Source of the DNA: Patescibacteria group bacterium | GTDB taxonomy: Bacteria > Patescibacteriota > Minisyncoccia > Phycocordibacterales > Zambryskibacteraceae | DNA: 64,000 nt | Assembly (NCBI GenBank): GCA_004322205.1 | Contig: SCSN01000008.1 | Location: forward strand, 18,370 to 82,369 | Direction: 5' to 3' | In this document: one piece after another, positions 1 to 64,000 of the stretch | Layout of the letters: every line of letters begins with the position of its first letter | Position numbering within the stretch: position 1 is the stretch's first letter | Program-made: the position numbers and the translations under genes | The notes under the pieces: generated by a model | The model's input: the letters and a program-made list of their open reading frames with translations, nothing else | Databases searched by the model: none | What the model was told of the DNA's origin: nothing

Positions 1-32
1 TTATGTATCTCATGGGGGGTATACTGAAATGA

Positions 33-656
33 ATGAGGCGAGCACTCTTTGTCCTCATTCTTTTGACTTTGGGAGCGGGAATTTATTTCCTCTTTCTTTT
101 GCCGCGCGGCTATGACATTAAAAATTATCCTTCTTCCGGCAGGCGCATCGTCGCCTTTGGCGACAGTCTGATTGAGGGGGTAGGGGCGACGGAAGGAGAG
201 GATCTCGTCTCCGTCTTGAGCCGGACTCTCGACGTCTCCATTGAAAATTACGGCAGGGGCGGGGATACAACGGCTCTTGCCCTTGAGCGATTGCCCTCGG
301 TGCTTGAGGAAGTGCCTGAGCCGAAGGCGGCGATTATTCTTCTCGGCGGCAACGACTTTCTGCAGAAGGTGTCCAAGGAAGAGATATTCGGGAATCTTGC
401 AAAAATCATCACTGCTTTTCAAGACCGCGGCGCGGTAGTGCTTGTCCTCGGCATTCGCGGCGGATTAATCAAAGATAATTTTGAGGGCGAGTTTGAGCAG
501 CTCGCTCACCGCCACAGAACCGCTTACGTTTCCAACATTTTGCGGGGACTGGTGACCAATCGGGAGCTAATGTTTGATTCGATCCACCCCAACGACAAAG
601 GATATGAGCGAATTGCCAGCCGTGTCGCTCCGGTACTTAAAAAAATTATTGAATAG
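33..656 (+). CDS. SGNH/GDSL-family hydrolase (lipase/acylhydrolase-like)
   Basis: 207-aa ORF with an N-terminal hydrophobic segment, a GDSL block (FGDSL) and a C-terminal DxxH-like catalytic block (HPNDKG). A TATACT box ends 9 nt before the ATG, with no SD. Confidence 0.8.
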   Translation: MRRALFVLILLTLGAGIYFLFLLPRGYDIKNYPSSGRRIVAFGDSLIEGVGATEGEDLVSVLSRTLDVSIENYGRGGDTTALALERLPSVLEEVPEPKAAIILLGGNDFLQKVSKEEIFGNLAKIITAFQDRGAVVLVLGIRGGLIKDNFEGEFEQLAHRHRTAYVSNILRGLVTNRELMFDSIHPNDKGYERIASRVAPVLKKIIE

Positions 657-657
657 T

Positions 658-1077
658 ATGAACCGCGCTCTCCTCGTTATTCTTATTATTGTGTTTCTCG
701 CTGCTGTCTTTTTGGTGTTTTTGAAATTTTCATCCGAGACGCAAAATATCGCAGTTTATAAAGACTTAATCCGCGTCTTTTCTCCAGTCACCGGCAGCAA
801 GCTAGCGAGTCCTGTCTCAATCAGCGGTGAGGCGAGAGGATTTTGGTACTTCGAAGCGTCATTCCCGGTCGTTCTTTTTGATGCTCGCGGAAATGAAATA
901 GCTCGTGGCATCGCGACGGCGCAGGGTGATTGGATGACGGAGAATTATGTTCCTTTTGTCGCCGAACTTACCTTTCTGAAGCCGAACACAAAAACGGGAA
1001 CGCTCTCGCTCGAGAAAGACAACCTCTCCGGCTTGCTGGAACACGCTGACGCTTTTCGCATTCCGGTTACGTTTTAG
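658..1077 (+). CDS. membrane-anchored Gmad2 / Ig-like (GerM-associated) domain protein
   Basis: Start moved to the in-frame ATG at 658, right after the upstream stop. Has an N-terminal TM helix followed by a GEARGFWYFEASFPVVLFDARGNEI block typical of the Gmad2 domain. Confidence 0.55.
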   Translation: MNRALLVILIIVFLAAVFLVFLKFSSETQNIAVYKDLIRVFSPVTGSKLASPVSISGEARGFWYFEASFPVVLFDARGNEIARGIATAQGDWMTENYVPFVAELTFLKPNTKTGTLSLEKDNLSGLLEHADAFRIPVTF

Positions 1078-1084
1078 CAGTTCT

Positions 1085-2260
1085 CTAGCGCGTGTCTCGC
1101 AGCCGCGCCGTGTACCACAGACCGCTGGCGGTTACGAGAGCCAGCAGGTAGAACATCTCCCGCAGACCGAAAGTTGAAAGTGAGAGCCAGGCAAGCGCCG
1201 GTGCAAGGATAAAAGCGATAGGGCGCATCAGCCGGAAGAAACTTACAATGTGGGCGTCTTTCCCTTTAACTTGTTTGAAGAAATAGCTTTCATTGGTGGT
1301 TTCGGTCAGGCTGGCGCCGATGCGAGAGAAGAAGAGGAGGATCATCCAGGGAAGAACCGCCGCGACTTTAAGAGAGGGTATGAGAAACGAGGCGAGAGCC
1401 ATGATGATGAAACCCGCAAACATCATCTCTTTTTCTCCGAGCTTGCGGTCGGCCAAGCGCCCGACTGGAATTCCAAGCATTATAAACGGCAGGAGCATCA
1501 CGGTAAATATTTGCCCGATGGTCTGCCAGGAAAAACCGACAACGCCGTGAAGGTATATTGGAGTGTAAATGACCATCCAAGCGTAGAAGAACTGCAAGGT
1601 CAGTTGTGCCATTGAAACGCGCATGATGTTTGGGTGGCTGGTGATTTGGCGGATTGTTTCGGGAATACTCGTTTCTTCCTGGTAGCTCTCGATCTGGCGT
1701 AAAGAGGAGAAGGCGAGGAGAAAAAATGGAATTAAGAGGATGCTCGAGAGAAGATAGAGTGGTCGGTAATTCTCCCCCGCCACAATTAGTGAAACCAGGA
1801 GAGGAGCGACAACCAGGCTCCCATTGGCAACTGTCAGGTAACCTCCTCGAATAAGACCGGTGTTTGTCTCTTTTTTGATGACAGTTTCTAGGAGAATGTC
1901 GAGGGCAAAAACAATCATCATTACCACTCCTTGGTGAACGATAAAAGCGCCGGCAACAAGCCAGGGGATGCTACTTACTGCCAAGAGCCACACTGCGACA
2001 AGCTCGGCAGCTGACCAGAGGATGAGAGTGAAGAATACACCCGTCCTGCGGATGAGCCACGGCGCCTCGAGAAGCAAGATGAGATTAAGAACCGATCCCA
2101 AGACAAAGATTAAACTCACCGCGGAGGCGGAAAAAAATCGGGTAAGTAGTGAAGAGTTGATGTAGATAATGAGGAAATAATGAAAGGCGATAAGGAAATT
2201 CGCGAGAAAAATCGCGCGCAGGTGTCGGTTGCGAGATAAAATTGAAAGAATGGCCGTCAT
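1085..2260 (-). CDS. MFS-type membrane transporter
   Basis: 391-aa polytopic protein with about 12 hydrophobic helices and short charged loops, as in the major facilitator superfamily. Confidence 0.7.
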   Translation of the reverse strand: MTAILSILSRNRHLRAIFLANFLIAFHYFLIIYINSSLLTRFFSASAVSLIFVLGSVLNLILLLEAPWLIRRTGVFFTLILWSAAELVAVWLLAVSSIPWLVAGAFIVHQGVVMMIVFALDILLETVIKKETNTGLIRGGYLTVANGSLVVAPLLVSLIVAGENYRPLYLLSSILLIPFFLLAFSSLRQIESYQEETSIPETIRQITSHPNIMRVSMAQLTLQFFYAWMVIYTPIYLHGVVGFSWQTIGQIFTVMLLPFIMLGIPVGRLADRKLGEKEMMFAGFIIMALASFLIPSLKVAAVLPWMILLFFSRIGASLTETTNESYFFKQVKGKDAHIVSFFRLMRPIAFILAPALAWLSLSTFGLREMFYLLALVTASGLWYTARLRDTR

Positions 2261-2487
2261 CCCGTTAGAAGCAGGTCGCGGTCAGCACTTCCTGCATATA
2301 GTTATTTTGATAAATGTTTCTGCTTAATTTCATATTTTACCAAAGCATTTATTGAAACTGCGACCGCCCCGCCTGCCATCGCCTAATGCACAAATGTAAG
2401 CTATATAGATTGTAGTGTAAATATGTCATTTTCTACAAAATACCACTATTATCGCTCTGGCATTGGCGGGCAGGGGCTTCTAACGGA
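2260..2487. repeat. MITE-like intergenic element bounded by 13-bp inverted repeats (TCCCGTTAGAAGC ... GCTTCTAACGGA)
   Basis: Left repeat at 2260-2272 and inverted copy at 2476-2487, with an AT-rich interior. The same repeat pair bounds a second element at 37379-37506. Confidence 0.45.
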
Positions 2488-2499
2488 GCTCGTGAACAA

Positions 2500-4350
2500 C
2501 TAAACGCCAAGCACTACAGGGATGACGATAGGGCGCTTGGCGGTTTTTTGGAAGAGAAAACGGCTGACCGCGTCGTTGACGTTTGCTTTGACGAAGTCGA
2601 AGTTAATGGGGTTCATGCCGAAGGTAGCTTTCTCGATCGTTCGCTTAATAATGAGCCGGGTTTGCGAAAGCAGTTCCTGTGATTCGCGCAGATAGACAAA
2701 GCCGCGCGAAATTATATCCGGAGATTTCTTGAGCTTGCCGGTTTTGATGTCAATGGTTGCGACAATGACGACAAAGCCGTCCTCGGCAAGCATCTTGCGG
2801 TCTCGCATCACCACTTCTTGGACGTTGCCGATGGAAAAACCGTCAACCAGGACAGGGCTAGAGGGCGCCGATTCTTTGAGTTTGACGAGTCTTTTACCCT
2901 CATCTTGAATCTCGATGACCATGCCGTTGTCGGGGACGATGATATTCTCCGGTGTTATTCCGAGAGAGAGCGCCACTTCTTCGTGAACGCGGAGCATGTA
3001 GTGGGTGCCGTGGATGGGGATAAAGAAACGCGGATGAATTTTTCTGTGAAGCCATTCGAGCTCGCCGCGGTTGCCGTGCCCGGTTGAGTGAATATAGACG
3101 TCGGAGGTGCGGTAGTGGATGATCTTGGCCCCTTGCCGAGCAAGGTTGTCTTTGAGTTTCTGCACCGCCCTTTCATTGCCGGGAATGATGGAGGAAGAAA
3201 GAAGAACCGTATCATTTTTAGTGATCTTGACGTACTTGTGGCTTTTGAGAGACATTCGCATCAGGGCGGCGAATTCGTCGCCTTGGGCGCCGGTGGCGAG
3301 AATAATGATTTTGTCTGGAGGGTATCTCTCCATCACTTCTGGCATAATAATGGTGTCAGGTTTAACTTTGAGTCTGCCGACCTTAGCGGCGATTTCAACG
3401 TTGGTTTTCATGCTGCGCCCTTCAACCACCACCTTTTTGTCGTAGCGCTCGGCGCTCTCGATAATTGCAACGACGCGCTCAATTTGTGAGGCGAAGGTGC
3501 CGATGATAAGGCGGCGCTTGGTGGTGCGAATGATTTCGTCCAAATTTTTGTGGACGAGACTCTCCGGAGTGGACCAGCCGGGATTTTCAACATTAGTTGA
3601 GTCCATCATCAGGAGAAGAACATTTGCATTTTCAAAAATTGAATACTCTTCCTCCTCTGCTTCCGTTGGCACACCATCGACGTGATCAAGCTTGATGTCG
3701 CCGGGATTAACGATCCAGCCTTGGGGAGTCTCAATGATAATGCCCATCGATTCAGGGATGGTATGGGTAACGGCAAAAAAGCGCACCTTGAGATTGCCGA
3801 CGCTGATATGGTCCTCTTTTTCAACCATCCGCAGATCAAGAGCGGGAAGATGAGGAAATTCCTCCTGGCGCTTGCGAATCATGATGGAAGTGAGAAAGCG
3901 GGTGTAGATGGGAGGGTTGCCGATCCGGTTCATTATGTAAGGGATAGCGCCGATATGGTCGAGGTGTCCGTGGGTGATGATGAGGGCGCGCACTTTGTCT
4001 TTGCGCTCTTCGAGGTATTTGGTGTTGGGCAGGATATAGTCAATGCCCGGCGTGTCTTCCTCGCGGAACTGAAAACCGGCATCAAGGACAATAATGTCGT
4101 TGCCGTACTCGACTACCGTCATATTCTTGCCGATTTCCTCAACTCCGCCCAGGGGGATGATGCGGATACTGTCGCCAGCCGGAGGAATCTTTTCTTCTTC
4201 CGGTCGTGTTGCGATCTGCCTCTGCGTCCCACGCATCGGACGGCGCGGACGCCGGAGCATTCCCATGCCGCGCACTCGAAGGTTTGGAGCTTGGCGGGGG
4301 CGCAGCCGGGTGATGTGTTGAGAGAAAGAATCTTGGTGTTGTGGGTTCAT
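2500..4350 (-). CDS. rnj: ribonuclease J
   Basis: Metallo-beta-lactamase HxHxDH motif (ITHGHLDHIG) with beta-CASP and RNase J C-terminal regions. Also carries a basic N-terminal extension of roughly 60 aa. Confidence 0.9.
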   Translation of the reverse strand: MNPQHQDSFSQHITRLRPRQAPNLRVRGMGMLRRPRRPMRGTQRQIATRPEEEKIPPAGDSIRIIPLGGVEEIGKNMTVVEYGNDIIVLDAGFQFREEDTPGIDYILPNTKYLEERKDKVRALIITHGHLDHIGAIPYIMNRIGNPPIYTRFLTSIMIRKRQEEFPHLPALDLRMVEKEDHISVGNLKVRFFAVTHTIPESMGIIIETPQGWIVNPGDIKLDHVDGVPTEAEEEEYSIFENANVLLLMMDSTNVENPGWSTPESLVHKNLDEIIRTTKRRLIIGTFASQIERVVAIIESAERYDKKVVVEGRSMKTNVEIAAKVGRLKVKPDTIIMPEVMERYPPDKIIILATGAQGDEFAALMRMSLKSHKYVKITKNDTVLLSSSIIPGNERAVQKLKDNLARQGAKIIHYRTSDVYIHSTGHGNRGELEWLHRKIHPRFFIPIHGTHYMLRVHEEVALSLGITPENIIVPDNGMVIEIQDEGKRLVKLKESAPSSPVLVDGFSIGNVQEVVMRDRKMLAEDGFVVIVATIDIKTGKLKKSPDIISRGFVYLRESQELLSQTRLIIKRTIEKATFGMNPINFDFVKANVNDAVSRFLFQKTAKRPIVIPVVLGV

Positions 4351-4365
4351 ATGATATGTGGATTG

Positions 4366-6117
4366 TTAAAAGCGAGTGAAAATCTTCCAGACTTTGCTTG
4401 TCTCAATGTACCAGCGGTTGATTGCAGAGAATCGCTCGCTCCCCGTAACTAGGGTGCCGAGGGTAATGCCTTTAATGTTTCGAGGGATGAGGTAGAGGAA
4501 TTGCGGCGAGTAGACAAAGACCACGGGACGATCATTCCCAATTTCTTTCTCGAGCGCAGCGTAGGTTTCGAGGCGCTTTTCTCTGTCGGAGAGCGTTCGG
4601 GCAGTCTCCAGGAGCTTATCAGCCTTGCTGTTGACGTAGAGAGCGATGTTGAGGCCCGGATCGTTGCGCTGGGACGAGTGCCAGAAAGGGTAGAGATCAA
4701 TGTCTCTGCCGACCACTTCACCGAAAAAGAGGGCATCGTAGCGGCGCGGCCGAATGACGTCCTGGTTGAGGTCGCCGGTTTCATAAACCAGAACGGTGAC
4801 GTTGGCTCCGAGGTCATTCCACTGCTCTTGGATGCTTTTGGCGGCCAGTTTAAGTTCCGGTGCGTCCCCGGTGGCGAGCGAGAAAGCCAGAGAGAAATTT
4901 TCCTTCTTGGTTTTTTTCTCGTAAATGCCGTCGACCCCTTTCTTCCAGCCGTTCTTCTCGAGGAGCGCCCGAGCTTCTTCTTTCGAGTGTTCTTTCTCCG
5001 AGAGCTTACCCACACTCCCTCCTGTCAGCGCCGCGGGAATTGGCCCTTCAAGAACGCTGCCGTATCCGGAGAGTACGTCGCGCACGATTTTATCTTTGTC
5101 GAGAGCCAGGTCGAGAGCCAGGCGCACTTCTTTGTTGGTAAAAAGGTGAGCCTGATTTTGGTTGAAGAAGATGCCGAAGATGCGCGGCAGGTCGCCGACT
5201 GCAACCGGAGCGCCGGAGCGGGAAAGCTCGCTAACGAGGCTCGGAGAAACGCCGGCAACACTCTCGACACCGCCGCTCTTGTAGGCTTTCACCGCCTCGC
5301 TCTCATTGGCGAAGAATTTGAAGGTTAGTGTCCTAATGTAGGGCTCGCCTAGAGTGTAGCGGTCCGAGGCGCGCAAGCGGTATTCGTTGGGGATGCCGGC
5401 GGAGTTGCGCCGTGAGCTGGCGACACGGTAAGATCCGGAACCCACCGGCTCGATGTTGTACTGGCTGAAAGGGAATTCGTCAGCCGCCACGTTCTTCCAA
5501 ATATGGCTGGGAAGAATGCCCACGGTCATGTTTTCAAGAAACGGCGCGTAAGGCTGTTTTAAGGTAAAGCGAATCTCTCGCTCGCTCACTTTCTCCACCA
5601 CCACTCCATCCCAATTGCCGCGCTTTGGACTTTTTACTGCCGGGTCCTGAATTTTCTCTATGGTGAATTTGATGTCATCGGCGCTGACAAGTTGCCCGTC
5701 GTGGAAGCGGGCGTTTGGCTTGAGGAAAAAAGTATAGGTCTTCCCGTCCTCAGAGATTTCGTAGCGTTCGGCGAGATCGGGGATGAGTTCGCCATCGGGA
5801 GTCGGGCGCAGCAACCCCGAGTAGACGAGGAAAGAGAGATCACGATCCGCATCGGAGAGCGCCAGGACGGGGTTGACGAAGCGAGGAGAGCCGATGATTC
5901 CTTCGGTTAGGTGCCCGCCGCGCTCAGGGACTTCGACGAGAAAGTTGCCGTTTGTTTTGAGGACAAGTCCTATTCCAGAAAGTACGAAAATTGAAGAGAG
6001 CGTCCAAAAAGCCAGCCGTTCGGCAGGTGAAAACGACTGAACTGCCCGCTCGATGGCGCGTTCTCCCGGCAGACGGAATTTCTTATAGAGCAATTTCTGG
6101 AGAATTTCACTCTTCAC
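4366..6117 (-). CDS. ABC transporter substrate-binding protein, family 5 (peptide/nickel type)
   Basis: 583-aa protein with an N-terminal membrane anchor and overall resemblance to OppA/DppA-like solute-binding proteins. Confidence 0.7.
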   Translation of the reverse strand: MKSEILQKLLYKKFRLPGERAIERAVQSFSPAERLAFWTLSSIFVLSGIGLVLKTNGNFLVEVPERGGHLTEGIIGSPRFVNPVLALSDADRDLSFLVYSGLLRPTPDGELIPDLAERYEISEDGKTYTFFLKPNARFHDGQLVSADDIKFTIEKIQDPAVKSPKRGNWDGVVVEKVSEREIRFTLKQPYAPFLENMTVGILPSHIWKNVAADEFPFSQYNIEPVGSGSYRVASSRRNSAGIPNEYRLRASDRYTLGEPYIRTLTFKFFANESEAVKAYKSGGVESVAGVSPSLVSELSRSGAPVAVGDLPRIFGIFFNQNQAHLFTNKEVRLALDLALDKDKIVRDVLSGYGSVLEGPIPAALTGGSVGKLSEKEHSKEEARALLEKNGWKKGVDGIYEKKTKKENFSLAFSLATGDAPELKLAAKSIQEQWNDLGANVTVLVYETGDLNQDVIRPRRYDALFFGEVVGRDIDLYPFWHSSQRNDPGLNIALYVNSKADKLLETARTLSDREKRLETYAALEKEIGNDRPVVFVYSPQFLYLIPRNIKGITLGTLVTGSERFSAINRWYIETSKVWKIFTRF

Positions 6118-6181
6118 GGTGTAGCGAGCCCTCGCGGGCGGTATTGTGAGATTGCGATCTCGGAGAAGTTAAATAAGGAGA

Positions 6182-6406
6182 TTAAATGATGAGAGCGAGA
6201 AAAGAAGAGAGGGCAAAGAGAACGGCGACAGCGATAGTTGCGCGGAATAAGAATTTCTCTGCCCCTCGGCGAGTATAGTGAGTGCTGAACCCTTCTGCTC
6301 CGAAGGCGCTTCCCAGTCCCGCCTCCGATCTCTGCAAAAGAACTCCCCCGATGAGGAGGAGGGAGAGGAGAATCTGAATGTAGGGAAGGAGAGCAGAAAT
6401 ACCCAT
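6182..6406 (-). CDS. secG: preprotein translocase subunit SecG
   Basis: 74 aa with two TM segments and the SecG-like LLQRSEAGLGSAFGAEG...RRGAEKFL core. Confidence 0.7.
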   Translation of the reverse strand: MGISALLPYIQILLSLLLIGGVLLQRSEAGLGSAFGAEGFSTHYTRRGAEKFLFRATIAVAVLFALSSFLALII

Positions 6407-6500
6407 GAAGATAGTATACAGTTCTCCATAGAGTTGGCAAGCTCGTAATCTTTAGCGATTTTAGGCCTTAGCCGCAGTATATTTTGAATGTGGAGAATTA

Positions 6501-6529
6501 TTGACAAAAAGTTTAAGTATGATATAATC
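6501..6529 (+). promoter_or_regulatory. consensus sigma70-type promoter (TTGACA-17-TATAAT)
   Basis: TTGACA at 6501-6506, a 17-nt spacer, TATAAT at 6524-6529. It drives the GC-rich ORF at 6596. Confidence 0.5.
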
Positions 6530-6595
6530 GAATAAGATAGTATTTAGAGCATCAGTTTCACACCCACCACACCCACGTTGTGGGAAGGAGAATTT

Positions 6596-6922
6596 ATGAG
6601 TAGCGAAGCGGTTTCTGTGCCCGCACCGGGGCGCAATGAGCTCTTCGAGACCATCGAGGTCTTGGAAAGGGCCGTCCGCCACTCCGAGATTTCCATGGTG
6701 GAGCTCTCGGAGCGTCTCAGGGACTGTGTGGCGGAGGCCTATCGCCGCCACGACCGAGCGTGCTGGACAAAGAAGTTCGCCGAGCGCCGCTTCTGGGAGC
6801 GGCGAGCGATCCGTCTAGCGACCGTCACGCGAGATGAGATCAGGTCGCAGGTCCGGCAAGCCCTCGATGCTCGTCGACGTAAGAAAACGAAGGAAGGCCG
6901 CAGCGTTCAGGCCACAGCCTGA
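6596..6922 (+). CDS. hypothetical protein (GC-rich ORFan with canonical SD)
   Basis: Start placed at the ATG at 6596, preceded by AAGGAG 7 nt upstream. GC content is visibly higher than flanking genes. I see no recognisable domain. Confidence 0.5.
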   Translation: MSSEAVSVPAPGRNELFETIEVLERAVRHSEISMVELSERLRDCVAEAYRRHDRACWTKKFAERRFWERRAIRLATVTRDEIRSQVRQALDARRRKKTKEGRSVQATA

Positions 6923-6993
6923 ACTTGTCGGTCACGGGCCCCGCTCGCGCGTACGCAAGTACATGCGCGAACGGAGCTCTTTGTTTTTCGTTA

Positions 6994-7022
6994 TTGACAG
7001 CTAAAGAAACGGCGTATACTAT
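6994..7022 (+). promoter_or_regulatory. putative groES promoter (TTGACA-17-TACTAT)
   Basis: TTGACA at 6994-6999, 17-nt spacer, TACTAT at 7017-7022, about 36 nt upstream of the groES ATG. Confidence 0.45.
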
Positions 7023-7058
7023 AATGCCGTATTTTTTTACCAACCAACTTCACTTTTT

Positions 7059-7394
7059 ATGAAGAAAAAGAGAGCTAATAAAGACAAGCCGGTAAAATCT
7101 TCCGTGGGTATGATTCCGCTTTGGGATCGGGTGCTCATAAAGGAGGAGGAGACGGCAGCCGAGGGAAAGCGTGAATCCGGAATTTATATCCCTGAAACAG
7201 TGAAGGAAGATCGCGGAACAAAACAAGGCAGAGTTATCGCTGTCGGAGAAGGAAAATATGAGAACGGCAAACTCGTTCCTCTCAAAGTAAAGGTCAGTCA
7301 AACCGTTCTCTTTCAGTGGGGAGATAAAGTTACTTTTCGCGGCGAAGAGTACTACATTGTGCGCGAAAGCGAAATTCTTGCGATTATTAGGTGA
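7059..7394 (+). CDS. groES: co-chaperonin GroES (10 kDa chaperonin)
   Basis: Contains MIPLWDRVLIKEE...GRVIAVGEGK...VLFQWGDKV, the classic Cpn10 pattern. The true start may be the internal ATG at 7110. Confidence 0.9.
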   Translation: MKKKRANKDKPVKSSVGMIPLWDRVLIKEEETAAEGKRESGIYIPETVKEDRGTKQGRVIAVGEGKYENGKLVPLKVKVSQTVLFQWGDKVTFRGEEYYIVRESEILAIIR

Positions 7395-7442
7395 ATCAAA
7401 GAACGGAGCGACTATGATTTTCATACTCACTTAGTTCGTTAA

Positions 7443-9098
<1,656 letters not shown>

Positions 9099-9102
9099 AA
9101 GC

Positions 9103-9135
9103 TTTTTGGCTTTCGGCCGAGAGCTTTTTAGCAGG
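9103..9135 (+). terminator. putative intrinsic terminator after groEL
   Basis: Imperfect hairpin around the TCGGCCGA palindrome, followed by a TTTTT tract. Confidence 0.45.
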
Positions 9136-9149
9136 AATTAAAAATAATA

Positions 9150-9182
9150 GATAAAAAGAACCTCTCACTCTTCGGTGAGAGG
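9150..9182 (-). terminator. putative intrinsic terminator of the minus-strand HTH/HEAR gene
   Basis: Hairpin CCTCTCAC-TCTTCG-GTGAGAGG overlaps the stop codon and is followed on the minus strand by a T-rich run. Confidence 0.45.
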
Positions 9183-9788
9183 CTCGCATTTGTGTTCTCC
9201 TCCCTTTCTGTTTGGTTTCAGTCCGGCGGCGGTCTGCGCCGCGCGCAGACTTCCAAAGGAACTGTAATAGTCCTCTGCCCAGAACTTACCAAGCTCGTCA
9301 ATCTCCCTCTCGCTCGGAGTGTGACCAAGTTTCAGGGCGAGCACTCGTAAGTCTTCCCGCATAACTTCGCGCCTTAGAGCTTGATTCCGCCACCTCCGTA
9401 GCGAGAAGAGTCTCTCCACCGCCTCTGTGATGCCAAACTCCAGCATCATTTTCCTAAGAGAAAAGTTCTTCACGCCGCCCCGCCCCTTTCTCTTGAGGGC
9501 TTTTTGCCAAGCATGGAGCGATGTTATCTCCGAGTTCTCTCTTAATGTCCGGATGGCGGGTAGCGGGTCTTTCGGCCAGTTGGGCTTTGAATAGACACTT
9601 CCTGTCTTCCTCACGAGCTGTCTTACCCTCTCCCTACTTAACCCTCCCAGAAGATCGCCAAGCTCCTCAAGAGTGTATTGCCCGCTTTCGTAGAGGGACC
9701 TGATGGCGAAGAGCTCTTGGGGACTTCTTCTCTCGCTACTGCCCTGAAGGCTTCTTGCGGTAATCACTACAATGTCTCTCTTGTACAC
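9165..9788 (-). CDS. DNA-binding protein: sigma-70 region-4-like HTH plus homing-endonuclease-associated repeat (HEAR)
   Basis: The N-terminal block YTLEELGDLLGGLSRERVRQLVRK resembles sigma70 region 4. The C-terminal block LALKLGHTPSEREIDELGKFWAEDYYSSFGSLRAAQTAAGL matches the HEAR repeat pattern. GTG start with AAGGAG 8 nt upstream. The gene is GC-rich. Confidence 0.55.
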   Translation of the reverse strand: MYKRDIVVITARSLQGSSERRSPQELFAIRSLYESGQYTLEELGDLLGGLSRERVRQLVRKTGSVYSKPNWPKDPLPAIRTLRENSEITSLHAWQKALKRKGRGGVKNFSLRKMMLEFGITEAVERLFSLRRWRNQALRREVMREDLRVLALKLGHTPSEREIDELGKFWAEDYYSSFGSLRAAQTAAGLKPNRKGGEHKCEPLTEE

Positions 9789-9934
9789 TGTATTCTCCTT
9801 TCAGTTCTGTTAGAACTCTAACCTTTTTACCCTTGACGTCAATAATTGAGTATAGCCATTTCGGTTGCTGGCTGGTGTCTTTCAGAAATTTACGAAAGGT
9901 GATAAACTTCGCTAAATAGAAATAAGAAAAAACT

Positions 9935-10492
9935 ATGTATCTCTATATTGCTCTTGGAGTCCTGGCCTTGATTGTTCTCTGGATAATTGCCAGCTATAAT
10001 CGCTTTATTCGTCTGGTCAATCGCGCTAAGGAGGCCTGGGCGGATATTGATGTTCAACTCAAGCGCCGCTACGATCTAATTCCTAATTTGGTCAACACGG
10101 TAAAGGGGTATGCGGAACACGAGAGATCCGCATTTGAAAATGTTACCAAGGCGCGCGCCGCCGCCATGGGAGCTCGCAACCTGGAAGAGAAGGGAAAGGC
10201 AGAGAATATGCTCACTGGTGCCCTCAAATCTCTATTGGCAGTTGCCGAAGCCTATCCTGACCTTAAAGCCAATCAGAACTTTCTTGAACTTCAGCGAGAA
10301 CTCTCCGACACCGAGAATAAAATTCAGGCTGCCCGCCGATTCTACAACGGCAACGTCCGCGACCTCAACATCGGCCTTGAATCATTTCCGGGCAATGTCA
10401 TCGCCGACATCTTCAAGTTTGCCAAAATGGAATTCTTTGAGCTTGAGGAAGGTGAGAGGGCGGCGAGAAGCCCCGTTGAAGTCAAGTTCTAG
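9935..10492 (+). CDS. lemA: LemA family membrane protein
   Basis: N-terminal TM followed by YNRFIRLVNRAKEAWADIDVQLKRRYDLIPNLV, the LemA signature. Confidence 0.9.
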   Translation: MYLYIALGVLALIVLWIIASYNRFIRLVNRAKEAWADIDVQLKRRYDLIPNLVNTVKGYAEHERSAFENVTKARAAAMGARNLEEKGKAENMLTGALKSLLAVAEAYPDLKANQNFLELQRELSDTENKIQAARRFYNGNVRDLNIGLESFPGNVIADIFKFAKMEFFELEEGERAARSPVEVKF

Positions 10493-10506
10493 AGGATTTT
10501 AATCTG

Positions 10507-10820
10507 ATGCAATCTAAAGGAGACAACCTTTTGCACGAGGTAGCTATTAATGCAATTATTGCAAAGGATAACTCTTATCTCGTCACTATGTAACGAGTTT
10601 GGCGACTATTCATGCAGATGGATCACCTTCACTGGTTATTTCATGCCTAGCTCACTATGCCGGTGGGGAAGTTATCCTCAAAGAAGATGAAACCGACAAG
10701 TTTGCGTGGGTAACAATAGAGGAAGCGAAAACCTATGATCTTATTGATGGTATTTATGACAAAATTATGATGGCGGACAAGCTTAGCAAGGGCGAAAGGT
10801 CGGAGTGGAAACATAGCTAG
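10507..10820 (+). pseudogene. degraded NUDIX hydrolase remnant (frameshifted, Nudix box missing)
   Basis: A 29-aa N-terminal fragment (10507-10593, MQSKGDNLLHEVAINAIIAKDNSYLVTM) ends in TAA. A C-terminal-like fragment in another frame (10599-10820, ...KFAWVTIEEAKTYDL...) follows. The GX5EX7REUXEEXGU box is absent. Confidence 0.4.
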
Positions 10821-10840
10821 CACTTGCGGCGGTCGAAATT

Positions 10841-11734
10841 ATGGCAAGTCTTTACAGGCACCAGTCGGCAAACGTTCGCAAGACATGGCTCTTTGTATCC
10901 ATGTTCTTTGTATTTCTCATCCTCCTCGGCTGGGTCTTTAGCCGAGTTTACGGTAATCCGACCATTCTATATTTCTTCGTCTTTTTTTCAGTCATTCTAA
11001 ATATATTTAGCTATTGGTTCTCCGACAGAATTGTTCTTAAACTCCACCGCGCCAAACCGGTCACCCGCCAAGAATATTTTGACCTCTGGAACGCCACCGA
11101 GAATCTCTCTATCACCGCCGGCCTTCCACAGCCCAAGCTCTATGTTATTGACGATCCGGCGCCGAACGCTTTTGCAACCGGCAGAAACAAGGAACACGCC
11201 GTGGTAGCAGTGACAACAGGACTCCTTCGTATTCTTGATAAAACAGAGCTTGAAGGTGTGATTTCCCATGAGCTTTCCCACATCGGAAACCGCGACATGC
11301 TTCTTTCAACGATTGTGGTGGTGCTTGTTGGTTTTGTAACTCTGCTTTCTGATTTTTTCCTGCGCACTGCCCGCTGGGGCGGTGGAAGGAGCAGCCGCGG
11401 CAATCAAATTCAAGTAATTTTTTTGCTGGTCGGAATAATTCTCGCTATCCTCTCGCCTTTGATTGCTACTCTCATCCAGCTTGCCATTTCTCGCAAGCGG
11501 GAATTTCTGGCAGATGCCTCTGGTGCGCTTCTGACCCGCTATCCGGAAGGTCTGGCCAATGCCCTGCGGAAAATTTCTGCCGCCGGCATTTCTATGCGTA
11601 CAGCCAATCACGCCACCGCTCATTTGTTTATTGCCAATCCCTTTGGCCAAACGGCGCGCCTTGTTGGAAAATTCTTTATGACCCACCCTCCAGTAGAGGA
11701 GCGGATAGCGGCTCTGCTCGAATCACAGACGTGA
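10841..11734 (+). CDS. htpX: zinc metalloprotease HtpX (peptidase M48)
   Basis: HELSHIGNRD HExxH motif with flanking TM segments, about 297 aa as expected. Confidence 0.9.
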   Translation: MASLYRHQSANVRKTWLFVSMFFVFLILLGWVFSRVYGNPTILYFFVFFSVILNIFSYWFSDRIVLKLHRAKPVTRQEYFDLWNATENLSITAGLPQPKLYVIDDPAPNAFATGRNKEHAVVAVTTGLLRILDKTELEGVISHELSHIGNRDMLLSTIVVVLVGFVTLLSDFFLRTARWGGGRSSRGNQIQVIFLLVGIILAILSPLIATLIQLAISRKREFLADASGALLTRYPEGLANALRKISAAGISMRTANHATAHLFIANPFGQTARLVGKFFMTHPPVEERIAALLESQT

Positions 11735-12345
11735 GCGATGAACTTAAAAAAGAAAAAGAGACACTCAAAGCGCGAATCACGGAGCTTGAGAGAGAAAATG
11801 AGAGGCTTGAAGCCGATCTTATTCACGACCATCTGACTGGGCTTAAGACACGGAAGTTTTTTGAAGAGGAGCTTGGAATATATCTTGAGACGATTAAGAA
11901 AAGCAGATTGAGCCGCCGGCGCGAATGGTTTGGATTCAGAGTTCTCTCAGTCATCCTTTTTGACGCTGATTATTTCAAGCGTCTCAATGATACCCACGGG
12001 CATCTGGTTGGCGACGAAGCCTTGCAAAAAATTGCCTCTGTCGTTGGAGGAAGTTTGCGGGAAGGTGACACGGCGGCGCGCTGGGGAGGGGAAGAGATTA
12101 TTGCACTTCTGCCGGGAGCAAGTGAGAGAGATGCAGTAAAGAAGGCAGAGGAAATAAGAAGGGAAGTGGAGTTCATTCGTTTGGAAGATGTTTCTGACCT
12201 TAAGCTTTCGGTGAGCGCCGGGGTAGCACAGTCGGAGAGCGGAATTTCAATGGATGAACTTGTCAAACGTACCGATAGAGCTCTATATCATGCCAAGAAA
12301 AGGGGCAGAAACAGAGTCTCCGCGTATTCCGAACTTGGACGTTAA
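11731..12345 (+). CDS. GGDEF-domain diguanylate cyclase with N-terminal coiled coil
   Basis: RWGGEEIIALLPG contains the GG(D/E)EF active site, and the surrounding DGC fold blocks DHLTGL and ISVSAGVA are present. Overlaps the htpX stop by 4 nt. Confidence 0.8.
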   Translation: MSDELKKEKETLKARITELERENERLEADLIHDHLTGLKTRKFFEEELGIYLETIKKSRLSRRREWFGFRVLSVILFDADYFKRLNDTHGHLVGDEALQKIASVVGGSLREGDTAARWGGEEIIALLPGASERDAVKKAEEIRREVEFIRLEDVSDLKLSVSAGVAQSESGISMDELVKRTDRALYHAKKRGRNRVSAYSELGR

Positions 12346-12399
12346 GCTGGGAGTTTTTTTGCTGCTGTTTGATGTAAGTTGTTGGTTGTAGCTGTTACT

Positions 12400-12489
12400 G
12401 GAGGCGTCGCATAGCGGTCTAGTGCGGTTGCTTGGAGAGCAACTATGTCCGAAAGGGCATCGTGAGTTCGAATCTCACCGCCTCCGCCA
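12400..12489 (+). tRNA. tRNA-Ser (anticodon GGA), type II with long variable arm, CCA encoded
   Basis: Hand-folded cloverleaf. Acceptor stem GGAGGCG/CGCCTCC, anticodon stem GTTGC/GCAAC with loop TTGGAGA, a long variable arm, T-loop GTTCGAATC and a 3' CCA. Confidence 0.85.
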
Positions 12490-12501
12490 GTTAAGAAATC
12501 T

Positions 12502-13230
12502 ATGAGAAAATTTATCAATGCGATTATGAAATGGCTGGGGAGCGCCAAAATACTGTCAGTCCCAAGAGGATATGTAGGAAAAGTTCTGGTTTATTATTAC
12601 TTGGCTAAAAACGGAGTGCTATTTTTTTACGATGATCCGGCAAGCACCCAAGTATTTAATTTAATTAAGCAGATCAAAAAAGAAACGGAAATGATTCTCA
12701 AGGATCATGAGGCTTACCAAATATATAGGACGGTGAGAGAAACTGAAAAAATTAAGGGGGATATTGCTGAAGTCGGTGTGTATAAAGGAGGTTCAGCGAA
12801 ACTTATATGTGAGGCCACGAAGAAACCGGTGCATTTATTTGATACTTTTGAGGGACTGCCGGATTTATGTGAAATTGACAACCCGGAGCAGTTTCGCAAA
12901 GGAGATTATTCCGCCCAGTTTGAAAATGTTAAGAGCTACCTTAAAAAGTATCCGGACGTTTATTTTTACAAAGGACTTTTCCCTTCGACTTCTGAACTCG
13001 TAAAAAATAAAAAATTTTCATTTGTTCATCTTGATGTAGATCTTTATGAATCCACGCTGAATTGCCTAAAATTCTTTTATCCCAAAATAAACAGAGGGGG
13101 TGTTATCATTTCTCACGATTATCTAAAATCGGAGGGGGTTAAGAGAGCGTTTGACAAGTTTTTTAAAGATAAACCGGAGATAATTATTGAACTGCCCGCA
13201 TGTGATCAGTGTCTAGTTGTTAAATTATAA
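12502..13230 (+). CDS. class I SAM-dependent O-methyltransferase (TylF/MycF macrocin-O-MT-like)
   Basis: DIAEVGVYKGGSAKLI...LFDTFEGLPD and VHLDVDLYEST blocks are typical of TylF-family methyltransferases. Confidence 0.7.
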   Translation: MRKFINAIMKWLGSAKILSVPRGYVGKVLVYYYLAKNGVLFFYDDPASTQVFNLIKQIKKETEMILKDHEAYQIYRTVRETEKIKGDIAEVGVYKGGSAKLICEATKKPVHLFDTFEGLPDLCEIDNPEQFRKGDYSAQFENVKSYLKKYPDVYFYKGLFPSTSELVKNKKFSFVHLDVDLYESTLNCLKFFYPKINRGGVIISHDYLKSEGVKRAFDKFFKDKPEIIIELPACDQCLVVKL

Positions 13231-13375
13231 CCAAAGGGCGCGAATTGAGGGAATTTGCCGTCTCATATCGCCAAGACTTCGCAGGGCAATGCAAAGAAAA
13301 ACTCAAGGTCTTCAGACACTGCCTTGGCTTTTGACCTTTTTCTAATGAGGCTGATTCGTTTGGTATAATGAAAAG

Positions 13376-13750
13376 GTGAACGAGGAAGAGCTGAAAAAGA
13401 AACTCTCGCCGGAGGCATACCATGTCTTGCGCCAGGCCGGGACAGAAGTACAGTTTTCGGGAGAGTATGTTCGTACAAAAGAGAGAGGCATGTACCGCTG
13501 TGCCGCATGTGGGGCCCAACTTTTCTCATCCGATGCCAAGTTCAATTCCGGAACGGGTTGGCCGTCGTTTGACGAGGCGCTGCCCGGGGCAGTTGAACTC
13601 CGCGATGACAGCAGCCTCGGTATACGTCGAACTGAAGTTAAATGCAAAAACTGCGGCTCCCACTTGGGACATGTTTTTGACGACGGTCCCAAAGAAACAA
13701 CCGGCAAACGCTACTGCATAAACTCTGTCTGCCTTGATTTGCAAAAATAA
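13376..13750 (+). CDS. msrB: peptide-methionine (R)-S-oxide reductase MsrB
   Basis: CxxC ... CxxC zinc site plus the GTGWPSF and RYCINS catalytic blocks. GTG start after an extended -10 (TGGTATAAT). Confidence 0.9.
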   Translation: MNEEELKKKLSPEAYHVLRQAGTEVQFSGEYVRTKERGMYRCAACGAQLFSSDAKFNSGTGWPSFDEALPGAVELRDDSSLGIRRTEVKCKNCGSHLGHVFDDGPKETTGKRYCINSVCLDLQK

Positions 13751-13754
13751 TCTA

Positions 13755-14363
13755 ATGGCAAAGTATAAAAAATCTATTTTCTTTTTTGTTCTTATTTTAT
13801 TGATTGCCGGCGCGGGATATTTGTTTCGCGGCAGACTTTTCCCGCCGAGCGCAAAATCCGAGCGGCAGCCGCCGCTATCCGAGGCGGCGGCTGGGGAATA
13901 TGAAAGCGAAGCTTTCAGTTTTTCTTTCTCTTATTCTTCGGTACACACTGTTCGGGAGGAGTCTCAATCGAGTGTCGCTCTCGTCAATAAAGAAACCGGC
14001 AGAGAGGAAGCGCGACTCGATGTTATCCTTGAAAGCGGAGATGTCGAGGTGCCCTATGAGCAATTTGTCCTTGACGAATCACGCGCTCTTTGCGAAGCCG
14101 CCGGAGCAAATCTTTCGTGCCGAGAAGTGAAAGATCTCTCATCTATCGTGAATAAAAACGGTTTATCGGCGCAGAAATTTTATCTTGTTCTGGAAGAAAA
14201 ATTAGAAGATTCTGTCACCAGCCGCGAAAAAGGGCCGTTTTACGCTTTTAATTTTTCGGAAAACACTCCCGGGAAAATGAGTTTTATTCTCATTCATCCA
14301 CCTATCGCCAGCCGCGGCTCCGTTGATTTGCTCTCTAAGATCGCGGATTCATTCGCGTTTTAA
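13755..14363 (+). CDS. hypothetical membrane-anchored protein
   Basis: Start moved to the ATG after the msrB stop. N-terminal TM, no recognisable domain. Confidence 0.45.
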   Translation: MAKYKKSIFFFVLILLIAGAGYLFRGRLFPPSAKSERQPPLSEAAAGEYESEAFSFSFSYSSVHTVREESQSSVALVNKETGREEARLDVILESGDVEVPYEQFVLDESRALCEAAGANLSCREVKDLSSIVNKNGLSAQKFYLVLEEKLEDSVTSREKGPFYAFNFSENTPGKMSFILIHPPIASRGSVDLLSKIADSFAF

Positions 14364-14450
14364 TCAGTCAGTTTACTTTGGGTTGACCCTGTAGTGAATT
14401 TGGCAATAATTGTTTGCGCCTACGGCGCATTGCCGAAATCTACTACGGGG

Positions 14451-14478
14451 TTGACTTTCTTGTGCCGCTGTGTATAAT
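14451..14478 (+). promoter_or_regulatory. sigma70-type promoter (TTGACT-16-TATAAT)
   Basis: TTGACT at 14451-14456, 16-nt spacer, TATAAT at 14473-14478, followed by a roughly 100-nt leader before the RRM gene. Confidence 0.5.
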
Positions 14479-14585
14479 GGGTTTATGTAAGTTCTCCTCG
14501 GGTTTTGGGCGGGGTTGTCTCCGACAGAAAACGTGAGAGAGTGCTCGTCGCTTACATCGAAGCAGCCAAGAGACGAGCCAAGGAT

Positions 14586-14879
14586 ATGGCAGTAAAATTG
14601 TATGTCGGCGGCATCCCGTACTCGAGTACCGATACGGATGTGCGCGACGTGTTTGCCCAAGTCGGCGAAGTTGAGTCAGTGCAAATTGTCACTGACCGCG
14701 CCACTGGCAGATCACGAGGATTCGGGTTTGTGACCATGAAAGAAGATGCTGATGCAGATCGAGCAATCGAGATGTGGAACGGCAAGGACTTCCAGGGACG
14801 CAAACTGACCGTCAACGTCGCTCGCCCCATGGCTCCCCGCGAGGGGTTCCGTGGCGGCTTCCGCGGCCAAGCGGAGTAA
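14586..14879 (+). CDS. RNA-binding protein with RRM domain
   Basis: KLYVGGIPY (RNP2) and RGFGFVTM (RNP1) motifs, with a Gly/Arg-rich C-terminus. Start taken at the ATG at 14586, with AAGGA upstream. Confidence 0.8.
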   Translation: MAVKLYVGGIPYSSTDTDVRDVFAQVGEVESVQIVTDRATGRSRGFGFVTMKEDADADRAIEMWNGKDFQGRKLTVNVARPMAPREGFRGGFRGQAE

Positions 14880-14890
14880 TCCGAAGAAGA

Positions 14891-14930
14891 GCCCCCCACA
14901 TGCGTGCATGTGGGGGGCTCTCTTGTTTCT
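14891..14930 (+). terminator. rho-independent terminator
   Basis: Perfect inverted repeat GCCCCCCACA...TGTGGGGGGC followed by TCTTGTTTCT. Confidence 0.7.
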
Positions 14931-14940
14931 CGAGAAAGAA

Positions 14941-15435
14941 ATGCAACAATCAATTTGGAAAACCATTGAAGTGCTTGTTCTCACCTTTGTTTTGCTCTCT
15001 ATTGCCTTTTCCTTGATTTTTTTCTTGACTCAAATCAAGCCGCCAAAACAAAACCGCGCCGCATTGCTAAATACAGACTTTTCTCGGCCGCTTCGTGTCG
15101 GCTCTGCAGTGGTCTGGGCGGATATTGCCGAAACCGAAAAGGAGAGAGTGCTCGGATTCTCCGGCGTCAGCGACATTTTAGACAATCAGGGGCTTCTCTT
15201 TGTTTTTCCCGAGCCGCGCCCTGTCGGGATTTGGATGAAGAATATGCTTTTCTCCATTGATGTTCTCTGGCTGGACGAAGAGTGGCGGGTGATTCAGATC
15301 GAAACCCGCCTCGTCCCGGAGGGTTTTCCAAAAATCTTTACGGGGGCGACTCCTGCCCGCTATGTTCTTGAGCTAAAGAGCGGTTTTGTCGAGCGTGAGG
15401 GGACATCAGTCGGCGACAGGATCTCGCCATTGTGA
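14941..15435 (+). CDS. DUF192 (COG1430) family protein
   Basis: Start at the ATG after the terminator. N-terminal TM and a GIWMKNMLFSIDVLWLDEEWRVI core typical of DUF192. Confidence 0.65.
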   Translation: MQQSIWKTIEVLVLTFVLLSIAFSLIFFLTQIKPPKQNRAALLNTDFSRPLRVGSAVVWADIAETEKERVLGFSGVSDILDNQGLLFVFPEPRPVGIWMKNMLFSIDVLWLDEEWRVIQIETRLVPEGFPKIFTGATPARYVLELKSGFVEREGTSVGDRISPL

Positions 15436-15535
15436 TTTCTTCCTCAGGGTTCTCCTTCTACTCCGGTATCGCCGGGATTTTGTCTTGTATCGTTTGCGCG
15501 CTATACTATATTCATTACAATTCTTTATCTCTTTG

Positions 15536-16570
15536 ATGAAAACAATTCGAGTTGCGGTGAACGGCGCTGGCAGAATCGGACGAGCATTCATAAAATTGGC
15601 GCAGACGCGCCCCGAGATTGAACTGGTGGCGATCAATGATCTCGGGGATGCTCAAAACATCGCCTATCTAATAAAATACGACTCTGTCTACGGAAAGGCC
15701 CCCTTCGCGGTTTCAGTGCGCCCTGACGGCAAGGCAATTGTGCTCGACGGGCGGGAGATTTTATTTATTGGAGAGAAGGAACTGGCCAAACTTCCTTGGC
15801 GCGATTTGAACGTCGACGTTGTGGTTGAATCCACTGGTCTCTTCGCGAGCTATGAAAAAGCGAAGGTTCATTTGGAGGCGGGAGCAAAAAGAGTGGTTGT
15901 AACCGCCCCCATGAAAGACGATCCCACGCCGGGGATCGAAGGAGCGACAGTTCTTATGGGGGTGAATGATGAAAAGCTCGCCACATGCGCTATCAGCTCG
16001 AACGCTTCGTGTACTACTAATGCAGGGAGTCCCTTGATTGCAATTCTTGATGAAGCGATTGGTATTGAGAAGGCGGTTTTGAATACTGTCCACGGATACA
16101 CAGCCACTCAATCCCTTGTTGATGGTCCTTCTAAGAGGGGATTTCGAGAAGGGAGGGCGGCAGCGCACAACATTGTGCCATCATCCACGGGCGCGGCGAT
16201 TGCAGTAACCAAAGCCTTCACCAAACTTGAAGGGCTTTTTGACGGTGTATCTATGCGTGTGCCGATCATTGCCGGCTCAATTGTTGACGTCACATTCATT
16301 GCAAAAAGAAATACTTCGAAAGAGGAAGTGAACGATATTCTACGCCGTGCCGCAGAGAATCCCCGCTGGAAGGGAATTTTTTCCGTAACAGAAGAGCCGC
16401 TGGTCTCCAGTGATATTTTAGGCAGCTCCTACGGCTCTATTGCCGATCTTGAGTTCACCCGCGTTATCGGTGGCAACTTGGTGAAGGTCTGTGCCTGGTA
16501 CGACAATGAAATGGGATACACTTACACTCTAGTTGAGCATGTGATAAAAACCGGCAGTCATATCATATAG
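15536..16570 (+). CDS. gap: glyceraldehyde-3-phosphate dehydrogenase
   Basis: Start at MKTIRVAVNGAGRIGR (NAD-binding GxGxxG). The active-site SNASCTTN block is present. About 344 aa. Confidence 0.95.
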   Translation: MKTIRVAVNGAGRIGRAFIKLAQTRPEIELVAINDLGDAQNIAYLIKYDSVYGKAPFAVSVRPDGKAIVLDGREILFIGEKELAKLPWRDLNVDVVVESTGLFASYEKAKVHLEAGAKRVVVTAPMKDDPTPGIEGATVLMGVNDEKLATCAISSNASCTTNAGSPLIAILDEAIGIEKAVLNTVHGYTATQSLVDGPSKRGFREGRAAAHNIVPSSTGAAIAVTKAFTKLEGLFDGVSMRVPIIAGSIVDVTFIAKRNTSKEEVNDILRRAAENPRWKGIFSVTEEPLVSSDILGSSYGSIADLEFTRVIGGNLVKVCAWYDNEMGYTYTLVEHVIKTGSHII

Positions 16571-16574
16571 TTGA

Positions 16575-16877
16575 ATGGAAAGTTACGATAAATTGGTAAG
16601 AGATAAAATACCGGAAATTCTTGATGAAAAAGGAATTTCCTACGAAAGAAGAGTTGCCTCTCCAGAAGAATATAAGACTGAATTGATAAAAAAGCTCGGG
16701 GAAGAAGTTGCAGAATTTCTACAAGCTGGTAACTCGGAAGAGTTGGCTGACGTGATGGAGGTAGTAGAAGCGTTAAGAAAATTACCTGATTATGCTAGTG
16801 TAGAGCAATTACGTAGAAAAAAACTTGCGGCGCGCGGCGGATTTGAAGGAAGAATTATCTTGAAGGGAAAAAAGTAG
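16575..16877 (+). CDS. MazG-like all-alpha nucleotide pyrophosphohydrolase (small house-cleaning NTP-PPase family)
   Basis: 100 aa with LVRDKIPEIL ... EE.aEfl ... EELADVMEVVEAL metal-binding Glu pattern. Confidence 0.55.
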   Translation: MESYDKLVRDKIPEILDEKGISYERRVASPEEYKTELIKKLGEEVAEFLQAGNSEELADVMEVVEALRKLPDYASVEQLRRKKLAARGGFEGRIILKGKK

Positions 16878-16937
16878 GGAGCGACAGTGCATAAGTGAAG
16901 TTGTGGGTCGTCGGCTGTTGGTTGTATATTTAATTTC

Positions 16938-17408
16938 ATGAAAATCTTCATTGGCACCGACCATGCCGGCCTTGCTCAGAAGGAAAAGATAATTGAATAT
17001 CTGCGTGAAAACGGCTACGAAGTTATTGATCAAGGTGCACAAGAGTACGACGAAAATGACGACTATCCAGATTATGTTATTCCTGTGGCTCGCGAAGTCT
17101 CCCGCAATCCTCAAGGGGTGAGAGGGATTATTTTGGGTGGCTCGGGACAGGGTGAGGCAATGTGCGCTAATCGTTTTCCGCATGTTCGCGCAGCTCTTTT
17201 CTACGGCTCCCGCATTTCTCTAACTAGCAGTATTACAAACCTGGAAGTCTCACGCCAGCACAATGACGCAAATATTCTCGCTATTGGCTCACGATTTGTG
17301 ACTGACGATGAGGCGGTGCAGGCGGTGAGGGTTTGGCTCGATACGCCGTTCTCGAACGGCGAGCGCCACAAGCGCCGTCTCGGCAAGATAGAGCGCGCGC
17401 ATGAATAG
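16938..17408 (+). CDS. rpiB: ribose-5-phosphate isomerase B
   Basis: MKIFIGTDHAGLAQKEKI... RpiB/LacAB fold pattern, 156 aa. Confidence 0.9.
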   Translation: MKIFIGTDHAGLAQKEKIIEYLRENGYEVIDQGAQEYDENDDYPDYVIPVAREVSRNPQGVRGIILGGSGQGEAMCANRFPHVRAALFYGSRISLTSSITNLEVSRQHNDANILAIGSRFVTDDEAVQAVRVWLDTPFSNGERHKRRLGKIERAHE

Positions 17409-17428
17409 ACGTGGAAGTTCTTTAGTTC

Positions 17429-18136
17429 ATGACCGAAGTCATCCCAGCCATAATTCCACGAAGCCTCTCTGATCTCGAGGACAAGCTTTCTCATATCGTC
17501 GGATTGGTGAAATTTGTTCAAGTCGATGTTCTGGATGGCACGCTTGTGCCGGAGCGCTCGTGGCCGTACCTCTCAACGGGAGTTGACCCTGATTTTGTCC
17601 GCATCATTCGCGAAGAAGATGGATTGCCTTTCTGGGAGGAATTTGATTTTGAAGTTGATCTCATGGTGGGGCGGCCGCGAAATGTTCTTGACCAGTGGGT
17701 CACCGCAGGCGCGGTGAGAGTTATTGCCCACTACGAATCATTTTCCTCACCCAAGGAGGCACTTTCGTTTGTGGAGAGTTTTGAAAGTGATTTTGGCAAT
17801 AGAAGCTCGCTTGTCAACACCGAACTTGGCCTAGCGCTCAACATTGAAACCTCAAATGAGGTGCTCGAGCCGCTTATCTCTCACCTCGATGTGGTGGAGT
17901 TTATGGGAATTGGCACAATCGGGCGGCAGGGGGAGCCGTTTGATAGTCGAGTTCTTCGGAAGATTGCCGATTTACGAGCAAAGTTTCCCGATGTTATCAT
18001 AAGTGTTGACGGAGGAGTGAATTTAGAGTCGGCGCCGCGTCTTGTTGAGGCTGGAGCCAGCCGGCTGGTTGCCGGTTCAGTAATTTGGAAGAGTGAAAAT
18101 CCGCAAGAGACGATTATTGAACTTCAAAATCTATGA
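17429..18136 (+). CDS. rpe: ribulose-phosphate 3-epimerase family protein
   Basis: IIPRSLS...VDVLDGTLVPE...DLMV blocks fit the RPE TIM barrel. An internal insertion relative to the canonical enzyme is present. Confidence 0.65.
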   Translation: MTEVIPAIIPRSLSDLEDKLSHIVGLVKFVQVDVLDGTLVPERSWPYLSTGVDPDFVRIIREEDGLPFWEEFDFEVDLMVGRPRNVLDQWVTAGAVRVIAHYESFSSPKEALSFVESFESDFGNRSSLVNTELGLALNIETSNEVLEPLISHLDVVEFMGIGTIGRQGEPFDSRVLRKIADLRAKFPDVIISVDGGVNLESAPRLVEAGASRLVAGSVIWKSENPQETIIELQNL

Positions 18137-19035
18137 ATGCTCTTACTGACAAACAGATCAAGGACCTGGAGGTCAAGGCTAATGCCATTCGCCTCTCCAT
18201 TATTGAAATGCTTCTTGAGGCACGCTCCGGTCATAGCGCCGGTCCTCTTGGCATGGCGGATATTTTCACCTATCTCTATTTTGTCGCACTCAAGCACGAT
18301 CCAAAAAATCCTGATTGGCCCGAGCGCGACCGGCTTGTGCTCTCTAACGGTCACATCTGCCCGGTGCTCTACGCCGCAATGGCGCATACCGGCTATTTTC
18401 CGCTGGAAGAATTAAAGACCTTGCGCAAGCTGGGGACTCGGCTACAAGGTCATCCGCACAGAGAGTATTTGCCCATGCTTGAGACAAGTTCTGGCCCTCT
18501 TGGAGCGGGTCTATCGCAGGCAGTGGGAATGGCAATAGCTGACATTATGGATAATGGCATTGATACTAAACGCACTATCTATGCACTTATGAGTGACGCC
18601 GAACAAGCCGCCGGCAACACTTACGAGGCGGCTTTGCTTGCCGGAAAACTCAAACTCCGCAACCTCATCGCTATTATTGACCGCAATAACATTCAGATTG
18701 ATGGCTTTACCGAGGACGTCATACCCTTAGAACCCCTTGCGGACAAATGGAGGGCGCGCAACTGGCATGTCATTGAAATTGACGGGCATAATTTCGCCGA
18801 TATCCACGAGGCAGTCAATCGGGCCAAGGCCGTGTTTGAAAAGCCGTCAGTAATTATTGCCCACACAATTCCGGGCAAGGGAGTGGGTTATATGGAGCGC
18901 GATTTCAAATGGCACGGCGTCCCGCCGGGAATCCAAGATATGCCCGGCGAGCCGCCCAAAGCGGAGCAAGGCAAAATTGCACTAGATGAGCTGCGTTCTC
19001 TCGGCGGTAGGATAAGCGGATACCATAATGATTAA
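18133..19035 (+). CDS. transketolase, N-terminal (TPP-binding) subunit
   Basis: HSAGPLGMADIF, SNGH and GDG-like TPP-binding blocks. Stop and restart with the C-terminal subunit indicate a split transketolase. Confidence 0.9.
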   Translation: MNALTDKQIKDLEVKANAIRLSIIEMLLEARSGHSAGPLGMADIFTYLYFVALKHDPKNPDWPERDRLVLSNGHICPVLYAAMAHTGYFPLEELKTLRKLGTRLQGHPHREYLPMLETSSGPLGAGLSQAVGMAIADIMDNGIDTKRTIYALMSDAEQAAGNTYEAALLAGKLKLRNLIAIIDRNNIQIDGFTEDVIPLEPLADKWRARNWHVIEIDGHNFADIHEAVNRAKAVFEKPSVIIAHTIPGKGVGYMERDFKWHGVPPGIQDMPGEPPKAEQGKIALDELRSLGGRISGYHND

Positions 19036-20068
19036 TGCAAGTGTAAAGCTGAATCCAAAACTGTTTTCTGCCCAAAGCGGACCAGCCTCGGGCTGGGATG
19101 ATGATGTCGAGCAAGTTCCTATTCGCAAGGGATTTGGCGAAGGTTTGGTTATTGCAGGAGAACAAAATGAAAATGTTGTTGGACTTTGCGCGGACCTTAC
19201 TGAGTCTACGCAAATGCATTTATTCAAAAATAAATTTCCAGAGCGGTTTGTTGAAATCGGAGTGGCGGAGCAGAATTTGGCGGGAGTGGCGAGCGGCATG
19301 GCGGCAATGGGTAAAATTCCCTTCATATCTTCCTATGCGATGTTTAGTCCCGGCCGCAACTGGGAGCAGATTAGAACCACTATTTGCTACAACGACCGGC
19401 CGGTAAAAATCGCCGGCTCCCATGCGGGAATTTCTGTCGGTCCGGACGGCGGCACTCATCAGGCAATTGAGGATATTGCTATTACCCGCGTTATGCCGCG
19501 CATGGTGGCGCTTTCTCCCTGCGATGCTATTGAAGCCAAGAAAGCGACAATTGCCGCCGCAAAAACAAATACACCTGTCTATATCCGCCTTGCCCGAGAA
19601 AAAACGCCAGTTATTACAACCGAAGAGACTCCGTTTGAAATAGGCAAAGCTCAAATTTTCTGGGACTCTTCACTTGGCGACCGAACCGCCAAGTGCGAGG
19701 CAGGGGTTATTGCAACCGGCGCACTTTTATACAAAGCGCTTCTGGCGGCGAAGCAACTTGAAAAAGAGGGTATTAGAGTAAAGGTCATGAATCTTTCCAC
19801 CGTTAAACCCCTTGATGAAAAAGCGATTTTGAATTTAGCTAGAGAAACCGGAGCAATTGTTACTGTTGAAGAGCATCAAATTTCCGGCGGGATGGGTTCG
19901 GCAGTGACAGAGTGCTTGGCAGTGAATTACCCCGTGCCGCAGGAATTTGTTGGAGTCAGAGATCAGTTCGGACAATCCGGAACTCAAGAAGAACTCGTTG
20001 AACATTACGGAATGGGAGAAAGTCATATCAAAGAAGCAGTCAAAAAAGTCATAAGTCGAAAGTCTTAA
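19028..20068 (+). CDS. transketolase, C-terminal (pyrimidine-binding plus C-terminal domain) subunit
   Basis: Pyr-binding domain blocks (GVAEQNLAGVASGMA, ICYNDRPVKIAGSHAGISVGPDGGTHQ), overlapping the upstream subunit by 8 nt. Confidence 0.9.
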   Translation: MINASVKLNPKLFSAQSGPASGWDDDVEQVPIRKGFGEGLVIAGEQNENVVGLCADLTESTQMHLFKNKFPERFVEIGVAEQNLAGVASGMAAMGKIPFISSYAMFSPGRNWEQIRTTICYNDRPVKIAGSHAGISVGPDGGTHQAIEDIAITRVMPRMVALSPCDAIEAKKATIAAAKTNTPVYIRLAREKTPVITTEETPFEIGKAQIFWDSSLGDRTAKCEAGVIATGALLYKALLAAKQLEKEGIRVKVMNLSTVKPLDEKAILNLARETGAIVTVEEHQISGGMGSAVTECLAVNYPVPQEFVGVRDQFGQSGTQEELVEHYGMGESHIKEAVKKVISRKS

Positions 20069-20118
20069 AAATCAAACCACAACATCTTAACATTCTGCAG
20101 AATATTAGAATGTTGTGA

Positions 20119-20535
20119 TTGTACTTACACATGAAAACTCCTTATGTATTGGTGGTTTTGACGATTGCGGCGCTCGTTGCCCTAAGTATTTTTCTCTTTG
20201 TCTATGATGTTGGTCTTGCCAGTGAGTCGTTTGCCAAGAGAGTTTTTTACAAAGCCTTGTTTAACTATGAAAGCGGAGATTGCGAAATCTTTGAAAAACT
20301 TATTCTCAACAAAAATCTTGTCACTAATTGTCTGCGCCGCAAGGAATCAGTTCAGAAACCCCTGCAGGAGCAGTTCGTATTTGGGGAAAACCTCTCTGTT
20401 CTTTCGGTTACCGATGACCGGGCGGAGATGGAAGCCGATTTTATTGACAACCGTGGAGCAAGTACTTCTCACGCCCGTTACGTTCTTGAGAGAGTTGAGG
20501 GAAGATGGTATGTGGCTGATATTGCTGAATATTGA
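20119..20535 (+). CDS. hypothetical membrane-anchored protein
   Basis: N-terminal TM, no recognisable motif. Confidence 0.45.
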   Translation: MYLHMKTPYVLVVLTIAALVALSIFLFVYDVGLASESFAKRVFYKALFNYESGDCEIFEKLILNKNLVTNCLRRKESVQKPLQEQFVFGENLSVLSVTDDRAEMEADFIDNRGASTSHARYVLERVEGRWYVADIAEY

Positions 20536-20537
20536 GA

Positions 20538-21536
20538 CTAGGAAAGTGCTTTCGGCTGGTAATTCTCCGGTGCTTCCCGCACGATGCGCTCTATCTCCTC
20601 GCGAGAGAGAAGCCCGCGTTGGGCGCCGATATACTGCACAACAGACATGGCATTGACCGGCGCCCAGCGGAGGGCTTCTTCGACGTTCTTTCCTAGCGCT
20701 AGTGCGGCGGTGAAAGTTGAGGAAAAGGCATCGCCTGCCCCGGTTCGCTCAAAGGGGGGCTTGGGATCGGGATAGGGAGGCATAAAGAGAGTGCGCTCGC
20801 CATCGTAGCTATAGGCTCCTTTCGGTCCGTCAGTGATGACGACGAGCTTCGACCCCAAGCTGCGCAATTTCTCAAGAAGGGGGGCGATGTTCACTTCCTC
20901 AATAATGCCCAGGATCCGTTTTGCTTCGTCAACATTACAGAAAAGAACTTCAGCGTGCTTGTAGAGCTCACCAAGCCGTGAGGTGCCGAGTTTTATTTGA
21001 AATGTGCCCGGTTGAAAGGCGAGTTTGATAGTCGGATGCGCCGCCAAGTAACCGATAATTTCCTCGTGGTACGAGAGCGAGCTCGGTCCTAGTGAGGAGA
21101 GATAGATCCAAGCCGGCGTTCCAAAGTCCGGAAGCTTGTAGGCGAACTCCTGATGCTTAACTAAAATGGTGCGCTCGTCTTCGTACCAGAGCACGTAATG
21201 ATAGTTGGTTTCTTTGTGGCGGTGAGCAGTCATAAATTCAAGAGCGACACTGTTTCGCTTCAGGGTGGCGAGGCATTCGCCGCCGTTTTGGTCGTCGCCA
21301 ACATTAGCGACGAGCCCCGAGCGAAGCCCCAACCGCGCCGCTGCCACCGCAGCGTTAGGGCTATTGCCGACTGCCTGAACTACTTCCACAAATTCATAAG
21401 GAACTTTGTCGCCGAAGGAAACGCAGAGTTTGCATTTTTCGCGGTTGACGTCGCAGAAGACACTGGCGTCCTTGAGGCGAATGAACGCATCGGTGGTGAT
21501 GTCGCCGATGGCGACGAGGTCATAGTCTTTTGGCAT
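20538..21536 (-). CDS. PfkB-family carbohydrate kinase (ribokinase-like)
   Basis: N-terminal VAIGDITTD and C-terminal TGAGDAFSSTF motifs. Start trimmed to MPKDYDL. Confidence 0.85.
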   Translation of the reverse strand: MPKDYDLVAIGDITTDAFIRLKDASVFCDVNREKCKLCVSFGDKVPYEFVEVVQAVGNSPNAAVAAARLGLRSGLVANVGDDQNGGECLATLKRNSVALEFMTAHRHKETNYHYVLWYEDERTILVKHQEFAYKLPDFGTPAWIYLSSLGPSSLSYHEEIIGYLAAHPTIKLAFQPGTFQIKLGTSRLGELYKHAEVLFCNVDEAKRILGIIEEVNIAPLLEKLRSLGSKLVVITDGPKGAYSYDGERTLFMPPYPDPKPPFERTGAGDAFSSTFTAALALGKNVEEALRWAPVNAMSVVQYIGAQRGLLSREEIERIVREAPENYQPKALS

Positions 21537-21610
21537 GCGTAAATTATACCAGTAATGAACAACTGACAACAAACAACATCAATTCTAAATTAAAGAACTC
21601 TGGTTGTTGG

Positions 21611-21640
21611 TTGTAAGTTGTTGGTTGTAAGTTAGAATAT
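21611..21640 (+). repeat. tandem duplication of the GTTGTTGGTTGTAAGT motif upstream of fba
   Basis: ttggttgtaagttgttggttgtaagt contains a -35-like TTGTAA, then 16 nt, then TAGAAT, then 6 nt to the GTG start. Related copies occur at 12371, 16901, 28966 and inverted at 42441. Confidence 0.5.
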
Positions 21641-21644
21641 AGCT

Positions 21645-22514
21645 GTGAAAACTCTGCGCGACCATATTGCCGAAGCTGAAAATAAGCACACTGCGCTCGG
21701 CCACTTCAATATCGGGAACATCGAGGGGCTTTGGGCGATTGCCCGTGCCGCCAAAGCCGTCGGCGTGCCGGTCATTATCGGCGTCTCGGAGGGGGAGAGA
21801 GATTTTCTCGGCGTGCGGCAAGTCAGAGCCCTAGTAACTAGTGTTGCCGAGCAGCTCGGTTATCCCATCTTTCTCAACGCCGACCACACCTATTCGCTCG
21901 AGAAAATCAAAGAAGCGGTCGATGCCGGATTCGACTGCGTCATCATTGACGGCGCTAAACTTTCCTTTGAAGAGAATGTCAAAATTACCAAAGAAGCAGT
22001 CGAGTATGCCCGAGCCAAAAATCCTCATGTGCTTGTCGAAGGAGAGATTGGTTACATTGGCCAATCTTCGCAGCTTTTGGAGACGATTCCTCCGGGCGTC
22101 GCGCTCGATCCGGCCTCCCTTACTTCTCCGGAAGAAGCGAAGAAATTTGTTTCTCTAACCGGCATTGACCTCTTGGCGCCGGCTGTCGGCAATATCCACG
22201 GCATGCTCAAGGGAGGAGATGAGCCGAGCATTGATGTCAAGCGTGTTGCCGCTATCCGGGGAGAAGCAGGTATTCCGCTCGTTCTCCACGGCGGCTCGGG
22301 TAATTCCGACGAAGATTTTCTCAAGGCCATCAAGGCCGGAATCTCAATCATTCACATAAATACCGAGCTGCGGGTGGCTTTTCGCGATGCTGTCAAAAAG
22401 TCGCTCCAAGATGACCCGGACGAAGTGGCACCCTATAAAATCATGAAACCGGCGGTGCAAGCAATGCAGAAACTTGTTGAGCAGAAACTCAAACTATTTT
22501 CCGGACTCTCCTAA
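21645..22514 (+). CDS. fba: class II fructose-bisphosphate (ketose-bisphosphate) aldolase
   Basis: ALGHFNIGNIEGL... and the HG..G and zinc-His blocks of class II aldolases. GTG start, leaderless-like. Confidence 0.9.
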   Translation: MKTLRDHIAEAENKHTALGHFNIGNIEGLWAIARAAKAVGVPVIIGVSEGERDFLGVRQVRALVTSVAEQLGYPIFLNADHTYSLEKIKEAVDAGFDCVIIDGAKLSFEENVKITKEAVEYARAKNPHVLVEGEIGYIGQSSQLLETIPPGVALDPASLTSPEEAKKFVSLTGIDLLAPAVGNIHGMLKGGDEPSIDVKRVAAIRGEAGIPLVLHGGSGNSDEDFLKAIKAGISIIHINTELRVAFRDAVKKSLQDDPDEVAPYKIMKPAVQAMQKLVEQKLKLFSGLS

Positions 22515-22515
22515 T

Positions 22516-24144
22516 ATGCGCCAGGAGCTTGAGCGAATTCTTGAGGGAAGAGTGGCTGACGATGAGACAACACTTGCAACCTACAGCCGCGACGCCAGTC
22601 TCTGCGAAGTCAAACCGCACCTCGTTGTTTTTCCCAGAGGCAGTGAAGACATTCAAAAGTTGGTGCGGTTTGTGTCAGAGCGTAAGACAAATGATCCAAC
22701 TCTCTCCATCACTGCACGTGCCGCCGGCAGCTGCATGTCGGGAGGACCGCTCGGTGAATCTATCATTCTCGACACCAGTCGCTACATGAGGGGAGTACCC
22801 AGCTTTGATGGATCAGTCGCCGAAGTTTTGCCGGGAACTTTTTATCGCGATTTTGAAAAAGAGACCTTGAGGCGAGGCCTTATCTTACCTTGCTATACCG
22901 CCTCAAAGGACCTCTGCGCTCTCGGCGGGATGATTGGCAACAATGCGGCGGGAGAAAAGACTCTTCGCTACGGCAAAATGGAGGATTATGTTGAGTCGCT
23001 TTCGGTAGTTTTTTCAGACGGCAACGAATATGAAGTCAGACTGCTCTCAAGTGGCGAGCTGAAACGCAAAATCTCTCAAAATGATTTTGAAGCAGAGATT
23101 TATCGTAAGGTCTTTGCGCTGATAGAAGAAAATCGGGAAGAAATTGAGCGCGCTCGCCCCAAGGTCTCAAAGAATTCGGCTGGCTACTATCTCTGGAATG
23201 TTTGGGACGGGCAAACTTTCAATCTGGTGAAGCTCTTGGTCGGCTCTCAAGGCACGCTTGGCATTGTGACGCGCGCCCGGCTTCGTCTGGTGCCGGTGAC
23301 TAAACACTCTCGGCTCTTTGTTATTTTTCTCAAGGACCTCTCTTGCTTAAGCGAGCTTGTCAACATCATCTTACGTTTCCGGCCGGAGTCGCTGGAGAGT
23401 TATGACGACTCCACTCTGCGGCTGGCGGTTCGCTTCTTCCCAGAAATGGTTGGTCTTATGAAGGGAGGGCTTGTCAAGCTGCTCTGGAGCTTTCTTCCCG
23501 AGATTGCCATGGTTTTAACCGGCGGCGTGCCGAAACTTGTGCTTCTCGCCGAGTTTACGGGCGAAACAAACGAGGCTATTGAGCGCACCATGCATACTCT
23601 CGAGAACACTTTACTTGTCTATAAACTGCAGATGCATGTCACTAAGACCGAGGATGAGGCGGGAAAGTACTGGACAATTCGGCGGCAGAGCTTTAATCTC
23701 TTGCGCCGTCACATCCGCGGCAAGCGCACCGCCCCTTTCGTTGACGATGTGGTGGTTGATCCCAAATATCTTCCGGAGTTTCTGCCGAGAATGAGAGCGA
23801 TTTTGGATGAATACAAACTTGTCTATACCATAGCCGGCCATGCCGGCAACGGCAATTTTCACATCATTCCGCTTATGGATATGCGCGACTGCCGCAACGT
23901 CTCTATTATTCTCGAAGTTTCTGACAAGGTCTATGATTTGGTCGCCCGCTACGGCGGCTCAATCACCGCCGAGCACAATGACGGCATCATTCGCACGCCG
24001 TATTTGGGGAAAATGTTTTCTCCGAAAATGCTCGAGCTTTTTGCCGAAGTAAAAAACATCTTCGACCCGCGGAACATCTTTAATCCTGGCAAAAAGGTTG
24101 GCGGTTCAGTCGAGTATTTGAAAGAGCATATATCAGGAAAATAG
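22516..24144 (+). CDS. FAD-linked oxidase (FAD_binding_4 / GlcD-D-lactate dehydrogenase-like)
   Basis: Start at the ATG 1 nt after the fba stop. PCMH-type FAD-binding blocks in the N-terminal half and an FAD-oxidase C-terminal domain. Confidence 0.8.
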   Translation: MRQELERILEGRVADDETTLATYSRDASLCEVKPHLVVFPRGSEDIQKLVRFVSERKTNDPTLSITARAAGSCMSGGPLGESIILDTSRYMRGVPSFDGSVAEVLPGTFYRDFEKETLRRGLILPCYTASKDLCALGGMIGNNAAGEKTLRYGKMEDYVESLSVVFSDGNEYEVRLLSSGELKRKISQNDFEAEIYRKVFALIEENREEIERARPKVSKNSAGYYLWNVWDGQTFNLVKLLVGSQGTLGIVTRARLRLVPVTKHSRLFVIFLKDLSCLSELVNIILRFRPESLESYDDSTLRLAVRFFPEMVGLMKGGLVKLLWSFLPEIAMVLTGGVPKLVLLAEFTGETNEAIERTMHTLENTLLVYKLQMHVTKTEDEAGKYWTIRRQSFNLLRRHIRGKRTAPFVDDVVVDPKYLPEFLPRMRAILDEYKLVYTIAGHAGNGNFHIIPLMDMRDCRNVSIILEVSDKVYDLVARYGGSITAEHNDGIIRTPYLGKMFSPKMLELFAEVKNIFDPRNIFNPGKKVGGSVEYLKEHISGK

Positions 24145-24248
24145 AGCCTAAAAATAGGAGTAGATTTGGGCACATAATTCTATTAACAAACTATAAGTTT
24201 GGGTGTATGATGTTAAGTAGGTAGAACCTTGAGAAAGCTACTTGTATT

Positions 24249-24299
24249 TATGTACAGCTTTGAGAGTGGTTCCTCGAACTTCTTTCCAAGCTGTACATA
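24249..24299. promoter_or_regulatory. nested palindrome (12-bp arms TATGTACAGCTT/AAGCTGTACATA enclosing GTTCCTCGAAC), candidate operator
   Basis: Perfect 12-bp inverted arms separated by 27 bp that themselves contain the GTTC-CTC-GAAC palindrome. Lies about 70 nt upstream of the GC-rich ORF at 24367. Confidence 0.35.
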
Positions 24300-24366
24300 A
24301 CAGGCCCGCTCTAGGTCCCGGCATTTGGTCGGAGCTTACGGGTGAGCCACAAACAAGGAGAAAGTC

Positions 24367-24984
24367 ATGACCGCCAAGGCCGTGACAACCGCGCAGTTAG
24401 AGCAGATCCGCAAGATGGCGAAGGAGAAGGGCGTCAGCCGCGACCAGTTCCAGCTGGGGCTCGACAACGGAATGTTCGCACGCACCCTCGACGAGCTCAT
24501 CGTCGGCAAGGTGACGGAAACACCAACGGGCCTCTTCCGCCTCGCCGTGGACTGGGGTCGGACGACCGAGGAGATGGTCCGGGCGTGCCAGTACGACTGT
24601 GCCAACCCGGATATCACCGAGGAACACTTCCCCCGGCCGCGCACGAGCGGCGTCGTGAAGGGCGACTACAAGCTCTTTCACTTCAACCGCAATATCTCAT
24701 CGGACCAGGCTGTCCGCGAGATACGCGCCGAGGGCTTCGAGCTTACCGGAGCGCACGAGATCCTCGTCTTCAGGGAGAAGTTCCCCGAGGAGCAGCGGAA
24801 GTTCACCATCGTTGGCCTCGGCGATCCCCTCTGGCGGCGGGACCGGTACGGCTACCGGCACGTGGTTGTGCTCCGCAGGCACGAGGCGCGCCGCTCCGCT
24901 GACCTGACCCTCTGGGAGGTCGTCTGGCCTCCGCTCTACCGCTTCCTCGCCCGTCGCCTGCCTGCCGGACAGGCAGGCAAGTAG
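24367..24984 (+). CDS. hypothetical protein (GC-rich ORFan with canonical SD)
   Basis: 205 aa, AAGGAG 5 nt upstream, very GC-rich by eye, followed by its own terminator. I see no recognisable domain. Confidence 0.5.
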   Translation: MTAKAVTTAQLEQIRKMAKEKGVSRDQFQLGLDNGMFARTLDELIVGKVTETPTGLFRLAVDWGRTTEEMVRACQYDCANPDITEEHFPRPRTSGVVKGDYKLFHFNRNISSDQAVREIRAEGFELTGAHEILVFREKFPEEQRKFTIVGLGDPLWRRDRYGYRHVVVLRRHEARRSADLTLWEVVWPPLYRFLARRLPAGQAGK

Positions 24985-25030
24985 GACCTGGGTCCTAGGA
25001 AAACGGAGCTTCTGGAATTCTAGACCCTCG

Positions 25031-25062
25031 GCCCGCGTGTCTAACGATGCGCGGGCTTTTGC
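25031..25062 (+). terminator. rho-independent terminator
   Basis: GCCCGCG-loop-CGCGGGC followed by TTTTGCT. Confidence 0.6.
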
Positions 25063-25092
25063 TATGTAAGAGCTTTAAAATCTCCTAAAATT

Positions 25093-25120
25093 TTGATTTC
25101 TATAACTTTATCTGTATAAT
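25093..25120 (+). promoter_or_regulatory. promoter of rplY (TTGATT-16-TATAAT), leaderless-type
   Basis: -35 at 25093-25098, -10 at 25115-25120, ATG at 25129. Confidence 0.5.
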
Positions 25121-25128
25121 ACTCCGGC

Positions 25129-25815
25129 ATGTTGGAACTTCAGGTTGAAAAGAGAGAAAAAGCAGGAAAAGTCGAAGGATTGCGCCGAGGAGGCGTGATG
25201 CCGGCAGTTCTCTATGGTAAAAAACAATCCTCGATACCAATTTCAATTTCCTACCGTGATTTTTTGAAGGTTTGGAAGAAGGCGGGAGAGTCGGCGGTGG
25301 TGACGCTCAAGGAGAAGGACGGGAAAACCTTTGACGCCCTGATTCACGATGTTGATATTGATCCGGTAACGGGAAGCCCGCGCCACGCGGACTTTTATGT
25401 TTTTGAAGCGGGACACAGGGTGAGAGTGTCGGTGCCTCTTGAATTCGTAGGTGTTGCCCCCGGCGTAAAAGACCACGGCGGTCTCTTGGTAAAAGTTTTG
25501 CACGAGTTTAAAGTTGAAGCGATGCCAAAAGATTTGCCGGTTCAGCTTGAAGTGGACATCTCCAAACTTGAAGCTATCGGCAATCAACTGCTCGCCAAAG
25601 ATATTGCTATGCCTGCCGGTGTAACAGCGCTTGAAAGTCCAGATGAGATCACGGCACTCGTTGCCGAGCCGAAGAAAGAGAAGGAAGAAGCTCCCGCCGA
25701 GCCGGTTGATCTCTCTGCTATTGAAGTTGAGAAGAAGGGAAAGGAAAAAGAAGGAGAGGAGGAGACAGCTCCAGGGAAAGCCTCAGGAGAAGTGGCAAAA
25801 AAAGCAGAGAAGTGA
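25129..25815 (+). CDS. rplY: ribosomal protein L25 / general stress protein Ctc
   Basis: MLELQVEKREKAGK...GGVMPAVLYG...HDVDIDPVTG pattern, with an acidic and lysine-rich C-terminal tail. Confidence 0.9.
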   Translation: MLELQVEKREKAGKVEGLRRGGVMPAVLYGKKQSSIPISISYRDFLKVWKKAGESAVVTLKEKDGKTFDALIHDVDIDPVTGSPRHADFYVFEAGHRVRVSVPLEFVGVAPGVKDHGGLLVKVLHEFKVEAMPKDLPVQLEVDISKLEAIGNQLLAKDIAMPAGVTALESPDEITALVAEPKKEKEEAPAEPVDLSAIEVEKKGKEKEGEEETAPGKASGEVAKKAEK

Positions 25816-25832
25816 GTTATTTGCAGGAAAGA

Positions 25833-25860
25833 AAAGACGGCGCAAGCCGTCTTTTCTTTA
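25833..25860 (+). terminator. rho-independent terminator after rplY
   Basis: AAGACGGC-GCAA-GCCGTCTT followed by TTCTTTAT. Confidence 0.65.
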
Positions 25861-25877
25861 TGTCTATTGCCAGTACT

Positions 25878-25886
25878 TGGTATAAT
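25878..25886 (+). promoter_or_regulatory. extended -10 (TGGTATAAT)
   Basis: TGnTATAAT 15 nt upstream of the ATG at 25901. Confidence 0.4.
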
Positions 25887-25900
25887 TGAAAGCACGCCGT

Positions 25901-27304
25901 ATGACCAATACTCGCCAACGCGCCGTGGTGAAACTTGCGCCTTTGTTTCTGTTCATTCTCTCTCTTCTCTTTCTGCCGTTTGTTTCTTCTGCCCAGACCC
26001 TGACAGAGCAGCGGATTGCCGACCAAGAAACGAAACTCCGCGCCGAATACGACGCTCTCCAGAAAGAAATCGAGAAGTGGCAGGGGATTCTCACTGAAAC
26101 ACAGAAAAAGGCAAGCACCTTGCAAGGTGATATTTCCTTTTTGAACGCCAAAATCAAGGAGGCGGAGCTTACCATCAAAGCAAAAAACATTGCCATCGGG
26201 CAACTGGCTAAGGAAATCGGAGTCAAGACCAAAAAAATTGGTGAACTTGAGGGGAAGCTCGCGCGGGGCAGGCAGTCCCTCGCTGAACTCATCCGCAAGA
26301 CCAATGAACTCGATTCATATTCGCTGCCCGAAGCAATTCTTACGAATAAAGATCTTTCCGAGTTCTTTAAAGATTTTGATTCATATTTGTCGATTAAGAG
26401 TGCTCTGCAAGAGCATTTTGCTGAAGTTCGGCAAGTTAAAAAACAGACCGAAGCGGAACGGGAGCAACTTGACGTCAAAAAAAATCAGGAGACTGACGCC
26501 AAGTATGTAGTGGAGAGCCGCAAGAAAGTCATCGGTCAAAGCCAGAAAGAAAAAACGCAGCTGCTTACCGTAACAAAGCAAGAAGAAAAAACCTATCAGA
26601 CGGTTTTGGCTGAACGACAGAAGCGGGCGGCGCAAATCCGAGCGGCGCTCTTCCGTCTTCGCGACACTGAAGGCATTCCTTTCGGCAAAGCTCTCGAGTA
26701 TGCAGGCCTTGCTTCCTCAAAAACAGGTGTTCGGCCGGCTCTTATTCTCGCCATTCTTTCGCAGGAGTCCGACTTAGGAAAAAACCAGGGCTCCTGCATT
26801 CTCTCAAGTCTTACGACTGGCGATGGAGTAGGGAAGAATACGGGCACATTTTTTGAAAAAGTTATGAAAGCGCCGCGCGACACGGAGCCGTTTGAGAACA
26901 TTACCAAACAGCTGGGGAGGGAATGGACCTTGACGCCAGTTTCTTGTCCGCCCGGGACGACATATTCCACGAGCCGCGGCTACGGCGGCGGCATGGGCCC
27001 CTCGCAGTTCATCCCCTCCACCTGGGAGCTCTTCAAGGAGCGCATTGGGAGTATTATCGGACTCGGTGCTGACAGCCTTGATCCTTGGAATCCGGAGCAT
27101 TCGTTCGTGGCGACGGCAATTTATCTCTCTGATTTGGGGGCGGCTGGCGACGGGTATTCGGCGGAGCGCAATGCGGCCTGCAAATATTATTCCGGCGCCT
27201 CTTGCCGAGCGGGGCGCAAGCCACCCAATGTTTTTTACGGCGATTCAGTGATGCAGAAAGCGGAGGAGATACAAAGTAATATCGACTTTTTGAAGGGGGT
27301 TTAA
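25901..27304 (+). CDS. secreted coiled-coil protein with C-terminal lytic transglycosylase (MltB-like) domain
   Basis: Signal peptide, long heptad-rich region, then LAILSQESDLG (catalytic Glu) and GGGMGPSQFIPSTW, which is characteristic of MltB-family transglycosylases. Confidence 0.6.
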   Translation: MTNTRQRAVVKLAPLFLFILSLLFLPFVSSAQTLTEQRIADQETKLRAEYDALQKEIEKWQGILTETQKKASTLQGDISFLNAKIKEAELTIKAKNIAIGQLAKEIGVKTKKIGELEGKLARGRQSLAELIRKTNELDSYSLPEAILTNKDLSEFFKDFDSYLSIKSALQEHFAEVRQVKKQTEAEREQLDVKKNQETDAKYVVESRKKVIGQSQKEKTQLLTVTKQEEKTYQTVLAERQKRAAQIRAALFRLRDTEGIPFGKALEYAGLASSKTGVRPALILAILSQESDLGKNQGSCILSSLTTGDGVGKNTGTFFEKVMKAPRDTEPFENITKQLGREWTLTPVSCPPGTTYSTSRGYGGGMGPSQFIPSTWELFKERIGSIIGLGADSLDPWNPEHSFVATAIYLSDLGAAGDGYSAERNAACKYYSGASCRAGRKPPNVFYGDSVMQKAEEIQSNIDFLKGV

Positions 27305-27337
27305 AAGAGCTTCTTAGCTAGTTAGCTTATTAGAAAC

Positions 27338-27379
27338 TGCACACCAAAAAATGGCTCAAAAGAGCCATTTTTTGGTGTG
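27338..27379. terminator. bidirectional intrinsic terminator (19-bp perfect arms)
   Basis: GCACACCAAAAAATGGCTC-AAAA-GAGCCATTTTTTGGTGTGC. Confidence 0.7.
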
Positions 27380-27403
27380 CAGGCAAAGAAAATGCAAAAA
27401 TTA

Positions 27404-27431
27404 TTGACAGAAAACACTGATATGCTATAAT
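27404..27431 (+). promoter_or_regulatory. consensus promoter TTGACA-16-TATAAT
   Basis: TTGACA at 27404-27409 and TATAAT at 27426-27431. No ORF follows, only a GC-rich structured region. Confidence 0.5.
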
Positions 27432-27437
27432 TAGTTG

Positions 27438-27795
27438 GAGATCAGTTCGGGGAGGTAAGTAAGCCGCAAGGCCGAAATTCCCCTTCGAGCGTAAGTCCTT
27501 AGGTTGCTCTATTCGTCGGAGCGCCGGGCAGCAAGGTGGGGTCCTCTCTTCTAACGGTGCGTTTGTGTAGGAGATGGTAAGTTATCGGCCTGACGCGGCA
27601 GCCGGTTCGGCGCCCGCGCCCAGTGCGTCCAGCCTAACAAAGAGGGCGGGACGGATGAACGGAGCCCCCGCGGGGCACATCCTCTGGAGTGTATCGTTCC
27701 ACTCCCCGGTAACTAGCCAAGTCTAGACTCTCCCACGCAAACGTGCTGGGGCCTCGTCGCAGTCGTAGTTGACCGCGGCGGGGCCTCTTTGTTTT
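27438..27795 (+). ncRNA. candidate structured ncRNA of about 360 nt (GC-rich; identity unresolved)
   Basis: Sits between a consensus promoter and a GC hairpin plus T-tract (GGGGCCTC...CTTTGTTTTTATT). Contains many GNRA-closed hairpins such as GCC-GCAA-GGC. No credible ORF in any frame. Confidence 0.35.
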
Positions 27796-27873
27796 TATTA
27801 TATTCTGTATTGTGCTTTACTGTCACTGTACTAGAGTACTAGAAATTTAATATCTTAATATCCCAGCAGTAGT

Positions 27874-27901
27874 CTTAGTATATCATATATGATGCATTAA
27901 G
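27874..27901. repeat. palindrome family member 1 (CTTAGTATATCATATATGATGCATTAAG, imperfect)
   Basis: Shares the ATCATATATGAT core with the copies at 28518 and 32649. Confidence 0.5.
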
Positions 27902-28069
27902 AAACTCGCAAGAAACTGGCTGTTAGGCGAGTTTTTAGCTTTTGGTTCCAAATTGAAACTATTGAAACTACTGCCTCTTGCTTCCATGACTTATGTTTTC
28001 GCCGCGTCTCCGCTTTTTACACCTTCTCCTTGACAGGCGTCTTTGGGTTGCTATGGTTGGACTAGAGGC

Positions 28070-28416
28070 TCTTGTGCGCCGTGTGAGCAGAAGGGTCAGT
28101 GACTGCGGACGGAGAACTTCAGCGCGTCTCTCCTGGGCACCGGCGCACACAAAAAGACTGGGCAACAGCAGTCTAAGAGCTCATAACCCCGATGGTTGTG
28201 GTGTTCTCGCACCCGTTGTCCAGCCACAATCGTGCTTGTGTCTCGCACACTTTCTTGGGCGAAAGACAATGCGACTCTTGCTTCGGCGAGGGGGGAATGT
28301 AGGTATGGACGGAGCAGTTCCAGCCCAGCGTGGCGCTCGCCACGCACTCCAGGCTTACAAAACCAGCACAGGCATGGACCCCCACGCACGCCACCGTGGG
28401 GGTCTGTCTTTTTCTG
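28070..28416 (+). ncRNA. second candidate GC-rich non-coding transcript (about 350 nt)
   Basis: Weak promoter (TTGACA-16-TATGGT at 28030-28063) and a strong terminator (GACCCCCACG...CGTGGGGGTC plus TGTCTTTTTCTG, 28378-28416). The only ORFs are Arg/Ser-rich overlapping pairs on both strands, typical of non-coding GC-rich DNA. Confidence 0.25.
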
Positions 28417-28517
28417 TCGGGGTGCAGGGCTTTCGGCAAGGTTTGAACGTAAAGATCGAAGCGCGAAAATTTCGCGGGAAACACAGAAAAAGCAAGAAAC
28501 CATGAAACTCTCCTTTC

Positions 28518-28543
28518 TTAGTCTATCATATATGATAGACTAA
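28518..28543. repeat. palindrome family member 2 (TTAGTCTATCATATATGATAGACTAA, perfect 26 bp)
   Basis: Perfect palindrome about 100 nt upstream of rpmE. Confidence 0.55.
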
Positions 28544-28650
28544 GCGTGCAAAAGACAAGAAAGTTTAAGAAAACTGTTGGATTCGCGGCGATAGGTGTAG
28601 GTCAAGTGCCACCCTTGCTTTTTATTTTAAGATTGTTATATTCAGCTCGC

Positions 28651-28869
28651 ATGAAAAAAGACATCCATCCTCAATATTTTGATAAGGCAAATGTCGTCTG
28701 CGCCTGCGGCAATACTTTTACCATTGGCTCGACAAAAGAACGAATCGAGGTGGAAATCTGCAGCGCCTGCCACCCCTTTTACACCGGCACCGAGAAAATC
28801 ATTGACTCCGCCGGACGAGTTGAGAAATTCAAATCCAGGCGCGCCAAAGCGGCAAAGAGCAAGAAATAA
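28651..28869 (+). CDS. rpmE: ribosomal protein L31
   Basis: MKKDIHPQY...CACG...[10 protein letters not shown] zinc-ribbon L31 pattern. Start trimmed to the ATG at 28651, 8 nt after an extended -10 (TGTTATATT). Confidence 0.9.
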
Positions 28870-28994
28870 CTAATAACGAGCGACAAACGACCGACCCCAA
28901 ACGAAATGACGACTGGCAGCGAGCTATTTCGTACGGGGCAGGCGACTGGCGACCTTAAAATCTTGCATTTGTCTTGTTTGTTGTTGGTTGAGAT

Positions 28995-29966
28995 ATGGAC
29001 TTAGAGAAATACAAAAGAAATAAAAAGACAGCGTACTTGGCAGAGTCCTATGAAAAACTTCTTGGGGAGGAGAAGGAAATTCTGGCTTTGTCAGAAAGTG
29101 ATCCTTCGATGAGAACATTGGCGCAGGATGAGTTCAAGGGGATCGGCGCTCGGAAGAGTGAGCTGGTAGCACGGATGGAGGAGTATTTAGCTGAAGAAAA
29201 AAGGCAAGAAGAGTCTCCTCGCGCAATCATTCTTGAAATCCGCGCCGGCGTAGGCGGAGAGGAAGCAACGCTTTTTGCGGCTTTGCTGGCAGCGATGTAT
29301 GAAAAGTATGTTCTCTCCTGCGGCTGGAGCTGGAAGGTTATTAACCAGTCGAGAGGCGATTTGGGTGGTTACAAGGAAGCCGCGTTTGAAGTTGGGGGCG
29401 ATGGTGTTTACGATGAACTGCGCTTTGAGACCGGCGTGCACCGCGTTCAGCGCATTCCCAAAACTGAAAAGTCGGGGCGGATTCACACCTCAACTGCTTC
29501 GGTCGCGATTCTGCCGCTGCGTAAGCGTGCGCAGATTGAAATTAATCCAGCAGATCTGGAAATTGAGTTTTCGCGCTCCGGCGGCAAGGGCGGGCAGAAT
29601 GTTAACAAAGTAGAGACAGCAGTGCGCATTATCCACAAGCCGACGGGTATTGATGTCCGCTCAACTTCGGAGCGCAGCCAGAAAGCCAATCGCGACAAAG
29701 CTCTGGCGATTCTATCGGCTAAGCTTGAAGCGATTGAAGAGGAAAAAGAGCTGCGCTCACGGGTGGAAGAAAGGAGAACCCAGATTGGCACTGCTCTGCG
29801 TTCGGAAAAAATTCGGACGTATAATTTTCTCCAGGATCGCCTGACTGATCATCGCTTGAATGAATCGTGGCATAACTTGGAAGGCATTCTCGCCGGTAAC
29901 CTCGGTCCGGTGGTTGAAGCGTTTAAAGCAGCCACATCAGCTAAGAAATCTGTTGCGCGGCAGTAA
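28995..29966 (+). CDS. prfA: peptide chain release factor 1
   Basis: GGQ motif ([11 protein letters not shown]) and the RF1-type tripeptide PKT in [17 protein letters not shown]. Confidence 0.9.
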
Positions 29967-29997
29967 CAGATCTGTTAGGATAATTTTCGCTTCTGCT

Positions 29998-30762
29998 ATG
30001 GCAGAACACAGCAAAAACGAGTCACAACTTATTGATAAGCTCTTCGCAGCAGGAGCACATTTTGGTTTGATCCGCTCCCGCCGCCATCCCTCTGTTAAAC
30101 CTTTTCTCTTTGGTATAAAAAATCGGGTGGAGATTTTCGACCTGGTGAAAACGAGCGAAGCCCTACTTACGGCAAAGAATTTTGTAAAGCAAATCGGAGC
30201 GTCCGGCGGGATTTTGCTTTTCGTCGGCGGCAAAACTGAAGCTAAAGATGCCATAAGGGGGGGCACCGGTTCGATCTCGATGCCATACGTTGCCGGCCGC
30301 TGGCTGGGCGGGACACTCACCAACTTTGCCGAAATTCGCAAACGCATCGCAAAGCTTGTGGAGCTTACAGCGCAGCGAGAGAGGGGAGAACTTGCCAAAT
30401 ACACCAAAAAAGAGCGCGTGCTCATTGACCGAGAGATTGACCGCCTTCAGGAATTTTTCTCCGGCCTTGTAACACTTACGGCGCTGCCAAAGGCGCTCTT
30501 TGTAGTTGATCCGAGGCGGGAAATAAATGCCGTCCGCGAAGCGCGGCATCTCAAGATTCCCATCGTGGCATTGGCGAGCTCCGATTGTAATGTTCACGAG
30601 GTTGATTATCCCGTGCCAGGCAACGACGCTTCGAAGGCAAGTATAGAGTTTGTTGTTAGCGAAATAGTCTCCGCTTTTGCGGAAGGAAGAAAGGCGGCGC
30701 CGGCGGCAGCGGCGGCGGAGAGTGGAGCGAGTGAGGCGGGGGAAGTTACATTAAGGCGATGA
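29998..30762 (+). CDS. rpsB: ribosomal protein S2
   Basis: LFAAGAHFG...ILFVGGKTEA pattern with an Ala-rich C-terminal extension. Start trimmed to the ATG at 29998, after the prfA stop. Confidence 0.9.
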   Translation: MAEHSKNESQLIDKLFAAGAHFGLIRSRRHPSVKPFLFGIKNRVEIFDLVKTSEALLTAKNFVKQIGASGGILLFVGGKTEAKDAIRGGTGSISMPYVAGRWLGGTLTNFAEIRKRIAKLVELTAQRERGELAKYTKKERVLIDREIDRLQEFFSGLVTLTALPKALFVVDPRREINAVREARHLKIPIVALASSDCNVHEVDYPVPGNDASKASIEFVVSEIVSAFAEGRKAAPAAAAAESGASEAGEVTLRR

Positions 30763-31343
30763 TTACTGCAGAACAAGTCAGGCAATTGCGCAGTAAAACC
30801 GGGCTTTCCGTTATGCAGTGCCGGAAGGCGCTTGAAGAAGCGGACGGTGATATGGAGAGAGCCGCTTTTCTCCTGCGGCAGAAAGGCGGGGAAGCTCTCA
30901 AGAATAAATCCGGGAGGGCGCTTTCGGCGGGTGTAGTTTCATCTTATATTCACAACACCGGCACTGTCGGGGCAATTGTTGAGCTTTTCTGCGAGACAGA
31001 TTTTGTGGCGAAGAATGAGGAATTTCGGGCGCTTGCCCACGATGTCGCTATGCAGGTGGCGGCGACCGATCCGCAGTTTTTGAATCTCGAGGACATAACG
31101 CCGGAAGTAAAAAAGTCTGTGGAGGAAATTTTTCTCCCGGAAGTTGGAGACATACCCCGGGATCTCAAGAAAAAAATCCTGGAAGAAAAACTTCGAGCGC
31201 ATCTCGGCGAGCGGACGCTAATGGAGCAGCCCTTTATCAAAAACCCGGAGCTTACGGTGAGCAGTCTAGTTGCCGGGGCGGTGCAGAAATTTGGCGAAAG
31301 AATTGAGATCAGGCGTTTTGCTCGTTTTTCAACTCAAGGCTAA
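30759..31343 (+). CDS. tsf: translation elongation factor Ts
   Basis: The N-terminal LRSKTGLSVMQCRKALEEADGD is the UBA-like EF-Ts signature. This is the short 194-aa form. Confidence 0.9.
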   Translation: MITAEQVRQLRSKTGLSVMQCRKALEEADGDMERAAFLLRQKGGEALKNKSGRALSAGVVSSYIHNTGTVGAIVELFCETDFVAKNEEFRALAHDVAMQVAATDPQFLNLEDITPEVKKSVEEIFLPEVGDIPRDLKKKILEEKLRAHLGERTLMEQPFIKNPELTVSSLVAGAVQKFGERIEIRRFARFSTQG

Positions 31344-31344
31344 T

Positions 31345-31755
31345 ATGTTTCTCACTATAGTATTTTTCTTTTCCCTGGCGGGACTTGTGGTCCTTGTCGG
31401 TCTCAAGGTCTATGAGTTTAGGAGCGGCAGACGAGTAATCTCCCGCAGCTTACTTGCAAAGTGGAATGCGGTTCTTCACCGCGAGACGGCGCGCGGCCGC
31501 GGACGGCTTACTGTCGCCCGGGAGCGCGGCAGAGTCTTTCTCGTTCGTGAACTACCTAGGCACTCCGAAGCGCTCGTCGACATGCTGCGGCGTGAATTTG
31601 AGAGGGCATACCAGAAGTTTCTGGAGAAGGTACGGGGAAGCCGAGTGCTTCACTCAAACGGCAAAGTTTCCGACTTTTTGGAAAAAATCTCTGAAGAGAG
31701 AAAAAATGGGAAGAAGAATAATTCTAGCAATACCTCGAGCACAACACAAACCTAG
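31345..31755 (+). CDS. hypothetical membrane-anchored protein
   Basis: ATG 1 nt after the tsf stop. One TM helix, then an Arg-rich soluble region. Confidence 0.45.
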   Translation: MFLTIVFFFSLAGLVVLVGLKVYEFRSGRRVISRSLLAKWNAVLHRETARGRGRLTVARERGRVFLVRELPRHSEALVDMLRREFERAYQKFLEKVRGSRVLHSNGKVSDFLEKISEERKNGKKNNSSNTSSTTQT

Positions 31756-31798
31756 CTTTTGAAATTTGCGGGCTTTGCGTTAGAATTCTTTCGGACTT

Positions 31799-31870
31799 GC
31801 CGCCTTAGCTCAATGGTAGAGCACTCGCTTTGTAAGCGAATGGTTCCCGGTTCAAGTCCGGGAGGCGGCT
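31799..31870 (+). tRNA. tRNA-Thr (anticodon UGU)
   Basis: Hand fold: acceptor GCCGCCT/AGGCGGC, D-arm GCTC...GAGC, anticodon loop TTTGTAA, T-arm CCCGG-TTCAAGT-CCGGG. CCA is not encoded. Confidence 0.8.
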
Positions 31871-31877
31871 CAAGAAT

Positions 31878-31905
31878 TTGATTTTTATTTGCCCAGAGCT
31901 ATAAT
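31878..31905 (+). promoter_or_regulatory. promoter TTGATT-16-TATAAT
   Basis: Immediately downstream of the tRNA. Drives a GC-rich non-coding stretch. Confidence 0.4.
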
Positions 31906-31911
31906 GTTAAA

Positions 31912-32128
31912 TGCAACGGTAATCGGAGAGATGCGACTATCTTCGGGAGTCTATAGCTGTTGCTTCTACGGGGGCGCCGGGCATCGCCTTATAAAGCTGC
32001 CTAATTCTCATAATCAGTGAAGGGTGGAGCCTGATCGTAGCCATCCGGAGAGAGAAGAGCGATCACCCACGATCGTCGCAATCGGTGGGCCGGGCGCTGG
32101 GTCTTGATGACCAGCGCCCTACTCTTTT
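31912..32128 (+). ncRNA. candidate small structured RNA of about 215 nt (identity unresolved)
   Basis: GC-rich, no ORF, and ends in the hairpin GGGCGCTGG...CCAGCGCCC plus TACTCTTTTGTT (32091-32130). Confidence 0.25.
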
Positions 32129-32232
32129 GTTATAATTTGCCGAGTAGAAAAAGAGTCTGTACAGAAGAAGATTTCTGAAATTAAAACCGCTTCCAAGATT
32201 TGACTTTCGGGCAAGAAACAGAGGTAAAACCC

Positions 32233-32580
32233 ATGATGACTTCTAGAAAATTCCAGCGTACCAAGGAAGACTTCACCTGCGAGAGGTGCGGTTTCTTTGT
32301 ACGCGGGAGCGGCTACACCAATCACTGTCCGCAGTGTTTGTGGAGTAAGCACGTTGACGTGAATCCCGGCGACCGCGAGGCGCGATGTCAAGGACTCATG
32401 GAACCCGTAGGCGTGGAACTCAAGGGCGGAGAATACACCATTCTCCATCGCTGCGTCTCTTGCGGTTTTGAGAAGCGGAACAAGGCGGCGAAGGACGATA
32501 ACTTCACGCCATCCTTCAGCCAACCGCCGGAATTTTTGATAAGTAGGTTCCCCCCAGAGGCGGGCAGGCGAGCGCAGTGA
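32233..32580 (+). CDS. RNHCP-domain zinc-ribbon protein
   Basis: CERCG ... YTNHCPQC ... CVSCG cysteine pairs with the (R/T)NHCP motif. AGAGGT RBS 7 nt upstream, and an extended -10 (TGTTATAAT) at 32127-32135. Confidence 0.55.
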   Translation: MMTSRKFQRTKEDFTCERCGFFVRGSGYTNHCPQCLWSKHVDVNPGDREARCQGLMEPVGVELKGGEYTILHRCVSCGFEKRNKAAKDDNFTPSFSQPPEFLISRFPPEAGRRAQ

Positions 32581-32648
32581 TAAAGATACTCCACGATTAG
32601 ACTTTCGGACAGAGCACCCACTTTTTGACTAACAAAAACGCTAAGTCT

Positions 32649-32672
32649 TAATGTATCATATATGATACATTA
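32649..32672. repeat. palindrome family member 3 (TAATGTATCATATATGATACATTA, perfect 24 bp)
   Basis: Between the RNHCP gene and the GH1 gene. Confidence 0.55.
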
Positions 32673-32726
32673 GGGAGTGTTATGTCAGCGACACGGAGTG
32701 TTATAATTTGCTGATATAATTGGGTT

Positions 32727-33869
32727 ATGGAAAGATTCCCAAAGGGTTTTCTGTGGGGCAGTGCGACTTCTTCCTATCAAGTTGAAGGGGGGATTGAGAA
32801 TAACGATTGGGCGGAAGCGGCTAGGGAGGGAAAGGTGCCGGTCTGCGGCAGGGCAACTGACCACTACAATCGCTACGAGAGCGATTTTGATATTGCTAAA
32901 TCTTTGGGACAAAATGCCCATCGCTTATCAATAGAGTGGGCGAGGATTGAGCCGGAAGAAGGGCGTTTTGACGAGCGCGAAATCGAACATTATAGAAAAG
33001 TCCTGCGGTCGCTTCGTGCGCGCAACCTTGAGCCATTTGTGACACTTTGGCACTTCACCTTACCCCTTTGGTTTTCAAAAAAGGGGGGATTTCAAAATTT
33101 TGATGCTCCGAAACTATTCGCACGGTATTGCAGTTATGTCGTAGAAAAACTAGGTAGCGAAGCACAATACTGGATTACAATAAACGAACCACTTGTTTGG
33201 GCGTCAGTTGGTTACAGGACAGGAAAATGGCCGCCGTTTAAAAAAAATATTTTTTCATTCATTTTCATAATCAACCAACTTGTCAAAGCCCACAGTTTAT
33301 CTTACGAAAGAATGAAAAAGGCCTCGCTCAATGTATTGGTGGGAATCGCCAAAAACAATATTCATTTCGATTCAAATATCTTGCCTTGGAATACGCTGCT
33401 TTATTTTCTAGCGAATTGGTTCTGGAATGAGAGATTCTTAAATAAAATTAAGAATTATCAAGATTTTATTGGCTTAAACTATTATTTTCATAAGAAGTTT
33501 GGGGTGAAAGAAAAACTAGAAAGAACCGATATGGGATGGTGTGTATTTCCGCAAGGTCTATACCGTCTTTTGGTAGATTTAAAGAAGTATGGCAAACCGA
33601 TTTATATTACGGAAAGCGGAATAGCTGACGCCAACGACAGTAAAAGAGCGAATTTTATTCGTGATCATGTTGTATTTGTTAAGAAAGCCATAGACGAAGG
33701 TGCGGATGTCCGTGGTTACTTCTACTGGTCGCTACTTGATAACTACGAGTGGGCGTCCGGCTTTAAAGAGAGGTTTGGGCTGGTTGAAGTAAATTACGAG
33801 ACTCTGGAAAGGAAGATAAGACCATCTGCTTTTATCTACAAGAAAATAGCGGAAAGTAGTCTATTATAA
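32727..33869 (+). CDS. glycoside hydrolase family 1 (beta-glucosidase-like)
   Basis: FPKGFLWGSATSSYQVEGG N-terminal signature, acid/base TINEP and nucleophile YITESG. At 380 aa it is shorter than typical GH1. Confidence 0.85.
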   Translation: MERFPKGFLWGSATSSYQVEGGIENNDWAEAAREGKVPVCGRATDHYNRYESDFDIAKSLGQNAHRLSIEWARIEPEEGRFDEREIEHYRKVLRSLRARNLEPFVTLWHFTLPLWFSKKGGFQNFDAPKLFARYCSYVVEKLGSEAQYWITINEPLVWASVGYRTGKWPPFKKNIFSFIFIINQLVKAHSLSYERMKKASLNVLVGIAKNNIHFDSNILPWNTLLYFLANWFWNERFLNKIKNYQDFIGLNYYFHKKFGVKEKLERTDMGWCVFPQGLYRLLVDLKKYGKPIYITESGIADANDSKRANFIRDHVVFVKKAIDEGADVRGYFYWSLLDNYEWASGFKERFGLVEVNYETLERKIRPSAFIYKKIAESSLL

Positions 33870-33874
33870 TATAA

Positions 33875-34771
33875 ATGTCACCACATTTACTGTCGATTGT
33901 GTTTGTATTTTTTGGTCAGTTTCTGAATGCTTCGGTTGTTTTGATTGACAAGTACATAGTTACCCGCACCGACGTGTCTCATCCTCGCGTCTATGCATTC
34001 TATGTGGGTATGATTTCCGGAGTGGTGATTTTCCTCCTCCCGTTTGGGGCGGTTCGCGCGCCTGACCTTTACACCGTGGTGATGTCACTTATTATCGGTC
34101 TTGTTTTTATCTCTTCTATCGTTTTTCTTTTTTCAGCATTGAAACATGCTAATGCTACTGATGTGGTTGCTTGGCTTGCCGCAGTTTCCACTCTGACAAC
34201 ATTTGTGGCCGGTTCCTTGGTTCTCAGTGAAAATCTGCCGAAGCTGTTTCCCGTTGTGCTAATCTTTTTTATTATCGGGATGATTCTTGTCGGACATTTC
34301 CGTTTCCACGCAAGGTCGTTTGTTTTTGTTGTTTTTTCCGGCATTTTGTTTGGACTCTCCGTCGTGTTTGTAAAGATGCTCTTTAATCACACCGACTTCG
34401 TCAATGGATTTTTCTGGTCGAGAATGGGTAATGTCGTCGGAGCAGTTTCTCTCCTTCTTGTCTCGGAGGTTCGACAGTCGGTATTTCAAACCTCAAGAGC
34501 GATTTCTCGGAAGACAAGCTCACTGATAATTTTCAACAGAGTGCTAAGCGGAGCGGCTTTCCTCTCTATTCTTTATGCCATTCGTCTCGGCTCGGCTTCG
34601 ATTGTAAATGCTCTGTCGTCACTCCAATTCGTATTCGTTTTCCTTATGGTTTTTCTCCTTAGAAAAAAGTTGGCGCATCTTTATGAGCATGAATTCCGTC
34701 ATGGTCATATTTTGCACAAGGTCTTGGCCATGATCTTCATTGCCGCCGGTTTTCTCGCACTCTTTCTATGA
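33875..34771 (+). CDS. polytopic membrane protein, DMT/EamA-like transporter (putative)
   Basis: About 10 predicted TM helices. The family assignment is by general topology only. Confidence 0.45.
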   Translation: MSPHLLSIVFVFFGQFLNASVVLIDKYIVTRTDVSHPRVYAFYVGMISGVVIFLLPFGAVRAPDLYTVVMSLIIGLVFISSIVFLFSALKHANATDVVAWLAAVSTLTTFVAGSLVLSENLPKLFPVVLIFFIIGMILVGHFRFHARSFVFVVFSGILFGLSVVFVKMLFNHTDFVNGFFWSRMGNVVGAVSLLLVSEVRQSVFQTSRAISRKTSSLIIFNRVLSGAAFLSILYAIRLGSASIVNALSSLQFVFVFLMVFLLRKKLAHLYEHEFRHGHILHKVLAMIFIAAGFLALFL

Positions 34772-35772
34772 AGGTTTTTAAAAAAATTTTAAAAGTCTCT
34801 ATTTTTGTTTTTTTAACACTCCTGGCTCTTCTCCTTGTTTTATCTGTTCGAAAAAACCCTGAAACCATTTTCTACGGCGCTTCGTTTAGCAAACTACGGT
34901 CTGACGAGCTTGGACTTGATTGGGAAAAAGTATATATGGCGGTTCTTGACGATTTAGGAGTGAGAAAGTTGCGTCTTTCGGCGCATTGGCCAATGGTTGA
35001 ACCGGAGAGAGACAACTTTAATTTCTCGGAATTGGATTTTCAGATCAGAGAGGCGGAAAAAAGAGAGGTGGGGGTTATCCTCTCTATTGGTAGGAGACTG
35101 CCCGACTGGCCAGAGTGTCATGTCCCGGGGTGGGCTAAGAGTCTATCTTGGGAAGAGCAGAAAGAGAGAATTCTGCTCGTAATTGAAAAGTTAGTTACTC
35201 GATATAAGAATTATGAGAACTTGCAATACTGGCAGGTCGAAAACGAGCCGTTCCTTGAAATTTTTGCCAAAGAGCACTGCGGTGATCTCGATCAGGATTT
35301 TCTAAAAAAAGAGATTGATCTCGTAAAACGTCTTGACCCAAAGCATCCTATACTTGTGACTGACAGTGGTAACCTTGGATTATGGTACGGAGCTTGGAGA
35401 TCTGGCGACGCCTTCGGAACAAGTGTTTATATGTATCTTTGGAACCCGGAACTGGGTCAGATTAAAAGTGTATATCTCCCTTCTTTCTATAAGTTAAAAA
35501 CCAATCTCATGACGCTTCTTTTTGGCAAAAAGGAAAGTCTTCTGATTGAACTGTCTCTAGAACCGTGGCTTATTGCGCCAGCGCTCGACAATCCGATTGA
35601 AGTTCAAATTGACAGGATGAGTCTAGATAAATTCGAGGAGGTTATTGTCTTTGCCCGCAAAACCGGTTTTGTCGAGCAGTATCTCTGGGGCGCGGAATGG
35701 TGGTATTGGATGAAAGGTCGCGGACATGGGGAATATTGGGAGAGAGCAAAAATTTTATTTCAGAGCCAATAA
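34768..35772 (+). CDS. membrane-anchored clan GH-A glycoside hydrolase (GH5/GH42-like TIM barrel)
   Basis: N-terminal TM, then HWPMVEPERDNFNF ... YWQVENEP (an NEP catalytic acid motif). Confidence 0.5.
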   Translation: MKVFKKILKVSIFVFLTLLALLLVLSVRKNPETIFYGASFSKLRSDELGLDWEKVYMAVLDDLGVRKLRLSAHWPMVEPERDNFNFSELDFQIREAEKREVGVILSIGRRLPDWPECHVPGWAKSLSWEEQKERILLVIEKLVTRYKNYENLQYWQVENEPFLEIFAKEHCGDLDQDFLKKEIDLVKRLDPKHPILVTDSGNLGLWYGAWRSGDAFGTSVYMYLWNPELGQIKSVYLPSFYKLKTNLMTLLFGKKESLLIELSLEPWLIAPALDNPIEVQIDRMSLDKFEEVIVFARKTGFVEQYLWGAEWWYWMKGRGHGEYWERAKILFQSQ

Positions 35773-35844
35773 CGTCTTATGGTCTGACTGGCAGAGAGCA
35801 CAAACTTTTGCTAGATTGAGTTCCTTAAACTTTTCACTGTAAGA

Positions 35845-37377
35845 ATGAGTTATAAATTAACCCCTTACTTCAAGGTTGGCCGCGCCTCGGATCTGCAAGG
35901 AAAAGACAGGGTTCTTTACCGTGCGCTGGAAATACTCCCCGGTTTCTTGTCATGGACTACCCTGATAACGGCTGTTCTACTTTCAATTTTCGCACCCGTG
36001 ACGGCGGCGTATTTTATTATTGCGCTGGACGTCTATTGGCTGCTGAAGACTGCTTACCTGTCGCTTCATTTGAGACACAACTGGAAACGGATACGCTATA
36101 ACCTATCGGTTAATTGGTCGGAGATGCTCTCCAAGATGAAGTACGAACATATTTTTCATCTTGTGATCCTGCCTTACTACAAGGAAGATTTAGCTGTTGT
36201 GGAGCAGAGCATCAGGTCTCTTCTTGAGACCGAATACGACAAAAAGAAAATGGCAGTTGTGCTGGCGGTTGAAGAAAGAGCAGGAGAGAAAGCGATAGAG
36301 ATCGGCAAGGCTATTGAAGGGCGATACGCGAAAAAGTTCGGTCATTTTCTGGTCACTGTTCACCCAGCCGATGTTCCCGGTGAGATGGCTGGCAAGGGCT
36401 CAAATATCTCATATGCGGCCGAGGAAGCGAGGAAAAAAATACTTGATCCGAGCCGCATTCCCTATAAAGATGTAATTGTTTCCGCTTTTGATGTGGACAC
36501 TGTGGCTTACGAGCAATATTTCTTGTGTTTGACTTGGCATTTTCTCACCTCAGCCGACCCATACAAGGTGTCGTTTCAACCTGTTCCTTTTTACAACAAC
36601 AACATCTGGCAGGCGCCAGCAATTTCGCGGGTGGCGGCCGGCTCAAGTACTTTCTGGCAAATGATGCAGCAGGAGAGGCCGGAGAAGCTTGCCACCTTCT
36701 CTTCTCATTCAGTAAGTTTTCAGTCGCTTTATGAAGTTGGTTATTGGCAGAAAAATATGGTTTCAGAAGATTCGCGCATTTTCTGGAATCTCTTTGTTGC
36801 TCGAAGCGGCGATTATTCCGTCGTGCCTCTTTCTTACCCGGTTTCGATGGATGCCAATCTTGCTCCTTCGTTGTGGCAGACGATGAAAAATATTTACCGC
36901 CAGCAGCGGCGTTGGACTTGGGGAGTTGAGAATATTCCCTATATTCTTTTCGCCTTTATAAAAAACAAGGCTATTCCTTTTTGTACCAGACTGAGAGTCG
37001 CGTTTGTACAGATGGAAGGTTTTTGGTCATTGGCTACAAATCCGATCATGATATTTTTGCTCGGTTGGTTGCCGGTAATTCTCGGAGGGGAGCGTTTTAA
37101 TAAAACAATTCTTTCGTATAATCTGCCGGTTTTGACTAGGAATATAATGATTGTGGCTATGTTGGGACTGGTTCTTTCTTCCGTTATCTTCATTTCATTT
37201 CTGCCGGAACGACCGAAGGAGAGGGGGAAATTAGCAAAATTGTCTATGGTACTGCAATGGATTCTCATTCCCTTTACCATAGTAGTTTTTGGAGCAATAC
37301 CCGGGCTTGATGCTCAAACACGGCTTATGTTTGGGAAATACCTTGGTTTTTGGGTAACACCTAAGCATAGGAAATGA
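35845..37377 (+). CDS. integral-membrane family 2 glycosyltransferase (processive, cellulose/chitin-synthase-like)
   Basis: DxD-type region (AFDVDT) and the QQRRWTWG (QxxRW) processivity motif, flanked by multiple TM helices. Confidence 0.6.
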   Translation: MSYKLTPYFKVGRASDLQGKDRVLYRALEILPGFLSWTTLITAVLLSIFAPVTAAYFIIALDVYWLLKTAYLSLHLRHNWKRIRYNLSVNWSEMLSKMKYEHIFHLVILPYYKEDLAVVEQSIRSLLETEYDKKKMAVVLAVEERAGEKAIEIGKAIEGRYAKKFGHFLVTVHPADVPGEMAGKGSNISYAAEEARKKILDPSRIPYKDVIVSAFDVDTVAYEQYFLCLTWHFLTSADPYKVSFQPVPFYNNNIWQAPAISRVAAGSSTFWQMMQQERPEKLATFSSHSVSFQSLYEVGYWQKNMVSEDSRIFWNLFVARSGDYSVVPLSYPVSMDANLAPSLWQTMKNIYRQQRRWTWGVENIPYILFAFIKNKAIPFCTRLRVAFVQMEGFWSLATNPIMIFLLGWLPVILGGERFNKTILSYNLPVLTRNIMIVAMLGLVLSSVIFISFLPERPKERGKLAKLSMVLQWILIPFTIVVFGAIPGLDAQTRLMFGKYLGFWVTPKHRK

Positions 37378-37378
37378 A

Positions 37379-37506
37379 TCCCGTTAGAAGCTGCGAAAAT
37401 CGGACTTATAATAATATGTCAATGATGGTTCGATACAATCGAAAGAGGAATAATAATCTTAAAACTTCAAGCAGAAACAGCCAGTCCGTTTCCTGCTTCT
37501 AACGGG
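37379..37506. repeat. second copy of the MITE-like element (TCCCGTTAGAAGC ... GCTTCTAACGGG)
   Basis: Left repeat at 37379-37391, inverted copy at 37495-37506, which directly abuts the ATG at 37507. The interior is AT-rich and 128 bp long. Confidence 0.45.
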
Positions 37507-38394
37507 ATGAAACCCCTCTCTCGCACAAAAAGACGCATCTACCTGATTTTTTTCGCATTAGTGTTCGTTGTGTCTTTGCCGTTGGTGATTTTGTATGCCA
37601 GAGGTTACCGCCTAACGCTCTCGGAGGCTCTTAAGTTCGGCAGAACGGGCGGCTTTTATATTGCCGCAACGCAATCCGGGGCGGAGATTTACATCGATAG
37701 CAAACTTGTTAAAAAGACGGGCATTTTTCAAAAGAATGTTCTGGTGCAGAACCTAAAACCCGGCTCATATGACATCAAGGTTGTCAAAGACGGCTTCCAC
37801 ACTTGGACAAAGACACTTTCTGTTTTTTCGGAGACAGTAACTGAAGCTCATCCATTTATGCTTCCGGAAAATCCTGAGCTCGTTGAAGTACCGCCGTATT
37901 TGTCTGATTCCGGCATGCCGACATCAACCCCACCCAAAGCTTCGCTGATAAACACTCTGAGAAATCCAGAGTATATTCAAGCAGCAGCTTTGTTTTCCGT
38001 CGCTTCAAGTAAGGAGACTGCCTTAAAGAGCGGAACTTCCACTGAAATTCTTGGGATTCAGAGGAAACTCTCCGTTGAAAATCGAGACGGCAGACTTTAT
38101 ATCGAGTGGTTGGGCAAGTCTGCTGACATTCCAAGCTATTTCTGCCAGTACGAGCAATGCAAGTCGTCAATTACACTTGCCGGTCTTTCGGCGGTAAAAG
38201 TTTTTGATTTCTATCCCGGCCGTGGGGATCTGTTGATTATCGCTGTGTCGGATGGTATTTACGTGGCTGAAATGGACGACCGTTCAGCACAAAACATTCA
38301 ACCTCTGTTTCCGGGCAAGAATCTTGATTTTCGGATCGACGGAGACGTTATTTTCATAAAACAAGCGAAACGAATGTATTTTCTCTCTCTTTAG
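37507..38394 (+). CDS. PEGA-domain protein, membrane-anchored
   Basis: N-terminal TM followed by a KPGSYDIKVVKDGFHTW PEGA-like motif. Confidence 0.55.
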   Translation: MKPLSRTKRRIYLIFFALVFVVSLPLVILYARGYRLTLSEALKFGRTGGFYIAATQSGAEIYIDSKLVKKTGIFQKNVLVQNLKPGSYDIKVVKDGFHTWTKTLSVFSETVTEAHPFMLPENPELVEVPPYLSDSGMPTSTPPKASLINTLRNPEYIQAAALFSVASSKETALKSGTSTEILGIQRKLSVENRDGRLYIEWLGKSADIPSYFCQYEQCKSSITLAGLSAVKVFDFYPGRGDLLIIAVSDGIYVAEMDDRSAQNIQPLFPGKNLDFRIDGDVIFIKQAKRMYFLSL

Positions 38395-38430
38395 GGGTGA
38401 CTGGGGCATAGACGGAGTTTCAGATATAAT

Positions 38431-39297
38431 GTGGTTATGAATAATAAAGAACAGGTGCACCCCCATCCTCTCACTCAGGTTATTCAAGAAACAAGCGATA
38501 TTTTCCGAGAGATGGGGTTTGCCGTTGCCGACGGGCCGGAAATCGAAACGGAGTATTATAACTTTGATGCTCTCAATATTCCTGCCCACCACCCGGCGCG
38601 TGACTTGTGGGATACGTTTTGGTTAAAGACCAACGACCAACAACCCACAACTACCAACAAAGATAAAGATAAATCCGGTTGTCAGTCATCGGTTGTTAGT
38701 GGTGAGTTGCTTAGGACTCACACTTCTCCTGTGCAAGTGAGATATGTTGAAACGCATAAGCCGCCGATTCGGATAATTGTTCCCGGTAAGGTCTATCGCC
38801 ATGAGGCAACTGACGCGGCTCATGAAGCTCAATTTTTCCAGCTCGAGGGTCTTATGATCGAAGAAGAAGTTTCTATTGCTAACCTCAAATACGTTTTAAA
38901 TCAATATTTTGAAAAACTTTTTGAAACAAAAACTGAAGTCAGATTCCGACCAAGCTATTTTCCATTCACCGAACCAAGTGTTGAGGTGGACACGAGCTGT
39001 TTTAATTGTAGCGGCGAGGGATTAATACTAATGGGCACAAAAGGCAAAATTGTAGGTGAAAGAAAAACTCGGACAGACTACAAAGTCTGTTCGGTGTGTA
39101 AGGGTTCTGGCTGGCTTGAAATTATGGGAGCCGGGATGGTTCATCCGAAGGTCCTGCAGGCTATGAAAATTAACCCCCGCAGATACCGCGGTTTTGCCTT
39201 CGGCGGCGGCATAGACCGTCTGGCAATGCTTAAATACGGCATTGACGATATCCGACTGTTTTATACGGCTGACCTTCGGGTTATAAATCAATTCTGA
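38431..39297 (+). CDS. pheS: phenylalanine--tRNA ligase alpha subunit
   Basis: [26 protein letters not shown] and [14 protein letters not shown] class II motifs. Carries an in-frame insertion of about 24 aa at 38630-38705 (see findings). Confidence 0.9.
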
Positions 39298-39298
39298 A

Positions 39299-41671
39299 AT
39301 GCTAGTTTCCTACAAGTGGTTACAGGGATATTTTGATGAGCCGCTTCCTCCTGCAGAAAAGCTGGTAGAGCTTTTAACTAGATACGCCTTTGAAGTTGAG
39401 TCTGTTGAAAAAAGAGGAGAGGATTCTGTTTTGTACGTCAAAGTTCTGCCTGACAGAGCGCATGATTGCCTCTCTCACATTGGGATTGCAAAAGAAATCT
39501 CAACCATCTCTCGCCTGCCGCTCAAAACCGGCTTGGTTTCAGCGCGCCAACTCTCCGCGCCGGAATCAAATTTGCTGAAGGCAGAGTCAGAAGATCCTGC
39601 TTTGTGTCCTCGCTTCAGTGCGCTGGTCATAGAAAATGTTGAGGTCAAAGAAAGCCCGGGCTGGCTCAAGGATTTGCTTGCCGCAATCGGGCAAAAGTCC
39701 GTCAATAATATCGTTGACGTTACAAACTACTGCATGTTTGCCTACAACCAGCCGCTTCATGCCTACGATTTGGGCAAGCTCTCCTCTGGCGAAGAGGGCT
39801 ATAAACTTACTGCCAGAACCGCCGGCAAAAAGATGAAATTTCTCGCGCTGGATGATAAAGAGCACAATCTTGTTGAAACCGATTTGATTATAGCCGACGG
39901 AGTATCTGGTGAGACGCTCGGAATTGCCGGTATAAAAGGCGGCAAGGCGTTTCAAATAGAGGAGAACACGAAACGCATTGCTCTAGAGGCGGCAAATTTT
40001 AACCCTGTTTCAATCAGCAAAACTTCAAGACGCCTTTCTCTTCTGACTGACGCCTCAAGACGCTTTGAAAACGGAATTTCCCCGAGCCTGACGCTCATTG
40101 GGCTTTCCGAAGCTTCGAGACTGATTCTTGAGATTGCCGGGGGGGAGAAGATACGTGTTGAGGGACTTTGCGACTTTTATCCGAGGAGGGCCAATCCTTA
40201 CAAACTGGGAGTATCTCTTTCTGAAGTAAGAAATTGGCTCGGCCTTGATATAACTTCGGCTGAAATTGAGGAAATTCTCAATCGCCGCGGATTTGAGTGG
40301 GGGCTTGTCAGTCCTCGTGAAGAAATTGTTGCGCGCGCCAAAGAGCTCATCGGCGTCCCGTACAAATACGGCTCCAGTGTTCTTTACGACGCGCCGAAAA
40401 CATTTGATTGTTCCTCGTTTACAGCGTACTTGTGCGCGCAGGCGGGTGCCTCCATTCCGAGGATGACGATAGACCAGTATGTTTGGATGGAGTCGGTTGA
40501 AGATGGAGAAGCACAGCCAGGCGATTTTGTTTTTTCAAATACACATGACTTAAAAAGAGTGATACGGACTGAAAGTGTCGAATTTATGGCGGGCACAAAA
40601 GTGCCCGACGGGGTTGATCACGTTGGTGTTCTTCTCGGCGAAGGCAAGGTCGTTCACGCCACTGAAACTGCGGGAAAGGTTATAAAAGAGGAGCTGGCGG
40701 GAGCCCCGCGCTTTCAAGATTTACGCGGCTTCAGGCGAGCTGTGAGCGACGGGAAGAGATACGTTGTAACAGTTCCCGATGAGCGGCTTGATTTGAGAAT
40801 AAAGGAGGATTTGATTGAAGAAATCGGGCGGCTCTACGGTTATGACAGAATCGGCTCGAGGACCATATCTGGTTTTCCACAAGAGCCGGAGATCAACAAG
40901 ACCGCTTATTACTGTGATAGAATCCGCGACTTACTCCGCGCGAAAGGGTGCTCGGAAGTTATCACCTACGCCCTGCGCAGTGATGGGGAAGTTGAACTTG
41001 AGAATCCCACAGCCTCCGACAAGCGTTTCCTGCGCCGCAATCTCTCCGATGCTTTGAGCGAATCGCTTGAAATTAATGTCCGCAATGCCGATTTGCTAGG
41101 TCTCGACGAAATCAAAATTTTCGAAATCGGCAATGTTTTTCCAAAAGAAGGCGAGCGCCTATCCATTGCGCTAGGTGTGAAGAACGGCAGGGGTTCGGCA
41201 AAAAAGGAGACAGAAGAAGTCAAAGAAATTGTCAGCATGCTCTCTGCCGAGTTGGGGGTCGAATTTCCTCCACCAAACGGAGCAGTATATGAGGTGAATT
41301 TAGGGAAAATCTTGGACGGATTGCCCGCGCCGGAGAAACCGCTCTCTTACGAGAAGCCGCTCTCTTTTAGTTACAAGAAGTTCTCGCCTTATCCTTTCGT
41401 CGTTCGTGACATTGCTGTTTTGAGTAGCGAAGAACCAAAGAAGGTGGAAGAATTTGTTGTAAATGGTGCTAGAGAAGCCATCAAGGGCTCAAAGATTGAT
41501 TTGGTGAACAGTCGGATATTCGACGTCTTCGAGCCTAAGGAGGGAGGTAAGTCAACGGCCGTCCGCCTGGTGTTTCAATCGTCGGAGCGAACGCTTACAG
41601 ACAGTGAAGTGAACGAGATTATGAAGAAAGTGACAGAAGATGTTTCAGAAAAAGGTTGGCAGGTAAGATAA
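39299..41671 (+). CDS. pheT: phenylalanine--tRNA ligase beta subunit with an inserted NlpC/P60-like domain
   Basis: N-terminal MLVSYKWLQ, B3/4, B5 and C-terminal anticodon-binding regions. An NlpC/P60 signature (GVPYKYG, FDCSSF, QPGDFVF, HVGVLLGEGKVVHA) lies in-frame inside the B5 region. Confidence 0.9.
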   Translation: MLVSYKWLQGYFDEPLPPAEKLVELLTRYAFEVESVEKRGEDSVLYVKVLPDRAHDCLSHIGIAKEISTISRLPLKTGLVSARQLSAPESNLLKAESEDPALCPRFSALVIENVEVKESPGWLKDLLAAIGQKSVNNIVDVTNYCMFAYNQPLHAYDLGKLSSGEEGYKLTARTAGKKMKFLALDDKEHNLVETDLIIADGVSGETLGIAGIKGGKAFQIEENTKRIALEAANFNPVSISKTSRRLSLLTDASRRFENGISPSLTLIGLSEASRLILEIAGGEKIRVEGLCDFYPRRANPYKLGVSLSEVRNWLGLDITSAEIEEILNRRGFEWGLVSPREEIVARAKELIGVPYKYGSSVLYDAPKTFDCSSFTAYLCAQAGASIPRMTIDQYVWMESVEDGEAQPGDFVFSNTHDLKRVIRTESVEFMAGTKVPDGVDHVGVLLGEGKVVHATETAGKVIKEELAGAPRFQDLRGFRRAVSDGKRYVVTVPDERLDLRIKEDLIEEIGRLYGYDRIGSRTISGFPQEPEINKTAYYCDRIRDLLRAKGCSEVITYALRSDGEVELENPTASDKRFLRRNLSDALSESLEINVRNADLLGLDEIKIFEIGNVFPKEGERLSIALGVKNGRGSAKKETEEVKEIVSMLSAELGVEFPPPNGAVYEVNLGKILDGLPAPEKPLSYEKPLSFSYKKFSPYPFVVRDIAVLSSEEPKKVEEFVVNGAREAIKGSKIDLVNSRIFDVFEPKEGGKSTAVRLVFQSSERTLTDSEVNEIMKKVTEDVSEKGWQVR

Positions 41672-41694
41672 TAAGTTTGTAAAGTTAAAAGTCT

Positions 41695-42039
41695 GTGGAG
41701 CGTAAAATTTATAGTTTGAGATCCAGGGAAGTGAATCGCGATATTTTTGAGGCGATAAGAGGCGGCAAGAAAAAAGTGGAAACGAGAGCGGCAACAGAGA
41801 AATACCGCGGCATTAAAAGCGGCGATACGGTGGTTTTAAATTGTGCCGGTAAAAGTTTCAGGAAAAAAGTCGGCAGAGTTGAGCGATGCAGGTCAATTGG
41901 CGCGGTGCTCAAAAAATACAAGCCGGAGAGAATAAATCCAAAGACCCATACTGCCAAGGAAGCGCGGGAAATGTGGTACAGCTTCCCCGGTTACAGAGAA
42001 AAAATAAAGCATGGGTTGGTCGTGTTGCATTTGAATTGA
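41695..42039 (+). CDS. ASCH/PUA-like domain protein (putative)
   Basis: 114 aa, GTG start, with a GGKKKVETR ... GDTVVL pattern reminiscent of the ASCH beta-barrel. Confidence 0.45.
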   Translation: MERKIYSLRSREVNRDIFEAIRGGKKKVETRAATEKYRGIKSGDTVVLNCAGKSFRKKVGRVERCRSIGAVLKKYKPERINPKTHTAKEAREMWYSFPGYREKIKHGLVVLHLN

Positions 42040-42053
42040 GAACATTAGACTTG

Positions 42054-42437
42054 ATGACTAAATCGCAAGGTAGCGCAATCATGAGCGAGTTAATAACAAA
42101 ATGGCAAAGACTGACTTCGAGAGTTGAGCCTCTTTGGACATTGATAGGCGCTCCGGTTATCCAAGAATTTATTTTTCGGCTTGTTCCTTACAAACTCTAT
42201 CTTAGTTACGGAGGTTTTTATATGTTTGGTATTTTGAGTTCTGTGTTCTTTGCAAGCATTCATTGGTATTTTGGAAAATGGTTCGTGGTATATTCTTTTG
42301 CTGGAGGTCTCGTTTTATGGTTTGTAATTGTGAACTACGGCTTTTTGTTAGCAGTTATCCTTCACGCGCTTGCGAATCTTGTGCTTTTGAGCTTAGGAAT
42401 TTTGCGGAAAGTTAAAGACAGATCAACCGTTGATTAA
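42054..42437 (+). CDS. CPBP-family intramembrane metalloprotease (CAAX protease / Abi)
   Basis: Start trimmed to the ATG at 42054. Motifs are QEFIFR (EExxxR-like), FASIHW (FxxxH) and HALANL (HxxxN) within TM helices. Confidence 0.7.
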   Translation: MTKSQGSAIMSELITKWQRLTSRVEPLWTLIGAPVIQEFIFRLVPYKLYLSYGGFYMFGILSSVFFASIHWYFGKWFVVYSFAGGLVLWFVIVNYGFLLAVILHALANLVLLSLGILRKVKDRSTVD

Positions 42438-42467
42438 ACTTAAAAACTTTACAACTTACAAACTAAC

Positions 42468-43040
42468 ATGAAGCTGGATGTCCCGTACTACTCCCAGTTC
42501 AAGGATGTGACTGACCCGGAGTGGAGGCTCAAAGCCTGCACCATAGCGAATCTCAAGATGGCGCTGGAATATGCTCTCGGCGCGCCGGCTCCTTCGATTG
42601 ATGAACTCATAAAAGAGGGATTGTTAATTAGAGGATATGGGCCGCATGGCTGGATTCACGACGCCATTGTCAATTTGGCTCACAATCACGGCGTGCCGGC
42701 CTATCGCGAGGAGTTTAGGTCGGTGGCGGTTGATACGGCGCGGTCGGAGTTTTCGAGAAGCAAATACGAAGACAGTCTTCTTTCCTACAGTCTTGAGAAA
42801 TTCAGAAAAAAGCTTTCCGCGGGCGCATTAGTCATTGCCTCAACGCCACGTAATTGGGCGCCAGATGGAAATTTTCACACCACTCTCCTTGTTGGTTATA
42901 AAGAGAAGAATGGTGCTTTAAGCGGTTTTTACTACCACGACCCCGACGCCCCAAACGAACCCAAGAAAGATCAGTTTGTTGATGTAGAAACGTTTAAGGA
43001 GTACTGGCGCCGTCTAGCGATATTTTTTGAAAAAGAATGA
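42468..43040 (+). CDS. peptidase C39-like (papain-fold) domain protein
   Basis: VPYYSQ ... CTIANL (catalytic Cys) ... H pattern of the C39_2/BtrH-like family. Confidence 0.6.
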   Translation: MKLDVPYYSQFKDVTDPEWRLKACTIANLKMALEYALGAPAPSIDELIKEGLLIRGYGPHGWIHDAIVNLAHNHGVPAYREEFRSVAVDTARSEFSRSKYEDSLLSYSLEKFRKKLSAGALVIASTPRNWAPDGNFHTTLLVGYKEKNGALSGFYYHDPDAPNEPKKDQFVDVETFKEYWRRLAIFFEKE

Positions 43041-43083
43041 GAGTTCTGGAATGCCCAGAACTCTCTTGATGGTTCGCTATAGA

Positions 43084-43533
43084 TCACTCGTCAGACAGAC
43101 GGCGGACTTCTGCCCGTACCCCCTCTAGGGTAGCGCCCGCGTCACTGAGTATCTGAGAGGCAAGCCCGCCGGTGTCTCGCATCAGACCGAGCAGGATATG
43201 TTCGGCGCCGATGTGGGCACAACCAAGATCACGAGCCTCGTCAGAAGCAAGTTCGAGAGCTACTCTAGTGCGGGTAGTATATGGGATGTCAAATGACAGA
43301 ATTGGTGACGCTCTACCGCCCAGGAGAGTTTCTCTGATCCTGCCCTCAATTCTCTCGAGATTGACGTTGAGATTGAGCAGAGCAGCCACTGCTACGCTGT
43401 TTTCCTCCCGAATCAAGGCGAGGAGAATGTGTTCGGTGCCAACGTACTCGCGGTGTAGCCTCACCGCCTCATATCTCGCGTTAACCAGAATTTTCCTGAC
43501 GCGATCGGTGAAACGGTCAAGAATCGATGGCAT
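43084..43533 (-). CDS. stand-alone Clp N-terminal (double Clp_N repeat) domain protein
   Basis: Two Clp_N repeats (GTEHILLALIRE ... and GAEHILLGLMRD ...). GGGGAG RBS. GC-rich. Confidence 0.75.
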   Translation of the reverse strand: MPSILDRFTDRVRKILVNARYEAVRLHREYVGTEHILLALIREENSVAVAALLNLNVNLERIEGRIRETLLGGRASPILSFDIPYTTRTRVALELASDEARDLGCAHIGAEHILLGLMRDTGGLASQILSDAGATLEGVRAEVRRLSDE

Positions 43534-43679
43534 CTCTCCCCCAGGGTGGAGTGTTGTATGATGTGCCTATCTTTTACGACTATATCATAAAGCTAACCTT
43601 TAGTCCAATAGTCCAAATTCTAAAGGGAGTCCTTGGAATTTCTTCGTCATTTACTCTCGTTTAAAGTATAGCAAAGCAA

Positions 43680-43724
43680 ACATAAAATGAAGAGGCCCGC
43701 TCCGACGTAACGTCGGAACGGGCC
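43680..43724 (-). terminator. intrinsic terminator of the minus-strand ORF 43742-44284
   Basis: GGCCCGCTCCGACG-TAA-CGTCGGAACGGGCC hairpin, with a T-rich run on the minus strand. Confidence 0.55.
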
Positions 43725-43741
43725 TTCCAGTGAACCAGTTG

Positions 43742-44284
43742 CTACGCGCGCGGGACGGCCAGACAGCAGCGCTGGCTGAAGGCGCCCACGAGCCAGCTCC
43801 AGTCGAGCTCCGGCGCCTCGCCGTAGCAGTGGAGCACAGGCACGCGGCGGTGGCCGAGCTCGTCCACCAGGACCGTCCCGGCGAACACCAGGATGCGGCC
43901 CTTCGCCTCCTTAGGTAGGAGCTCGGGGTGATCCCAGTGGAAGAGTGCGTCCCGATAGCCGAGACGGAGCCCCTTCTTCGCGCGGACAAGCATCTCCTCC
44001 CAGCGGATCCATTCTTCATCACTGCCGGTGAAGAACTCGGCAAGCGCGATTCCGCCGCCGTGGAAAGGAGCATCCTCCACGACTTCCCGGACCCAGTCCG
44101 GAAAACGAACAGCGACGACCATCTTCGCAAACTTCGCGAAGAGGCTCCTAGACTCGGGTCGGGAGAGGCGGTGGATATCCTCGTCAGATCCGCCCTCCTC
44201 CCGGATCGTCGCGACTAGTGTCTCGATGATACTCGTCGCGACGCCCATGCCGCTGACGACAGCGGCAACGTCTTTCTTAGACAT
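43742..44284 (-). CDS. hypothetical protein (GC-rich ORFan with canonical SD)
   Basis: 180 aa, AGGAGAAGAG RBS and its own terminator. The overlapping 43651-44130 frame is Arg/Ser-rich and looks like an off-frame artefact. Confidence 0.5.
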   Translation of the reverse strand: MSKKDVAAVVSGMGVATSIIETLVATIREEGGSDEDIHRLSRPESRSLFAKFAKMVVAVRFPDWVREVVEDAPFHGGGIALAEFFTGSDEEWIRWEEMLVRAKKGLRLGYRDALFHWDHPELLPKEAKGRILVFAGTVLVDELGHRRVPVLHCYGEAPELDWSWLVGAFSQRCCLAVPRA

Positions 44285-44621
44285 TTCTCTTCTCCTCGTT
44301 TAGGCTCGCCCCTCACCCTAGCGTCCGCTAGGGCCCCGGACTTGCCATTGGTTACAGCGCCTAAGACACGAGGTTTCGCATCCTAAGCGCTGCAACCAGT
44401 ATTTGCGTAGCGTAGATGGTAAGGTACTGAAAGATAATTCCATTATGTATTATATACCTCTAACTCAATCCTGTCAATACCTAGGAAATGGCTTGAGGAG
44501 TAGTTGAAAGTTGTCCGTTCTCACTCTTCCCTTCCTGACTTCAATTTGCTATAATTAGCTTGTAAAAATTGGCGTTTTTGAGCGTTTGCCCCGCCCAAAA
44601 AGAGGGCAATGTTTGTTTAAA

Positions 44622-46718
44622 ATGGCTGTCCAAAAATCAAAGATCAAAAAGAGTAAAGGTCAGGAGAAAGCCCCCGCAACTAAACGGGGACGTTATAGCG
44701 CTGAAGATATCACTGTTTTGGAGGGTCTTGAGCCGGTGCGCCGCCGTCCCGGAATGTACATTGGCACCACCGGCCCCGACGGTCTTCATCATTTGGTCTG
44801 GGAAATTTTTGATAATGCCCGCGATGAGGCGATGGCCGGTTTTGCCAATCGCGTCGAAGTCGCTCTGCTCCCGGGTAATCGGGTGCGGGTGACTGACAAC
44901 GGGCGGGGAGTGCCCGTTGACATTCACAAGCAGACCAAAGTCTCCGCTCTGGAGACGATTATGACTACTCTTCATGCCGGAGCAAAGTTCGGCGGCGGCG
45001 GATACAAGGTGGCCGGCGGTCTCCACGGCGTCGGCGCCTCGGTGGTTAATGCGCTTTCGGTCTGGATGAGAGCGGTGGTGCACCGCGACGGCGGGGAGTA
45101 TGTTCAGGAATACTCCCGCGGCAAGCGGAAGGGGGCGGTAAAGAAAGTTGGCCCTTCCAAGTTTGTCGGCACCGTTGTGATCTTCGAGCCGGATCCGGAG
45201 ATTTTTCCCGAAATTAGTTTTGATTACAACCGAATCGTCAATCACTTGCGCCAACAGGCGTATCTGGTCAAGGGTCTTCGCATTGTTATGATTGATGCTC
45301 GCGAGTATAAGGAAAAAATTGATGAGGATATTTTCTATCTTGCTGACCTTGGAGCGGAGATGCCTTCAACCACTTTTTATTTCGAGGGAGGTCTTCTTTC
45401 TCTGGTAAAGTTTTACAACCAGACGGAGAAACCGGTCAATAAAAACATCTTCTACGTTGAGAAAAAGCTCAATGAGTATGAATCTGTTGAGGTGGCGCTT
45501 CAGTACGTCGATGACATCTCTTCGCGCCTTATCCCTTTTGCCAATAACGTCTACAACTCTGAAGGTGGAACGCACGTCACCGGTTTCAAAACTGCTCTGA
45601 CGCGGACGCTCAACAACTATGCTCGCAAAAGCGGTTTGGCAAAAGACAATGGCGACAGCTTTACGGGAGACGATGTCTTGGAGGGGTTGACGGCGGTGAT
45701 TTCGGTCAAACTCCGCGAAGTGCAATTCGAAGGCCAAACCAAAGCAAAACTGGGCACGGTGGAGGCGCGGGGGATGGTGGAGAGCATCTTTGGCGACGCC
45801 TTTGAAGCGTTTCTTGAAGAAAATCCTGATGAGGCGAGAGCAATTTTGAATAAGGTTGTTTTGGCGCTTAAAGCCCGTAAAGCAGCCAAAGCGGCAAAAG
45901 ATTCTGTTCTGCGCAAGGGCGCGCTTGAAGGCATGACCCTTCCCGGCAAGCTGGCCGACTGCCAGTCACGCTCGGCAGAAGAGTCAGAGCTTTTCATTGT
46001 TGAGGGCGACTCTGCCGGCGGCACCGCCAAAATGGGACGTGACCGCCGTATCCAGGCGGTGCTGCCCTTGCGCGGAAAAATCTTAAACATTGAACGGGCG
46101 CGGCTCGATAAAATTCTCACCTCCGAGCAGATAAAAAATTTGGTGGTGGCGCTCGGCACAGCCATCGGCGACACTTTTGACATTGGCAAACTCCGTTATC
46201 ACAAAGTTATTATCGCCACCGATGCTGATGTTGATGGGGCGCATATCCGCACGCTTCTCTTGACTCTACTCTACCGTTTCTTCCGGCCGCTGATTGAAGT
46301 TGGTCATGTCTATATTGCCCAGCCTCCGCTCTATAAAATAAAAAAGGGCAAGGATGTTTTTTACGCTTTTTCTGATGAAGAGAAAATGAAAATTGTAGGC
46401 AAAGACGCTACTGCAGAAGAACAAAGAGAGACAGAAACCGAAGAAAGTGAAGAAGAACCTATTGAAGACGAAGCTAAACAAGCTGACAGACCGAAAGGCT
46501 CTAAAGTTTCCATTCAGCGCTATAAGGGTTTGGGCGAGATGAATGCCGAAGAACTCTGGGAGACAACAATGGATCCCGAGCGGAGAACCTTAAAACAAGT
46601 CACGATTGAAGACGCACAAGAAGCGGATAGGGTCTTTGACGTTCTTATGGGTACTGATGTACCTGCAAGGAAGAGCTTTATTCAGACAAACGCCAAACTG
46701 GCAAATCTGGACATTTAA
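44622..46718 (+). CDS. gyrB: DNA gyrase subunit B
   Basis: GHKL ATPase blocks (GLHHLVWEIFDNARDE, GGLHGVGASVVNALS), the TOPRIM EGDSAGG and a C-terminal tail. Start trimmed to MAVQKSK. Confidence 0.95.
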   Translation: MAVQKSKIKKSKGQEKAPATKRGRYSAEDITVLEGLEPVRRRPGMYIGTTGPDGLHHLVWEIFDNARDEAMAGFANRVEVALLPGNRVRVTDNGRGVPVDIHKQTKVSALETIMTTLHAGAKFGGGGYKVAGGLHGVGASVVNALSVWMRAVVHRDGGEYVQEYSRGKRKGAVKKVGPSKFVGTVVIFEPDPEIFPEISFDYNRIVNHLRQQAYLVKGLRIVMIDAREYKEKIDEDIFYLADLGAEMPSTTFYFEGGLLSLVKFYNQTEKPVNKNIFYVEKKLNEYESVEVALQYVDDISSRLIPFANNVYNSEGGTHVTGFKTALTRTLNNYARKSGLAKDNGDSFTGDDVLEGLTAVISVKLREVQFEGQTKAKLGTVEARGMVESIFGDAFEAFLEENPDEARAILNKVVLALKARKAAKAAKDSVLRKGALEGMTLPGKLADCQSRSAEESELFIVEGDSAGGTAKMGRDRRIQAVLPLRGKILNIERARLDKILTSEQIKNLVVALGTAIGDTFDIGKLRYHKVIIATDADVDGAHIRTLLLTLLYRFFRPLIEVGHVYIAQPPLYKIKKGKDVFYAFSDEEKMKIVGKDATAEEQRETETEESEEEPIEDEAKQADRPKGSKVSIQRYKGLGEMNAEELWETTMDPERRTLKQVTIEDAQEADRVFDVLMGTDVPARKSFIQTNAKLANLDI

Positions 46719-46722
46719 CCAT

Positions 46723-47139
46723 TTACTCGTAGTGGAGCTCTATCTTGTCCCCGTCATGCATTACGTAGTTCTCGTATTCGCTATTTTCTTTGCCGTTGAC
46801 GGTCATTTTCACATTTTCTCCGAAAGAGTGTATATCTTTGCCCCAAACTTTGAAAAACTGACCGAGCTTGATGTCGTCTTGTCTCACTAACCCGTCAAAT
46901 TCGAGGTGAATCAACGGCAGGTCGTCGTGGGTGTGAATGGGGGAATGTACCGCCCCGAGGCCTGTGTTTTCGGGTATTTCAACTTTCTCTCCTTTAACGA
47001 GAATTTTCAGCCCCGGATGCCAGTGGATTCCGCCGCGAGCGATAACACCTGGATCATTTTTCTGGAGACTTCTTGACCAAAAGACTCCTCCGGCAAGCAG
47101 TAAAATAACAACAACAATAAGTATCAATCCCTTTTTCAT
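46723..47139 (-). CDS. hypothetical exported protein, possibly metal-binding (His-rich HWHP / HTHDD)
   Basis: N-terminal TM or signal. Adjacent to, and co-directional with, the P1B ATPase. Confidence 0.4.
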   Translation of the reverse strand: MKKGLILIVVVILLLAGGVFWSRSLQKNDPGVIARGGIHWHPGLKILVKGEKVEIPENTGLGAVHSPIHTHDDLPLIHLEFDGLVRQDDIKLGQFFKVWGKDIHSFGENVKMTVNGKENSEYENYVMHDGDKIELHYE

Positions 47140-49262
47140 ATTTTTTGCTTGCGAAGCAGTATAGCATTGAATGCCACAATGACGGTAGATAACGACATGA
47201 ATATCGCCGCCACTGCCGGCTCTAGAATGATTCCCTTGAATGCCAGCGCCCCTGCCGCAAGCGGCAACGCCACTATGTTATAGCCTGTTGCCCAGAAGAG
47301 GTTTTGGAGCATTTTTGAGTAGGTGAGTTTGGAGAGACGAATGATTTTTGGAATATCTCGGGGATCGCTTTTGACAAGTATGATGCCTGCTGATTCTATG
47401 GCAACATTGGTGCCAGCGCCGATGGCAATACCGAGGCTCGCTTGGGTGAGGGCGGGCGCATCGTTGACACCATCGCCCACAAATGCCACCTTGGCGCTCT
47501 CTTTCTGAAGAAGTTTTACCTTTTCGGATTTCTGGTGCGGCAGGACCTTGGCAAAGTATTGGTCAACGCCGAGCTCTTGTGAGACCCACGCCGCCACGTC
47601 TTCGGAGTCGCCAGTAACCATCGCCACCTTGATGCCAAGAGCCTTAAGGGAGCGAACTGCTTCTCGGGATTCCGGCCGGATAACGTCAACCAGCGCAATG
47701 CTTCCCGCCAGTTTCCCATCTACAACCACGTGAATCGTAGTCTTGCCTTGCTTTGTCAGTCCGGAGATTTTTGTCTGATGGCTGCTCTCGAGAGTGATGC
47801 CGAGTTCAGCAAGGAGTACGTCGCTTCCGACGAAAACCTTTTTGTCTCCCACATCAGCTTTCGCTCCCTTTCCGGCAAGGCGCTCGAAGTTTTTTATTGT
47901 CAAATTTCCTATTTTTCGCGCCGCCGCCTCTGAAACGATGGCTTTGGCAATGGGATGTTCCGATTCTCGGTTGACTCCCGCGGCATAACGCAGCACTTCT
48001 TCTTCAGGAAAACTATCAGCAGAAATTATAGCGTCAACTCCAAACTCTCCGCGGGTCAAAGTTCCTGTCTTGTCGAAGAGAACAGTGTCAACATTCCTGG
48101 CTGCCTCGAGAGCCAGGCGTTGCCGAACCAAGAGACCGTTTCGCGCCGCCATGGTGGTTGAGATTGAAGCTACTAGTGGAACCGCGAGCCCCAGAGCGTG
48201 GGGGCAGGCGATAACCAGCACCGCGACAAGGCGCTCGGTGGCAAAAACAATCCCTGCTTTAGCGAGAATCCAGAGAATAAAAGTGAGTCCTCCGGCGGCG
48301 ACGGCAACAACAGTCAGGTAAAATGCTGCCCGATCAGAGAGAATCTGGAGACGCGATTTGCTGGCCTGCGCTTCCGCCACCAGCCGCATGACGCCGGCAA
48401 GAAAGGTGTGCTCTCCGATTTTGCTGACCGAAATCTTGAGACTGCCGTCACCGTTTATTGCTCCAGCAATGACCTCGTCGCCGACCTTTTTGGGTACCGG
48501 CTTCGACTCCCCGGTAATTATAGATTCATTGAGTTCCGTTCTCCCCTCGATAATTTTTCCGTCGGCTGGTACTTTGCCTCCCGGTTTTACCATAACCAGA
48601 TCTCCGATAGTAAGTTCTGAAAGGGGGACAATCACAGTCGAGTTACCGCGGATAACCTCTGCAGTATCCGGCAGAAGCTTTGCCAGCTCCTTTAGGGCAC
48701 CCTGGGCTCCCGCGACCGCTCTCATTTCAATCCAGTGGCCAAGGAGCATGATGCCAATCAGAGTCGAAAGCTCCCAGAATAGATTGTGCGGTGAGCCGCG
48801 CAACACCTCAAAGACACTGAAAAGATAGGCGGCGGAAATGGCAAGGGCAATCAAGGTCATCATCCCCGGGAGACGTGCTTTTAGTTCGCGATATGCGCCA
48901 ATGATAAACACCCATCCGCCGTAGAAGAAAACAGCCGAGCCGAGAGCAAGGATGAAGAGACTTGAACCGCGAAAGATTGGCGCTTGCCAACCGAGGACTT
49001 TTTCCGAAAGCTCCGAGTAGGCAAGAATGGGTATGGTCAGTATGGCAACAACCCAGAATTTCTTTAAGAAATCCTGCGTTTTATGCCCGGCGTGCTTGTC
49101 GTGAGAGTGGTCTTTCTCTTTTTTATTTCTTCCTTCCGTTGGTACAAGGTTCATTCCGCATTCGGGGCAGATGCCGGGTGTTTCTCGTACAATTTCCGGA
49201 TGCATCGGGCAGGTATATATCTTCTGTTCTCCGGAATTCTTGTCGTTGTGATTGTGATTCAT
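47136..49262 (-). CDS. heavy-metal (copper) translocating P1B-type ATPase, CopB-like (CPH motif)
   Basis: An N-terminal CPMHPE...CPECG metal-binding finger, a TM CPH motif, DKTGTLT, GDGVNDAPAL and the TGES-like actuator. Confidence 0.85.
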   Translation of the reverse strand: MNHNHNDKNSGEQKIYTCPMHPEIVRETPGICPECGMNLVPTEGRNKKEKDHSHDKHAGHKTQDFLKKFWVVAILTIPILAYSELSEKVLGWQAPIFRGSSLFILALGSAVFFYGGWVFIIGAYRELKARLPGMMTLIALAISAAYLFSVFEVLRGSPHNLFWELSTLIGIMLLGHWIEMRAVAGAQGALKELAKLLPDTAEVIRGNSTVIVPLSELTIGDLVMVKPGGKVPADGKIIEGRTELNESIITGESKPVPKKVGDEVIAGAINGDGSLKISVSKIGEHTFLAGVMRLVAEAQASKSRLQILSDRAAFYLTVVAVAAGGLTFILWILAKAGIVFATERLVAVLVIACPHALGLAVPLVASISTTMAARNGLLVRQRLALEAARNVDTVLFDKTGTLTRGEFGVDAIISADSFPEEEVLRYAAGVNRESEHPIAKAIVSEAAARKIGNLTIKNFERLAGKGAKADVGDKKVFVGSDVLLAELGITLESSHQTKISGLTKQGKTTIHVVVDGKLAGSIALVDVIRPESREAVRSLKALGIKVAMVTGDSEDVAAWVSQELGVDQYFAKVLPHQKSEKVKLLQKESAKVAFVGDGVNDAPALTQASLGIAIGAGTNVAIESAGIILVKSDPRDIPKIIRLSKLTYSKMLQNLFWATGYNIVALPLAAGALAFKGIILEPAVAAIFMSLSTVIVAFNAILLRKQKI

Positions 49263-49268
49263 ATTTTT

Positions 49269-49691
49269 CTATCTTAAACTCCATTCAAATGAACGCAGAG
49301 GAATGCCGCCAATGTTTTTAATCTGCAGTTCTATACGCTCCGGCGGGGGATTGATTGAATTGAATCTTATCACCCCCCCTCTGTGGTGGCCGCCCGGTGG
49401 GTCGCCCTGCCAAGAGAGCGGCTTGTATTGTTTACCGTTTTCATCTATAAGAGTCGATGTGCTCACCAGATCTTCATTTAACTCTACTGAATGCGTGCTA
49501 AGTGTCACTTCAAAGTTCCAGAATTCTGCGCTTTTCGATATTTGTGGCTTTACTGTTATTGTTACGCCGCCCGCGTCGCTAGCTTGCGGTTCTAAAGTTC
49601 TTTCATCAATTGGCTCGGCGCTCCTGCGGGGGTATAGAGTAAGGGGAACCGTTGCGGCAATAAGAACTGCAATAATGAATAAGTATTTCAT
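49269..49691 (-). CDS. hypothetical secreted protein or lipoprotein
   Basis: Signal-like N-terminus, no recognisable domain. Confidence 0.4.
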   Translation of the reverse strand: MKYLFIIAVLIAATVPLTLYPRRSAEPIDERTLEPQASDAGGVTITVKPQISKSAEFWNFEVTLSTHSVELNEDLVSTSTLIDENGKQYKPLSWQGDPPGGHHRGGVIRFNSINPPPERIELQIKNIGGIPLRSFEWSLR

Positions 49692-50125
49692 GCTCTTAAA
49701 AACTTTCTAATTTTGTTTGTTATGTACCAGATGCCGAAAATATTGGCGGCAAGACCGACCCAGAAGAGCTCAATTTGGTATTGCCCGATAAATGAGATTA
49801 GTCCTGCAATGCCTACTACCGGCAGTATGTTTGCAAGATAATGAGCGCAGCAGGAAAGCGTGGCGACAGTTGAAGTTGTTCCTGAAGCAACCACTGCTCC
49901 CTTCGGCACGCTTCTTCGGATTGCGTTCTTGAGATAAGAGTAAAGGCCGATTTGTATGCCGAAGCCGAGAGTCAAACTCACAATGAAATACCAGAATCGG
50001 GTAAACTGCTCCAAGGCGAATGCCCAGCCTGAAATCAGGGTGACTACCGCAAAATAGAGGGCAAGAAGCGATAACGCCGCCAATATTCCTTTGAACGCTG
50101 ACTGGATTTTCATTAGACACTGCAT
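49688..50125 (-). CDS. hypothetical 4-TM membrane protein
   Basis: Hydrophobicity pattern only. Confidence 0.4.
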   Translation of the reverse strand: MQCLMKIQSAFKGILAALSLLALYFAVVTLISGWAFALEQFTRFWYFIVSLTLGFGIQIGLYSYLKNAIRRSVPKGAVVASGTTSTVATLSCCAHYLANILPVVGIAGLISFIGQYQIELFWVGLAANIFGIWYITNKIRKFLRA

Positions 50126-50985
50126 CCGCTCCCTCCTCTCGGCTCACGATTCATCTGGTCTTTAAATTTTTGATACCCCGAAGCGCTTGAGTAAGTTGCG
50201 CTCAAAATCTGCTTCGGACTGGTTGTTTCCCAGCGTATGCCCCTGGATTTGAAGTACTCTCCCAGCGAGCGGTAAGTGTCGGGAAACCAAGCCGAATTGG
50301 CCGCAAGAGCTGCCTTGTACATCTCTTCTTCGCTTACATTTTGCGCTGACATCAGTTCAAGAAGCCCGAGCATTGCCATACCGTGATTGCAGTCTGGCAG
50401 ATGAGCGGGGTTGTTGCAGCAGGGGCGGTAAATTGTTCTGGCGAGTCGCTCGACGAGCGACTCCTGCTCGGCTGTGAGCGGTAAAAAGCGGTGTCTGCCC
50501 AAGTGCTCCATCGCGTCGCCTCTGGCAATTGTCCAGCCCGCTGTTGACGCCAGCCCTCCGGCGGTGTTTTTGTCGGCGAAGAAATTTTCTTCCAGCAGTT
50601 TGTTCTTCTGGCCAAGACCTAATGCCCAAAGAAAATTCAGTAAGATATCAGAATTTTCAGGATTTATTTCGACGTAAGCATCTTCATTTTGACTAAGTAA
50701 TTTAGCTGCTTCAGACAACCTTCCGCTTTGCCGATACAATTCTTCAAATTTTTTTCTGTCAATCACTCCAGCGCTCACCATTCTCTCTCCCAGATTCCTC
50801 AGCTTGATTGGCAGGACGTAGCTTTCCGCCGTTATTTTCTCCGGGGGCAGGCTCGCTGCTCCGTCTCCATTTCCACCGTAAACGTAGATTATTGCCCCGG
50901 CTATTAAGAGCCCCGACAGAATAATGCTTCCCGGCAGAGTGAGTTTATTCTCTGTCTTTATATTTTGCTCTTTATCCGACCCCAC
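50113..50985 (-). CDS. hypothetical membrane-anchored protein (Cys-rich CCNNPAHLPDCNHG block)
   Basis: N-terminal TM. A possible metal or thiol site, which is a guess. Confidence 0.4.
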   Translation of the reverse strand: MGSDKEQNIKTENKLTLPGSIILSGLLIAGAIIYVYGGNGDGAASLPPEKITAESYVLPIKLRNLGERMVSAGVIDRKKFEELYRQSGRLSEAAKLLSQNEDAYVEINPENSDILLNFLWALGLGQKNKLLEENFFADKNTAGGLASTAGWTIARGDAMEHLGRHRFLPLTAEQESLVERLARTIYRPCCNNPAHLPDCNHGMAMLGLLELMSAQNVSEEEMYKAALAANSAWFPDTYRSLGEYFKSRGIRWETTSPKQILSATYSSASGYQKFKDQMNREPRGGSGCSV

Positions 50986-51239
50986 TATTTTTTGGTTCTG
51001 TTAAATAACTCGATGAATAGCCAGATTCCGAGCAGGGCAATAATGTTCCAGATAACTAGGCCGGAAATAAACGTCCCGAAGGTAAGAACGTTTTGACCAA
51101 TGTCAGTTTCTGTATGCAGGGCGTAGCGCATAAAGGCAGAACGGATGCCCGGGAAAAGCGCCACGCCTGCATAACAAATGGCGTAAACAATACTGATCCA
51201 AGCTAAACTCACTCTTAGAAGATGTTTGATGTTAATCAT
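50985..51239 (-). CDS. small membrane protein
   Basis: 84 aa with two TM helices. Confidence 0.3.
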   Translation of the reverse strand: MINIKHLLRVSLAWISIVYAICYAGVALFPGIRSAFMRYALHTETDIGQNVLTFGTFISGLVIWNIIALLGIWLFIELFNRTKK

Positions 51240-51255
51240 GGTTTTATATTAACTG

Positions 51256-51660
51256 CTAACAACAATCCTTGAATTTGTCCTCGGAAGCCTTTCGCCGCAG
51301 GCGTCCGAGAACAAACATTACCGTTACCAGAGCGACCACCGAGAATAGAATTAACGCCTTCAGAGCGTCTTCGATAACGAGGAGATAAATTCCAGCCGAC
51401 CCTAAAACTACGAGAATTGTTTTCCAGAAAAACCCAAACTTAGAGCCATATTTTTCGGCGAGAGCCCCTAGGCTTGCCCCCGTAAGAATCGCGATGAAGA
51501 GAGGATCAACGGGTAAGTTTGTTGCGTAGAGAAGTAAAAGACCAACTAGCCAGGTTAGAGCGACTGCGGAGCATATAGGGCAGAATCTTAAAATATCCAG
51601 TTTATGGAGAATCCAGAAAAGTATCACTGACCCGATTAGAATTGCCAGAAGAATTGTCAT
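51256..51660 (-). CDS. hypothetical membrane protein with CPIC motif
   Basis: 134 aa, polytopic. Confidence 0.35.
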   Translation of the reverse strand: MTILLAILIGSVILFWILHKLDILRFCPICSAVALTWLVGLLLLYATNLPVDPLFIAILTGASLGALAEKYGSKFGFFWKTILVVLGSAGIYLLVIEDALKALILFSVVALVTVMFVLGRLRRKASEDKFKDCC

Positions 51661-51664
51661 GATT

Positions 51665-52450
51665 TTAAAGAGACAAAATTATCAGCGCCAAAACAATCAT
51701 AAGAAACCCCGCAGTAATCTTCATTGATCTGTTGTTTGTTTTTTGGAACTCTCTAACTTTTTCCACGACAACTTTATTGCTCGCAACGGCAAGAATTACG
51801 ATAAGGGGAAGAATAAATACAAGGTTGTATATCAGAAGATAGCCAACACCGCTCCAATAAGTTCTGGTATCGTGAAGAAGGCCCAGAACGGCAAGGTACG
51901 GGCCTCCGGTGCAGGGGAATTCGCAGAGCCCTACCAGAGCGCCCAAGGCGAACATGCCGGGCAGTGTTGCTTTTTCCAAAAACACGTTCATCTTGGCGTG
52001 GGCGGCGTGGGGAATTCTGAAGTGGATGGGGAAGCTCGGGAATATAACTTCTAAAATATTAATTGCCCCGAAAATGACAAGGAGGACAGCGGCAAGCTTG
52101 GACATAAAGTGGGGAACGTTGAAAATGTGAAGAATCTGCAGTATTCCAAGCCCAATCAGGAGATAGACCGCGAATATCCCCAAAATATAAGAAACTCCAT
52201 ACTTGAAAATTCTTTCTCTAGTACTGCCCAAGCTGAAAAGAAAAATGATGCTTACGATGAGAACGGAGAAGGCGCAAGGATTGATGCTGTCAATCAGAGA
52301 GGAAACTATCACTAAAGGAAGAAGAAAAGTTCCGCCTCGGCTGACGTTCCAGAGCCACTCTGCGCCTCCGGGAAACTTTTGGAAAAGAAAGGCAAAACCG
52401 ATGACAAGAATTGCCGCTGCGGTTGCTAAAATTAGATTCCTCTTCTCCAT
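51665..52450 (-). CDS. ccdA: cytochrome c biogenesis / thiol-disulfide transmembrane protein CcdA (DsbD-like)
   Basis: LIDSINPCAF and CEFPCTGGPY conserved Cys in TM helices, as in DsbD_2. Confidence 0.65.
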   Translation of the reverse strand: MEKRNLILATAAAILVIGFAFLFQKFPGGAEWLWNVSRGGTFLLPLVIVSSLIDSINPCAFSVLIVSIIFLFSLGSTRERIFKYGVSYILGIFAVYLLIGLGILQILHIFNVPHFMSKLAAVLLVIFGAINILEVIFPSFPIHFRIPHAAHAKMNVFLEKATLPGMFALGALVGLCEFPCTGGPYLAVLGLLHDTRTYWSGVGYLLIYNLVFILPLIVILAVASNKVVVEKVREFQKTNNRSMKITAGFLMIVLALIILSL

Positions 52451-52453
52451 AGA

Positions 52454-52954
52454 CTATGGGGTGACGTTTGCTCTGATGGTTACTGAAACGAGTTTTCCTT
52501 GAGAGCCTTCGAGTATTATCTCTCTTTCAATGGCTCCCACTCCTGCTGGACCGTGGGCGGTCGGGTCGAATTGAACTTCAATTGCAGCTTCGTCACCGGG
52601 CTTGAGTACTTGCTTAAATGTTGGGATAAATCCGTGCCCCAGCATACCAAAAGGCCCCTCGCTCTTATCGCCGACTATAAGTTTAGCCTCTGTGCACATG
52701 CAGGAGGTGTAGAGTTTGTTGAGAGTGATTTCTTTTGACGTTGGATTTTTTACTTTGAATGTTGTTTTTACGTTGCCGTCTTTCATTGAGATGGTTCCAA
52801 AGTCGTGGGAACTCCTGTCGGCCGCGAGCGCAGTTTCTGTTGAGGCACTGTTTCTATTGGGGAGGTTTTCATTCTGCGGACGAGCATAAATAAAAATAAA
52901 GGTGAGGATTGCAACCAGGACCAGCAGGTATATAAAAAATTTCTTTGATTTCAT
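52454..52954 (-). CDS. DUF1573-like exported protein
   Basis: N-terminal TM plus a YTSCMCT CxC motif and a beta-rich region. Confidence 0.45.
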   Translation of the reverse strand: MKSKKFFIYLLVLVAILTFIFIYARPQNENLPNRNSASTETALAADRSSHDFGTISMKDGNVKTTFKVKNPTSKEITLNKLYTSCMCTEAKLIVGDKSEGPFGMLGHGFIPTFKQVLKPGDEAAIEVQFDPTAHGPAGVGAIEREIILEGSQGKLVSVTIRANVTP

Positions 52955-53223
52955 ATTTTCTTCTTTGCCAGTTTATAAACTCTCATTACTTCGCCAACCG
53001 CCCTTTTTGTCTTTCCGTGGCGCATTTGATGAACAACGTGAGTCCCGAGATGGTTTTCGAGAATGAGGTTTTCAACTCCAGACAACGCTTCACGAATGGC
53101 GCTCGATTGGGTAATAATGTCAATACAGTATTTCTCCCGATGGACCATGTTCTGGAGTCCTCTGACCTGACCTTCGATTATCCTAAGCCTTCTTAAAGCT
53201 TTCTTCTTTATCTCTTGCTCCAT
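52951..53223 (-). CDS. csoR: CsoR/RcnR-family metal-sensing transcriptional repressor
   Basis: RLRIIEGQVRGL...CIDIITQSSAIREAL...H pattern (W-X-Y-Z Cys/His ligands). Confidence 0.85.
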   Translation of the reverse strand: MEQEIKKKALRRLRIIEGQVRGLQNMVHREKYCIDIITQSSAIREALSGVENLILENHLGTHVVHQMRHGKTKRAVGEVMRVYKLAKKKI

Positions 53224-53284
53224 GCGGTTATTATACCCCCCGGGGGTATTTAGTCAAGAAAATTTTTTAGCCGCTGTGGATAAT

Positions 53285-53920
53285 TTAAAACTCTCTCGTT
53301 TCTCCTTCCTCTATGACGATGAATTGAATTTCTCGTGGTTCCAACAATTTTGCGGGATGTCGGTGCACGCCACCCCTTGATTTGAGATTGGCGTCATGTA
53401 CTGGAAAAGCTATCTTAGGAGAAATTTCTCTAGCATATTCAATAGCTTCGGAAATTTTTAGCCACGGTCCGGCCACCGGTAGAGCCAGAATCTCCACTTT
53501 TTTGCCCGGATTGTGAAAGGCGTCGCCGGGGTAAAAGAGCCGGTTTGCAATAAAATATCCTGTATTTTGTACTGATGGTATTTCAGAGTGAATCTCTGCG
53601 TGAATGTTACCAAATCCTTCAATCAGTACATCTTTTACTATGATACTTTCTTTGTCTTCAAGAAATTGGTAGCTGATCTTCTCGGGGTCAAGAAGCTTGG
53701 CAACGCCGTGGTTGGTAATGATTTTAACTTGCGGGTTTTTGGCAAGCACTTTCTTGAGAGATTCGATATGAATATGGTCTTGGTGCTCGTGGGTAATGAG
53801 AATGAGGTCAATATTTTCAACATCTTCCTGACCGGTGCTGTAATTGCCCGGATCTGTCAAAATCCGCAGATTGTTTTCTTCAATGAGAAGACAACAATGT
53901 CCGATTTTCGTGATTTTCAT
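53285..53920 (-). CDS. MBL-fold metallo-hydrolase
   Basis: The ITHEHQDH HxHxDH motif. Confidence 0.75.
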   Translation of the reverse strand: MKITKIGHCCLLIEENNLRILTDPGNYSTGQEDVENIDLILITHEHQDHIHIESLKKVLAKNPQVKIITNHGVAKLLDPEKISYQFLEDKESIIVKDVLIEGFGNIHAEIHSEIPSVQNTGYFIANRLFYPGDAFHNPGKKVEILALPVAGPWLKISEAIEYAREISPKIAFPVHDANLKSRGGVHRHPAKLLEPREIQFIVIEEGETREF

Positions 53921-55674
53921 TATTTCTTTTCGGTAATTTCCTTCGTGACTTTTTTCAAGAGATTCTCTAGAGACATCTGTCCTAAGCTTTCCTTGTCTCT
54001 GGATTCAACTGTAACTTTTTTCGACTCTATCTCTTTGTCGCCAATCACTAACGCATAGGGGATTTTTTTAATTTTGAATTGGCGGATTTTTTTATTGAGA
54101 GTTTCGTCTGAATCATCGAGTTCGGCTCGAATGTTTTGATCAAGCAGAGTAGTGTAAATTTTCCGCGCGTATTCCTGATGCGCTCTTCCAATAGGAAGTA
54201 CTCGAATCTGTACAGGAGCGAGCCAAAGAGGGAAAGCGCCGGCGTAGTGCTCAATGAGAAAGCCGATGAAGCGCTCGTGGGTGCCGAGGGGGGCGCGGTG
54301 GATACAGAGAGGAGTTTTTTCTTTGTTATCTTTGTCAATATAGACAAGCTCGAAGCGGCGCGGCTGGGCAAAATCAACTTGATTAGTGGCGAGGGAAAAT
54401 TCTCTGCCAATGGCGCTCCAGACCTGAACGTCGATTTTAGGTCCGTAAAAGGCAGCTTCGTTTGCCACTTCAACATAAGGTATTTTTGATTTTCCAAGCA
54501 CTTTCCGCACCATATCTTCTGTTTTTTCCCAGAGTTCAGGCTCATTGACGAATTTTTCACCGAGCCGCGCTGGATCATGTGTGGAGAAGCGCATCAGATA
54601 CTTTTTTATGCCGAAAATCTCAAAGTAATGAAGATACATATCGTTGACTCGATTGAACTCGTCCTCAAACTGATCGGGAGTGAGATAAATGTGAGCGTCG
54701 TTCATCTGCAAAAATCTGACGCGCATCAACCCAAAGAGCTCACCAGATTTTTCGTGGCGATAAACAGTGCCGTATTCGGCAATCCTCAACGGTAAATCTC
54801 GGTAACTTCTTTGCTCTGAAGCGTAAATTTTGTGGTGATGCGGGCAATTCATCGCCCGCAGGTAGTATCTGCCGCCCTCAAGCTCCATGGGCGGAAACAT
54901 TGTGTCTTGGTAAAAGGGGAGGTGACCGCTCTTAAGATACATTGATTCTTTAGCAATGTGAGGAGTGCGAACACGAACGTAGCCCGCTTGAAGTTCGGTC
55001 TCTTTGGCAAGCTTCTCGAGTTCCTCAATAATGATCGCGCCGTTGGGAAGCCAAAGAGGGAGTCCCGGCCCCACGTCATCGTCGAAAGTGAAGATTTTGA
55101 GCTCTTTGCCTAGCTTGCGGTGGTCGCGCTTTTCAGCTTCTTCTTGCATTTTAATATGCTCATCAAGTTCTTCTTTAGTCTTGAAGGCCAGGCCGTAAAT
55201 ACGCGTGAGCATTTTGTTTTTCTCGTCTCCGCGCCAATAAGCGCCGGCAATGCGGGTGAGCTTGAAGGCGTCGGGGTTAATTTCCGCGGTGTTTTCAACA
55301 TGTCCGCCGCGGCAGAGGTCAGTAAAATTTCCGGAAGTATAAAGTGTTATCTTTTCTTTCTTTGAGATTATTTCGTCAATTAGTTCTTGTTTGTATTGAT
55401 TGTCTTTGAAAAACTCCCTGGCTTCTTTTTCGGTAACTCCTTTTCCTGAAAACTCCTTCCAAGTTTTGAGTATTTTTCTCATCTTCTTCTCAATCGTTGG
55501 GAGATCGGCGGAAGAAGACCCTCCCTCCGGCGGAAAGTCAAAGTCGTAGTAAAAGCCGTTTTCAATGGCAGGACCGATGGTATTTTTTGTCCCCGGGTGG
55601 AGCTCAAGCACAGCGGCGGCGAGAAGGTGCGCCAAAGAATGGCGAAGATACTCAAGATTTCCTGTCTTTTCCAT
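53920..55674 (-). CDS. thrS: threonine--tRNA ligase
   Basis: Class II motifs (FRAMNCPHH, YRHEKSGELFGLMRVRFLQMNDAHI) and a C-terminal anticodon-binding domain. Lacks the N-terminal TGS domains. Confidence 0.95.
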   Translation of the reverse strand: MEKTGNLEYLRHSLAHLLAAAVLELHPGTKNTIGPAIENGFYYDFDFPPEGGSSSADLPTIEKKMRKILKTWKEFSGKGVTEKEAREFFKDNQYKQELIDEIISKKEKITLYTSGNFTDLCRGGHVENTAEINPDAFKLTRIAGAYWRGDEKNKMLTRIYGLAFKTKEELDEHIKMQEEAEKRDHRKLGKELKIFTFDDDVGPGLPLWLPNGAIIIEELEKLAKETELQAGYVRVRTPHIAKESMYLKSGHLPFYQDTMFPPMELEGGRYYLRAMNCPHHHKIYASEQRSYRDLPLRIAEYGTVYRHEKSGELFGLMRVRFLQMNDAHIYLTPDQFEDEFNRVNDMYLHYFEIFGIKKYLMRFSTHDPARLGEKFVNEPELWEKTEDMVRKVLGKSKIPYVEVANEAAFYGPKIDVQVWSAIGREFSLATNQVDFAQPRRFELVYIDKDNKEKTPLCIHRAPLGTHERFIGFLIEHYAGAFPLWLAPVQIRVLPIGRAHQEYARKIYTTLLDQNIRAELDDSDETLNKKIRQFKIKKIPYALVIGDKEIESKKVTVESRDKESLGQMSLENLLKKVTKEITEKK

Positions 55675-55748
55675 ATATCTATCGTAGCATACCCTCGCTT
55701 TTTACCAAGCGCGTGATAGGATGCCACTGGAACTAAACGGAGGCTCTA

Positions 55749-56090
55749 GTGCCGACTTATCAGTCTGTCGCCGAACTTGTTAACGACTTTGCGTTCAGGT
55801 TCGACTTCTCCCAGGAGGAAATGGACAGGATATTCGTTCAGACGCTGGCCACTAGCAGCGCGAAGGGTCCTGATGACCGCGCCTACGACAGCCGCGAGTC
55901 TGTCGAGAGTGGGTTGATCCAACTCCGGAGCGTTCTTCTGTCCTTTCTTGCCCCCGGAGTGGCGCGCAACTGGCTGCAGCAAGTCAGGCACGGCAATGAA
56001 AATATCACTGGCAAGGAGATGCTTCTTGCCGGCAGGATTGCCGAAGTTATTGCCATAGCTCTGTCGGCGCAAGCCAACCGCGGTTGGTGA
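55749..56090 (+). CDS. hypothetical protein (GTG start, GGAGG RBS)
   Basis: 113 aa. The antisense 55746-56147 frame is Arg/Gly-rich and less protein-like. Followed by a hairpin terminator. Confidence 0.4.
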   Translation: MPTYQSVAELVNDFAFRFDFSQEEMDRIFVQTLATSSAKGPDDRAYDSRESVESGLIQLRSVLLSFLAPGVARNWLQQVRHGNENITGKEMLLAGRIAEVIAIALSAQANRGW

Positions 56091-56120
56091 GGTCCCGTGC
56101 ATCTTGCGGGACCTTTTTCG
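56091..56120 (+). terminator. intrinsic terminator
   Basis: GGTCCCG-TGCATCTTG-CGGGACC followed by TTTTTCG. Confidence 0.6.
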
Positions 56121-56121
56121 T

Positions 56122-59100
56122 TCACAAGGCTCTAATTTTTTCTGCAATGAGGCTCACTCCGCCGTTTCGCCGAGAGACAGTACCCGACATAGCGAGGCAC
56201 TGCTCTGGTTTGATAAGCGTCTTACATTCCTCGAAGAGGCGTGGAAAAATAACCACCTCGAGATTGCCAAGGAAGTCGGCAAGCTTCATGAACGTCATTT
56301 TCTGATTTTGCTTGGTGATAATCTCCCGAAACTCTTCGATGATGCCGGCAAGTGCAATATGTTCTCCTTCACGCCGCTCTTTAATTGTCTGGGAGTTATC
56401 CTTAAATCTTGCCATTTTCTCTTGGAATCGCTCGAGCGGATGCCCGGAAACATAGAGACCTAAAAGCTCTTTCTCCCAGGCAAGTTTTTGCTCTCTCTCG
56501 GCTGGCGGGACGGGAGGAAGAGAAATTTCAGGCGCCGCAGCCCCGACTGAAGTAAAAAGTGATTCGTGGCTGCCTCCCTGCTTCATCTGCTCTTTGTGGT
56601 AGCTAAGGAGCAGATCAAGACTCGCAAACATTGCTCCGCGCTCCCCAAAATCATCGAGGGCGCCGCTTTTGATGAGCGCCTCAAGGGATTTCTTGTTAAG
56701 GTTGCGGTCTTTGACCCGGTCGAGGAAATGAGCAAGCGAGGTATACTTGCCGTGCTCTTTACGCTCCCGCACGATTTGCTGGGCAACGCCCTCTCCGAGA
56801 TTTTTTATAGTTGCCAGTCCGAAGCGGATGGTGTCGGGTTTACCGGCGGCGCGAACAACCGAAAACCCTCTGAAACTCTCGTTGACTAATGGCGGTAGCA
56901 CTGGAATGCCCATGCGCTTGCATTCGTGAATTAGCGCGCCAATTTCTTCTACGTTCCCCGAGTCAGCGGTGAGCACCGCCGACATATAAATTGCCGGGTA
57001 ATTCGCCTTGAAATAGGCAGTTTGGTAAGCAATGCGACCGTAGCTTGCGGCGTGAGCCTTGTTGAATCCGTATGCCGCGAATGGTTCAACCCAACTCCAA
57101 AGCTCCCGGGCTTTCTTTTCGCTCCAGCCGCTGTGGGAGACGCAGCCCTGGATAAACTTTTCTTTCTGGGCAGCCATCTCTTCGGGGATTTTTTTGCCGA
57201 CCGCCTTGCGAAATTTATCCACCTCAAGCCACGAATAGCCGGCAATGTCTTTGGCAATTATGAGAAGGTCGTCCTGATAGACGAGAACTCCGTAGGTTCG
57301 GGAAAGAATCGGTTCGAGGGCAGGATCGAGGTAGCTCGCGAGTTTGGGATTGTGTTTTCGCTTGATGAACTGAGGAATGAATTGCATCGGTCCGGGGCGA
57401 TAGAGTGCCACCATGGCGTTGATGTCATGAATGGTCGTTGGTTTGAGCTCCATAAGAAATCTTGTCATCGCTTCGCCGTTGAGCTGGAAAAGTCCTTCGG
57501 TTTCTCCTTTGGCGAGGATGGCAAATGTTTTTTTGTCGTCCAGAGGAATAGTTTCCGGATCGGTCTCTTTCTCTTCGATGGCGCGAATTCTGTCAACAGT
57601 ATCTGCAATGATTGAAAGATTTTTTAACCCCAGAAAGTCAAATTTCAGTAGTCCGGCGTCCTCAACCGAGTACATATCATATTGGGTGATGATTTTTCCT
57701 TCGCCCTTCGGGTCGAACTGAAGAGGCACGAAATTCACCAGCGACTCCGGTGCAATAACCACACCGGCGGCGTGAACGGAGATGTGGCGAGCGCAGCCCT
57801 CAATTTTCTTTGCCATATCAATGACCCCCTTGACCTCGGCGTCTTTTTTGTAGAGTTCCTTGAGGTCGGGGACGATTTCAAAGGCGCGGCTGATGGTCAT
57901 GGGAAAACCTTGCGAGCCGAAGGGGATGAGCCTCGCTATGCGGTCGCCGACAGCATACGGGTGTCCCATGGCGCGTGCTACGTCGCGCACCACTCCGCGG
58001 GCGAGCATGGTGCCGAATGTTCCGATTTGGGCGACTTTGTCGGCTCCGTATTTCTCTCTCGCGTAATCGATCATTTCGTCACGGCGGTTATCGGCAAAGT
58101 CCATGTCGATGTCTGGAGCCGAAGGTCGTTCGGGATTTAGGAACCGTTCGAAAGGCAGGGCGTATTCAATTGGGTTGATATTGGTGATGCCGCAGAGGTA
58201 GGTCACCATGGAGCCAGCGACGGAGCCTCGAATGTTGGTAAGAATTCCGTTCTGGTGGGCATAGCGAAGCAAATCTGCAACGACCAAGAAATACGGTGAA
58301 TACCCTTTGTCACGGATAATCTTGAGTTCGTACTCTATGCGCCCTTCAGTCTCTGCGGTTTTCTCAATTTTGTGCCGCGACAGCCCCTCATAAACAAGGC
58401 GGCGCAATTCCTCGTCGTGAGAAAGTCCGCTTTCAACCCGGAAATTAGGAAAGACCCACGAGCCGAATTGAAGCTTGAGGTTGCAGGCTGCGGCGATTTC
58501 GGTTGAGGCGGCAAGAGCTTCCGGTAGATCTTTGAAGCGTTCATTCATTTCTTTTTGGGAAAGGAAAGAAAAGTTTTCGGCACGCTCTCCAAACGACCGG
58601 CGCTCTCGCTCGCCACCCGACTGGACTGAAAGGAGCGTCTCCCAAGCTGGTCTGTCTTCGGGATTGACGTAAAAAATGTCGTGGGCGGCAACCAGTGGAA
58701 CTTCTGAATCTTTAGCGAATGAAACGAGTCGCTTGAGCCGCTCACCGTCGCTATCTGTTTCTGGACGTTTGATGATTTCTAGATAGAACATGTCCGAACC
58801 AAAAACACTTCGGTACCAGTCGGCGAGATTTTTTGCCTTCTCAATGTCGCGATGCTCAATAGCGCGCGCTAGGTCGGACTCCGAACTTGCAATGCAAATT
58901 AGCCCGCTGGCGTGCATCTCAATGAGCGCCTTATCAATGCGAGGCTTGTAGTAGAAACCTTCGAGATGGCCCTTGGTGGCAAGTTGGATTAGATTCTTGT
59001 ACCCCGTTTCGTCTCGGGCGAGGAGGAGGAGGCGAGTGCGGATGTTGTCAACGCCGGTTTGTTTGTCGAGGCGGCTGCGGTTGGCAACATAAGCGTCAAT

Positions 59101-59292
59101 GCCGAGAATGGGTTTGATGCCTTGGCGTTCGCATTCTTTGTAGAATTCAATCGCCCCGTAGAGATTTCCGTTATCGGTGAGGGCTAGAGCCTTCATGCCG
59201 TCTTTGACGGCGGTTGCCACAAGATCCGGAATCTTCGGCAAGGCACCCAAGAGACTGTAGTGGCTGTGCGTGTGGAGATGGACGAATGTCAT
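56122..59292 (-). CDS. dnaE: DNA polymerase III alpha subunit
   Basis: PHP domain N-terminus (MTFVHLHTHSHYSLLGA), palm, fingers and OB regions. 1056 aa. Confidence 0.95.
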   Translation of the reverse strand: MTFVHLHTHSHYSLLGALPKIPDLVATAVKDGMKALALTDNGNLYGAIEFYKECERQGIKPILGIDAYVANRSRLDKQTGVDNIRTRLLLLARDETGYKNLIQLATKGHLEGFYYKPRIDKALIEMHASGLICIASSESDLARAIEHRDIEKAKNLADWYRSVFGSDMFYLEIIKRPETDSDGERLKRLVSFAKDSEVPLVAAHDIFYVNPEDRPAWETLLSVQSGGERERRSFGERAENFSFLSQKEMNERFKDLPEALAASTEIAAACNLKLQFGSWVFPNFRVESGLSHDEELRRLVYEGLSRHKIEKTAETEGRIEYELKIIRDKGYSPYFLVVADLLRYAHQNGILTNIRGSVAGSMVTYLCGITNINPIEYALPFERFLNPERPSAPDIDMDFADNRRDEMIDYAREKYGADKVAQIGTFGTMLARGVVRDVARAMGHPYAVGDRIARLIPFGSQGFPMTISRAFEIVPDLKELYKKDAEVKGVIDMAKKIEGCARHISVHAAGVVIAPESLVNFVPLQFDPKGEGKIITQYDMYSVEDAGLLKFDFLGLKNLSIIADTVDRIRAIEEKETDPETIPLDDKKTFAILAKGETEGLFQLNGEAMTRFLMELKPTTIHDINAMVALYRPGPMQFIPQFIKRKHNPKLASYLDPALEPILSRTYGVLVYQDDLLIIAKDIAGYSWLEVDKFRKAVGKKIPEEMAAQKEKFIQGCVSHSGWSEKKARELWSWVEPFAAYGFNKAHAASYGRIAYQTAYFKANYPAIYMSAVLTADSGNVEEIGALIHECKRMGIPVLPPLVNESFRGFSVVRAAGKPDTIRFGLATIKNLGEGVAQQIVRERKEHGKYTSLAHFLDRVKDRNLNKKSLEALIKSGALDDFGERGAMFASLDLLLSYHKEQMKQGGSHESLFTSVGAAAPEISLPPVPPAEREQKLAWEKELLGLYVSGHPLERFQEKMARFKDNSQTIKERREGEHIALAGIIEEFREIITKQNQKMTFMKLADFLGNLEVVIFPRLFEECKTLIKPEQCLAMSGTVSRRNGGVSLIAEKIRAL

Positions 59293-59372
59293 GGAGAGGA
59301 GGGTGCATGAATTATATCAAAGCACTTCCTGCTCTTGATCCATTAATCCAAAGAGCGGTATATAATGGCAGT

Positions 59373-59969
59373 ATGTCAAGGAAAAGGAGGATTCTGGTTG
59401 GTGTTGATGAGGCCGGGAGGGGACCCCTTGCTGGTCCGCTGGCCGTGGGGATTGTGGTTCTGCCGCGTCGGTACCTCAAGGAGTTTGCCCAGATTCGGGA
59501 TTCCAAGAAACTAACCAGCGCCAAGCGGCAGATCTGGTTTGACAAGTTGCGGAAAGAGCGAAAACGCGGGACCCTCGACTTTCGTGTTTCCTGCGTAGGC
59601 AATGCGATAATAGACAAGAAGGGCATCAGCTATGCCGCGCGCTGCGGCATCCGGCGCTGTCTCCAAAGACTTGAAGTGTCTCCAGCGCAGTCGGAGATTC
59701 TTTTGGACGGGCTTCTGTACGCTCCCAAGAAATTTTTGCTCCAGAAAACTGTGATCAAGGGCGATGAGCGGGTGCCTATCATCGCTCTTGCCTCGGTTGC
59801 CGCCAAAGTAGTGCGTGACGGGAAAATGACTCGTCTGGCGAAACGTTTCCCGCAATACGGATTTGAAATCCACAAAGGGTACGGCACGGCGCTTCACCGA
59901 AAAAGAATCCTTAAGCACGGCCCCTCTCCCATTCACCGAAGAAGTTTTCTGAAGAATTTTGCCAAGTAG
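59373..59969 (+). CDS. rnhB: ribonuclease HII
   Basis: ILVGVDEAGRGPLAGPL catalytic DEAGRG block. Start trimmed to MSRKRR, 7 nt after TATAAT (59361-59366), leaderless-like. Confidence 0.85.
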   Translation: MSRKRRILVGVDEAGRGPLAGPLAVGIVVLPRRYLKEFAQIRDSKKLTSAKRQIWFDKLRKERKRGTLDFRVSCVGNAIIDKKGISYAARCGIRRCLQRLEVSPAQSEILLDGLLYAPKKFLLQKTVIKGDERVPIIALASVAAKVVRDGKMTRLAKRFPQYGFEIHKGYGTALHRKRILKHGPSPIHRRSFLKNFAK

Positions 59970-60237
59970 TTTAACTTGTATTATGCTCTAAAGCCAGATA
60001 AAGTTTCATTCATCATGAACCCACGGAGGTTTCATGTCAGTCTTTCAGCGCAGTTCTAAGATTGAGAGCCGAGACTGATGGGAGGCTGTGCTCGAGCGCC
60101 CCCATGCCTTGCTGGGAAGAGAGAAAGCGGCGGAGATTTCTGCCGAGGAACTCCAAGATATCACTGACCCGGAAGTTCTGCGTAGCCTCGGCTGCTACCT
60201 CTTTGGCGAAGCTGGGAGAGCGTGTTGCTGATTCTGC

Positions 60238-60276
60238 GCGGTCGCACCTCAAGCAGGTGCGACCGCTTTTCTCTTG
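60238..60276 (+). terminator. intrinsic terminator in the rnhB-rpmF spacer
   Basis: GCGGTCGCACCT-CAAGC-AGGTGCGACCGC followed by TTTTCTCTTG. Confidence 0.65.
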
Positions 60277-60309
60277 ATAATTCTCTGTCATACGATATAC
60301 TGCCAGACT

Positions 60310-60549
60310 ATGGTTGTCCGAATGCGCCACAACAGATCGCAGACCCGCAGCCGGCGCTCTCATCGCGCCCTCTTGCCCGCGGCGTTTTTTGCCTGTCCTC
60401 ATTGCGGCGCCAAAAAGGAGAAGCATGCCATCTGCCCGAATTGCGGCAAGTACCATGAGCGCGATATGATTGATGTTATCGGAAAGAGAGCTATGAAAGC
60501 CGCTAAGAAGAAAGAGAAACAAGCAGCACCCGCCACGGCAGAAAAGTAA
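60310..60549 (+). CDS. rpmF: ribosomal protein L32
   Basis: RRSHRAL...CPHCG...CPNCG zinc-ribbon L32 pattern with a lysine-rich C-terminal tail. Confidence 0.8.
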   Translation: MVVRMRHNRSQTRSRRSHRALLPAAFFACPHCGAKKEKHAICPNCGKYHERDMIDVIGKRAMKAAKKKEKQAAPATAEK

Positions 60550-60572
60550 TCCGCGGCAAGCACATTTCCACT

Positions 60573-61514
60573 GTGAATTCCATGGCAAATCGTCATCTGG
60601 CGCGATCGGTCGTTCTCCAGTCTCTTTTTGAGTGGGACTTCGGAGGTAAGCCCAATAAAAAAAAAGAGGCGATGTTGATCTTTCGGCGCAACGTTCAGGA
60701 ATTTGCGCCGGGGATAAAGGATGTCTCTTTCATGGAATCGCTCATGGAGAGTGTGCTTGCTAAGAGCAAAGACCTTGACACTATAATATCTACTGCCGCC
60801 CCGGATTGGCCGCTTGAAAAGATAGCGGTTGTTGACCGCAATGTTCTGCGCATCGGTCTCTACGAACTTTTGTTTGCGGATCGCAGCGAAGTGCCGCCCA
60901 AAGTTGCCATCAACGAAGCCATCGAGCTTGCCAAAACATTCGGCGGTGAGACCTCGGGAAAATTTGTCAATGGCGTCTTGGGGGCGGTCTACAAGGAGAT
61001 GGGCGAGCCGGGGAGGGATGAGAGGAGTTCGAAGAAAAAAAACGCTAATGATATCCCCGACGACCAGGCGCCGGTGGAGAATTTGGGCGGAGCCGTTGTC
61101 TATGCGGAGGAGGGAAAAAAAATCTTTGTTGCTCTGGTTCATGACGTCTTCGGGCACTGGACGCTCTCGAAAGGAAAGCTCGAGGCGGGAGAAGATGTGG
61201 AGGCAGGTACGGTTCGGGAGGTCAAGGAGGAGATTGGACTCGACGTCACCCCCGAAGATGACTTGGGTGTCAATGAATATATTGCCTTTCCTCCGGACAA
61301 AGGAAAAATCAAAAAGCGCGTCCATTACTTTTTAGCTCGCTCCGATTTTCAGCCGCTTCAGCTCGAGTCGCAGGGAGGACTTGATAACGCCCGCTGGTTT
61401 GCACTTGACGAGGTGGCGGAGCTTAATTTCTACGATGATATTGTTCCTCTGATTACCAAGGCGATCCAGATTCTGGGGCGAAAAAGTTCGCGGGCGAAGC
61501 GAAAAAATGAGTGA
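60573..61514 (+). CDS. nusB: NusB antitermination factor fused to a C-terminal NUDIX hydrolase domain
   Basis: NusB core from residues 1-140 (RHLARSVVLQSLFEWDF ... NGVLGAVYKE), then a NUDIX box GKLEAGEDVEAGTVREVKEEIGL. Confidence 0.8.
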   Translation: MNSMANRHLARSVVLQSLFEWDFGGKPNKKKEAMLIFRRNVQEFAPGIKDVSFMESLMESVLAKSKDLDTIISTAAPDWPLEKIAVVDRNVLRIGLYELLFADRSEVPPKVAINEAIELAKTFGGETSGKFVNGVLGAVYKEMGEPGRDERSSKKKNANDIPDDQAPVENLGGAVVYAEEGKKIFVALVHDVFGHWTLSKGKLEAGEDVEAGTVREVKEEIGLDVTPEDDLGVNEYIAFPPDKGKIKKRVHYFLARSDFQPLQLESQGGLDNARWFALDEVAELNFYDDIVPLITKAIQILGRKSSRAKRKNE

Positions 61515-62223
61515 GATTCATAACAAAGAAAAAATGAACATTGATCAATTTGAGAAAAAAGCGAGGGTGATTTTCCAAGACAAAAATCTCCTCGGGCAAG
61601 CTTTTGTTCATCGCTCGTATCTCAATGAGAATCGTGATTTTCCCCTTGGGCACAATGAACGGTTGGAGTTTTTAGGCGATGCGGTGCTTGAGCTGGTTAC
61701 TACGGAATATCTCTATCGCAAATACCCGGACAAAACAGAAGGTGAGATGACCTCACTGCGCTCCGCTCTAGTCAATGCCAATACGCTCTATGTTGTAGGG
61801 GTCAATCTCGGGGTAAATGACTATTTGCTTCTCTCCCGTGGGGAGACGAAGGATACAGGCAGAGCGCGGCAGTATATTCTGGCCAACACGATTGAGGCGA
61901 TAATCGGAGCGGTCTATTTGGACCAAGGGTACGAAACGGCGAAGAAGTTTATTTACGAACACATCACGCCGCTCATTGAAAAAATTATTTCTGAAGGTAG
62001 CTGGATTGATGCCAAGAGCCGTTTTCAGGAACAGGCACAGGACGTTGTCGGTGTCACTCCTCTCTACAAAACGCTCAAGGAAATTGGTCCCGACCATGAT
62101 AAACACTTCACGGTTGGAGTTTATCTTGGAAGCGAGCTTATAGCAGAGGGTGAAGGGGACTCCAAGCAGAATGCCGAGCAGGAAGCGGCGCGCCGGGCGT
62201 CACGAGCAAAAGATTGGGAATGA
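61507..62223 (+). CDS. rnc: ribonuclease III
   Basis: NERLEFLGDAVLELV signature plus a C-terminal dsRBD. Confidence 0.9.
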   Translation: MSEIHNKEKMNIDQFEKKARVIFQDKNLLGQAFVHRSYLNENRDFPLGHNERLEFLGDAVLELVTTEYLYRKYPDKTEGEMTSLRSALVNANTLYVVGVNLGVNDYLLLSRGETKDTGRARQYILANTIEAIIGAVYLDQGYETAKKFIYEHITPLIEKIISEGSWIDAKSRFQEQAQDVVGVTPLYKTLKEIGPDHDKHFTVGVYLGSELIAEGEGDSKQNAEQEAARRASRAKDWE

Positions 62224-62257
62224 TAGACCCCCCACATACCACGCCTTTTAATATGTC

Positions 62258-62302
62258 GAAATAAAGGTTCCTCGGGGCTGCCCCGAGGAACCTTTATTTT
62301 TC
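62258..62302. terminator. bidirectional intrinsic terminator (15-bp perfect arms)
   Basis: AAAGGTTCCTCGGGG-CTG-CCCCGAGGAACCTTT flanked by A and T tracts. Confidence 0.75.
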
Positions 62303-62413
62303 TACTGCGAGCTCGCTTTTCATGTATTTGCCCAAAGCGAGAACTTCATTCGCCATTCCTTTGGCGATTGCTCCGAGAAGCAAATCGCGTCTCTCCGACG
62401 TCATCTCGGACAT
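62294..62413 (-). CDS. small ORF (39 aa, amphipathic), translationally coupled to the upstream small ORF
   Basis: MSEMTSERRDLLLGAIAKGMANEVLALGKYMKSELAVEK. ATG sits 2 nt after the TGA of the 49-aa ORF. Not in the ORF track because it is shorter than 60 aa. Confidence 0.3.
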   Translation of the reverse strand: MSEMTSERRDLLLGAIAKGMANEVLALGKYMKSELAVEK

Positions 62414-62415
62414 GG

Positions 62416-62565
62416 TCACTCGCATCCTCTCTTTGTCTCAGTTTCAGGCGGTTTCGCCCGGGAGTCGTTGGGCGGCCGCAGAAGCCATCGCCCCGTGAGG
62501 TAGAGCACGTAGGCGATTACAACGACGATCCAGATAACGATGACAGCCCGGCTTTCGTCAGACAT
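62416..62565 (-). CDS. small hydrophobic membrane peptide (49 aa)
   Basis: MSDESRAVIVIWIVVVIAYVLYLTGRWLLRPP... GGAGGA RBS 5 nt upstream, with a TTGACG-16-TATCAT promoter at 62597-62624 on the minus strand. Confidence 0.4.
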   Translation of the reverse strand: MSDESRAVIVIWIVVVIAYVLYLTGRWLLRPPNDSRAKPPETETKRGCE

Positions 62566-62596
62566 AATCGCTCCTCCGTTGTGCGTATCTATTTTA

Positions 62597-62624
62597 ATGA
62601 TACCACCTCGCGAGTTTTCGTCAA
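62597..62624 (-). promoter_or_regulatory. minus-strand promoter TTGACG-16-TATCAT
   Basis: Read on the minus strand. Overlapped by a GTTTCAGAAAC near-palindrome. Confidence 0.4.
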
Positions 62625-62630
62625 GTTTCT

Positions 62631-62688
62631 GAAACAAAAACCCCGCCCGGAGCTGAAACTCTTTCGAGTCAACTGCGGCGGGGGAGCA
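62631..62688 (-). terminator. minus-strand intrinsic terminator after the 52-aa ORF
   Basis: CCCCGCC ... GGCGGGG stem with an inner GACTC-GAAA-GAGTT hairpin, then a TTTTTGTTTC run on the minus strand. Confidence 0.45.
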
Positions 62689-62772
62689 ACTTTCAAGACG
62701 TGCTCAGGTCTGCGCGTTGTTTCAGAAATGTCCTTGATGTGGGGCGAGAACAGCCGGAGCTCGCTTGTTCTA

Positions 62773-62931
62773 TTAGACTCGACGCCGCTTCCACCTAATC
62801 AGAAGTACAAGTCCGAACAGTGCGAGCGGGATAGATAACCAGTACGAGGGCGGAGGGTCCGGCACCCGTGGCGCGTCCGCTTGGATGATAACCCCAAGCA
62901 CTTCCGCGACATGCTTCAAGAATAACGTCAT
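62773..62931 (-). CDS. small ORF (52 aa) ending in a TM helix plus RWKRRRV basic tail
   Basis: MTLFLKHVAEVLGVIIQADAPRVPDPPPSYWLSIPLALFGLVLLIRWKRRRV. The C-terminus resembles a PEP-CTERM/LPXTG-type sorting tail without a passenger domain. Confidence 0.3.
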   Translation of the reverse strand: MTLFLKHVAEVLGVIIQADAPRVPDPPPSYWLSIPLALFGLVLLIRWKRRRV

Positions 62932-63100
62932 ACTACACCCCTGTGTTTGTGGTAAGTTTTCCAGCTGTTCAGATCTTTTTAAAAAATATCATATTTAATT
63001 TATACAGTCAATAACTATTCCCTGTTCAAAAACGGCTCAAAATAGTGATAGAATTGATGACGACCCTGTATTTAACTTTCAAGCTTTTTAACTTTACACA

Positions 63101-64000
63101 ATGCTCCTGAAATCCATAGAACTTCACGGCTTTAAGTCCTTCCCGAGGAAAAGCCTTTTTGAGTTTATTTCTCCTATTTCGGCGGTTGTCGGTCCGAATG
63201 GAAGCGGTAAATCAAACGTGGCGGAAGCATTTCAGTTTGTGCTCGGAGAACAGTCTATCAAGTCCCTGCGCGGGAAAAAAGGAGAGGATTTAATCTGGAA
63301 CGGCGGGGCTGATTTCCCGCGTGCCAACCGCGCTTCCGTCAAGGTTCTGCTTGACAACAGCAATAAATTTTTAAACATTGATTTTCCCGAAGTTGCCATC
63401 GAGCGCGTTGTGCACCGCGATGGAGTCAATGAGTACATCGTAAACGGCAGCCAGGTGCGCTTGCGTGACATCATTGAGCTTCTCGCTCCGGCTCACATTG
63501 GCGCCTCGGGGCACCATATTATTTCTCAAGGTGAGGCGGATCGGGTTCTTTCTGCCAACCCTCGCGAGCGGCGGGAAATGATCGAAGATGCTCTGGGGCT
63601 AAAGATTTACCAATACAAGCGACAAGAGAGCGAGCGGAAGCTCGAAAAAACCCTCGAAAACATTTCTCAAGTTGACGCTCTGCGAAAAGAAATTGCTCCG
63701 CATCTGCGATTTCTCAAAAAGCAGGCGGAGAAAATCGAGAAGGCGGCGGAGCTCAAAGAGCGGCTCAAAACTTTTGCCAAGAAGTATTTGAAACGAGAAT
63801 CGTGCTACCTCGAGTGGCTCAAGCGAGAGATTGAAAAAACGAAACGCCCGCTTGAAGCGAAAAAAGCGGCGCTTGAGCGAGAGCTTAACGAGGCGAGGCG
63901 GGTTCTTGAGCAGTCGAAAATGAGAGACGCCAAGAGCGACGAGGTGGTTTCACTTGAAGGGAAAATTCAATCACTGCGGAAAAGGAAAGACGGACTCTTG
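63101..64000 (+). CDS. smc: chromosome segregation protein SMC (N-terminal part, runs off the window)
   Basis: MLLKSIELHGFKSF ... GPNGSGKSN Walker A, followed by coiled coil. No stop before position 64000. Confidence 0.85.
   Translation, partial: MLLKSIELHGFKSFPRKSLFEFISPISAVVGPNGSGKSNVAEAFQFVLGEQSIKSLRGKKGEDLIWNGGADFPRANRASVKVLLDNSNKFLNIDFPEVAIERVVHRDGVNEYIVNGSQVRLRDIIELLAPAHIGASGHHIISQGEADRVLSANPRERREMIEDALGLKIYQYKRQESERKLEKTLENISQVDALRKEIAPHLRFLKKQAEKIEKAAELKERLKTFAKKYLKRESCYLEWLKREIEKTKRPLEAKKAALERELNEARRVLEQSKMRDAKSDEVVSLEGKIQSLRKRKDGLL

Follow-up and report, generated by a model that had tools for sequence, protein, structure and literature searches.

A predicted, independently transcribed structured RNA upstream of rpmE in a Patescibacteria bacterium

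The genomes of Patescibacteria (CPR) are tiny and tightly packed, so that 1.3 kb of non-coding DNA would hardly be expected to lie idle in one of them when it carries two units with strong promoters. Such a stretch is found upstream of rpmE, the gene for ribosomal protein L31, in the 64,000-nucleotide piece of patescibacterial DNA analyzed here (the window). What the second of these units, u2, located on the + strand between the RNA gene u1 and rpmE, may encode is the question addressed below. A first-pass annotation had seen there a G+C-rich, non-coding segment of about 350 nt running from a promoter to a terminator and had proposed either a structural RNA such as RNase P, tmRNA, or 6S RNA, or a decayed gene. 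The features that it described are all present where it placed them, and the idea of a structured non-coding RNA fits the evidence, u2 showing a promoter and a terminator of its own, a strand-specific and well-defined predicted fold, and ORFs devoid of homologues; the classes proposed by name found no support. On an even balance of probability, we read u2 as a structured RNA that is lineage-specific and transcribed independently, located at a hotspot of genes of this kind.

Transcription signals and predicted fold of u2

A consensus scan finds a sigma-70-type promoter at 28030-28057 on the + strand (TTGACA, a 16-nt spacer with TG, and TATGGT). The first-pass annotation had recognized this site and called it weak, a description that does not suit a 10 of 12 match to the consensus with a TG preceding the -10 hexamer (extended -10). 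Furthermore, the same architecture is found in other strong promoters of the window, for example those of groES and of the neighboring unit u1. At the other end lies an intrinsic terminator (28377-28413, + strand, inverted repeat I14), with a perfect 10-bp G+C-rich stem in which GACCCCCACG (28377-28386) pairs with CGTGGGGGTC (28395-28404), an 8-nt loop, and a U-tract; this stem, whose pair probability is 1.0 in the partition function, and the T-run at about 28408-28413 bear out the clear terminator with a T-tract reported earlier. Transcription would thus start and stop at signals belonging to u2 itself, and the predicted transcript of about 350 nt (28064-28413, + strand, GC about 0.59) was delimited by placing its putative start about 7 nt past the -10 hexamer and its putative end at the T-run of the terminator. 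The GC content amounts to 0.53-0.65 over u2 (0.57-0.65 in its interior) versus 0.29-0.44 in the flanking spacers, and the ORFs of the segment are all overlapping and Arg-rich, on both strands, as had been noted before. An assembly artefact is ruled out because the u2 sequence was recovered in two independent Logan assemblies (SRR8426596 and SRR8426592) with one SNP.

Folding of u2 gives z-scores of -4.0 and -4.46 for the + strand, versus -0.99 and -1.3 for the - strand. Since z values of -3 or lower are also reached by 11% of random 360-nt windows of the contig, of which the mean z is -0.68, the minimum free energy (MFE) z-score of u2 is by itself only moderately unusual (top ~5-10% of contig windows). 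The ensemble diversity is 15.5 versus 84±24 in shuffles, none of the 60 dinucleotide shuffles being as low; the MFE and centroid structures agree, and the helices have pair probabilities of 0.91-1.0 in the partition function. The predicted fold is a multi-branch structure of about 350 nt made of three separate domains on the + strand. Domain 1 (28073-28149) is predicted as a long irregular hairpin whose closing strands are UGUGCGCCG/CGGCGCACA (pair probabilities of 0.98-1.0 by MFE and partition function) and domain 2 (28158-28223) as a hairpin closed by CUGGGCAAC/GUUGUCCAG (0.98-0.99), while domain 3 (28231-28376; 0.92-1.0) would be multi-branched: a helix of 11 bp closes it, and the three arms inside include predicted UUCG- and GCUC-capped hairpins. 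The sole SNP, from the second assembly (U to C at 28375), changes a predicted G.U pair (28232/28375) into G-C, an anecdotal observation. With its promoter, its terminator, and this exceptional, strand-specific predicted fold, u2 fits the generic class of independently transcribed structured non-coding RNAs.

The structure is a prediction from one sequence, since no second representative was retrieved. Indeed, comparison with related genomes, proposed in the first-pass annotation by BLASTN and performed here with blastn and nhmmer on 166 related loci, yields no homologue of u2, and Smith-Waterman alignment with shuffle controls reveals no similarity to any of the units, u1 included. When 1.1 Mb of related loci were searched with a covariance model built on domain 3, the model recovered its own sequence alone; a single 21-bit match in one locus (L141) was discarded as partial and made of generic hairpins. 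No match was obtained in phage and plasmid collections by blastn or in IMG/VR by two exact-word scans, and exact look-up of the L31 protein together with a spurious ORF returned the same population only and no closer strains. As for antisense targets of u2, the window contains only 10-12-mers expected by chance.

Alternative readings of the locus

The alternative that survives best is that u2 is a non-functional remnant, either of a decayed G+C-rich accessory gene or of a fragment from a higher-GC genome, with a promoter-like site and a terminator left on it and any transcript being functionless; we regard it as unlikely, though with a weight that cannot be neglected. It would agree with u2 being a complete orphan across all collections searched, a status that also fits a young, non-functional transcript. 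Three G+C-rich (0.62-0.65) orphan protein genes of the window are themselves cassettes of promoter, G+C-rich body, and terminator, so that a decayed cassette would look similar, and the slt-rpmE gap is variable and takes up protein genes too in relatives (slt being here the transglycosylase-like gene upstream of the gap). However, no protein similarity is detected in any frame. The 170-aa ORF of the + strand has no match other than itself in 1.84 billion representative proteins, the 135-aa and 103-aa ORFs of the - strand match nothing beyond themselves or the organism's own sequence, six-frame searches of Pfam, NCBIfam, and PDB return nothing credible, and tblastn/tblastx against the G+C-rich genes of the window gives nothing. 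A match to ThiF (E = 0.077) was confirmed by neither PDB nor NCBIfam. No frameshifted protein gene, which the first-pass annotation had named as one of the findings that would speak against an RNA, came out of these BLASTX-type searches.

The decayed gene envisaged by that annotation accordingly has no homologue in its favor, and what leaves a small doubt is a weak 3-base GC periodicity (p = 0.02), concentrated at 28179-28388, which could be the trace of a former coding sequence. Nevertheless, the frame that fits this periodicity contains four stops on the + strand and has no homologue on the - strand. In the sole open frame of u2, the third codon position has the lowest GC content, and the frame continues through the terminator. 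Furthermore, the strand-specific fold, much better defined than that of shuffles, is not expected of decaying coding sequence, and both promoter and terminator are intact, as are the sharp GC boundaries. Patescibacterial genomes being compact, they would also be expected to shed 600 nt of junk.

A second alternative concerns the origin of u2 and is compatible with its being a non-coding RNA. The first-pass annotation had placed two copies of a palindrome around the segment, and both were found again: P1 (27874-27901; CTTAGTATATC ATATAT GATGCATTAAG), a 28-bp palindrome 130 nt upstream of the -35 hexamer of u2, and P2 (28517-28544; CTTAGTCTATC ATATAT GATAGACTAAG), a perfect one of 28 bp located 3' of the u2 terminator and 5' of the rpmE promoter. 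A third 28-bp copy, P3, is located at 32647-32674 in the same window, and such copies do not occur in shuffles. A smaller palindrome mentioned in the same annotation, CGCGAAAATTTCGCG (28462-28476, 3' of the terminator), is present, with a single occurrence in the window; as loose matches to it are frequent in shuffles, it carries little weight. If the 28-bp palindromes were tyrosine-recombinase sites of the Xer/dif type, u2 would be the cargo of a small module of about 640 bp that they bound and that had become inserted 3' of the u1 terminator, ahead of the rpmE promoter. The three copies do share an 11-6-11 layout (11-nt arm, ATATAT, 11-nt arm) with two arm types, P2 being A/A', P3 B/B', and P1 A/B', a hybrid as in a recombinant site; u2 is missing from all relatives, and, 3' of the u1 terminator, the sequence is reminiscent of an rpmE promoter copy that has collapsed (repeat families D2 and D15). 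Despite these similarities, we hold such an insertion to be improbable: a Pfam scan of ten window ORFs with the size of a Xer recombinase (about 290-350 aa) detects no recombinase, the flanks of P1, P2, and P3 have no shared homology, and analogous 28-bp palindromes in three relatives stand beside a TrpR-like gene and upstream of fba, which points to transcription-factor operators. The palindromes are probably protein-binding sites that recur elsewhere in the window, and they do not look like parts of the RNA. Duplication of a segment comprising palindrome and promoter was considered as well and rejected, the alignment being unconvincing past the palindrome itself.

Ribosomal-protein operons frequently carry autoregulatory leaders, and u2, which has a terminator at its end, precedes rpmE on the + strand that both share. 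One could for this reason take it for an attenuator or a long leader acting in cis on the rpmE-prfA-rpsB-tsf operon, with its terminator as the regulated element. This is very improbable, since rpmE has its own promoter just upstream of its ATG (28615-28643, + strand; TTGCTT, 17 nt, TATATT; 7 nt upstream of the ATG at 28651). The rpmE mRNA would thus be nearly leaderless, and the promoter is conserved: nearly all of 114 related gaps have a TTGCAA-N17-TATAGT/TATATT promoter 7-9 nt upstream of the rpmE ATG, with or without an RNA unit, including relatives whose gap of 24-60 nt contains none. In addition, 234 nt separate the u2 terminator from the rpmE ATG, with a palindromic site of the protein-binding type in between, no riboswitch or leader family of Rfam was found for u2, and the units of relatives are mutually non-homologous, whereas the leader of a conserved protein should be homologous.

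Among known RNA families, the Rfam search suggested in the first-pass annotation identifies none for u2. The library of 4227 Rfam 15 families was applied at gathering score to the whole window and at E <= 10 to 1.5 kb and to the 363 nt alone, with an estimated listing floor of about 15-25 bits, below which extremely diverged forms could score. The same search on related loci (34 at gathering score and 7 at E <= 10) returns tRNAs and chance hairpin matches only.

A strongly diverged RNase P RNA deserves attention in this respect, given the size of u2, which is compatible, and the fact that some CPR genomes hold RNase P RNAs scoring under Rfam thresholds (PMC8172020). Indeed, 10 of 35 circular CPR genomes needed a RF00010 threshold lowered to about 5 bits, and many of these RNAs lack several helices (Lui et al. 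2021, PMC8172020). These RNAs are like u2 in size class and host group, and they illustrate that housekeeping RNAs of this group can escape Rfam thresholds (PMC8172020). By eye, AAAAGACUGGGC, GGGCGAAAG, and CCAGGCUUAC can be placed in the order CR-I, CR-II, CR-V, 3' of a long hairpin (a possible P3), and AAG[A]CUGG could pair with CCAG[G]CUU in a P4-like manner. Yet, unlike the diverged CPR RNAs (PMC8172020), u2 has no P4 core motifs above chance, no weak Rfam match, and no consistent threading. The RNase P families (RF00010/RF00011) give no match, whether at gathering score or with E <= 10, the search of the 363 nt alone included. With an a priori consensus taken from E. coli, the best ordered match to CR-I (GAGGAAAGUCCGGGC) and CR-V (ACAGAAnCCGGCUUA) scores 18/29 in u2, i.e., shuffle level (p = 0.36), versus 29/29 in E. 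coli. The P4 drawn by eye has an A where the universally conserved bulged U is expected and ACGCAC where ACAGAA is expected. Threading fails as well, the candidate P1 overlapping the base of the candidate P3 and no 3' strand being free for P2, and the CR-II-like motif lies outside the would-be specificity domain. An essential, universal RNA should moreover be recognizable in relatives, yet its core motifs are missing from every hotspot RNA; a match to GAGGAAAGUCC in one related locus (L074) proved to lie antisense to a protein gene. We regard a diverged RNase P RNA as very improbable.

The other classical RNAs can be treated more briefly. A tmRNA combines a tRNA-like domain (acceptor stem, T-arm, and CCA end) with a tag-peptide reading frame; for u2, ARAGORN finds none (only two tRNAs in the window), no Rfam tmRNA family matches, and no T-arm-like GGUUCGA motif is visible. 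The 6S RNA is a single long irregular rod of about 150-200 nt with a large central bubble, to which a predicted RNA of about 350 nt with three domains, one of them multi-branched, does not correspond, and no Rfam 6S match was obtained. Finally, SRP RNA, with its helix 8, GNAR tetraloop, and AGCA/GGAA internal loops, is not supported in either the 4.5S or the large form, no SRP family matching at E <= 10. The u2 RNA would then be neither an rpmE leader, nor a messenger, nor a housekeeping RNA, and most likely would work in trans, in the form of a stably folded molecule that serves as a protein-binding scaffold or as a regulatory RNA.

The slt-rpmE gap in related Paceibacteria and likeness to known RNA genes

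The neighboring unit u1 (27404-27795, + strand), which lies outside u2 and gives its context, comprises a perfect consensus promoter (27404-27431), a G+C-rich RNA of about 360 nt, and a terminator. It lies in the same gap and on the same strand as u2, which it also resembles in promoter architecture, terminator style, GC content, and length (about 360 nt), and it too is unmatched in Rfam. The homology searches, for which u1 served as a query alongside u2, gave nothing outside the same organism. The notable difference between both units resides in their kinship: while u2 shows no similarity to u1 or to other units, u1 has recognizable relatives, sharing motifs and position with RNAs in six related loci (L001, L016, L023, L032, L052, and L094), and the 3' hairpins of this family show compensatory base-pair changes. 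A leader peptide in relatives was considered as well and rejected, since the AUGGA motif forms the loop of a hairpin that covaries and does not mark a conserved ORF.

Examination of 114 distinct slt-rpmE gaps of related Paceibacteria indicates that 43 contain a consensus promoter and that the body following it is GC-richer than its locus in 42 of these 43. For 20 sampled bodies, the mean fold z is -4.6, versus -0.68 for random windows of the contig. The units of relatives thus consist of a promoter followed by a G+C-rich, strongly folding, terminated body that is extremely diverse in sequence, and tandem pairs of units also occur in two loci (L082 and L120). We tentatively propose, as a possibility more doubtful than probable, that the slt-rpmE gap is a previously undescribed hotspot of RNA genes, one or two per gap, that have strong promoters and specify G+C-rich, compactly folded RNAs of 110-600 nt. 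Their signals would be kept while their bodies diversify or are replaced, so fast that an unrelated RNA is found in most lineages. The lineage-specific u2 would be one of them, in a gap that carries one or two such genes in many Paceibacteria and in which these genes would turn over very fast in sequence.

If this hotspot exists, these minimal-genome symbionts would hold large structured RNAs of several new classes. The selection acting on them would be diversifying or lineage-specific, and they might have to do with host interaction or defence. Several large structured RNAs would, if the units are real RNAs, stand outside every current family library. Annotation pipelines skip such units or call spurious Arg-rich ORFs on them, and two spurious ORFs from the u2 stretch are present in public protein collections. 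The locus would furthermore offer a natural system for the origin and replacement of structured RNA genes between conserved neighbors. Taken alone, u2 is a well-characterized candidate, a prediction from sequence and not a discovery.

Two known systems can be compared with this locus. The candidate structured non-coding RNAs reported from long GC-rich intergenic regions of bacterial genomes by the GC-IGR and DIMPL approaches (PMC6429828, PMC8632094, PMC11109978) are like u2 GC-richer than their surroundings, strongly folded, and non-coding, with their own promoter and terminator; these motifs were accepted on covariation over many representatives, whereas u2 has no second representative and no Rfam match. 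The fast-evolving sRNA genes of enterobacteria, for their part, are like the hotspot RNAs in their conserved flanking genes, their style of promoter and terminator, and the rapid turnover of their bodies. Enterobacterial sRNAs include lineage-specific genes that sit at conserved intergenic positions and evolve fast. The predicted hotspot RNAs differ from these short, seed-based sRNAs in their far greater length (110-600 nt), their G+C richness, and their compact folding.

Layout and predicted fold of u2

The 1347-nt non-coding gap between slt (25886-27304, encoding a coiled-coil protein that carries a transglycosylase-like domain, SLT_2) and the L31 gene rpmE (28651-28869), itself followed by prfA and rpsB, holds two similar plus-strand units. 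The upstream unit, u1, consists of a perfect TTGACA-16-TATAAT promoter (27404-27431) and a GC-rich body of ~360 nt with a terminator ending near 27795. The unit studied here, u2, has a TTGACA-16-TATGGT promoter with an extended -10 TG (28030-28057), a body of ~350 nt with a GC of ~0.59, and a terminator whose GC-rich hairpin has a perfect stem of 10 bp (28377-28386/28395-28404), with a T-run after it; in the spacers flanking u2, GC falls to 0.29-0.44. Promoter, GC-rich stretch and terminator are in every detail as the first-pass annotation had described them, and the small palindrome that it reported lies at 28462-28476. The DNA comes from a metagenome-assembled genome of Patescibacteria (Paceibacteria/Zambryskibacteria-like); the 472-aa slt product is identical to NCBI EPN83_01540, from 'Patescibacteria group bacterium', and its relatives carry the labels Zambryskibacteria/Paceibacteria. 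A mis-assembly is excluded, since the region including u2 was recovered, with one SNP, in two Logan assemblies made independently from other runs.

The plus strand of u2 folds with z = -4.0 and -4.46, the minus strand with -0.99 and -1.3. Because 11% of 80 random 360-nt windows from the same contig reach a z of -3 (mean -0.68), the MFE score alone is moderately unusual; the strand asymmetry and a sharply defined predicted ensemble provide the stronger signals. The centroid equals the MFE structure, all predicted helices have pair probabilities of 0.91-1.0, and ensemble diversity is 15.5 versus 84±24 for dinucleotide shuffles, 0 of 60 being as low (minus strand, 41.6). The SNP, U->C at 28375, would turn a predicted G.U pair into G-C, an anecdotal observation consistent with the modeled fold. 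To the reading of u2 as an independently transcribed, lineage-specific structured RNA, in a hotspot of fast-turning-over RNA genes upstream of rpmE, we give about an even chance; the best support goes to the more general proposal made at first pass, that of a non-coding structural RNA. Transcription of u2, which would start from its own promoter independently of rpmE, is predicted from sequence, as are the RNA ends and folding.

Coding potential and origin of u2

The main rival, which we consider unlikely, is a decayed GC-rich cassette, and it is kept because a weak 3-base periodicity (p=0.02) favors past coding. Against it, the third codon position is the lowest in GC in the sole open frame of u2, the opposite of nearby GC-rich genes. 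Moreover, a 170-aa Arg-rich ORF that covers the whole of u2 and continues through the terminator matches none but itself among 1.84 billion representative proteins, protein searches find no relative of the 135-aa and 103-aa minus-strand ORFs, and six-frame translations match no Pfam family; the frameshifted protein match of BLASTX type that was to speak against a structural RNA did not appear. A six-frame ThiF match (E=0.077) was unconfirmed by PDB or NCBIfam. Public collections already list spurious ORFs over this stretch, 27993-28505 (+) and 28096-28503 (-), as predicted proteins (P0121 and, from Logan, P0123). The window also contains three orphan protein genes at 24367-24984 (+), 43742-44284 (-) and 6578-6922 (+), with a GC of 0.62-0.65 versus ~0.50 for the genome, GC3 of 0.80-0.87 in two of them, a consensus promoter in at least two, a terminator in all three and a long 5' leader on the first two. 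They have no Pfam match and look foreign or fast-evolving; u2 shows no similarity to their proteins.

A 28-bp palindrome, for which no copy is expected by chance, occurs three times in the window, and the flanking copies announced at first pass are present at 27874 (P1, upstream of u2, 130 nt before its -35 hexamer) and 28517 (P2). The third, P3 (CTTAATGTATC ATATAT GATACATTAGG, 32647-32674), lies shortly before the promoter region of an operon of GH1 glycosidase, EamA transporter and glycosidase genes. The copies have an 11-6-11 layout with an ATATAT center and two arm types, P1 being a hybrid. As this layout recalls Xer/dif-type sites, u2 was considered as the cargo of a small recombination module, an origin compatible with a structured RNA. 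We judge it decidedly improbable: the flanks of P1, P2 and P3 are unrelated, no recombinase was found among the ten window ORFs scanned, those of ~290-350 aa (the size of Xer recombinases), and analogous palindromes of relatives point instead to operators.

Units upstream of rpmE in related loci

We gathered 166 loci that surround slt homologues, drawn from GTDB genomes, JGI metagenomes and Logan contigs. Across them the gene order is kept (L25, slt, gap, L31, prfA), with gaps of 13 nt to >3 kb. No u2-like sequence was found in these loci by blastn, nhmmer or shuffle-controlled local alignment, nor with a covariance model of its predicted multi-branch part (domain 3, 28231-28376, plus strand), and phage, plasmid and IMG/VR collections contain no relative; u2 is an orphan in all collections searched. 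The nearest slt protein among 5.8 billion sequences has just 74-76% identity, and there are therefore no closer relatives of the organism to compare.

Of 114 distinct gaps, 43 carry a consensus TTGAC(A/T/G)-16/17-TAnnnT promoter other than that of rpmE, and the body that follows exceeds its locus in GC in 42 of these 43 (mean +0.089). The units are 110-600 nt long with a terminator at the end, often ...GGCCUUUUCC, and 20 sampled ones have a mean plus-strand fold z of -4.6. Tandem pairs like that of the window occur in L082 and L120. At E<1e-6, 48 units fall into ~30 sequence clusters, mostly singletons. Such RNA genes would turn over fast, u2 presumably being one of them. An AAGGAGG-like purine tract lies near the 5' end of many units.

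Several sub-families, none with an Rfam match, have common modules in which compensatory changes are visible. The u1 family (window 27404-27795, L001 5554-6080, L023 5457-5898 and the gaps of L016, L032, L052 and L094) comprises RNAs of ~300-520 nt that have in common a UCCCGG...ACAGGGAG hairpin and a CUCGUCGUCG hairpin. Their 3' hairpins are conserved with compensatory pairs, no pair of hairpin 1 being broken, and most members carry the 3' module UCUUUC-GUAGC-UUCG-GCUAC-CCACUCAnnUGAGUG; u1 itself is devoid of the last two hairpins. A second group (L031 5474, L045 5620, L123 4229, L132 4607, L080 gap) has an AAAUGGA-loop hairpin with a covarying stem (GAGGA/UCCUC, GAGAG/CUCUC, AAGGG/CCCUU); ACAGAG stands before it and GyUAG after it. 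The third, four distinct RNAs (L024 5633, L045 5717, L120 4551, L144 2542), has a GGCUAGGUGUAUU hairpin with GGCUA(A/G)GUGUAUU, two short covarying hairpins and a terminator.

That u2 is a leader of rpmE is highly improbable, since a conserved rpmE promoter stands 7-9 nt before the ATG in almost every locus, even where the gap measures 24-60 nt, which makes the upstream units independent genes. Elsewhere, L001, L102 and L112 have in common a conserved ~70-nt leader from rpmE promoter to ATG, and in L020, L022, L042, L108, L110 and L120 the last ~70 nt before the gene hold, after the promoter, a long and conserved hairpin leader (ATGAATCCCGTTAGAAGTTC ... GAACTTCTAACGGG) that replaces the leaderless arrangement. 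A conserved ~110-nt element (cccgccccaaccc ... ggggttggg) directly 3' of the slt stop codon in L001 (5321-5440) and L082 (4175-4300) is missing from the window. Upstream of L25/slt, a subset of genomes carries several copies per locus of a G+C-rich palindromic repeat, GCCCCTCCCCT-N6-AGGGGAGGGGC and variants, which resembles REP elements (e.g., L019 3048, L036 2474-3236, L051 739-3975, L116 1366-2147, L129 1545-2233).

Known RNA families and operator-like palindromes

The classes named at first pass, RNase P, tmRNA and 6S, found no support. Rfam 15 at gathering score returned two tRNAs only for the whole window; at E<=10, nothing relevant was returned for 27200-28700, and for the 363 nt of u2 alone just two minus-strand hits, chance matches to miRNA/sRNA hairpins. 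ARAGORN found no tmRNA, and the predicted three-domain, multi-branch fold is unlike 6S or SRP RNA. Because Lui et al. 2021 (PMC8172020) report RNase P RNAs that score under Rfam thresholds in many cases from the Candidate Phyla Radiation (CPR), u2 was examined by hand. A very diverged RNase P RNA is barely credible: Rfam listings would omit scores under roughly 15-25 bits and AAAAGACUGGGC, GGGCGAAAG and CCAGGCUUAC follow a long hairpin in the right order, but the conserved bulged U and ACAGAA are both absent, the helices cannot be threaded consistently, and the E. coli CR-I/CR-V consensus scores 18/29, no higher than shuffled sequence (p=0.36). Right after tRNA-Thr, a further window unit (31879-32135: TTGATT-16-TATAAT promoter, ~220 nt GC-rich, terminator) is predicted to form a single long irregular rod of 6S-like shape, with a z of only -1.7 and no Rfam match at gathering score.

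In three relatives, 28-bp palindromes with ATATAT or GTATAC centers adjoin a small TrpR-like (Trp-repressor-like) gene of ~145 aa, its Pfam score near the cutoff, upstream of fba (L046 1190-1705, L065 10-486, L040 750-1207). Perfect copies are TTAACCTTACAGTATACTGTAAGGTTAA in L046, where two copies flank the gene, and TTAACTATACGATATATCGTATAGTTAA in L065. These palindromes are likely operators, and their layout is analogous to that of the window's palindromes, which favors, by analogy, putative transcription-factor operators for the latter as well.

Follow-up and report, generated by a model that had tools for sequence, protein, structure and literature searches.

An in-frame heptanucleotide-array hairpin in the pheS gene of a patescibacterium, with a probable origin as a dispersed repeat

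Introduction

Heptanucleotide repeats are the most abundant class of long simple sequence repeats (SSRs) in many bacteria, and it was suggested that the preference for 7-nt units reflects how long a stretch of DNA is in contact with the polymerase (PMC4692102, PMC4679880). Where a genome favours particular heptamers, these lie 5' of start codons and may be paired in inverted orientation (PMC4692102, PMC4679880). As far as Mrazek et al. (2007) is quoted in these two reports (PMC4692102, PMC4679880), heptamer arrays also include the STRR of Calothrix, GGGAATC in Xanthomonas, GGGGAYT in Nostoc and TAACTGA in Beggiatoaceae. The arrays described here resemble such long SSRs in several respects. Their 7-nt units stand in tandem in few copies per array (at least three), one favoured unit per genome recurs at several loci, and copy number and unit vary between close relatives. 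They are, moreover, mostly intergenic, near start codons and strand-biased, and some are inverted pairs able to form hairpins. Unlike the published examples, one pair of arrays forms part of the reading frame of an essential aminoacyl-tRNA synthetase gene, pheS, where arrays recur at one codon in many lineages; the hosts (CPR/Patescibacteria) and the unit (GTTGTNG/CCAACAA) differ as well.

Rickettsia palindromic elements (RPEs), reportedly described by Ogata and co-workers in 2000, are said to insert in frame into protein-coding genes; the term is in use (PMC1779305, PMC10969869). RPEs are 100-150 nt long and have recognisable consensus copies in many genes. In the locus studied here, likewise, palindromic DNA is tolerated in frame in a conserved gene of a reduced genome, adds a surface peptide without evident function and has copies in intergenic DNA. 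Unlike an RPE, the pheS hairpin consists of 7-nt arrays, measures ~80 nt, and has copies that are ~64% alike, with a single coding copy in the 64-kb stretch of DNA analysed here (the window). REPINs are near-identical inverted doublets, extragenic and tied to a single-copy RAYT (Y1) transposase. The short palindromic intergenic repeats reported below, and a Y1 (IS200/RAYT-type) transposase gene found near pheS in one relative (L163), recall REP/REPIN systems, but the copies in the window are not near-identical. Finally, PheS of Thermus thermophilus (PDB 1PYS, 1B70, 2IY5) carries a loop of ~20 residues at the same site, between the FW and LLRTHTS blocks, as the 28 residues described here; its sequence is unrelated, however, and nothing points to a repeat origin of the Thermus loop.

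Heptamer arrays and in-frame palindromic elements are therefore known kinds of sequence. A literature search found no report of heptamers, SSRs or palindromic in-frame insertions in CPR/Patescibacteria, and three features appear to be new: the combination of the two kinds, with an array hairpin as part of the reading frame of an essential synthetase; its recurrence and turnover at one codon position; and the host group.

Results

An expanded linker in PheS

The pheS open reading frame (38431/38437-39297, plus strand; Table 1) is followed by pheT (39299-41671). The encoded protein is the short form of PheS, in which the N-terminal coiled coil is absent. It is 100% identical to P0001 (286 aa, 'phenylalanine--tRNA ligase subunit alpha [Patescibacteria group bacterium]'), and its nearest named relatives belong to Zambryskibacteria and Parcubacteria. 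The gene starts with an ATG placed 7 nt 3' of a TATAAT box. A TATAAT immediately 5' of the pheS ATG is present in all relatives, and a TATAAT 6-9 nt ahead of the start codon is a habit of genes in this clade.

The initial annotation of this DNA had drawn attention to about 28 residues between FW and LLRTHTS, where canonical enzymes have roughly 4. Exactly 28 are counted, against 3-4 in the E. coli-type enzymes of P. aeruginosa (4p71) and S. haemolyticus (2rhq). Alignment of orthologues shows that the expansion is patchy. Among 119 close CPR homologues the linker spans 5-43 aa with a bimodal distribution: 57 have exactly 8 residues (LKPENSKK-like), ~59 have 10-43 aa, and the second mode lies at 27-31 aa. 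Measured against this 8-aa basal state, which is that of the closest insert-free relatives (LKPENSKK), the excess in our PheS is ~20 aa. The idea that the linker grows by 7 aa at a time (3 x 7 nt) was considered and dropped (Rayleigh p ~0.27, not significant).

The reading frame is preserved through the insert and the ORF stays intact. An AlphaFold2 model built from a 42-sequence alignment places the insert in a loop; residues ~54-92 have pLDDT <50 and no secondary structure, and the catalytic core is modelled with confidence. The FW-LLRTHTS loop is also length-variable among solved PheRS structures. The insert is thus predicted to sit in a tolerant, disordered loop, and nothing suggests a structured or conserved protein role for it. 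One search for the insert peptide in other proteins returned no shared words, and a representative search gave spurious matches to repetitive proteins only.

Table 1. Positions in the window of pheS, the parts of its insert and the related intergenic arrays
Feature	Position	Strand	Basis or remarks
pheS (phenylalanine--tRNA ligase alpha subunit)	38437..39297	+	Pfam tRNA-synt_2d, E 7.6e-96; 286 aa
Expanded PheS linker L63-E90	38623..38706	+	28 residues, between F61-W62 (motif-1) and the L91-L92-R-T-H-T-S strand; alignments
Left arm, ~4 CCAACAA-type heptanucleotide units (CCAACGA CCAACAA CCCACAA cta CCAACAA)	38629..38661	+	TRF, lag-7, motif matches 38634(-) and 38641(-), heptad pattern
A-rich spacer (loop), translation DKDKS	38662..38676	+	Unpaired in predicted folds; variable among family-A relatives
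Right arm, inverted array GGTTGTC AGTCATC GGTTGTT AGTGGTG AGTTG; 11-residue translation	38677..38709	+	Direct repeat D2 (14-nt spacing), inverted repeats I1/I2
fba-upstream full-length relative of the insert	21555..21633	+	CAAC-type array 21558-21578, AT-rich spacer, perfect (GTTGTTGGTTGTAA)x2.2 array 21601-21633; TRF
GTTGTTGGTTGTAGC half-array, 8 nt 5' of tRNA-Ser (12400-12489)	12378..12392	+	
AGTTGTGGGTCGTCGGCTGTTGGTTG array, 5' of ORF starting 16938 (named rpiB in the initial annotation)	16899..16924	+	
TTGTTTGTTGTTGGTTG array, end 4 nt 5' of prfA ATG (28995)	28974..28990	+	

The insert is a pair of opposed heptanucleotide arrays

The insert DNA reads ccaacgaccaacaacccacaactaccaacaa and then ggttgtcagtcatcggttgttagtgg, as previously given. 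It has three parts: a CCAACAA-type array is separated by an A-rich spacer from an array of GTTGTNR type in inverted orientation (Table 1). Read on the minus strand the left arm is a GTTGTNG array, and on the plus strand it translates into 11 residues; the right arm aligns with GTYGTNR arrays of relatives. The heptanucleotide tandem array as a building block had gone unrecognised in the initial annotation.

Several analyses agree on the 7-nt period. TRF assigns 38629-38651 a period of 7 with 3.3 copies and an 87% match. The lag-7 score of the left arm is 17/21, a value seen in none of the shuffles, and a lag-7 scan of all 64 kb reached at least 16/21 at two loci only, 21600-21629 and 38623-38658 (none in shuffles). 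The NDQQPTT peptide is this 7-nt repeat translated across three frames, in that CCA ACA ACC AAC AAC CAA CAA encodes PTTNNQQ, matching the NNQQPTT motif of this PheS and its relatives. The repeat units are stop-free in all three frames. As selection on amino acids is unable to yield a 7-nt period, we conclude that the DNA repeat preceded the peptide. The periodicity of 7 nt, not 3 nt, supports an in-frame addition generated at the DNA level. Chance low complexity is ruled out as an explanation by the motif excess, the heptad pattern, the lag-7 scan and arm-wise shuffles. The finding of homologous inserts in 8 independent assemblies (JGI, ENA, Logan, NCBI) likewise rules out an assembly artefact.

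That the two parts form an imperfect inverted repeat, as had been proposed, is confirmed by arms of 26 nt (38633-38658 and 38678-38703) that are 73% complementary. A hairpin is predicted for the mRNA, but it exceeds shuffled sequences only marginally (RNA fold z -1.4 for 106 nt, -2.0 to -2.2 in other folds; DNA fold z -1.7). An inverted-repeat scan of the whole window with a seed of 8 did not detect the interrupted pheS arms and found no other coding hairpin of this type.

Related arrays lie 5' of genes in the window

The initial annotation had linked the left part of the insert to a motif upstream of rpiB (16891-16925) and fba (21601-21640). This sharing is borne out by a clear excess: with up to one mismatch, GTTGTTGGTTG occurs 8 times in the 64-kb window, at 5 loci, where 0.98 occurrences are expected, and 0/100 shuffles reach 8. 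GTTGTGGGT has 3 exact occurrences against 0.13 expected, 16900 and 38643(-) among them. In ~175 kb comprising the window and 8 relatives, the pattern GTYGTnnGTYGTnnGTYG (0 expected) was confined to intergenic arrays in a promoter-proximal position and to pheS inserts, where it is present in both arms.

The closest counterpart of the insert lies upstream of fba, between divergent genes (start of the minus-strand gene ~21546, fba start 21645), and has a DNA fold z of -3.3. It shares with the insert the unit, the arm-spacer-arm architecture (CAAC array, AT-rich spacer, GTTG array) and the length of ~80 nt, and the canonical unit AACAACC is common to 21601 and 38629. The two are colinear over 78 nt at ~64% identity. 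Their alignment, with a score of 23, is the best non-self local alignment in the window. The remaining 120-nt windows, both strands included, give a background of 7.45 +/- 1.53, and 0/2000 arm-wise shuffles reach 23; the next-best alignments of the insert are to other GTTG arrays. No near-identical second copy of the insert was found in the 64 kb, where the longest exact match is 12 nt (blastn).

In all five intergenic arrays GTTG is on the sense strand of the downstream gene, and a predicted promoter (TTGTAA-16-TAGAAT, 21611-21638) overlaps the fba-upstream array. On account of this one overlap and of the TATAAT spacing habitual in the clade, the arrays are here termed 5'-proximal or promoter-proximal, in a purely positional sense. 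The earlier label 'promoter-associated' would best be read as describing position and strand. In pheS nothing promoter-like is predicted: for a sigma-70-like promoter (-35/-10 hexamers, 16-18 nt spacing), 0 matches were found in 38300-39400 against 1.5 expected.

Homologous inserts are scattered among related PheS genes

At least eight related PheS carry a homologous insert, which we term family A (L161-L167 and the degenerate L168). All have a common codon phase, x ACC AAC RAC CAA SAA CYN ACA ACY RAC AAR, followed by a variable spacer and the right arm TCR TCR GTT GTN RGT NGT MAG. Given this sharing of one codon phase, the insertion is not recent in our genome. The earlier view of a small repeat element that had inserted in a coding region and was tolerated in frame thus needs to be qualified: an in-frame addition made at the DNA level, a unit, architecture and length shared with the fba element, a predicted disordered loop and the copying of such arrays into different genes on other CPR contigs agree with it, but the insertion is not recent and no hallmark of a discrete mobile element was found.

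The units of family A vary (CCAACAA, CCCACAA, CCTACAA). The L162 insert is a perfect (CCAACAA)x4.3 and that of L167 a perfect (CCTACAA)x4.3. All four left-arm units of L167 have changed A to T with no compensating change in the right arm (fold z -0.3), and this change in one arm argues against selection on pairing.

A neighbour-joining (NJ) tree of 119 proteins does not group family A together but intersperses it with sequences that lack an insert. Two close pairs stand out as robust. Presence/absence polymorphism at the orthologous pheS site was seen between the close relatives L164 (family A) and L169 (no insert), which are 82% identical in nucleotides outside the variable regions and differ by a clean 66-nt indel. 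Locally, the left flank of L164 matches L162 (0.92, 0.88) better than it matches the sister gene of L169 (0.78, 0.72). The inserts can also differ in kind: L162 (family A) and L171 (family B) are 81% identical, and L171 carries a hairpin of similar length made of ACGCRGA/TCYGCG units (fold z -4.7). At the other extreme, family-A lineages whose pheS DNA is 62-74% identical, a figure that leaves out the linker and the zinc-knuckle region, nonetheless agree in codon phase, in the number of units and in the sequence of the right arm.

Arrays of other units occupy the same PheS site in further relatives, namely (AAATYCG)n in L172 and L147, (AAATCTC)n in L118, (AAAATCA)n in L120, (CAATTTC)n in L083 and (GGCAAAT)n in L117; L081 and L082 have strong family-B hairpins there (z -8.5 and -6.0). 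The inserts of L172, L118, L120 and L083 consist of tandem units alone and have no inverted arm. The best local period is 7 nt in 19 of the 23 PheS linker inserts with DNA at hand (0.67-1.0), with up to 4.4 perfect copies.

The mirroring of a genome's own intergenic arrays by its pheS insert holds in the window, L161, L162 and L165 (8-mer clusters, local alignment). In L161 the insert aligns with a hairpin immediately 5' of tRNA-Thr (z 5.9). Arrays 5' of tRNA-Thr and of prfA are present or absent across syntenic loci, and L165 and L168 have arrays at the prfA-upstream place equivalent to that in the window. For the other repeat families, matching intergenic arrays were not shown within the same contigs, of 2-20 kb each.

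These comparisons bear on whether the insert could be a functional cis-element within the coding sequence, that is, an internal (possibly bidirectional) promoter, a protein-binding site or an mRNA hairpin tuning pheS translation or its coupling to pheT. The uniform GTTG strand of the intergenic arrays would fit such a role, as would the pheS arms, which point outward as in the divergent arrangement at 21555-21633, the prfA-upstream arrays in three genomes, the strong hairpin potential in L161 (z -4.3), L171, L082 and L081, and the length of ~29 aa common across families. We nevertheless consider it improbable. The insert is absent in half of the close relatives, and pheS promoters are array-free except in L172. 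Fold z-scores within family A range from the -4.3 of L161 to +0.8, pairing is lost in L167 and L168 (z -0.3 and +0.8), family C (L172) has no hairpin (z +0.8), and the hairpin in the window is itself marginal. An Rfam search assigned no family to the insert, its sole match being a chance snoRNA (18.5 bits vs a cut-off of 95). With no Rfam family, and with pairing that is uncompensated in L167 as judged from arm changes and fold z, the insert does not resemble a structured cis-regulatory RNA; the promoter prediction described above also speaks against this role.

An adaptive insertion in the protein, an idiosyncratic aaRS expansion that contacts, for instance, tRNA-Phe or a partner and to which the DNA repeats are incidental, is in our judgement more improbable still. 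It could account for the T. thermophilus insertion at the same site, for the S/G-R/K-K/Q-like residues that are kept just ahead of LLRTHTS with or without an insert, and for the clustering of insert lengths at 27-31 aa. Against it, families that occupy the site are unrelated in sequence, the insert is predicted to be disordered, close relatives do without it, and amino-acid selection cannot give a 7-nt periodicity.

Heptamer arrays recur in coding and intergenic DNA of related genomes

As a background we used 2.31 Mb of related loci, in which the PheS relatives are, among the matches listed, at most 56% identical. Strong tandem arrays of period 7 number 68 there, against 16 of period 5, 28 of period 6, 2 of period 8 and 4 of period 9. 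Units recur inside one genome, and intergenic arrays are often inverted pairs (L018, L149, L055). Arrays also lie in frame inside pheT (L023, L103, L089, L096, L100, L083), in the PheS zinc-knuckle region (L141, L154) and in thrS-like, gatA-like and GyrB genes. In L117, family-B arrays form a hairpin of -32 kcal/mol in pheT, and inverted arrays flank ~400 nt within an ORF. An identical 34-nt array is present in pheT and in a second ORF of L128, which is direct evidence that an array can be copied between coding loci. In L081 the conserved LK codons serve as one arm of the hairpin and their inverted copy has been inserted alongside, a signature of strand switching.

Because distant lineages have homologous cassettes while close sisters differ by gain, loss or replacement, a mobile or homing-like element is the main rival to a repeat that arose by SSR-like processes. 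Such a discrete non-autonomous element (MITE/REP/RPE-like) would home into the exact pheS site and into intergenic sites and be tolerated in frame. Much of the distribution would follow from it: the patchiness with a clean indel between sisters, cassettes at one codon phase in distant lineages, differing families at one site in L162 and L171, the ~80-nt colinear relative 5' of fba and another 5' of tRNA-Thr in L161, the flank of L164 that resembles L162, the arrays of L128 and L117, and the Y1 transposase gene near pheS in L163. We nonetheless regard this explanation as unlikely. In the sister alignments L164/L169 and L161/L170 there is no target duplication, flanking direct repeat or array-independent terminal repeat, and no link to a transposase emerged. 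The fba-upstream relative is ~64% identical, exact matches in 64 kb do not exceed 12 nt, and the colinearity may follow merely from shared units and architecture. Moreover, many inserts are pure tandem arrays in which the inverted arm is absent, and units drift and homogenise in place, as in L167.

Discussion

A probable origin from a dispersed repeat

We lean towards the view that a heptanucleotide-repeat hairpin, which is dispersed and SSR-like, has a copy in pheS that is in frame and tolerated, and hold this to be somewhat probable. The insert is a repeat, it has its unit and architecture in common with intergenic arrays, and it is homologous to inserts that are patchily distributed among relatives. 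The array is of the type known as long SSRs of 7-nt units, and its in-frame tolerance resembles that of Rickettsia palindromic elements. The mutational mechanism and the neutrality of the insert are what we infer from this. Polymerase slippage, for which 7-nt units are known to be favoured, would build the array, and intramolecular strand switching would make the inverted arm. Arrays may also have been copied or converted from one another, perhaps with short-patch recombination between related lineages. Candidate routes into pheS are accordingly in-situ slippage with strand switching, copying from another array, and short-patch recombination between lineages. The pheS copy would survive by being in frame, composed of stop-free units and located in a surface loop whose length can vary from 3 to 43 residues. 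As a disordered passenger, the peptide (NDQQPTT...SVVSG) would be carried along by a PheS that most likely works despite it.

It should be noted that three observations sit uneasily with this preferred origin. Distant lineages share phase, unit number and right arm, yet sisters lack the insert or have another family; this distribution is not expected under simple in-situ slippage and would require that inserts were precisely lost several times, spread laterally or were inserted at a target. In addition, the mode at 27-31 aa over unrelated families could mean selection on length or structure. Lastly, the comparison of the other repeat families with intergenic arrays, over 2-20 kb of their contigs, yielded no demonstrable match.

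A broader possibility, which we raise tentatively and consider doubtful, is that CPR/Patescibacteria carry tiny repeat cassettes of a kind so far undescribed. These would be hairpins of heptamer or 11-nt arrays, in several families, copied between loci and between related lineages. They would arrive time and again at the same tolerant loops in essential genes (PheS linker, PheS zinc knuckle, PheT, ThrRS, GatA, GyrB), and would have the same units as the 5'-proximal arrays of tRNA and housekeeping genes. If so, much of the 'extra' sequence in CPR housekeeping proteins would be repeat-derived. Cassettes in the PheS linker would replace one another, as between families A and B in sisters at 81% identity, which would make this site a hot spot resembling a homing target.

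Implications for lineage-specific insertions

On the present evidence, lineage-specific insertions in essential CPR proteins need not be adaptations but can stem from the translation of DNA repeats, and such an origin is testable. Our findings tie the expansion of a coding sequence to the heptanucleotide arrays of gene 5' regions, which are overrepresented in many bacteria. Gain, loss and replacement of the PheS linker at species-level divergence provide a natural marker for the origin and movement of repeats. For annotation and phylogenomics, such segments are non-homologous low-complexity inserts that should be masked in alignments.

As a further speculation, arrays may grow solely from local seed heptads of the ancestral linker (AACCAGA/AAATTCA). 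This idea leaves the common right arm of family A unexplained, but it is attractive for the AAATYCN-type arrays at the PheS site.

Insertions and upstream sequences of pheS and pheT

The zinc knuckle of the window's PheS contains a 25-residue lineage-specific insert, the second such insert in this protein, which separates two CxxC pairs and forms a beta-hairpin in the AlphaFold2 prediction. A similar zinc-knuckle insert is present in P0059, another PheS homologue. At the DNA level, this region holds a hairpin at about 39066-39090, CGGACAGACT-acaa-AGTCTGTTCG, whose 3' arm consists of the conserved KVCSVC codons, which suggests that the hairpin arose as an inverted copy of the adjoining sequence.

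In pheT, the next gene, an NlpC/P60 domain (a cell-wall peptidase family) is located within the B5 domain of the PheRS beta subunit. This architecture is also on record for pheT of the relatives L161, L162, L164-L166, L168 and L170, and is not recorded for pheT of L163 or L172. L163, whose pheS linker insert is homologous to that of the window (family A), carries a gene for a Y1_Tnp transposase of the IS200/IS605 or RAYT type some 6 kb upstream of its pheS.

All relatives examined carry a TATAAT box 6-9 nt before the pheS start codon (window 38420-38440; DNA preceding pheS in L161-L172), a gap that leaves no space for a Shine-Dalgarno sequence. This suggests that mRNAs in the window's clade are leaderless or near-leaderless.

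Further repeat arrays in the window and its relatives

On one contig, L128, the 34-nt array CGCAGACCACGCAGACTGGTGCAGACCTCGCAGA occurs in two identical copies, each in frame in a different gene and each encoding the peptide QTTQTGADLA. In L117, an inverted pair of ACGCGGA-type arrays brackets about 400 nt within a single long ORF; the enclosed segment starts ...ENITYEIRGAAFE and may represent an in-frame insertion with the inverted arrays as its borders. Two more short heptamer arrays lie in coding DNA of the window, at the gyrB N-terminus and at the 3' end of another ORF.

Upstream of tRNA-Thr in L162 are two degenerate copies of a unit comprising a GTTG array, a TTAAAT-like box and about 20 nt from the start of the tRNA (GCCGCCTYAGCTGTTTTGG), which looks as if the promoter and 5' end of this gene had been partially duplicated in tandem.

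Locations of insertions, repeat arrays and associated features in the window and its relatives
Feature	Sequence	Position (strand)	Details
Zinc-knuckle insert	window	39013-39087	pheS residues about 193-217
NlpC/P60 insertion	window	39299-41671 (whole pheT)	pheT residues 352-469; Pfam E 3.8e-14
Y1_Tnp gene	L163	3313-3888 (-)	
Array copies	L128	11762-11795; 14413-14446	pheT N-terminus; 190-aa ORF
Inverted ACGCGGA-type arrays	L117	3616-3642 (+); 4044-4069 (-)	777-aa ORF, 3342-5672
CAAAAAT CAAAGAT CAAAAA	window	44631-44650	near GyrB start; translated QKSKIKKSK
AAAAGTC ATAAGTC GAAAGTC	window	20044-20064	ORF 19028-20068; encodes C-terminus
Degenerate array/box/tRNA-start copies	L162	7270-7480	ahead of the real tRNA-Thr at 7533

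Follow-up and report, generated by a model that had tools for sequence, protein, structure and literature searches.

The 877-nt spacer that separates rnc from smc in this genome, that of an uncultured member of the Patescibacteria, is best read as a lineage-specific insert, lying at a junction that is variable across the Paceibacteria. We put at a little under one half (about 0.48) the probability that this insert carries an orphan, expressed operon of two small proteins, termed ORF2 and ORF3, together with a third frame, ORF1, which is doubtful as a gene. The products of ORF2 and ORF3 are taken to be a small membrane-associated peptide pair. The analysis directly shows the anatomy of the insert, its signals, the gene-like codon usage of these two frames, the lack of homologues and the variation at the junction; that the frames are expressed, how the products sit in the membrane, that their translation is coupled and what they may do in the cell we infer from the sequence.

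The upstream flank of the spacer is rnc (RNase III; 61507–62223, plus strand), a 238-aa ORF whose product has the Pfam assignment Ribonuclease_3/dsrm in the entry for an identical protein on contig L081, and the downstream flank is the 5′ part of smc (63101–64000, plus strand; ATG at 63101; translation MLLKSIELHGFKSFP...). The remainder of the 64-kb window, that is, the whole stretch of DNA analysed, is densely coding, and 877 nt without a gene would therefore be unusual. Reading of the sequence confirmed the three minus-strand ORFs of 52, 49 and 39 aa which the initial annotation had placed between the two genes. Its description of the cluster as GC-rich did not hold, the GC content of the spacer region being 0.48–0.575 versus 0.45–0.59 in the flanking genes; the insert has the same composition as the genome, and this was counted in favour of the operon. 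At 62900–63099, an AT-rich divergent region upstream of ORF1, the GC content is 0.335.

The rnc–smc junction and its relatives

Orthologues of rnc were found in 160 syntenic loci and were 60–78% identical; apart from the identical rnc on L081, the highest identity was 78% in the genome scan and 76% in the metagenome scan. The N-terminus of smc was 48–76% identical in 137 loci. The two genes are adjacent in relatives, many of them 5–60 nt apart, with a spacer of at most 60 nt in 63 of the 137 loci; spacer inserts are present in 48 of the 137, and at least 25 of these are mutually unrelated. Close relatives, too, have convergent small genes that are unrelated, with rnc followed by a terminator and smc served by a promoter of its own, and where relatives have an expanded spacer a box of the TATAAT type lies immediately before smc. 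In the window, a consensus match TTCAAA-18-(TG)TAGAAT (63025–63054, plus strand) was assigned to smc as a promoter-like site, and the insert would split the rnc–smc pair into units of their own, rnc with its own terminator and smc with its own promoter. Contig L081, the one contig with an identical rnc (sample SRR8426596), ends 69 nt past rnc, inside the 41-nt palindrome; we read this end as a place where assembly broke off at a perfect palindrome, and not as a sign of strain variation.

No homologue of ORF1, ORF2 or ORF3 was found by tblastn in 161 loci, and among 5.8 billion protein clusters only ORF2 itself was recovered, as a singleton cluster with a self-match. An HMMER scan of 1.84 billion representatives gave no homologue of ORF3, the sole match, a 1528-aa BIG2-like repeat protein, being judged spurious. 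ORF1 and ORF2 had no match in viral contigs. Exact look-ups for ORF1 and ORF3 found no called gene, and both are absent from the called genes and gene products of the collections searched. Comparison of all three with Pfam, NCBIfam, PADLOC and PHROGs returned nothing meaningful (no toxin, defence or phage family), and the window holds no paralogue of them and no repeated motif. Conservation of the frames in related genomes, whose absence the initial annotation had named as one ground for refuting its proposal, was thus not observed in any of the 160 syntenic loci, and formally this tells against its claim; it comes about, however, because every relative examined lacks the insert altogether, and not through disrupted frames in DNA that is otherwise conserved.

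The origin of the insert was also sought in known elements. Searched by blastn, collections of phages and plasmids contained no match to the spacer that would point to a mobile element. The two ends of the spacer carry an imperfect direct repeat of 12 nt (62240–62251 and 63080–63091), which was considered as a target-site duplication and ruled out: there is no such site after rnc in relatives, and the right-hand copy belongs to the partly conserved smc leader. A decayed copy of the relatives' gap genes was likewise rejected, tblastn being negative and an HMM of a 108–129-aa minus-strand family finding nothing in the six frames of the spacer. No Rfam 15 covariance model matched the spacer at its gathering score (the whole-window matches were tRNAs elsewhere), only spurious microRNA and small-RNA models matched the terminator hairpin at E ≤ 10, and ARAGORN found nothing in the spacer.

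The proposed ORF2–ORF3 unit

ORF2 and ORF3 would form a single minus-strand unit, running from a promoter through a leader of about 25 nt into ORF2 and then ORF3, and closing at a terminator. The candidate promoter, TTGACG-16-(TG)TATCAT at 62624–62597, has 10 of 12 consensus matches and a TG extension. It is followed by the Shine-Dalgarno sequence GGAGGA (62577–62572), 6 nt from the ATG of ORF2. Of the 46 long genes in the window only some 8 show an SD-like motif, so that the SD of ORF2 is a specific trait shared with few genes. The initial annotation had stated that none of the three frames appeared among the listed ORFs; ORF2 is in fact part of a 73-aa TTG-start ORF, the GenBank hypothetical protein TAL49238.1 (EPN83_01735). 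Since the promoter-like site falls inside this longer version, the ATG start that gives 49 aa is favoured.

ORF2 (62416–62565, minus strand; MSDESRAVIVIWIVVVIAYVLYLTGRWLLRPPNDSRAKPPETETKRGCE) is predicted to be a single-pass membrane peptide. Its helix, AVIVIWIVVVIAYVLYLTG, has a mean Kyte-Doolittle hydropathy of 2.62 over 19 residues and leads into RW and a charged tail; since the basic residues come after the helix, the peptide would probably be oriented N-out/C-in. The ATG of ORF3 (62294–62413, minus strand; 39 aa, MSEMTSERRDLLLGAIAKGMANEVLALGKYMKSELAVEK) stands at 62413, two bases past the TGA of ORF2 (TGA-CC-ATG), and the closest SD-like run is 12 nt away from it; ORF3 may be started by termination-reinitiation at this junction. 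An alternative ATG at 62425 would give 43 aa. AlphaFold2 on the single sequence modelled ORF3 as one long helix (H6–38, pLDDT 94.7), predicted to be amphipathic, and its product would be cytoplasmic. It was also observed that the ORF2 and ORF3 frames could be joined by one indel near 62426–62440, as in a single frameshifted gene.

The TAA of ORF3 lies inside an arm of a perfect hairpin (62259–62299; 20-nt arms, 100% complementary, with runs of A and T to either side) whose folding energy is −31.8 kcal/mol (z = −6.5). It is predicted to be a bidirectional intrinsic terminator common to the convergent rnc and ORF3, and comparable long perfect hairpins stand after other genes of the window and after rnc in close relatives. 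The promoter-like site, the ribosome binding site, the TGA-CC-ATG junction, the strongly hydrophobic ORF2, the amphipathic ORF3 and the perfect closing terminator had all been named in the initial annotation, and each was recovered in the present analysis, ORF3 as a predicted amphipathic helix. The signals occur in the correct order and on the correct strand, the SD is canonical and optimally spaced, and ORF2 is called in the NCBI annotation, all of which was counted in favour of the operon.

Codon usage of ORF2 and ORF3 is gene-like. ORF3 scored 0.25 (0.4% of off-frame control ORFs were higher) and ORF2 scored 0.135 (4% higher); both values fall in the span seen for fragments of real genes, whose mean is 0.16, and the long antisense plus-strand ORF scored −0.02. 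In the intergenic-gap scan, these two were the only ORFs of the rnc–smc spacer to pass the score threshold. Control ORFs of 43–45 aa overlapping real genes scored 0.09–0.13, and the codon score of ORF2 is therefore not decisive. An ORF with at least 15 of 19 hydrophobic residues, as in the ORF2 helix, arose in 0.6% of shuffles (P ~ 0.006).

These figures bear on a somewhat unlikely alternative, namely that the spacer is non-coding and consists of the rnc terminator, the smc promoter and DNA left over from an old insertion, with three chance frames that yield no peptide. Among dinucleotide shuffles of the 877-nt spacer, 8% gave three ATG-ORFs of at least 39 aa on one strand and 14% reached the same total ORF length, both near chance, so that the ORFs alone are non-significant; this, and the lack of homologues in any collection searched, was counted against the operon. 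Promoter-like sites number 4 in 1.3 kb, versus 1.0 ± 1.2 expected. A non-coding spacer would also agree with the ambiguous score of ORF1, which resembles that of non-coding sequence, with the approach of some spurious small ORFs to the codon score of ORF2, and with the use of the junction in relatives as a dumping ground for unrelated inserts. It would require, however, that the codon scores of ORF2 and ORF3, the ORF2 helix and the SD-ATG spacing after a promoter-like site, which are jointly improbable, had all arisen by chance in a compact genome. Nor is the insert recognisable as a pseudogene, since it has no homology trace to the gap genes of relatives.

ORF1 and the inverted repeat

ORF1 (62773–62931, minus strand; 52 aa, MTLFLKHVAEVLGVIIQADAPRVPDPPPSYWLSIPLALFGLVLLIRWKRRRV) is doubtful as a gene. 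It would belong to a second, weaker minus-strand unit, leading from a promoter-like TTGACT-17-TATTTT (63011–62983; 9 of 12 consensus matches) through ORF1 to an intrinsic terminator at 62684–62632. The latter is a CCCCGCC...GGCGGGG hairpin (about 62684–62641) whose inner stem carries a GAAA loop and after which comes UUUUUGUUU; it is the separate terminator that had been ascribed to ORF1 beforehand. By sequence reading the start region has no SD, and the codon-usage score is 0.027. The predicted protein consists of an N-terminal amphipathic helix, a Pro-rich linker PRVPDPPPS, a C-terminal hydrophobic helix and a polybasic tail RWKRRRV, and the AF2 model agrees with this helix-linker-helix order (H2–19 and H30–51, pLDDT 70).

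The C-terminus had been likened in the initial annotation to a PEP-CTERM or LPXTG sorting tail with almost no passenger. The layout was borne out: VPDPPPS-YWLSIPLALFGLVLLI-RWKRRRV has the three parts of a PEP-CTERM signal, a Pro-containing motif, a hydrophobic helix and an Arg-rich cluster at the end, with only 22 residues before the motif and no passenger domain. The assignment to either family was not: neither LPXTG nor a variant of it is present, the motif reading directly as VPDPPPS, and at E ≤ 10 ORF1 was without a match in either Pfam or NCBIfam, so that no PEP-CTERM model (PF07589 in Pfam, TIGR02595 in NCBIfam) or other sorting-domain model of those libraries was matched.

If the likeness were real, ORF1 would be a minimal substrate of exosortase-type sorting, or the C-terminal remnant of a larger one, with VPDPPPS as the putative recognition motif. 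A related genome (L017) lends this some colour, its rnc–smc gap encoding two secreted proteins that end in VPTPSAV-TM-YRRR(R)SR; at E ≤ 10 the L017 protein, like ORF1, matched no family in either library, and the L017 genes lie on the opposite strand with no detectable homology to ORF1. Unlike PEP-CTERM proteins, ORF1 has neither a passenger nor a typical signal peptide: its N-terminus gives no convincing n-h-c pattern, and K6, H7 and E10 fall within the predicted amphipathic helix. ORF1 carries the sole tail of this kind in the window, 1 Mb of relatives' loci contains three (two in L017 and one weak match in L070), and in the part of the genome covered here, 30 proteins of the window compared with Pfam, there is no exosortase, archaeosortase or sortase. 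With the ambiguous codon usage added, we consider such a substrate quite improbable.

The ORF1 terminator is enclosed by a perfect 12-nt inverted repeat, TTTCTGAAACAA / TTGTTTCAGAAA (62626–62728, minus strand; arms 62626–62637 and 62717–62728), each arm of which holds a GTTTC-N-GAAAC-type palindrome (62625–62635, perfect; 62719–62729, one mismatch). The initial annotation had these palindromes flanking the ORF2 promoter; both are instead upstream of its −35 box, as the arms of this repeat, the 3′ arm adjoining the −35 box. The 111-nt region folds at −41.6 kcal/mol (z = −3.2). The 103-nt unit, in which an outer stem of 12 bp encloses the terminator hairpin, might be a structured small RNA or 3′-UTR element, or its arms might be putative sites of a dimeric regulator of the ORF2 promoter. 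The pair is unique in the window, where 0.72 matches are expected at up to 1 mismatch, which together with the fold and the position of the arm speaks for such a role. Most of the predicted stability is nevertheless accounted for by the ordinary terminator, no Rfam family matched even at E ≤ 10, no second copy of the repeat exists in the window or in the 161 loci, and GTTTCNGAAAC with one mismatch is not enriched (5 found versus 3.5 expected in the window). An RNA or operator function therefore seems to us just as improbable as the sorting substrate.

Likeness to known small membrane proteins and significance

Known type I toxin loci with a divergently transcribed antisense RNA include tisB/istR-1, shoB/ohsC and zorO/orzO, and their layout would be resembled by that of ORF2 and an antisense promoter-like site, ATGACA-17-CATAAT (62540–62568, plus strand). 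This speculative site scores 10 of 12, and a transcript from it would begin opposite the ribosome site of ORF2. The plus-strand RNA of 62570–62700 appears structured (z = −3.1). ORF2 could then be a membrane-damaging peptide whose translation is repressed by the antisense RNA, with ORF3 as a co-expressed accessory, a reading that we hold to be improbable.

By the descriptive criteria of Fozo et al. 2010 (PMC2887945), a type I toxin has fewer than 70 aa and spans the membrane once, its helix leads into a tryptophan and a group of charged or polar residues, and the intergenic region in which it lies is long. ORF2 fits this description and in these respects resembles Hok, Ldr/Fst, TisB and ZorO (PMC2887945). 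The earlier suggestion of a small toxin is thus a resemblance in size, the single transmembrane helix and the C-terminus, and the comparison with known families did not support it: ORF2 shows no homology to Hok, Ldr/Fst, TisB, Ibs, ShoB, TxpA, BsrG and others in Pfam, NCBIfam and PADLOC, and its cluster is a singleton. It also differs from type I toxins in having no tandem copy, and from most of them in its longer, 24-residue C-terminal tail and in its coupled downstream ORF, which is foreign to known type I loci. The antisense RNA itself is putative, being a consensus match with no plus-strand terminator, since on that strand the hairpin lacks a U run. The fuller proposal, that ORF2 is a type I-like membrane toxin with a divergent antisense RNA from 62540–62568, co-translated with a helical partner, ORF3, and acquired at an rnc–smc insertion hot spot, is more improbable still. 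We know of no type I-like toxin module described in this phylum.

The predicted ORF2–ORF3 operon may also be compared with the general class of lineage-specific, orphan small membrane proteins encoded at variable intergenic sites, bacterial examples being AcrZ, KdpF and MgtS. Like them, ORF2 is shorter than 50 aa, with one TM helix and its own predicted promoter, ribosome site and terminator; such proteins are missed or mis-started in annotation and are without homologues outside a narrow lineage. Unlike them, it would have a coupled second peptide, soluble and helical, and it can be assigned to no partner complex or regulon.

Present understanding would be unchanged unless expression and a phenotype were shown. 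If ORF2 and ORF3 are expressed, they would add one more orphan small-protein pair in a CPR genome, a class usually missed or mis-started; the GenBank start of ORF2 lies upstream of ORF2's own predicted promoter. If the type I reading were true, ORF2 would represent a new toxin family in Patescibacteria (CPR). The rnc–smc junction is at most 60 nt in nearly half of the Paceibacteria loci and yet has repeatedly taken up unrelated small genes, so that it could offer a natural setting in which to follow how reduced genomes gain genes or give rise to them de novo.

Organisation and signals of the rnc-smc spacer

The three small minus-strand ORFs lie in the gene order rnhB, rpmF, nusB-NUDIX fusion, rnc, 877-nt spacer (62224-63100) and smc, and the coordinates first claimed for them were all borne out by the sequence: ORF1 (52 aa) at 62773-62931, ORF2 (49 aa) at 62416-62565, and ORF3 (39 aa), whose ATG at 62413 is located 2 bases past the ORF2 TGA. 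An alternative ORF3 ATG at 62425 would give 43 aa. The SD of ORF2, GGAGGA (62577-62572, minus strand), was found exactly 6 nt 5′ of its ATG. The ORFs had been described as GC-rich and as absent from the ORF track; the region is no richer in GC than its neighbours, and ORF2 is present as a 73-aa TTG-start ORF (in GenBank, TAL49238.1, 'hypothetical protein EPN83_01735 [Patescibacteria group bacterium]', on a 118-kb contig). The TTG start lies 5′ of the predicted promoter, which makes the 49-aa ORF beginning at the ATG, with its perfect SD, the better model. Upstream of rnc, the 313-aa product of the gene at 60573-61514 (plus strand) is a fusion of NusB with a NUDIX hydrolase domain at its C-terminus, and the last 8 nt of this gene are shared with the start of rnc.

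Signal scans and folds agreed with the initial annotation on the promoter, the ORF1 terminator and the bidirectional hairpin. Signal scanning placed the promoter-like TTGACG-16-TATCAT, with a TG extension, at 62624..62597 (minus strand), and scan and fold together placed a terminator-like hairpin, followed by UUUUUGUUU, at about 62684-62632 (minus strand). A perfect palindrome with 20-nt arms at 62259-62299 (-31.8 kcal/mol, z = -6.5) is bordered by A and T runs on either side, and could therefore serve as terminator for rnc as well as ORF3. Long perfect hairpins are also located 3′ of other genes of the window and 3′ of rnc in close relatives; they are the normal terminator style of this genome. 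The two GTTTC-N-GAAAC sites said to flank the promoter are instead both upstream of the -35 box, where they form the two arms of an inverted repeat (12 nt, perfect; 62626-62637 / 62717-62728) around the ORF1 terminator. The repeat might act as an RNA stem or supply two operator half-sites; it occurs only here, and so offers no copies for covariation or enrichment. Elsewhere in the window, two perfect intergenic palindromes with the common core TATCATATATGATA, CTTAGTCTATCATATATGATAGACTAAG (28517-28544) and TAATGTATCATATATGATACATTA (32649-32672), are possible operators of a single dimeric regulator.

The rnc-smc junction in relatives

The window belongs to an uncultured Patescibacteria (CPR) bacterium of the Paceibacteria/Zambryskibacteria type, and MAGs of this group supplied the closest rnc orthologues (60-78% identity) in the one-genome-per-species and metagenome collections. 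In 137 of 161 fetched loci smc follows rnc in the same orientation. The spacer measures at most 60 nt in 63 of them (5-30 nt in many, an operon arrangement), 60-300 nt in 26 and more than 300 nt in 48. At least 25 gene families without relationship to one another, on one strand or the other, occupy the long spacers; they include a recurrent plus-strand family of 195-203 aa, a Cys-rich family of 565 aa and, in the nearest relatives, a minus-strand family of 108-129 aa. In Paceibacteria this junction is a hot spot for insertions. Neither the 108-129-aa family nor any other gap gene of the relatives left a trace in the spacer of the window, and homologous small ORFs, sought at the same position, were not detected among the fetched loci. 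As the relatives' spacers vary and their gap genes are absent here, this spacer is another lineage-specific filling of the variable junction.

No relative is near enough to share the insert, the best rnc identity being 78%. A single further contig (Logan SRR8426596) has an identical rnc, and it ends 69 nt past rnc, at about 62292 of the window and within the 41-nt perfect palindrome, probably through an assembly (de Bruijn-graph) break rather than strain variation. In the closest subclade, rnc regularly has its own hairpin terminator and smc its own TATAAT-type box. An imperfect 12-nt direct repeat at the spacer ends (CACGCCTTTTAA at 62240-62251, CAAGCTTTTTAA at 63080-63091) was rejected as a target-site duplication; as relatives have no such site 3′ of rnc, it is probably due to chance.

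Coding signals and peptide properties

The ORFs by themselves are no more than chance would give: dinucleotide shuffling of the spacer gave three ATG-ORFs of at least 39 aa on one strand in 8% of cases, and their total length in 14%. These figures accord with the main rival explanation, that nothing in the spacer is translated, which we consider less likely than not; on the other side stand the hydrophobicity of ORF2, matched by an ORF in only 0.6% of shuffles, and codon usage. With a codon log-likelihood score trained on the long ORFs of the window, real 45-codon gene fragments gave 0.16 ± 0.10 and off-frame control ORFs -0.10 ± 0.11. ORF3 scored 0.25 (0.4% of off-frame controls higher), ORF2 0.135 (4% higher) and ORF1 an ambiguous 0.027, and a 156-aa plus-strand ORF across the region scored -0.02. 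Because some spurious 43-45-aa ORFs elsewhere attain 0.09-0.13, the ORF3 score is persuasive evidence for a gene and that of ORF2 only supportive.

About 8 of the 46 long genes of the window have an SD, with AGGAG at 5-7 nt as in ORF2; most have none. Many start codons are located 5-12 nt past a TATAAT-like box (e.g. 25129, 32727, 33875, 38431, 39299), and smc in relatives has TGGTATAAT 8-10 nt 5′ of its ATG. The scarcity of SDs and the boxes near starts suggest that leaderless or very short-leader mRNAs are widespread.

ORF2 begins with six polar residues, followed by a helix of 19 residues (mean Kyte-Doolittle hydropathy 2.62), RW and a 24-residue Pro- and charge-rich tail; with its basic residues C-terminal to the helix, it is probably oriented N-out/C-in. 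From its single sequence, ORF3 was predicted to form an unbroken helix from residue 6 to 38 (pLDDT 94.7). The prediction for ORF1 (pLDDT 70) comprises helix 2-19, a Pro-rich linker of low confidence and a second helix, 30-51, with RWKRRRV at its end.

A search of 5.8 billion clusters retrieved only its own sequence for ORF2 and nothing for ORF1 and ORF3, neither of which was found as a called gene; peptides so short often go uncalled and are under-sampled in protein databases. When ORF3 was run with HMMER against the full set of 1.84 billion representatives, the one match was a 1528-aa repeat protein, regarded as spurious and matched via its repeats. Pfam, NCBIfam, PADLOC and PHROGs gave no meaningful match for the small ORFs, viral contigs none for ORF1 and ORF2, the phage and plasmid collections none for the spacer, and Rfam no family within the spacer; DNA-level searches were confined to the rnc neighbourhoods.

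Proposed analogies and overall reading

The ORF1 tail, compared in the initial annotation to PEP-CTERM/LPXTG-like sorting signals, does share the layout of PEP-CTERM-type signals, but ORF1 has no Pfam or NCBIfam match, signal peptide or passenger domain, and no exosortase was visible among the scanned window proteins. In one relative (L017), two secreted proteins of 282 and 247 aa in the rnc-smc gap (2076-2924 and 3099-3842, plus strand) both carry at the C-terminus VPTPSAV, then a TM helix and then YRRR(R)SR, a PEP-CTERM-like tail that may be an undescribed sorting signal in the clade. The 282-aa protein has no Pfam or NCBIfam match, and both are on the opposite strand to ORF1 and not detectably homologous to it.

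The suggested likeness to type I toxins stands as description, ORF2 fitting their profile (PMC2887945), but ORF2 differs from them in its atypical coupled downstream ORF and lack of a tandem copy, and family library searches found no homology to a known toxin. A plus-strand promoter-like site in the signal scan faces the ORF2 ribosome site, making an antisense RNA opposite ORF2 a candidate. These specific analogies fail on the membership tests that were run.

The anatomy of the cluster is real and tidy, and at least ORF2 and ORF3 look gene-like. We favour a real bicistronic small-protein operon of ORF2 and ORF3 with ORF1 as a doubtful third gene, at a probability of roughly one half (0.48). 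Taken separately, the ORF2-ORF3 pair has somewhat better than even odds of being real, and ORF1 somewhat worse than even ones. The three are orphan small ORFs in a hypervariable spacer. Lineage-specific small membrane-protein genes are a known class, to which this locus would add one more case.
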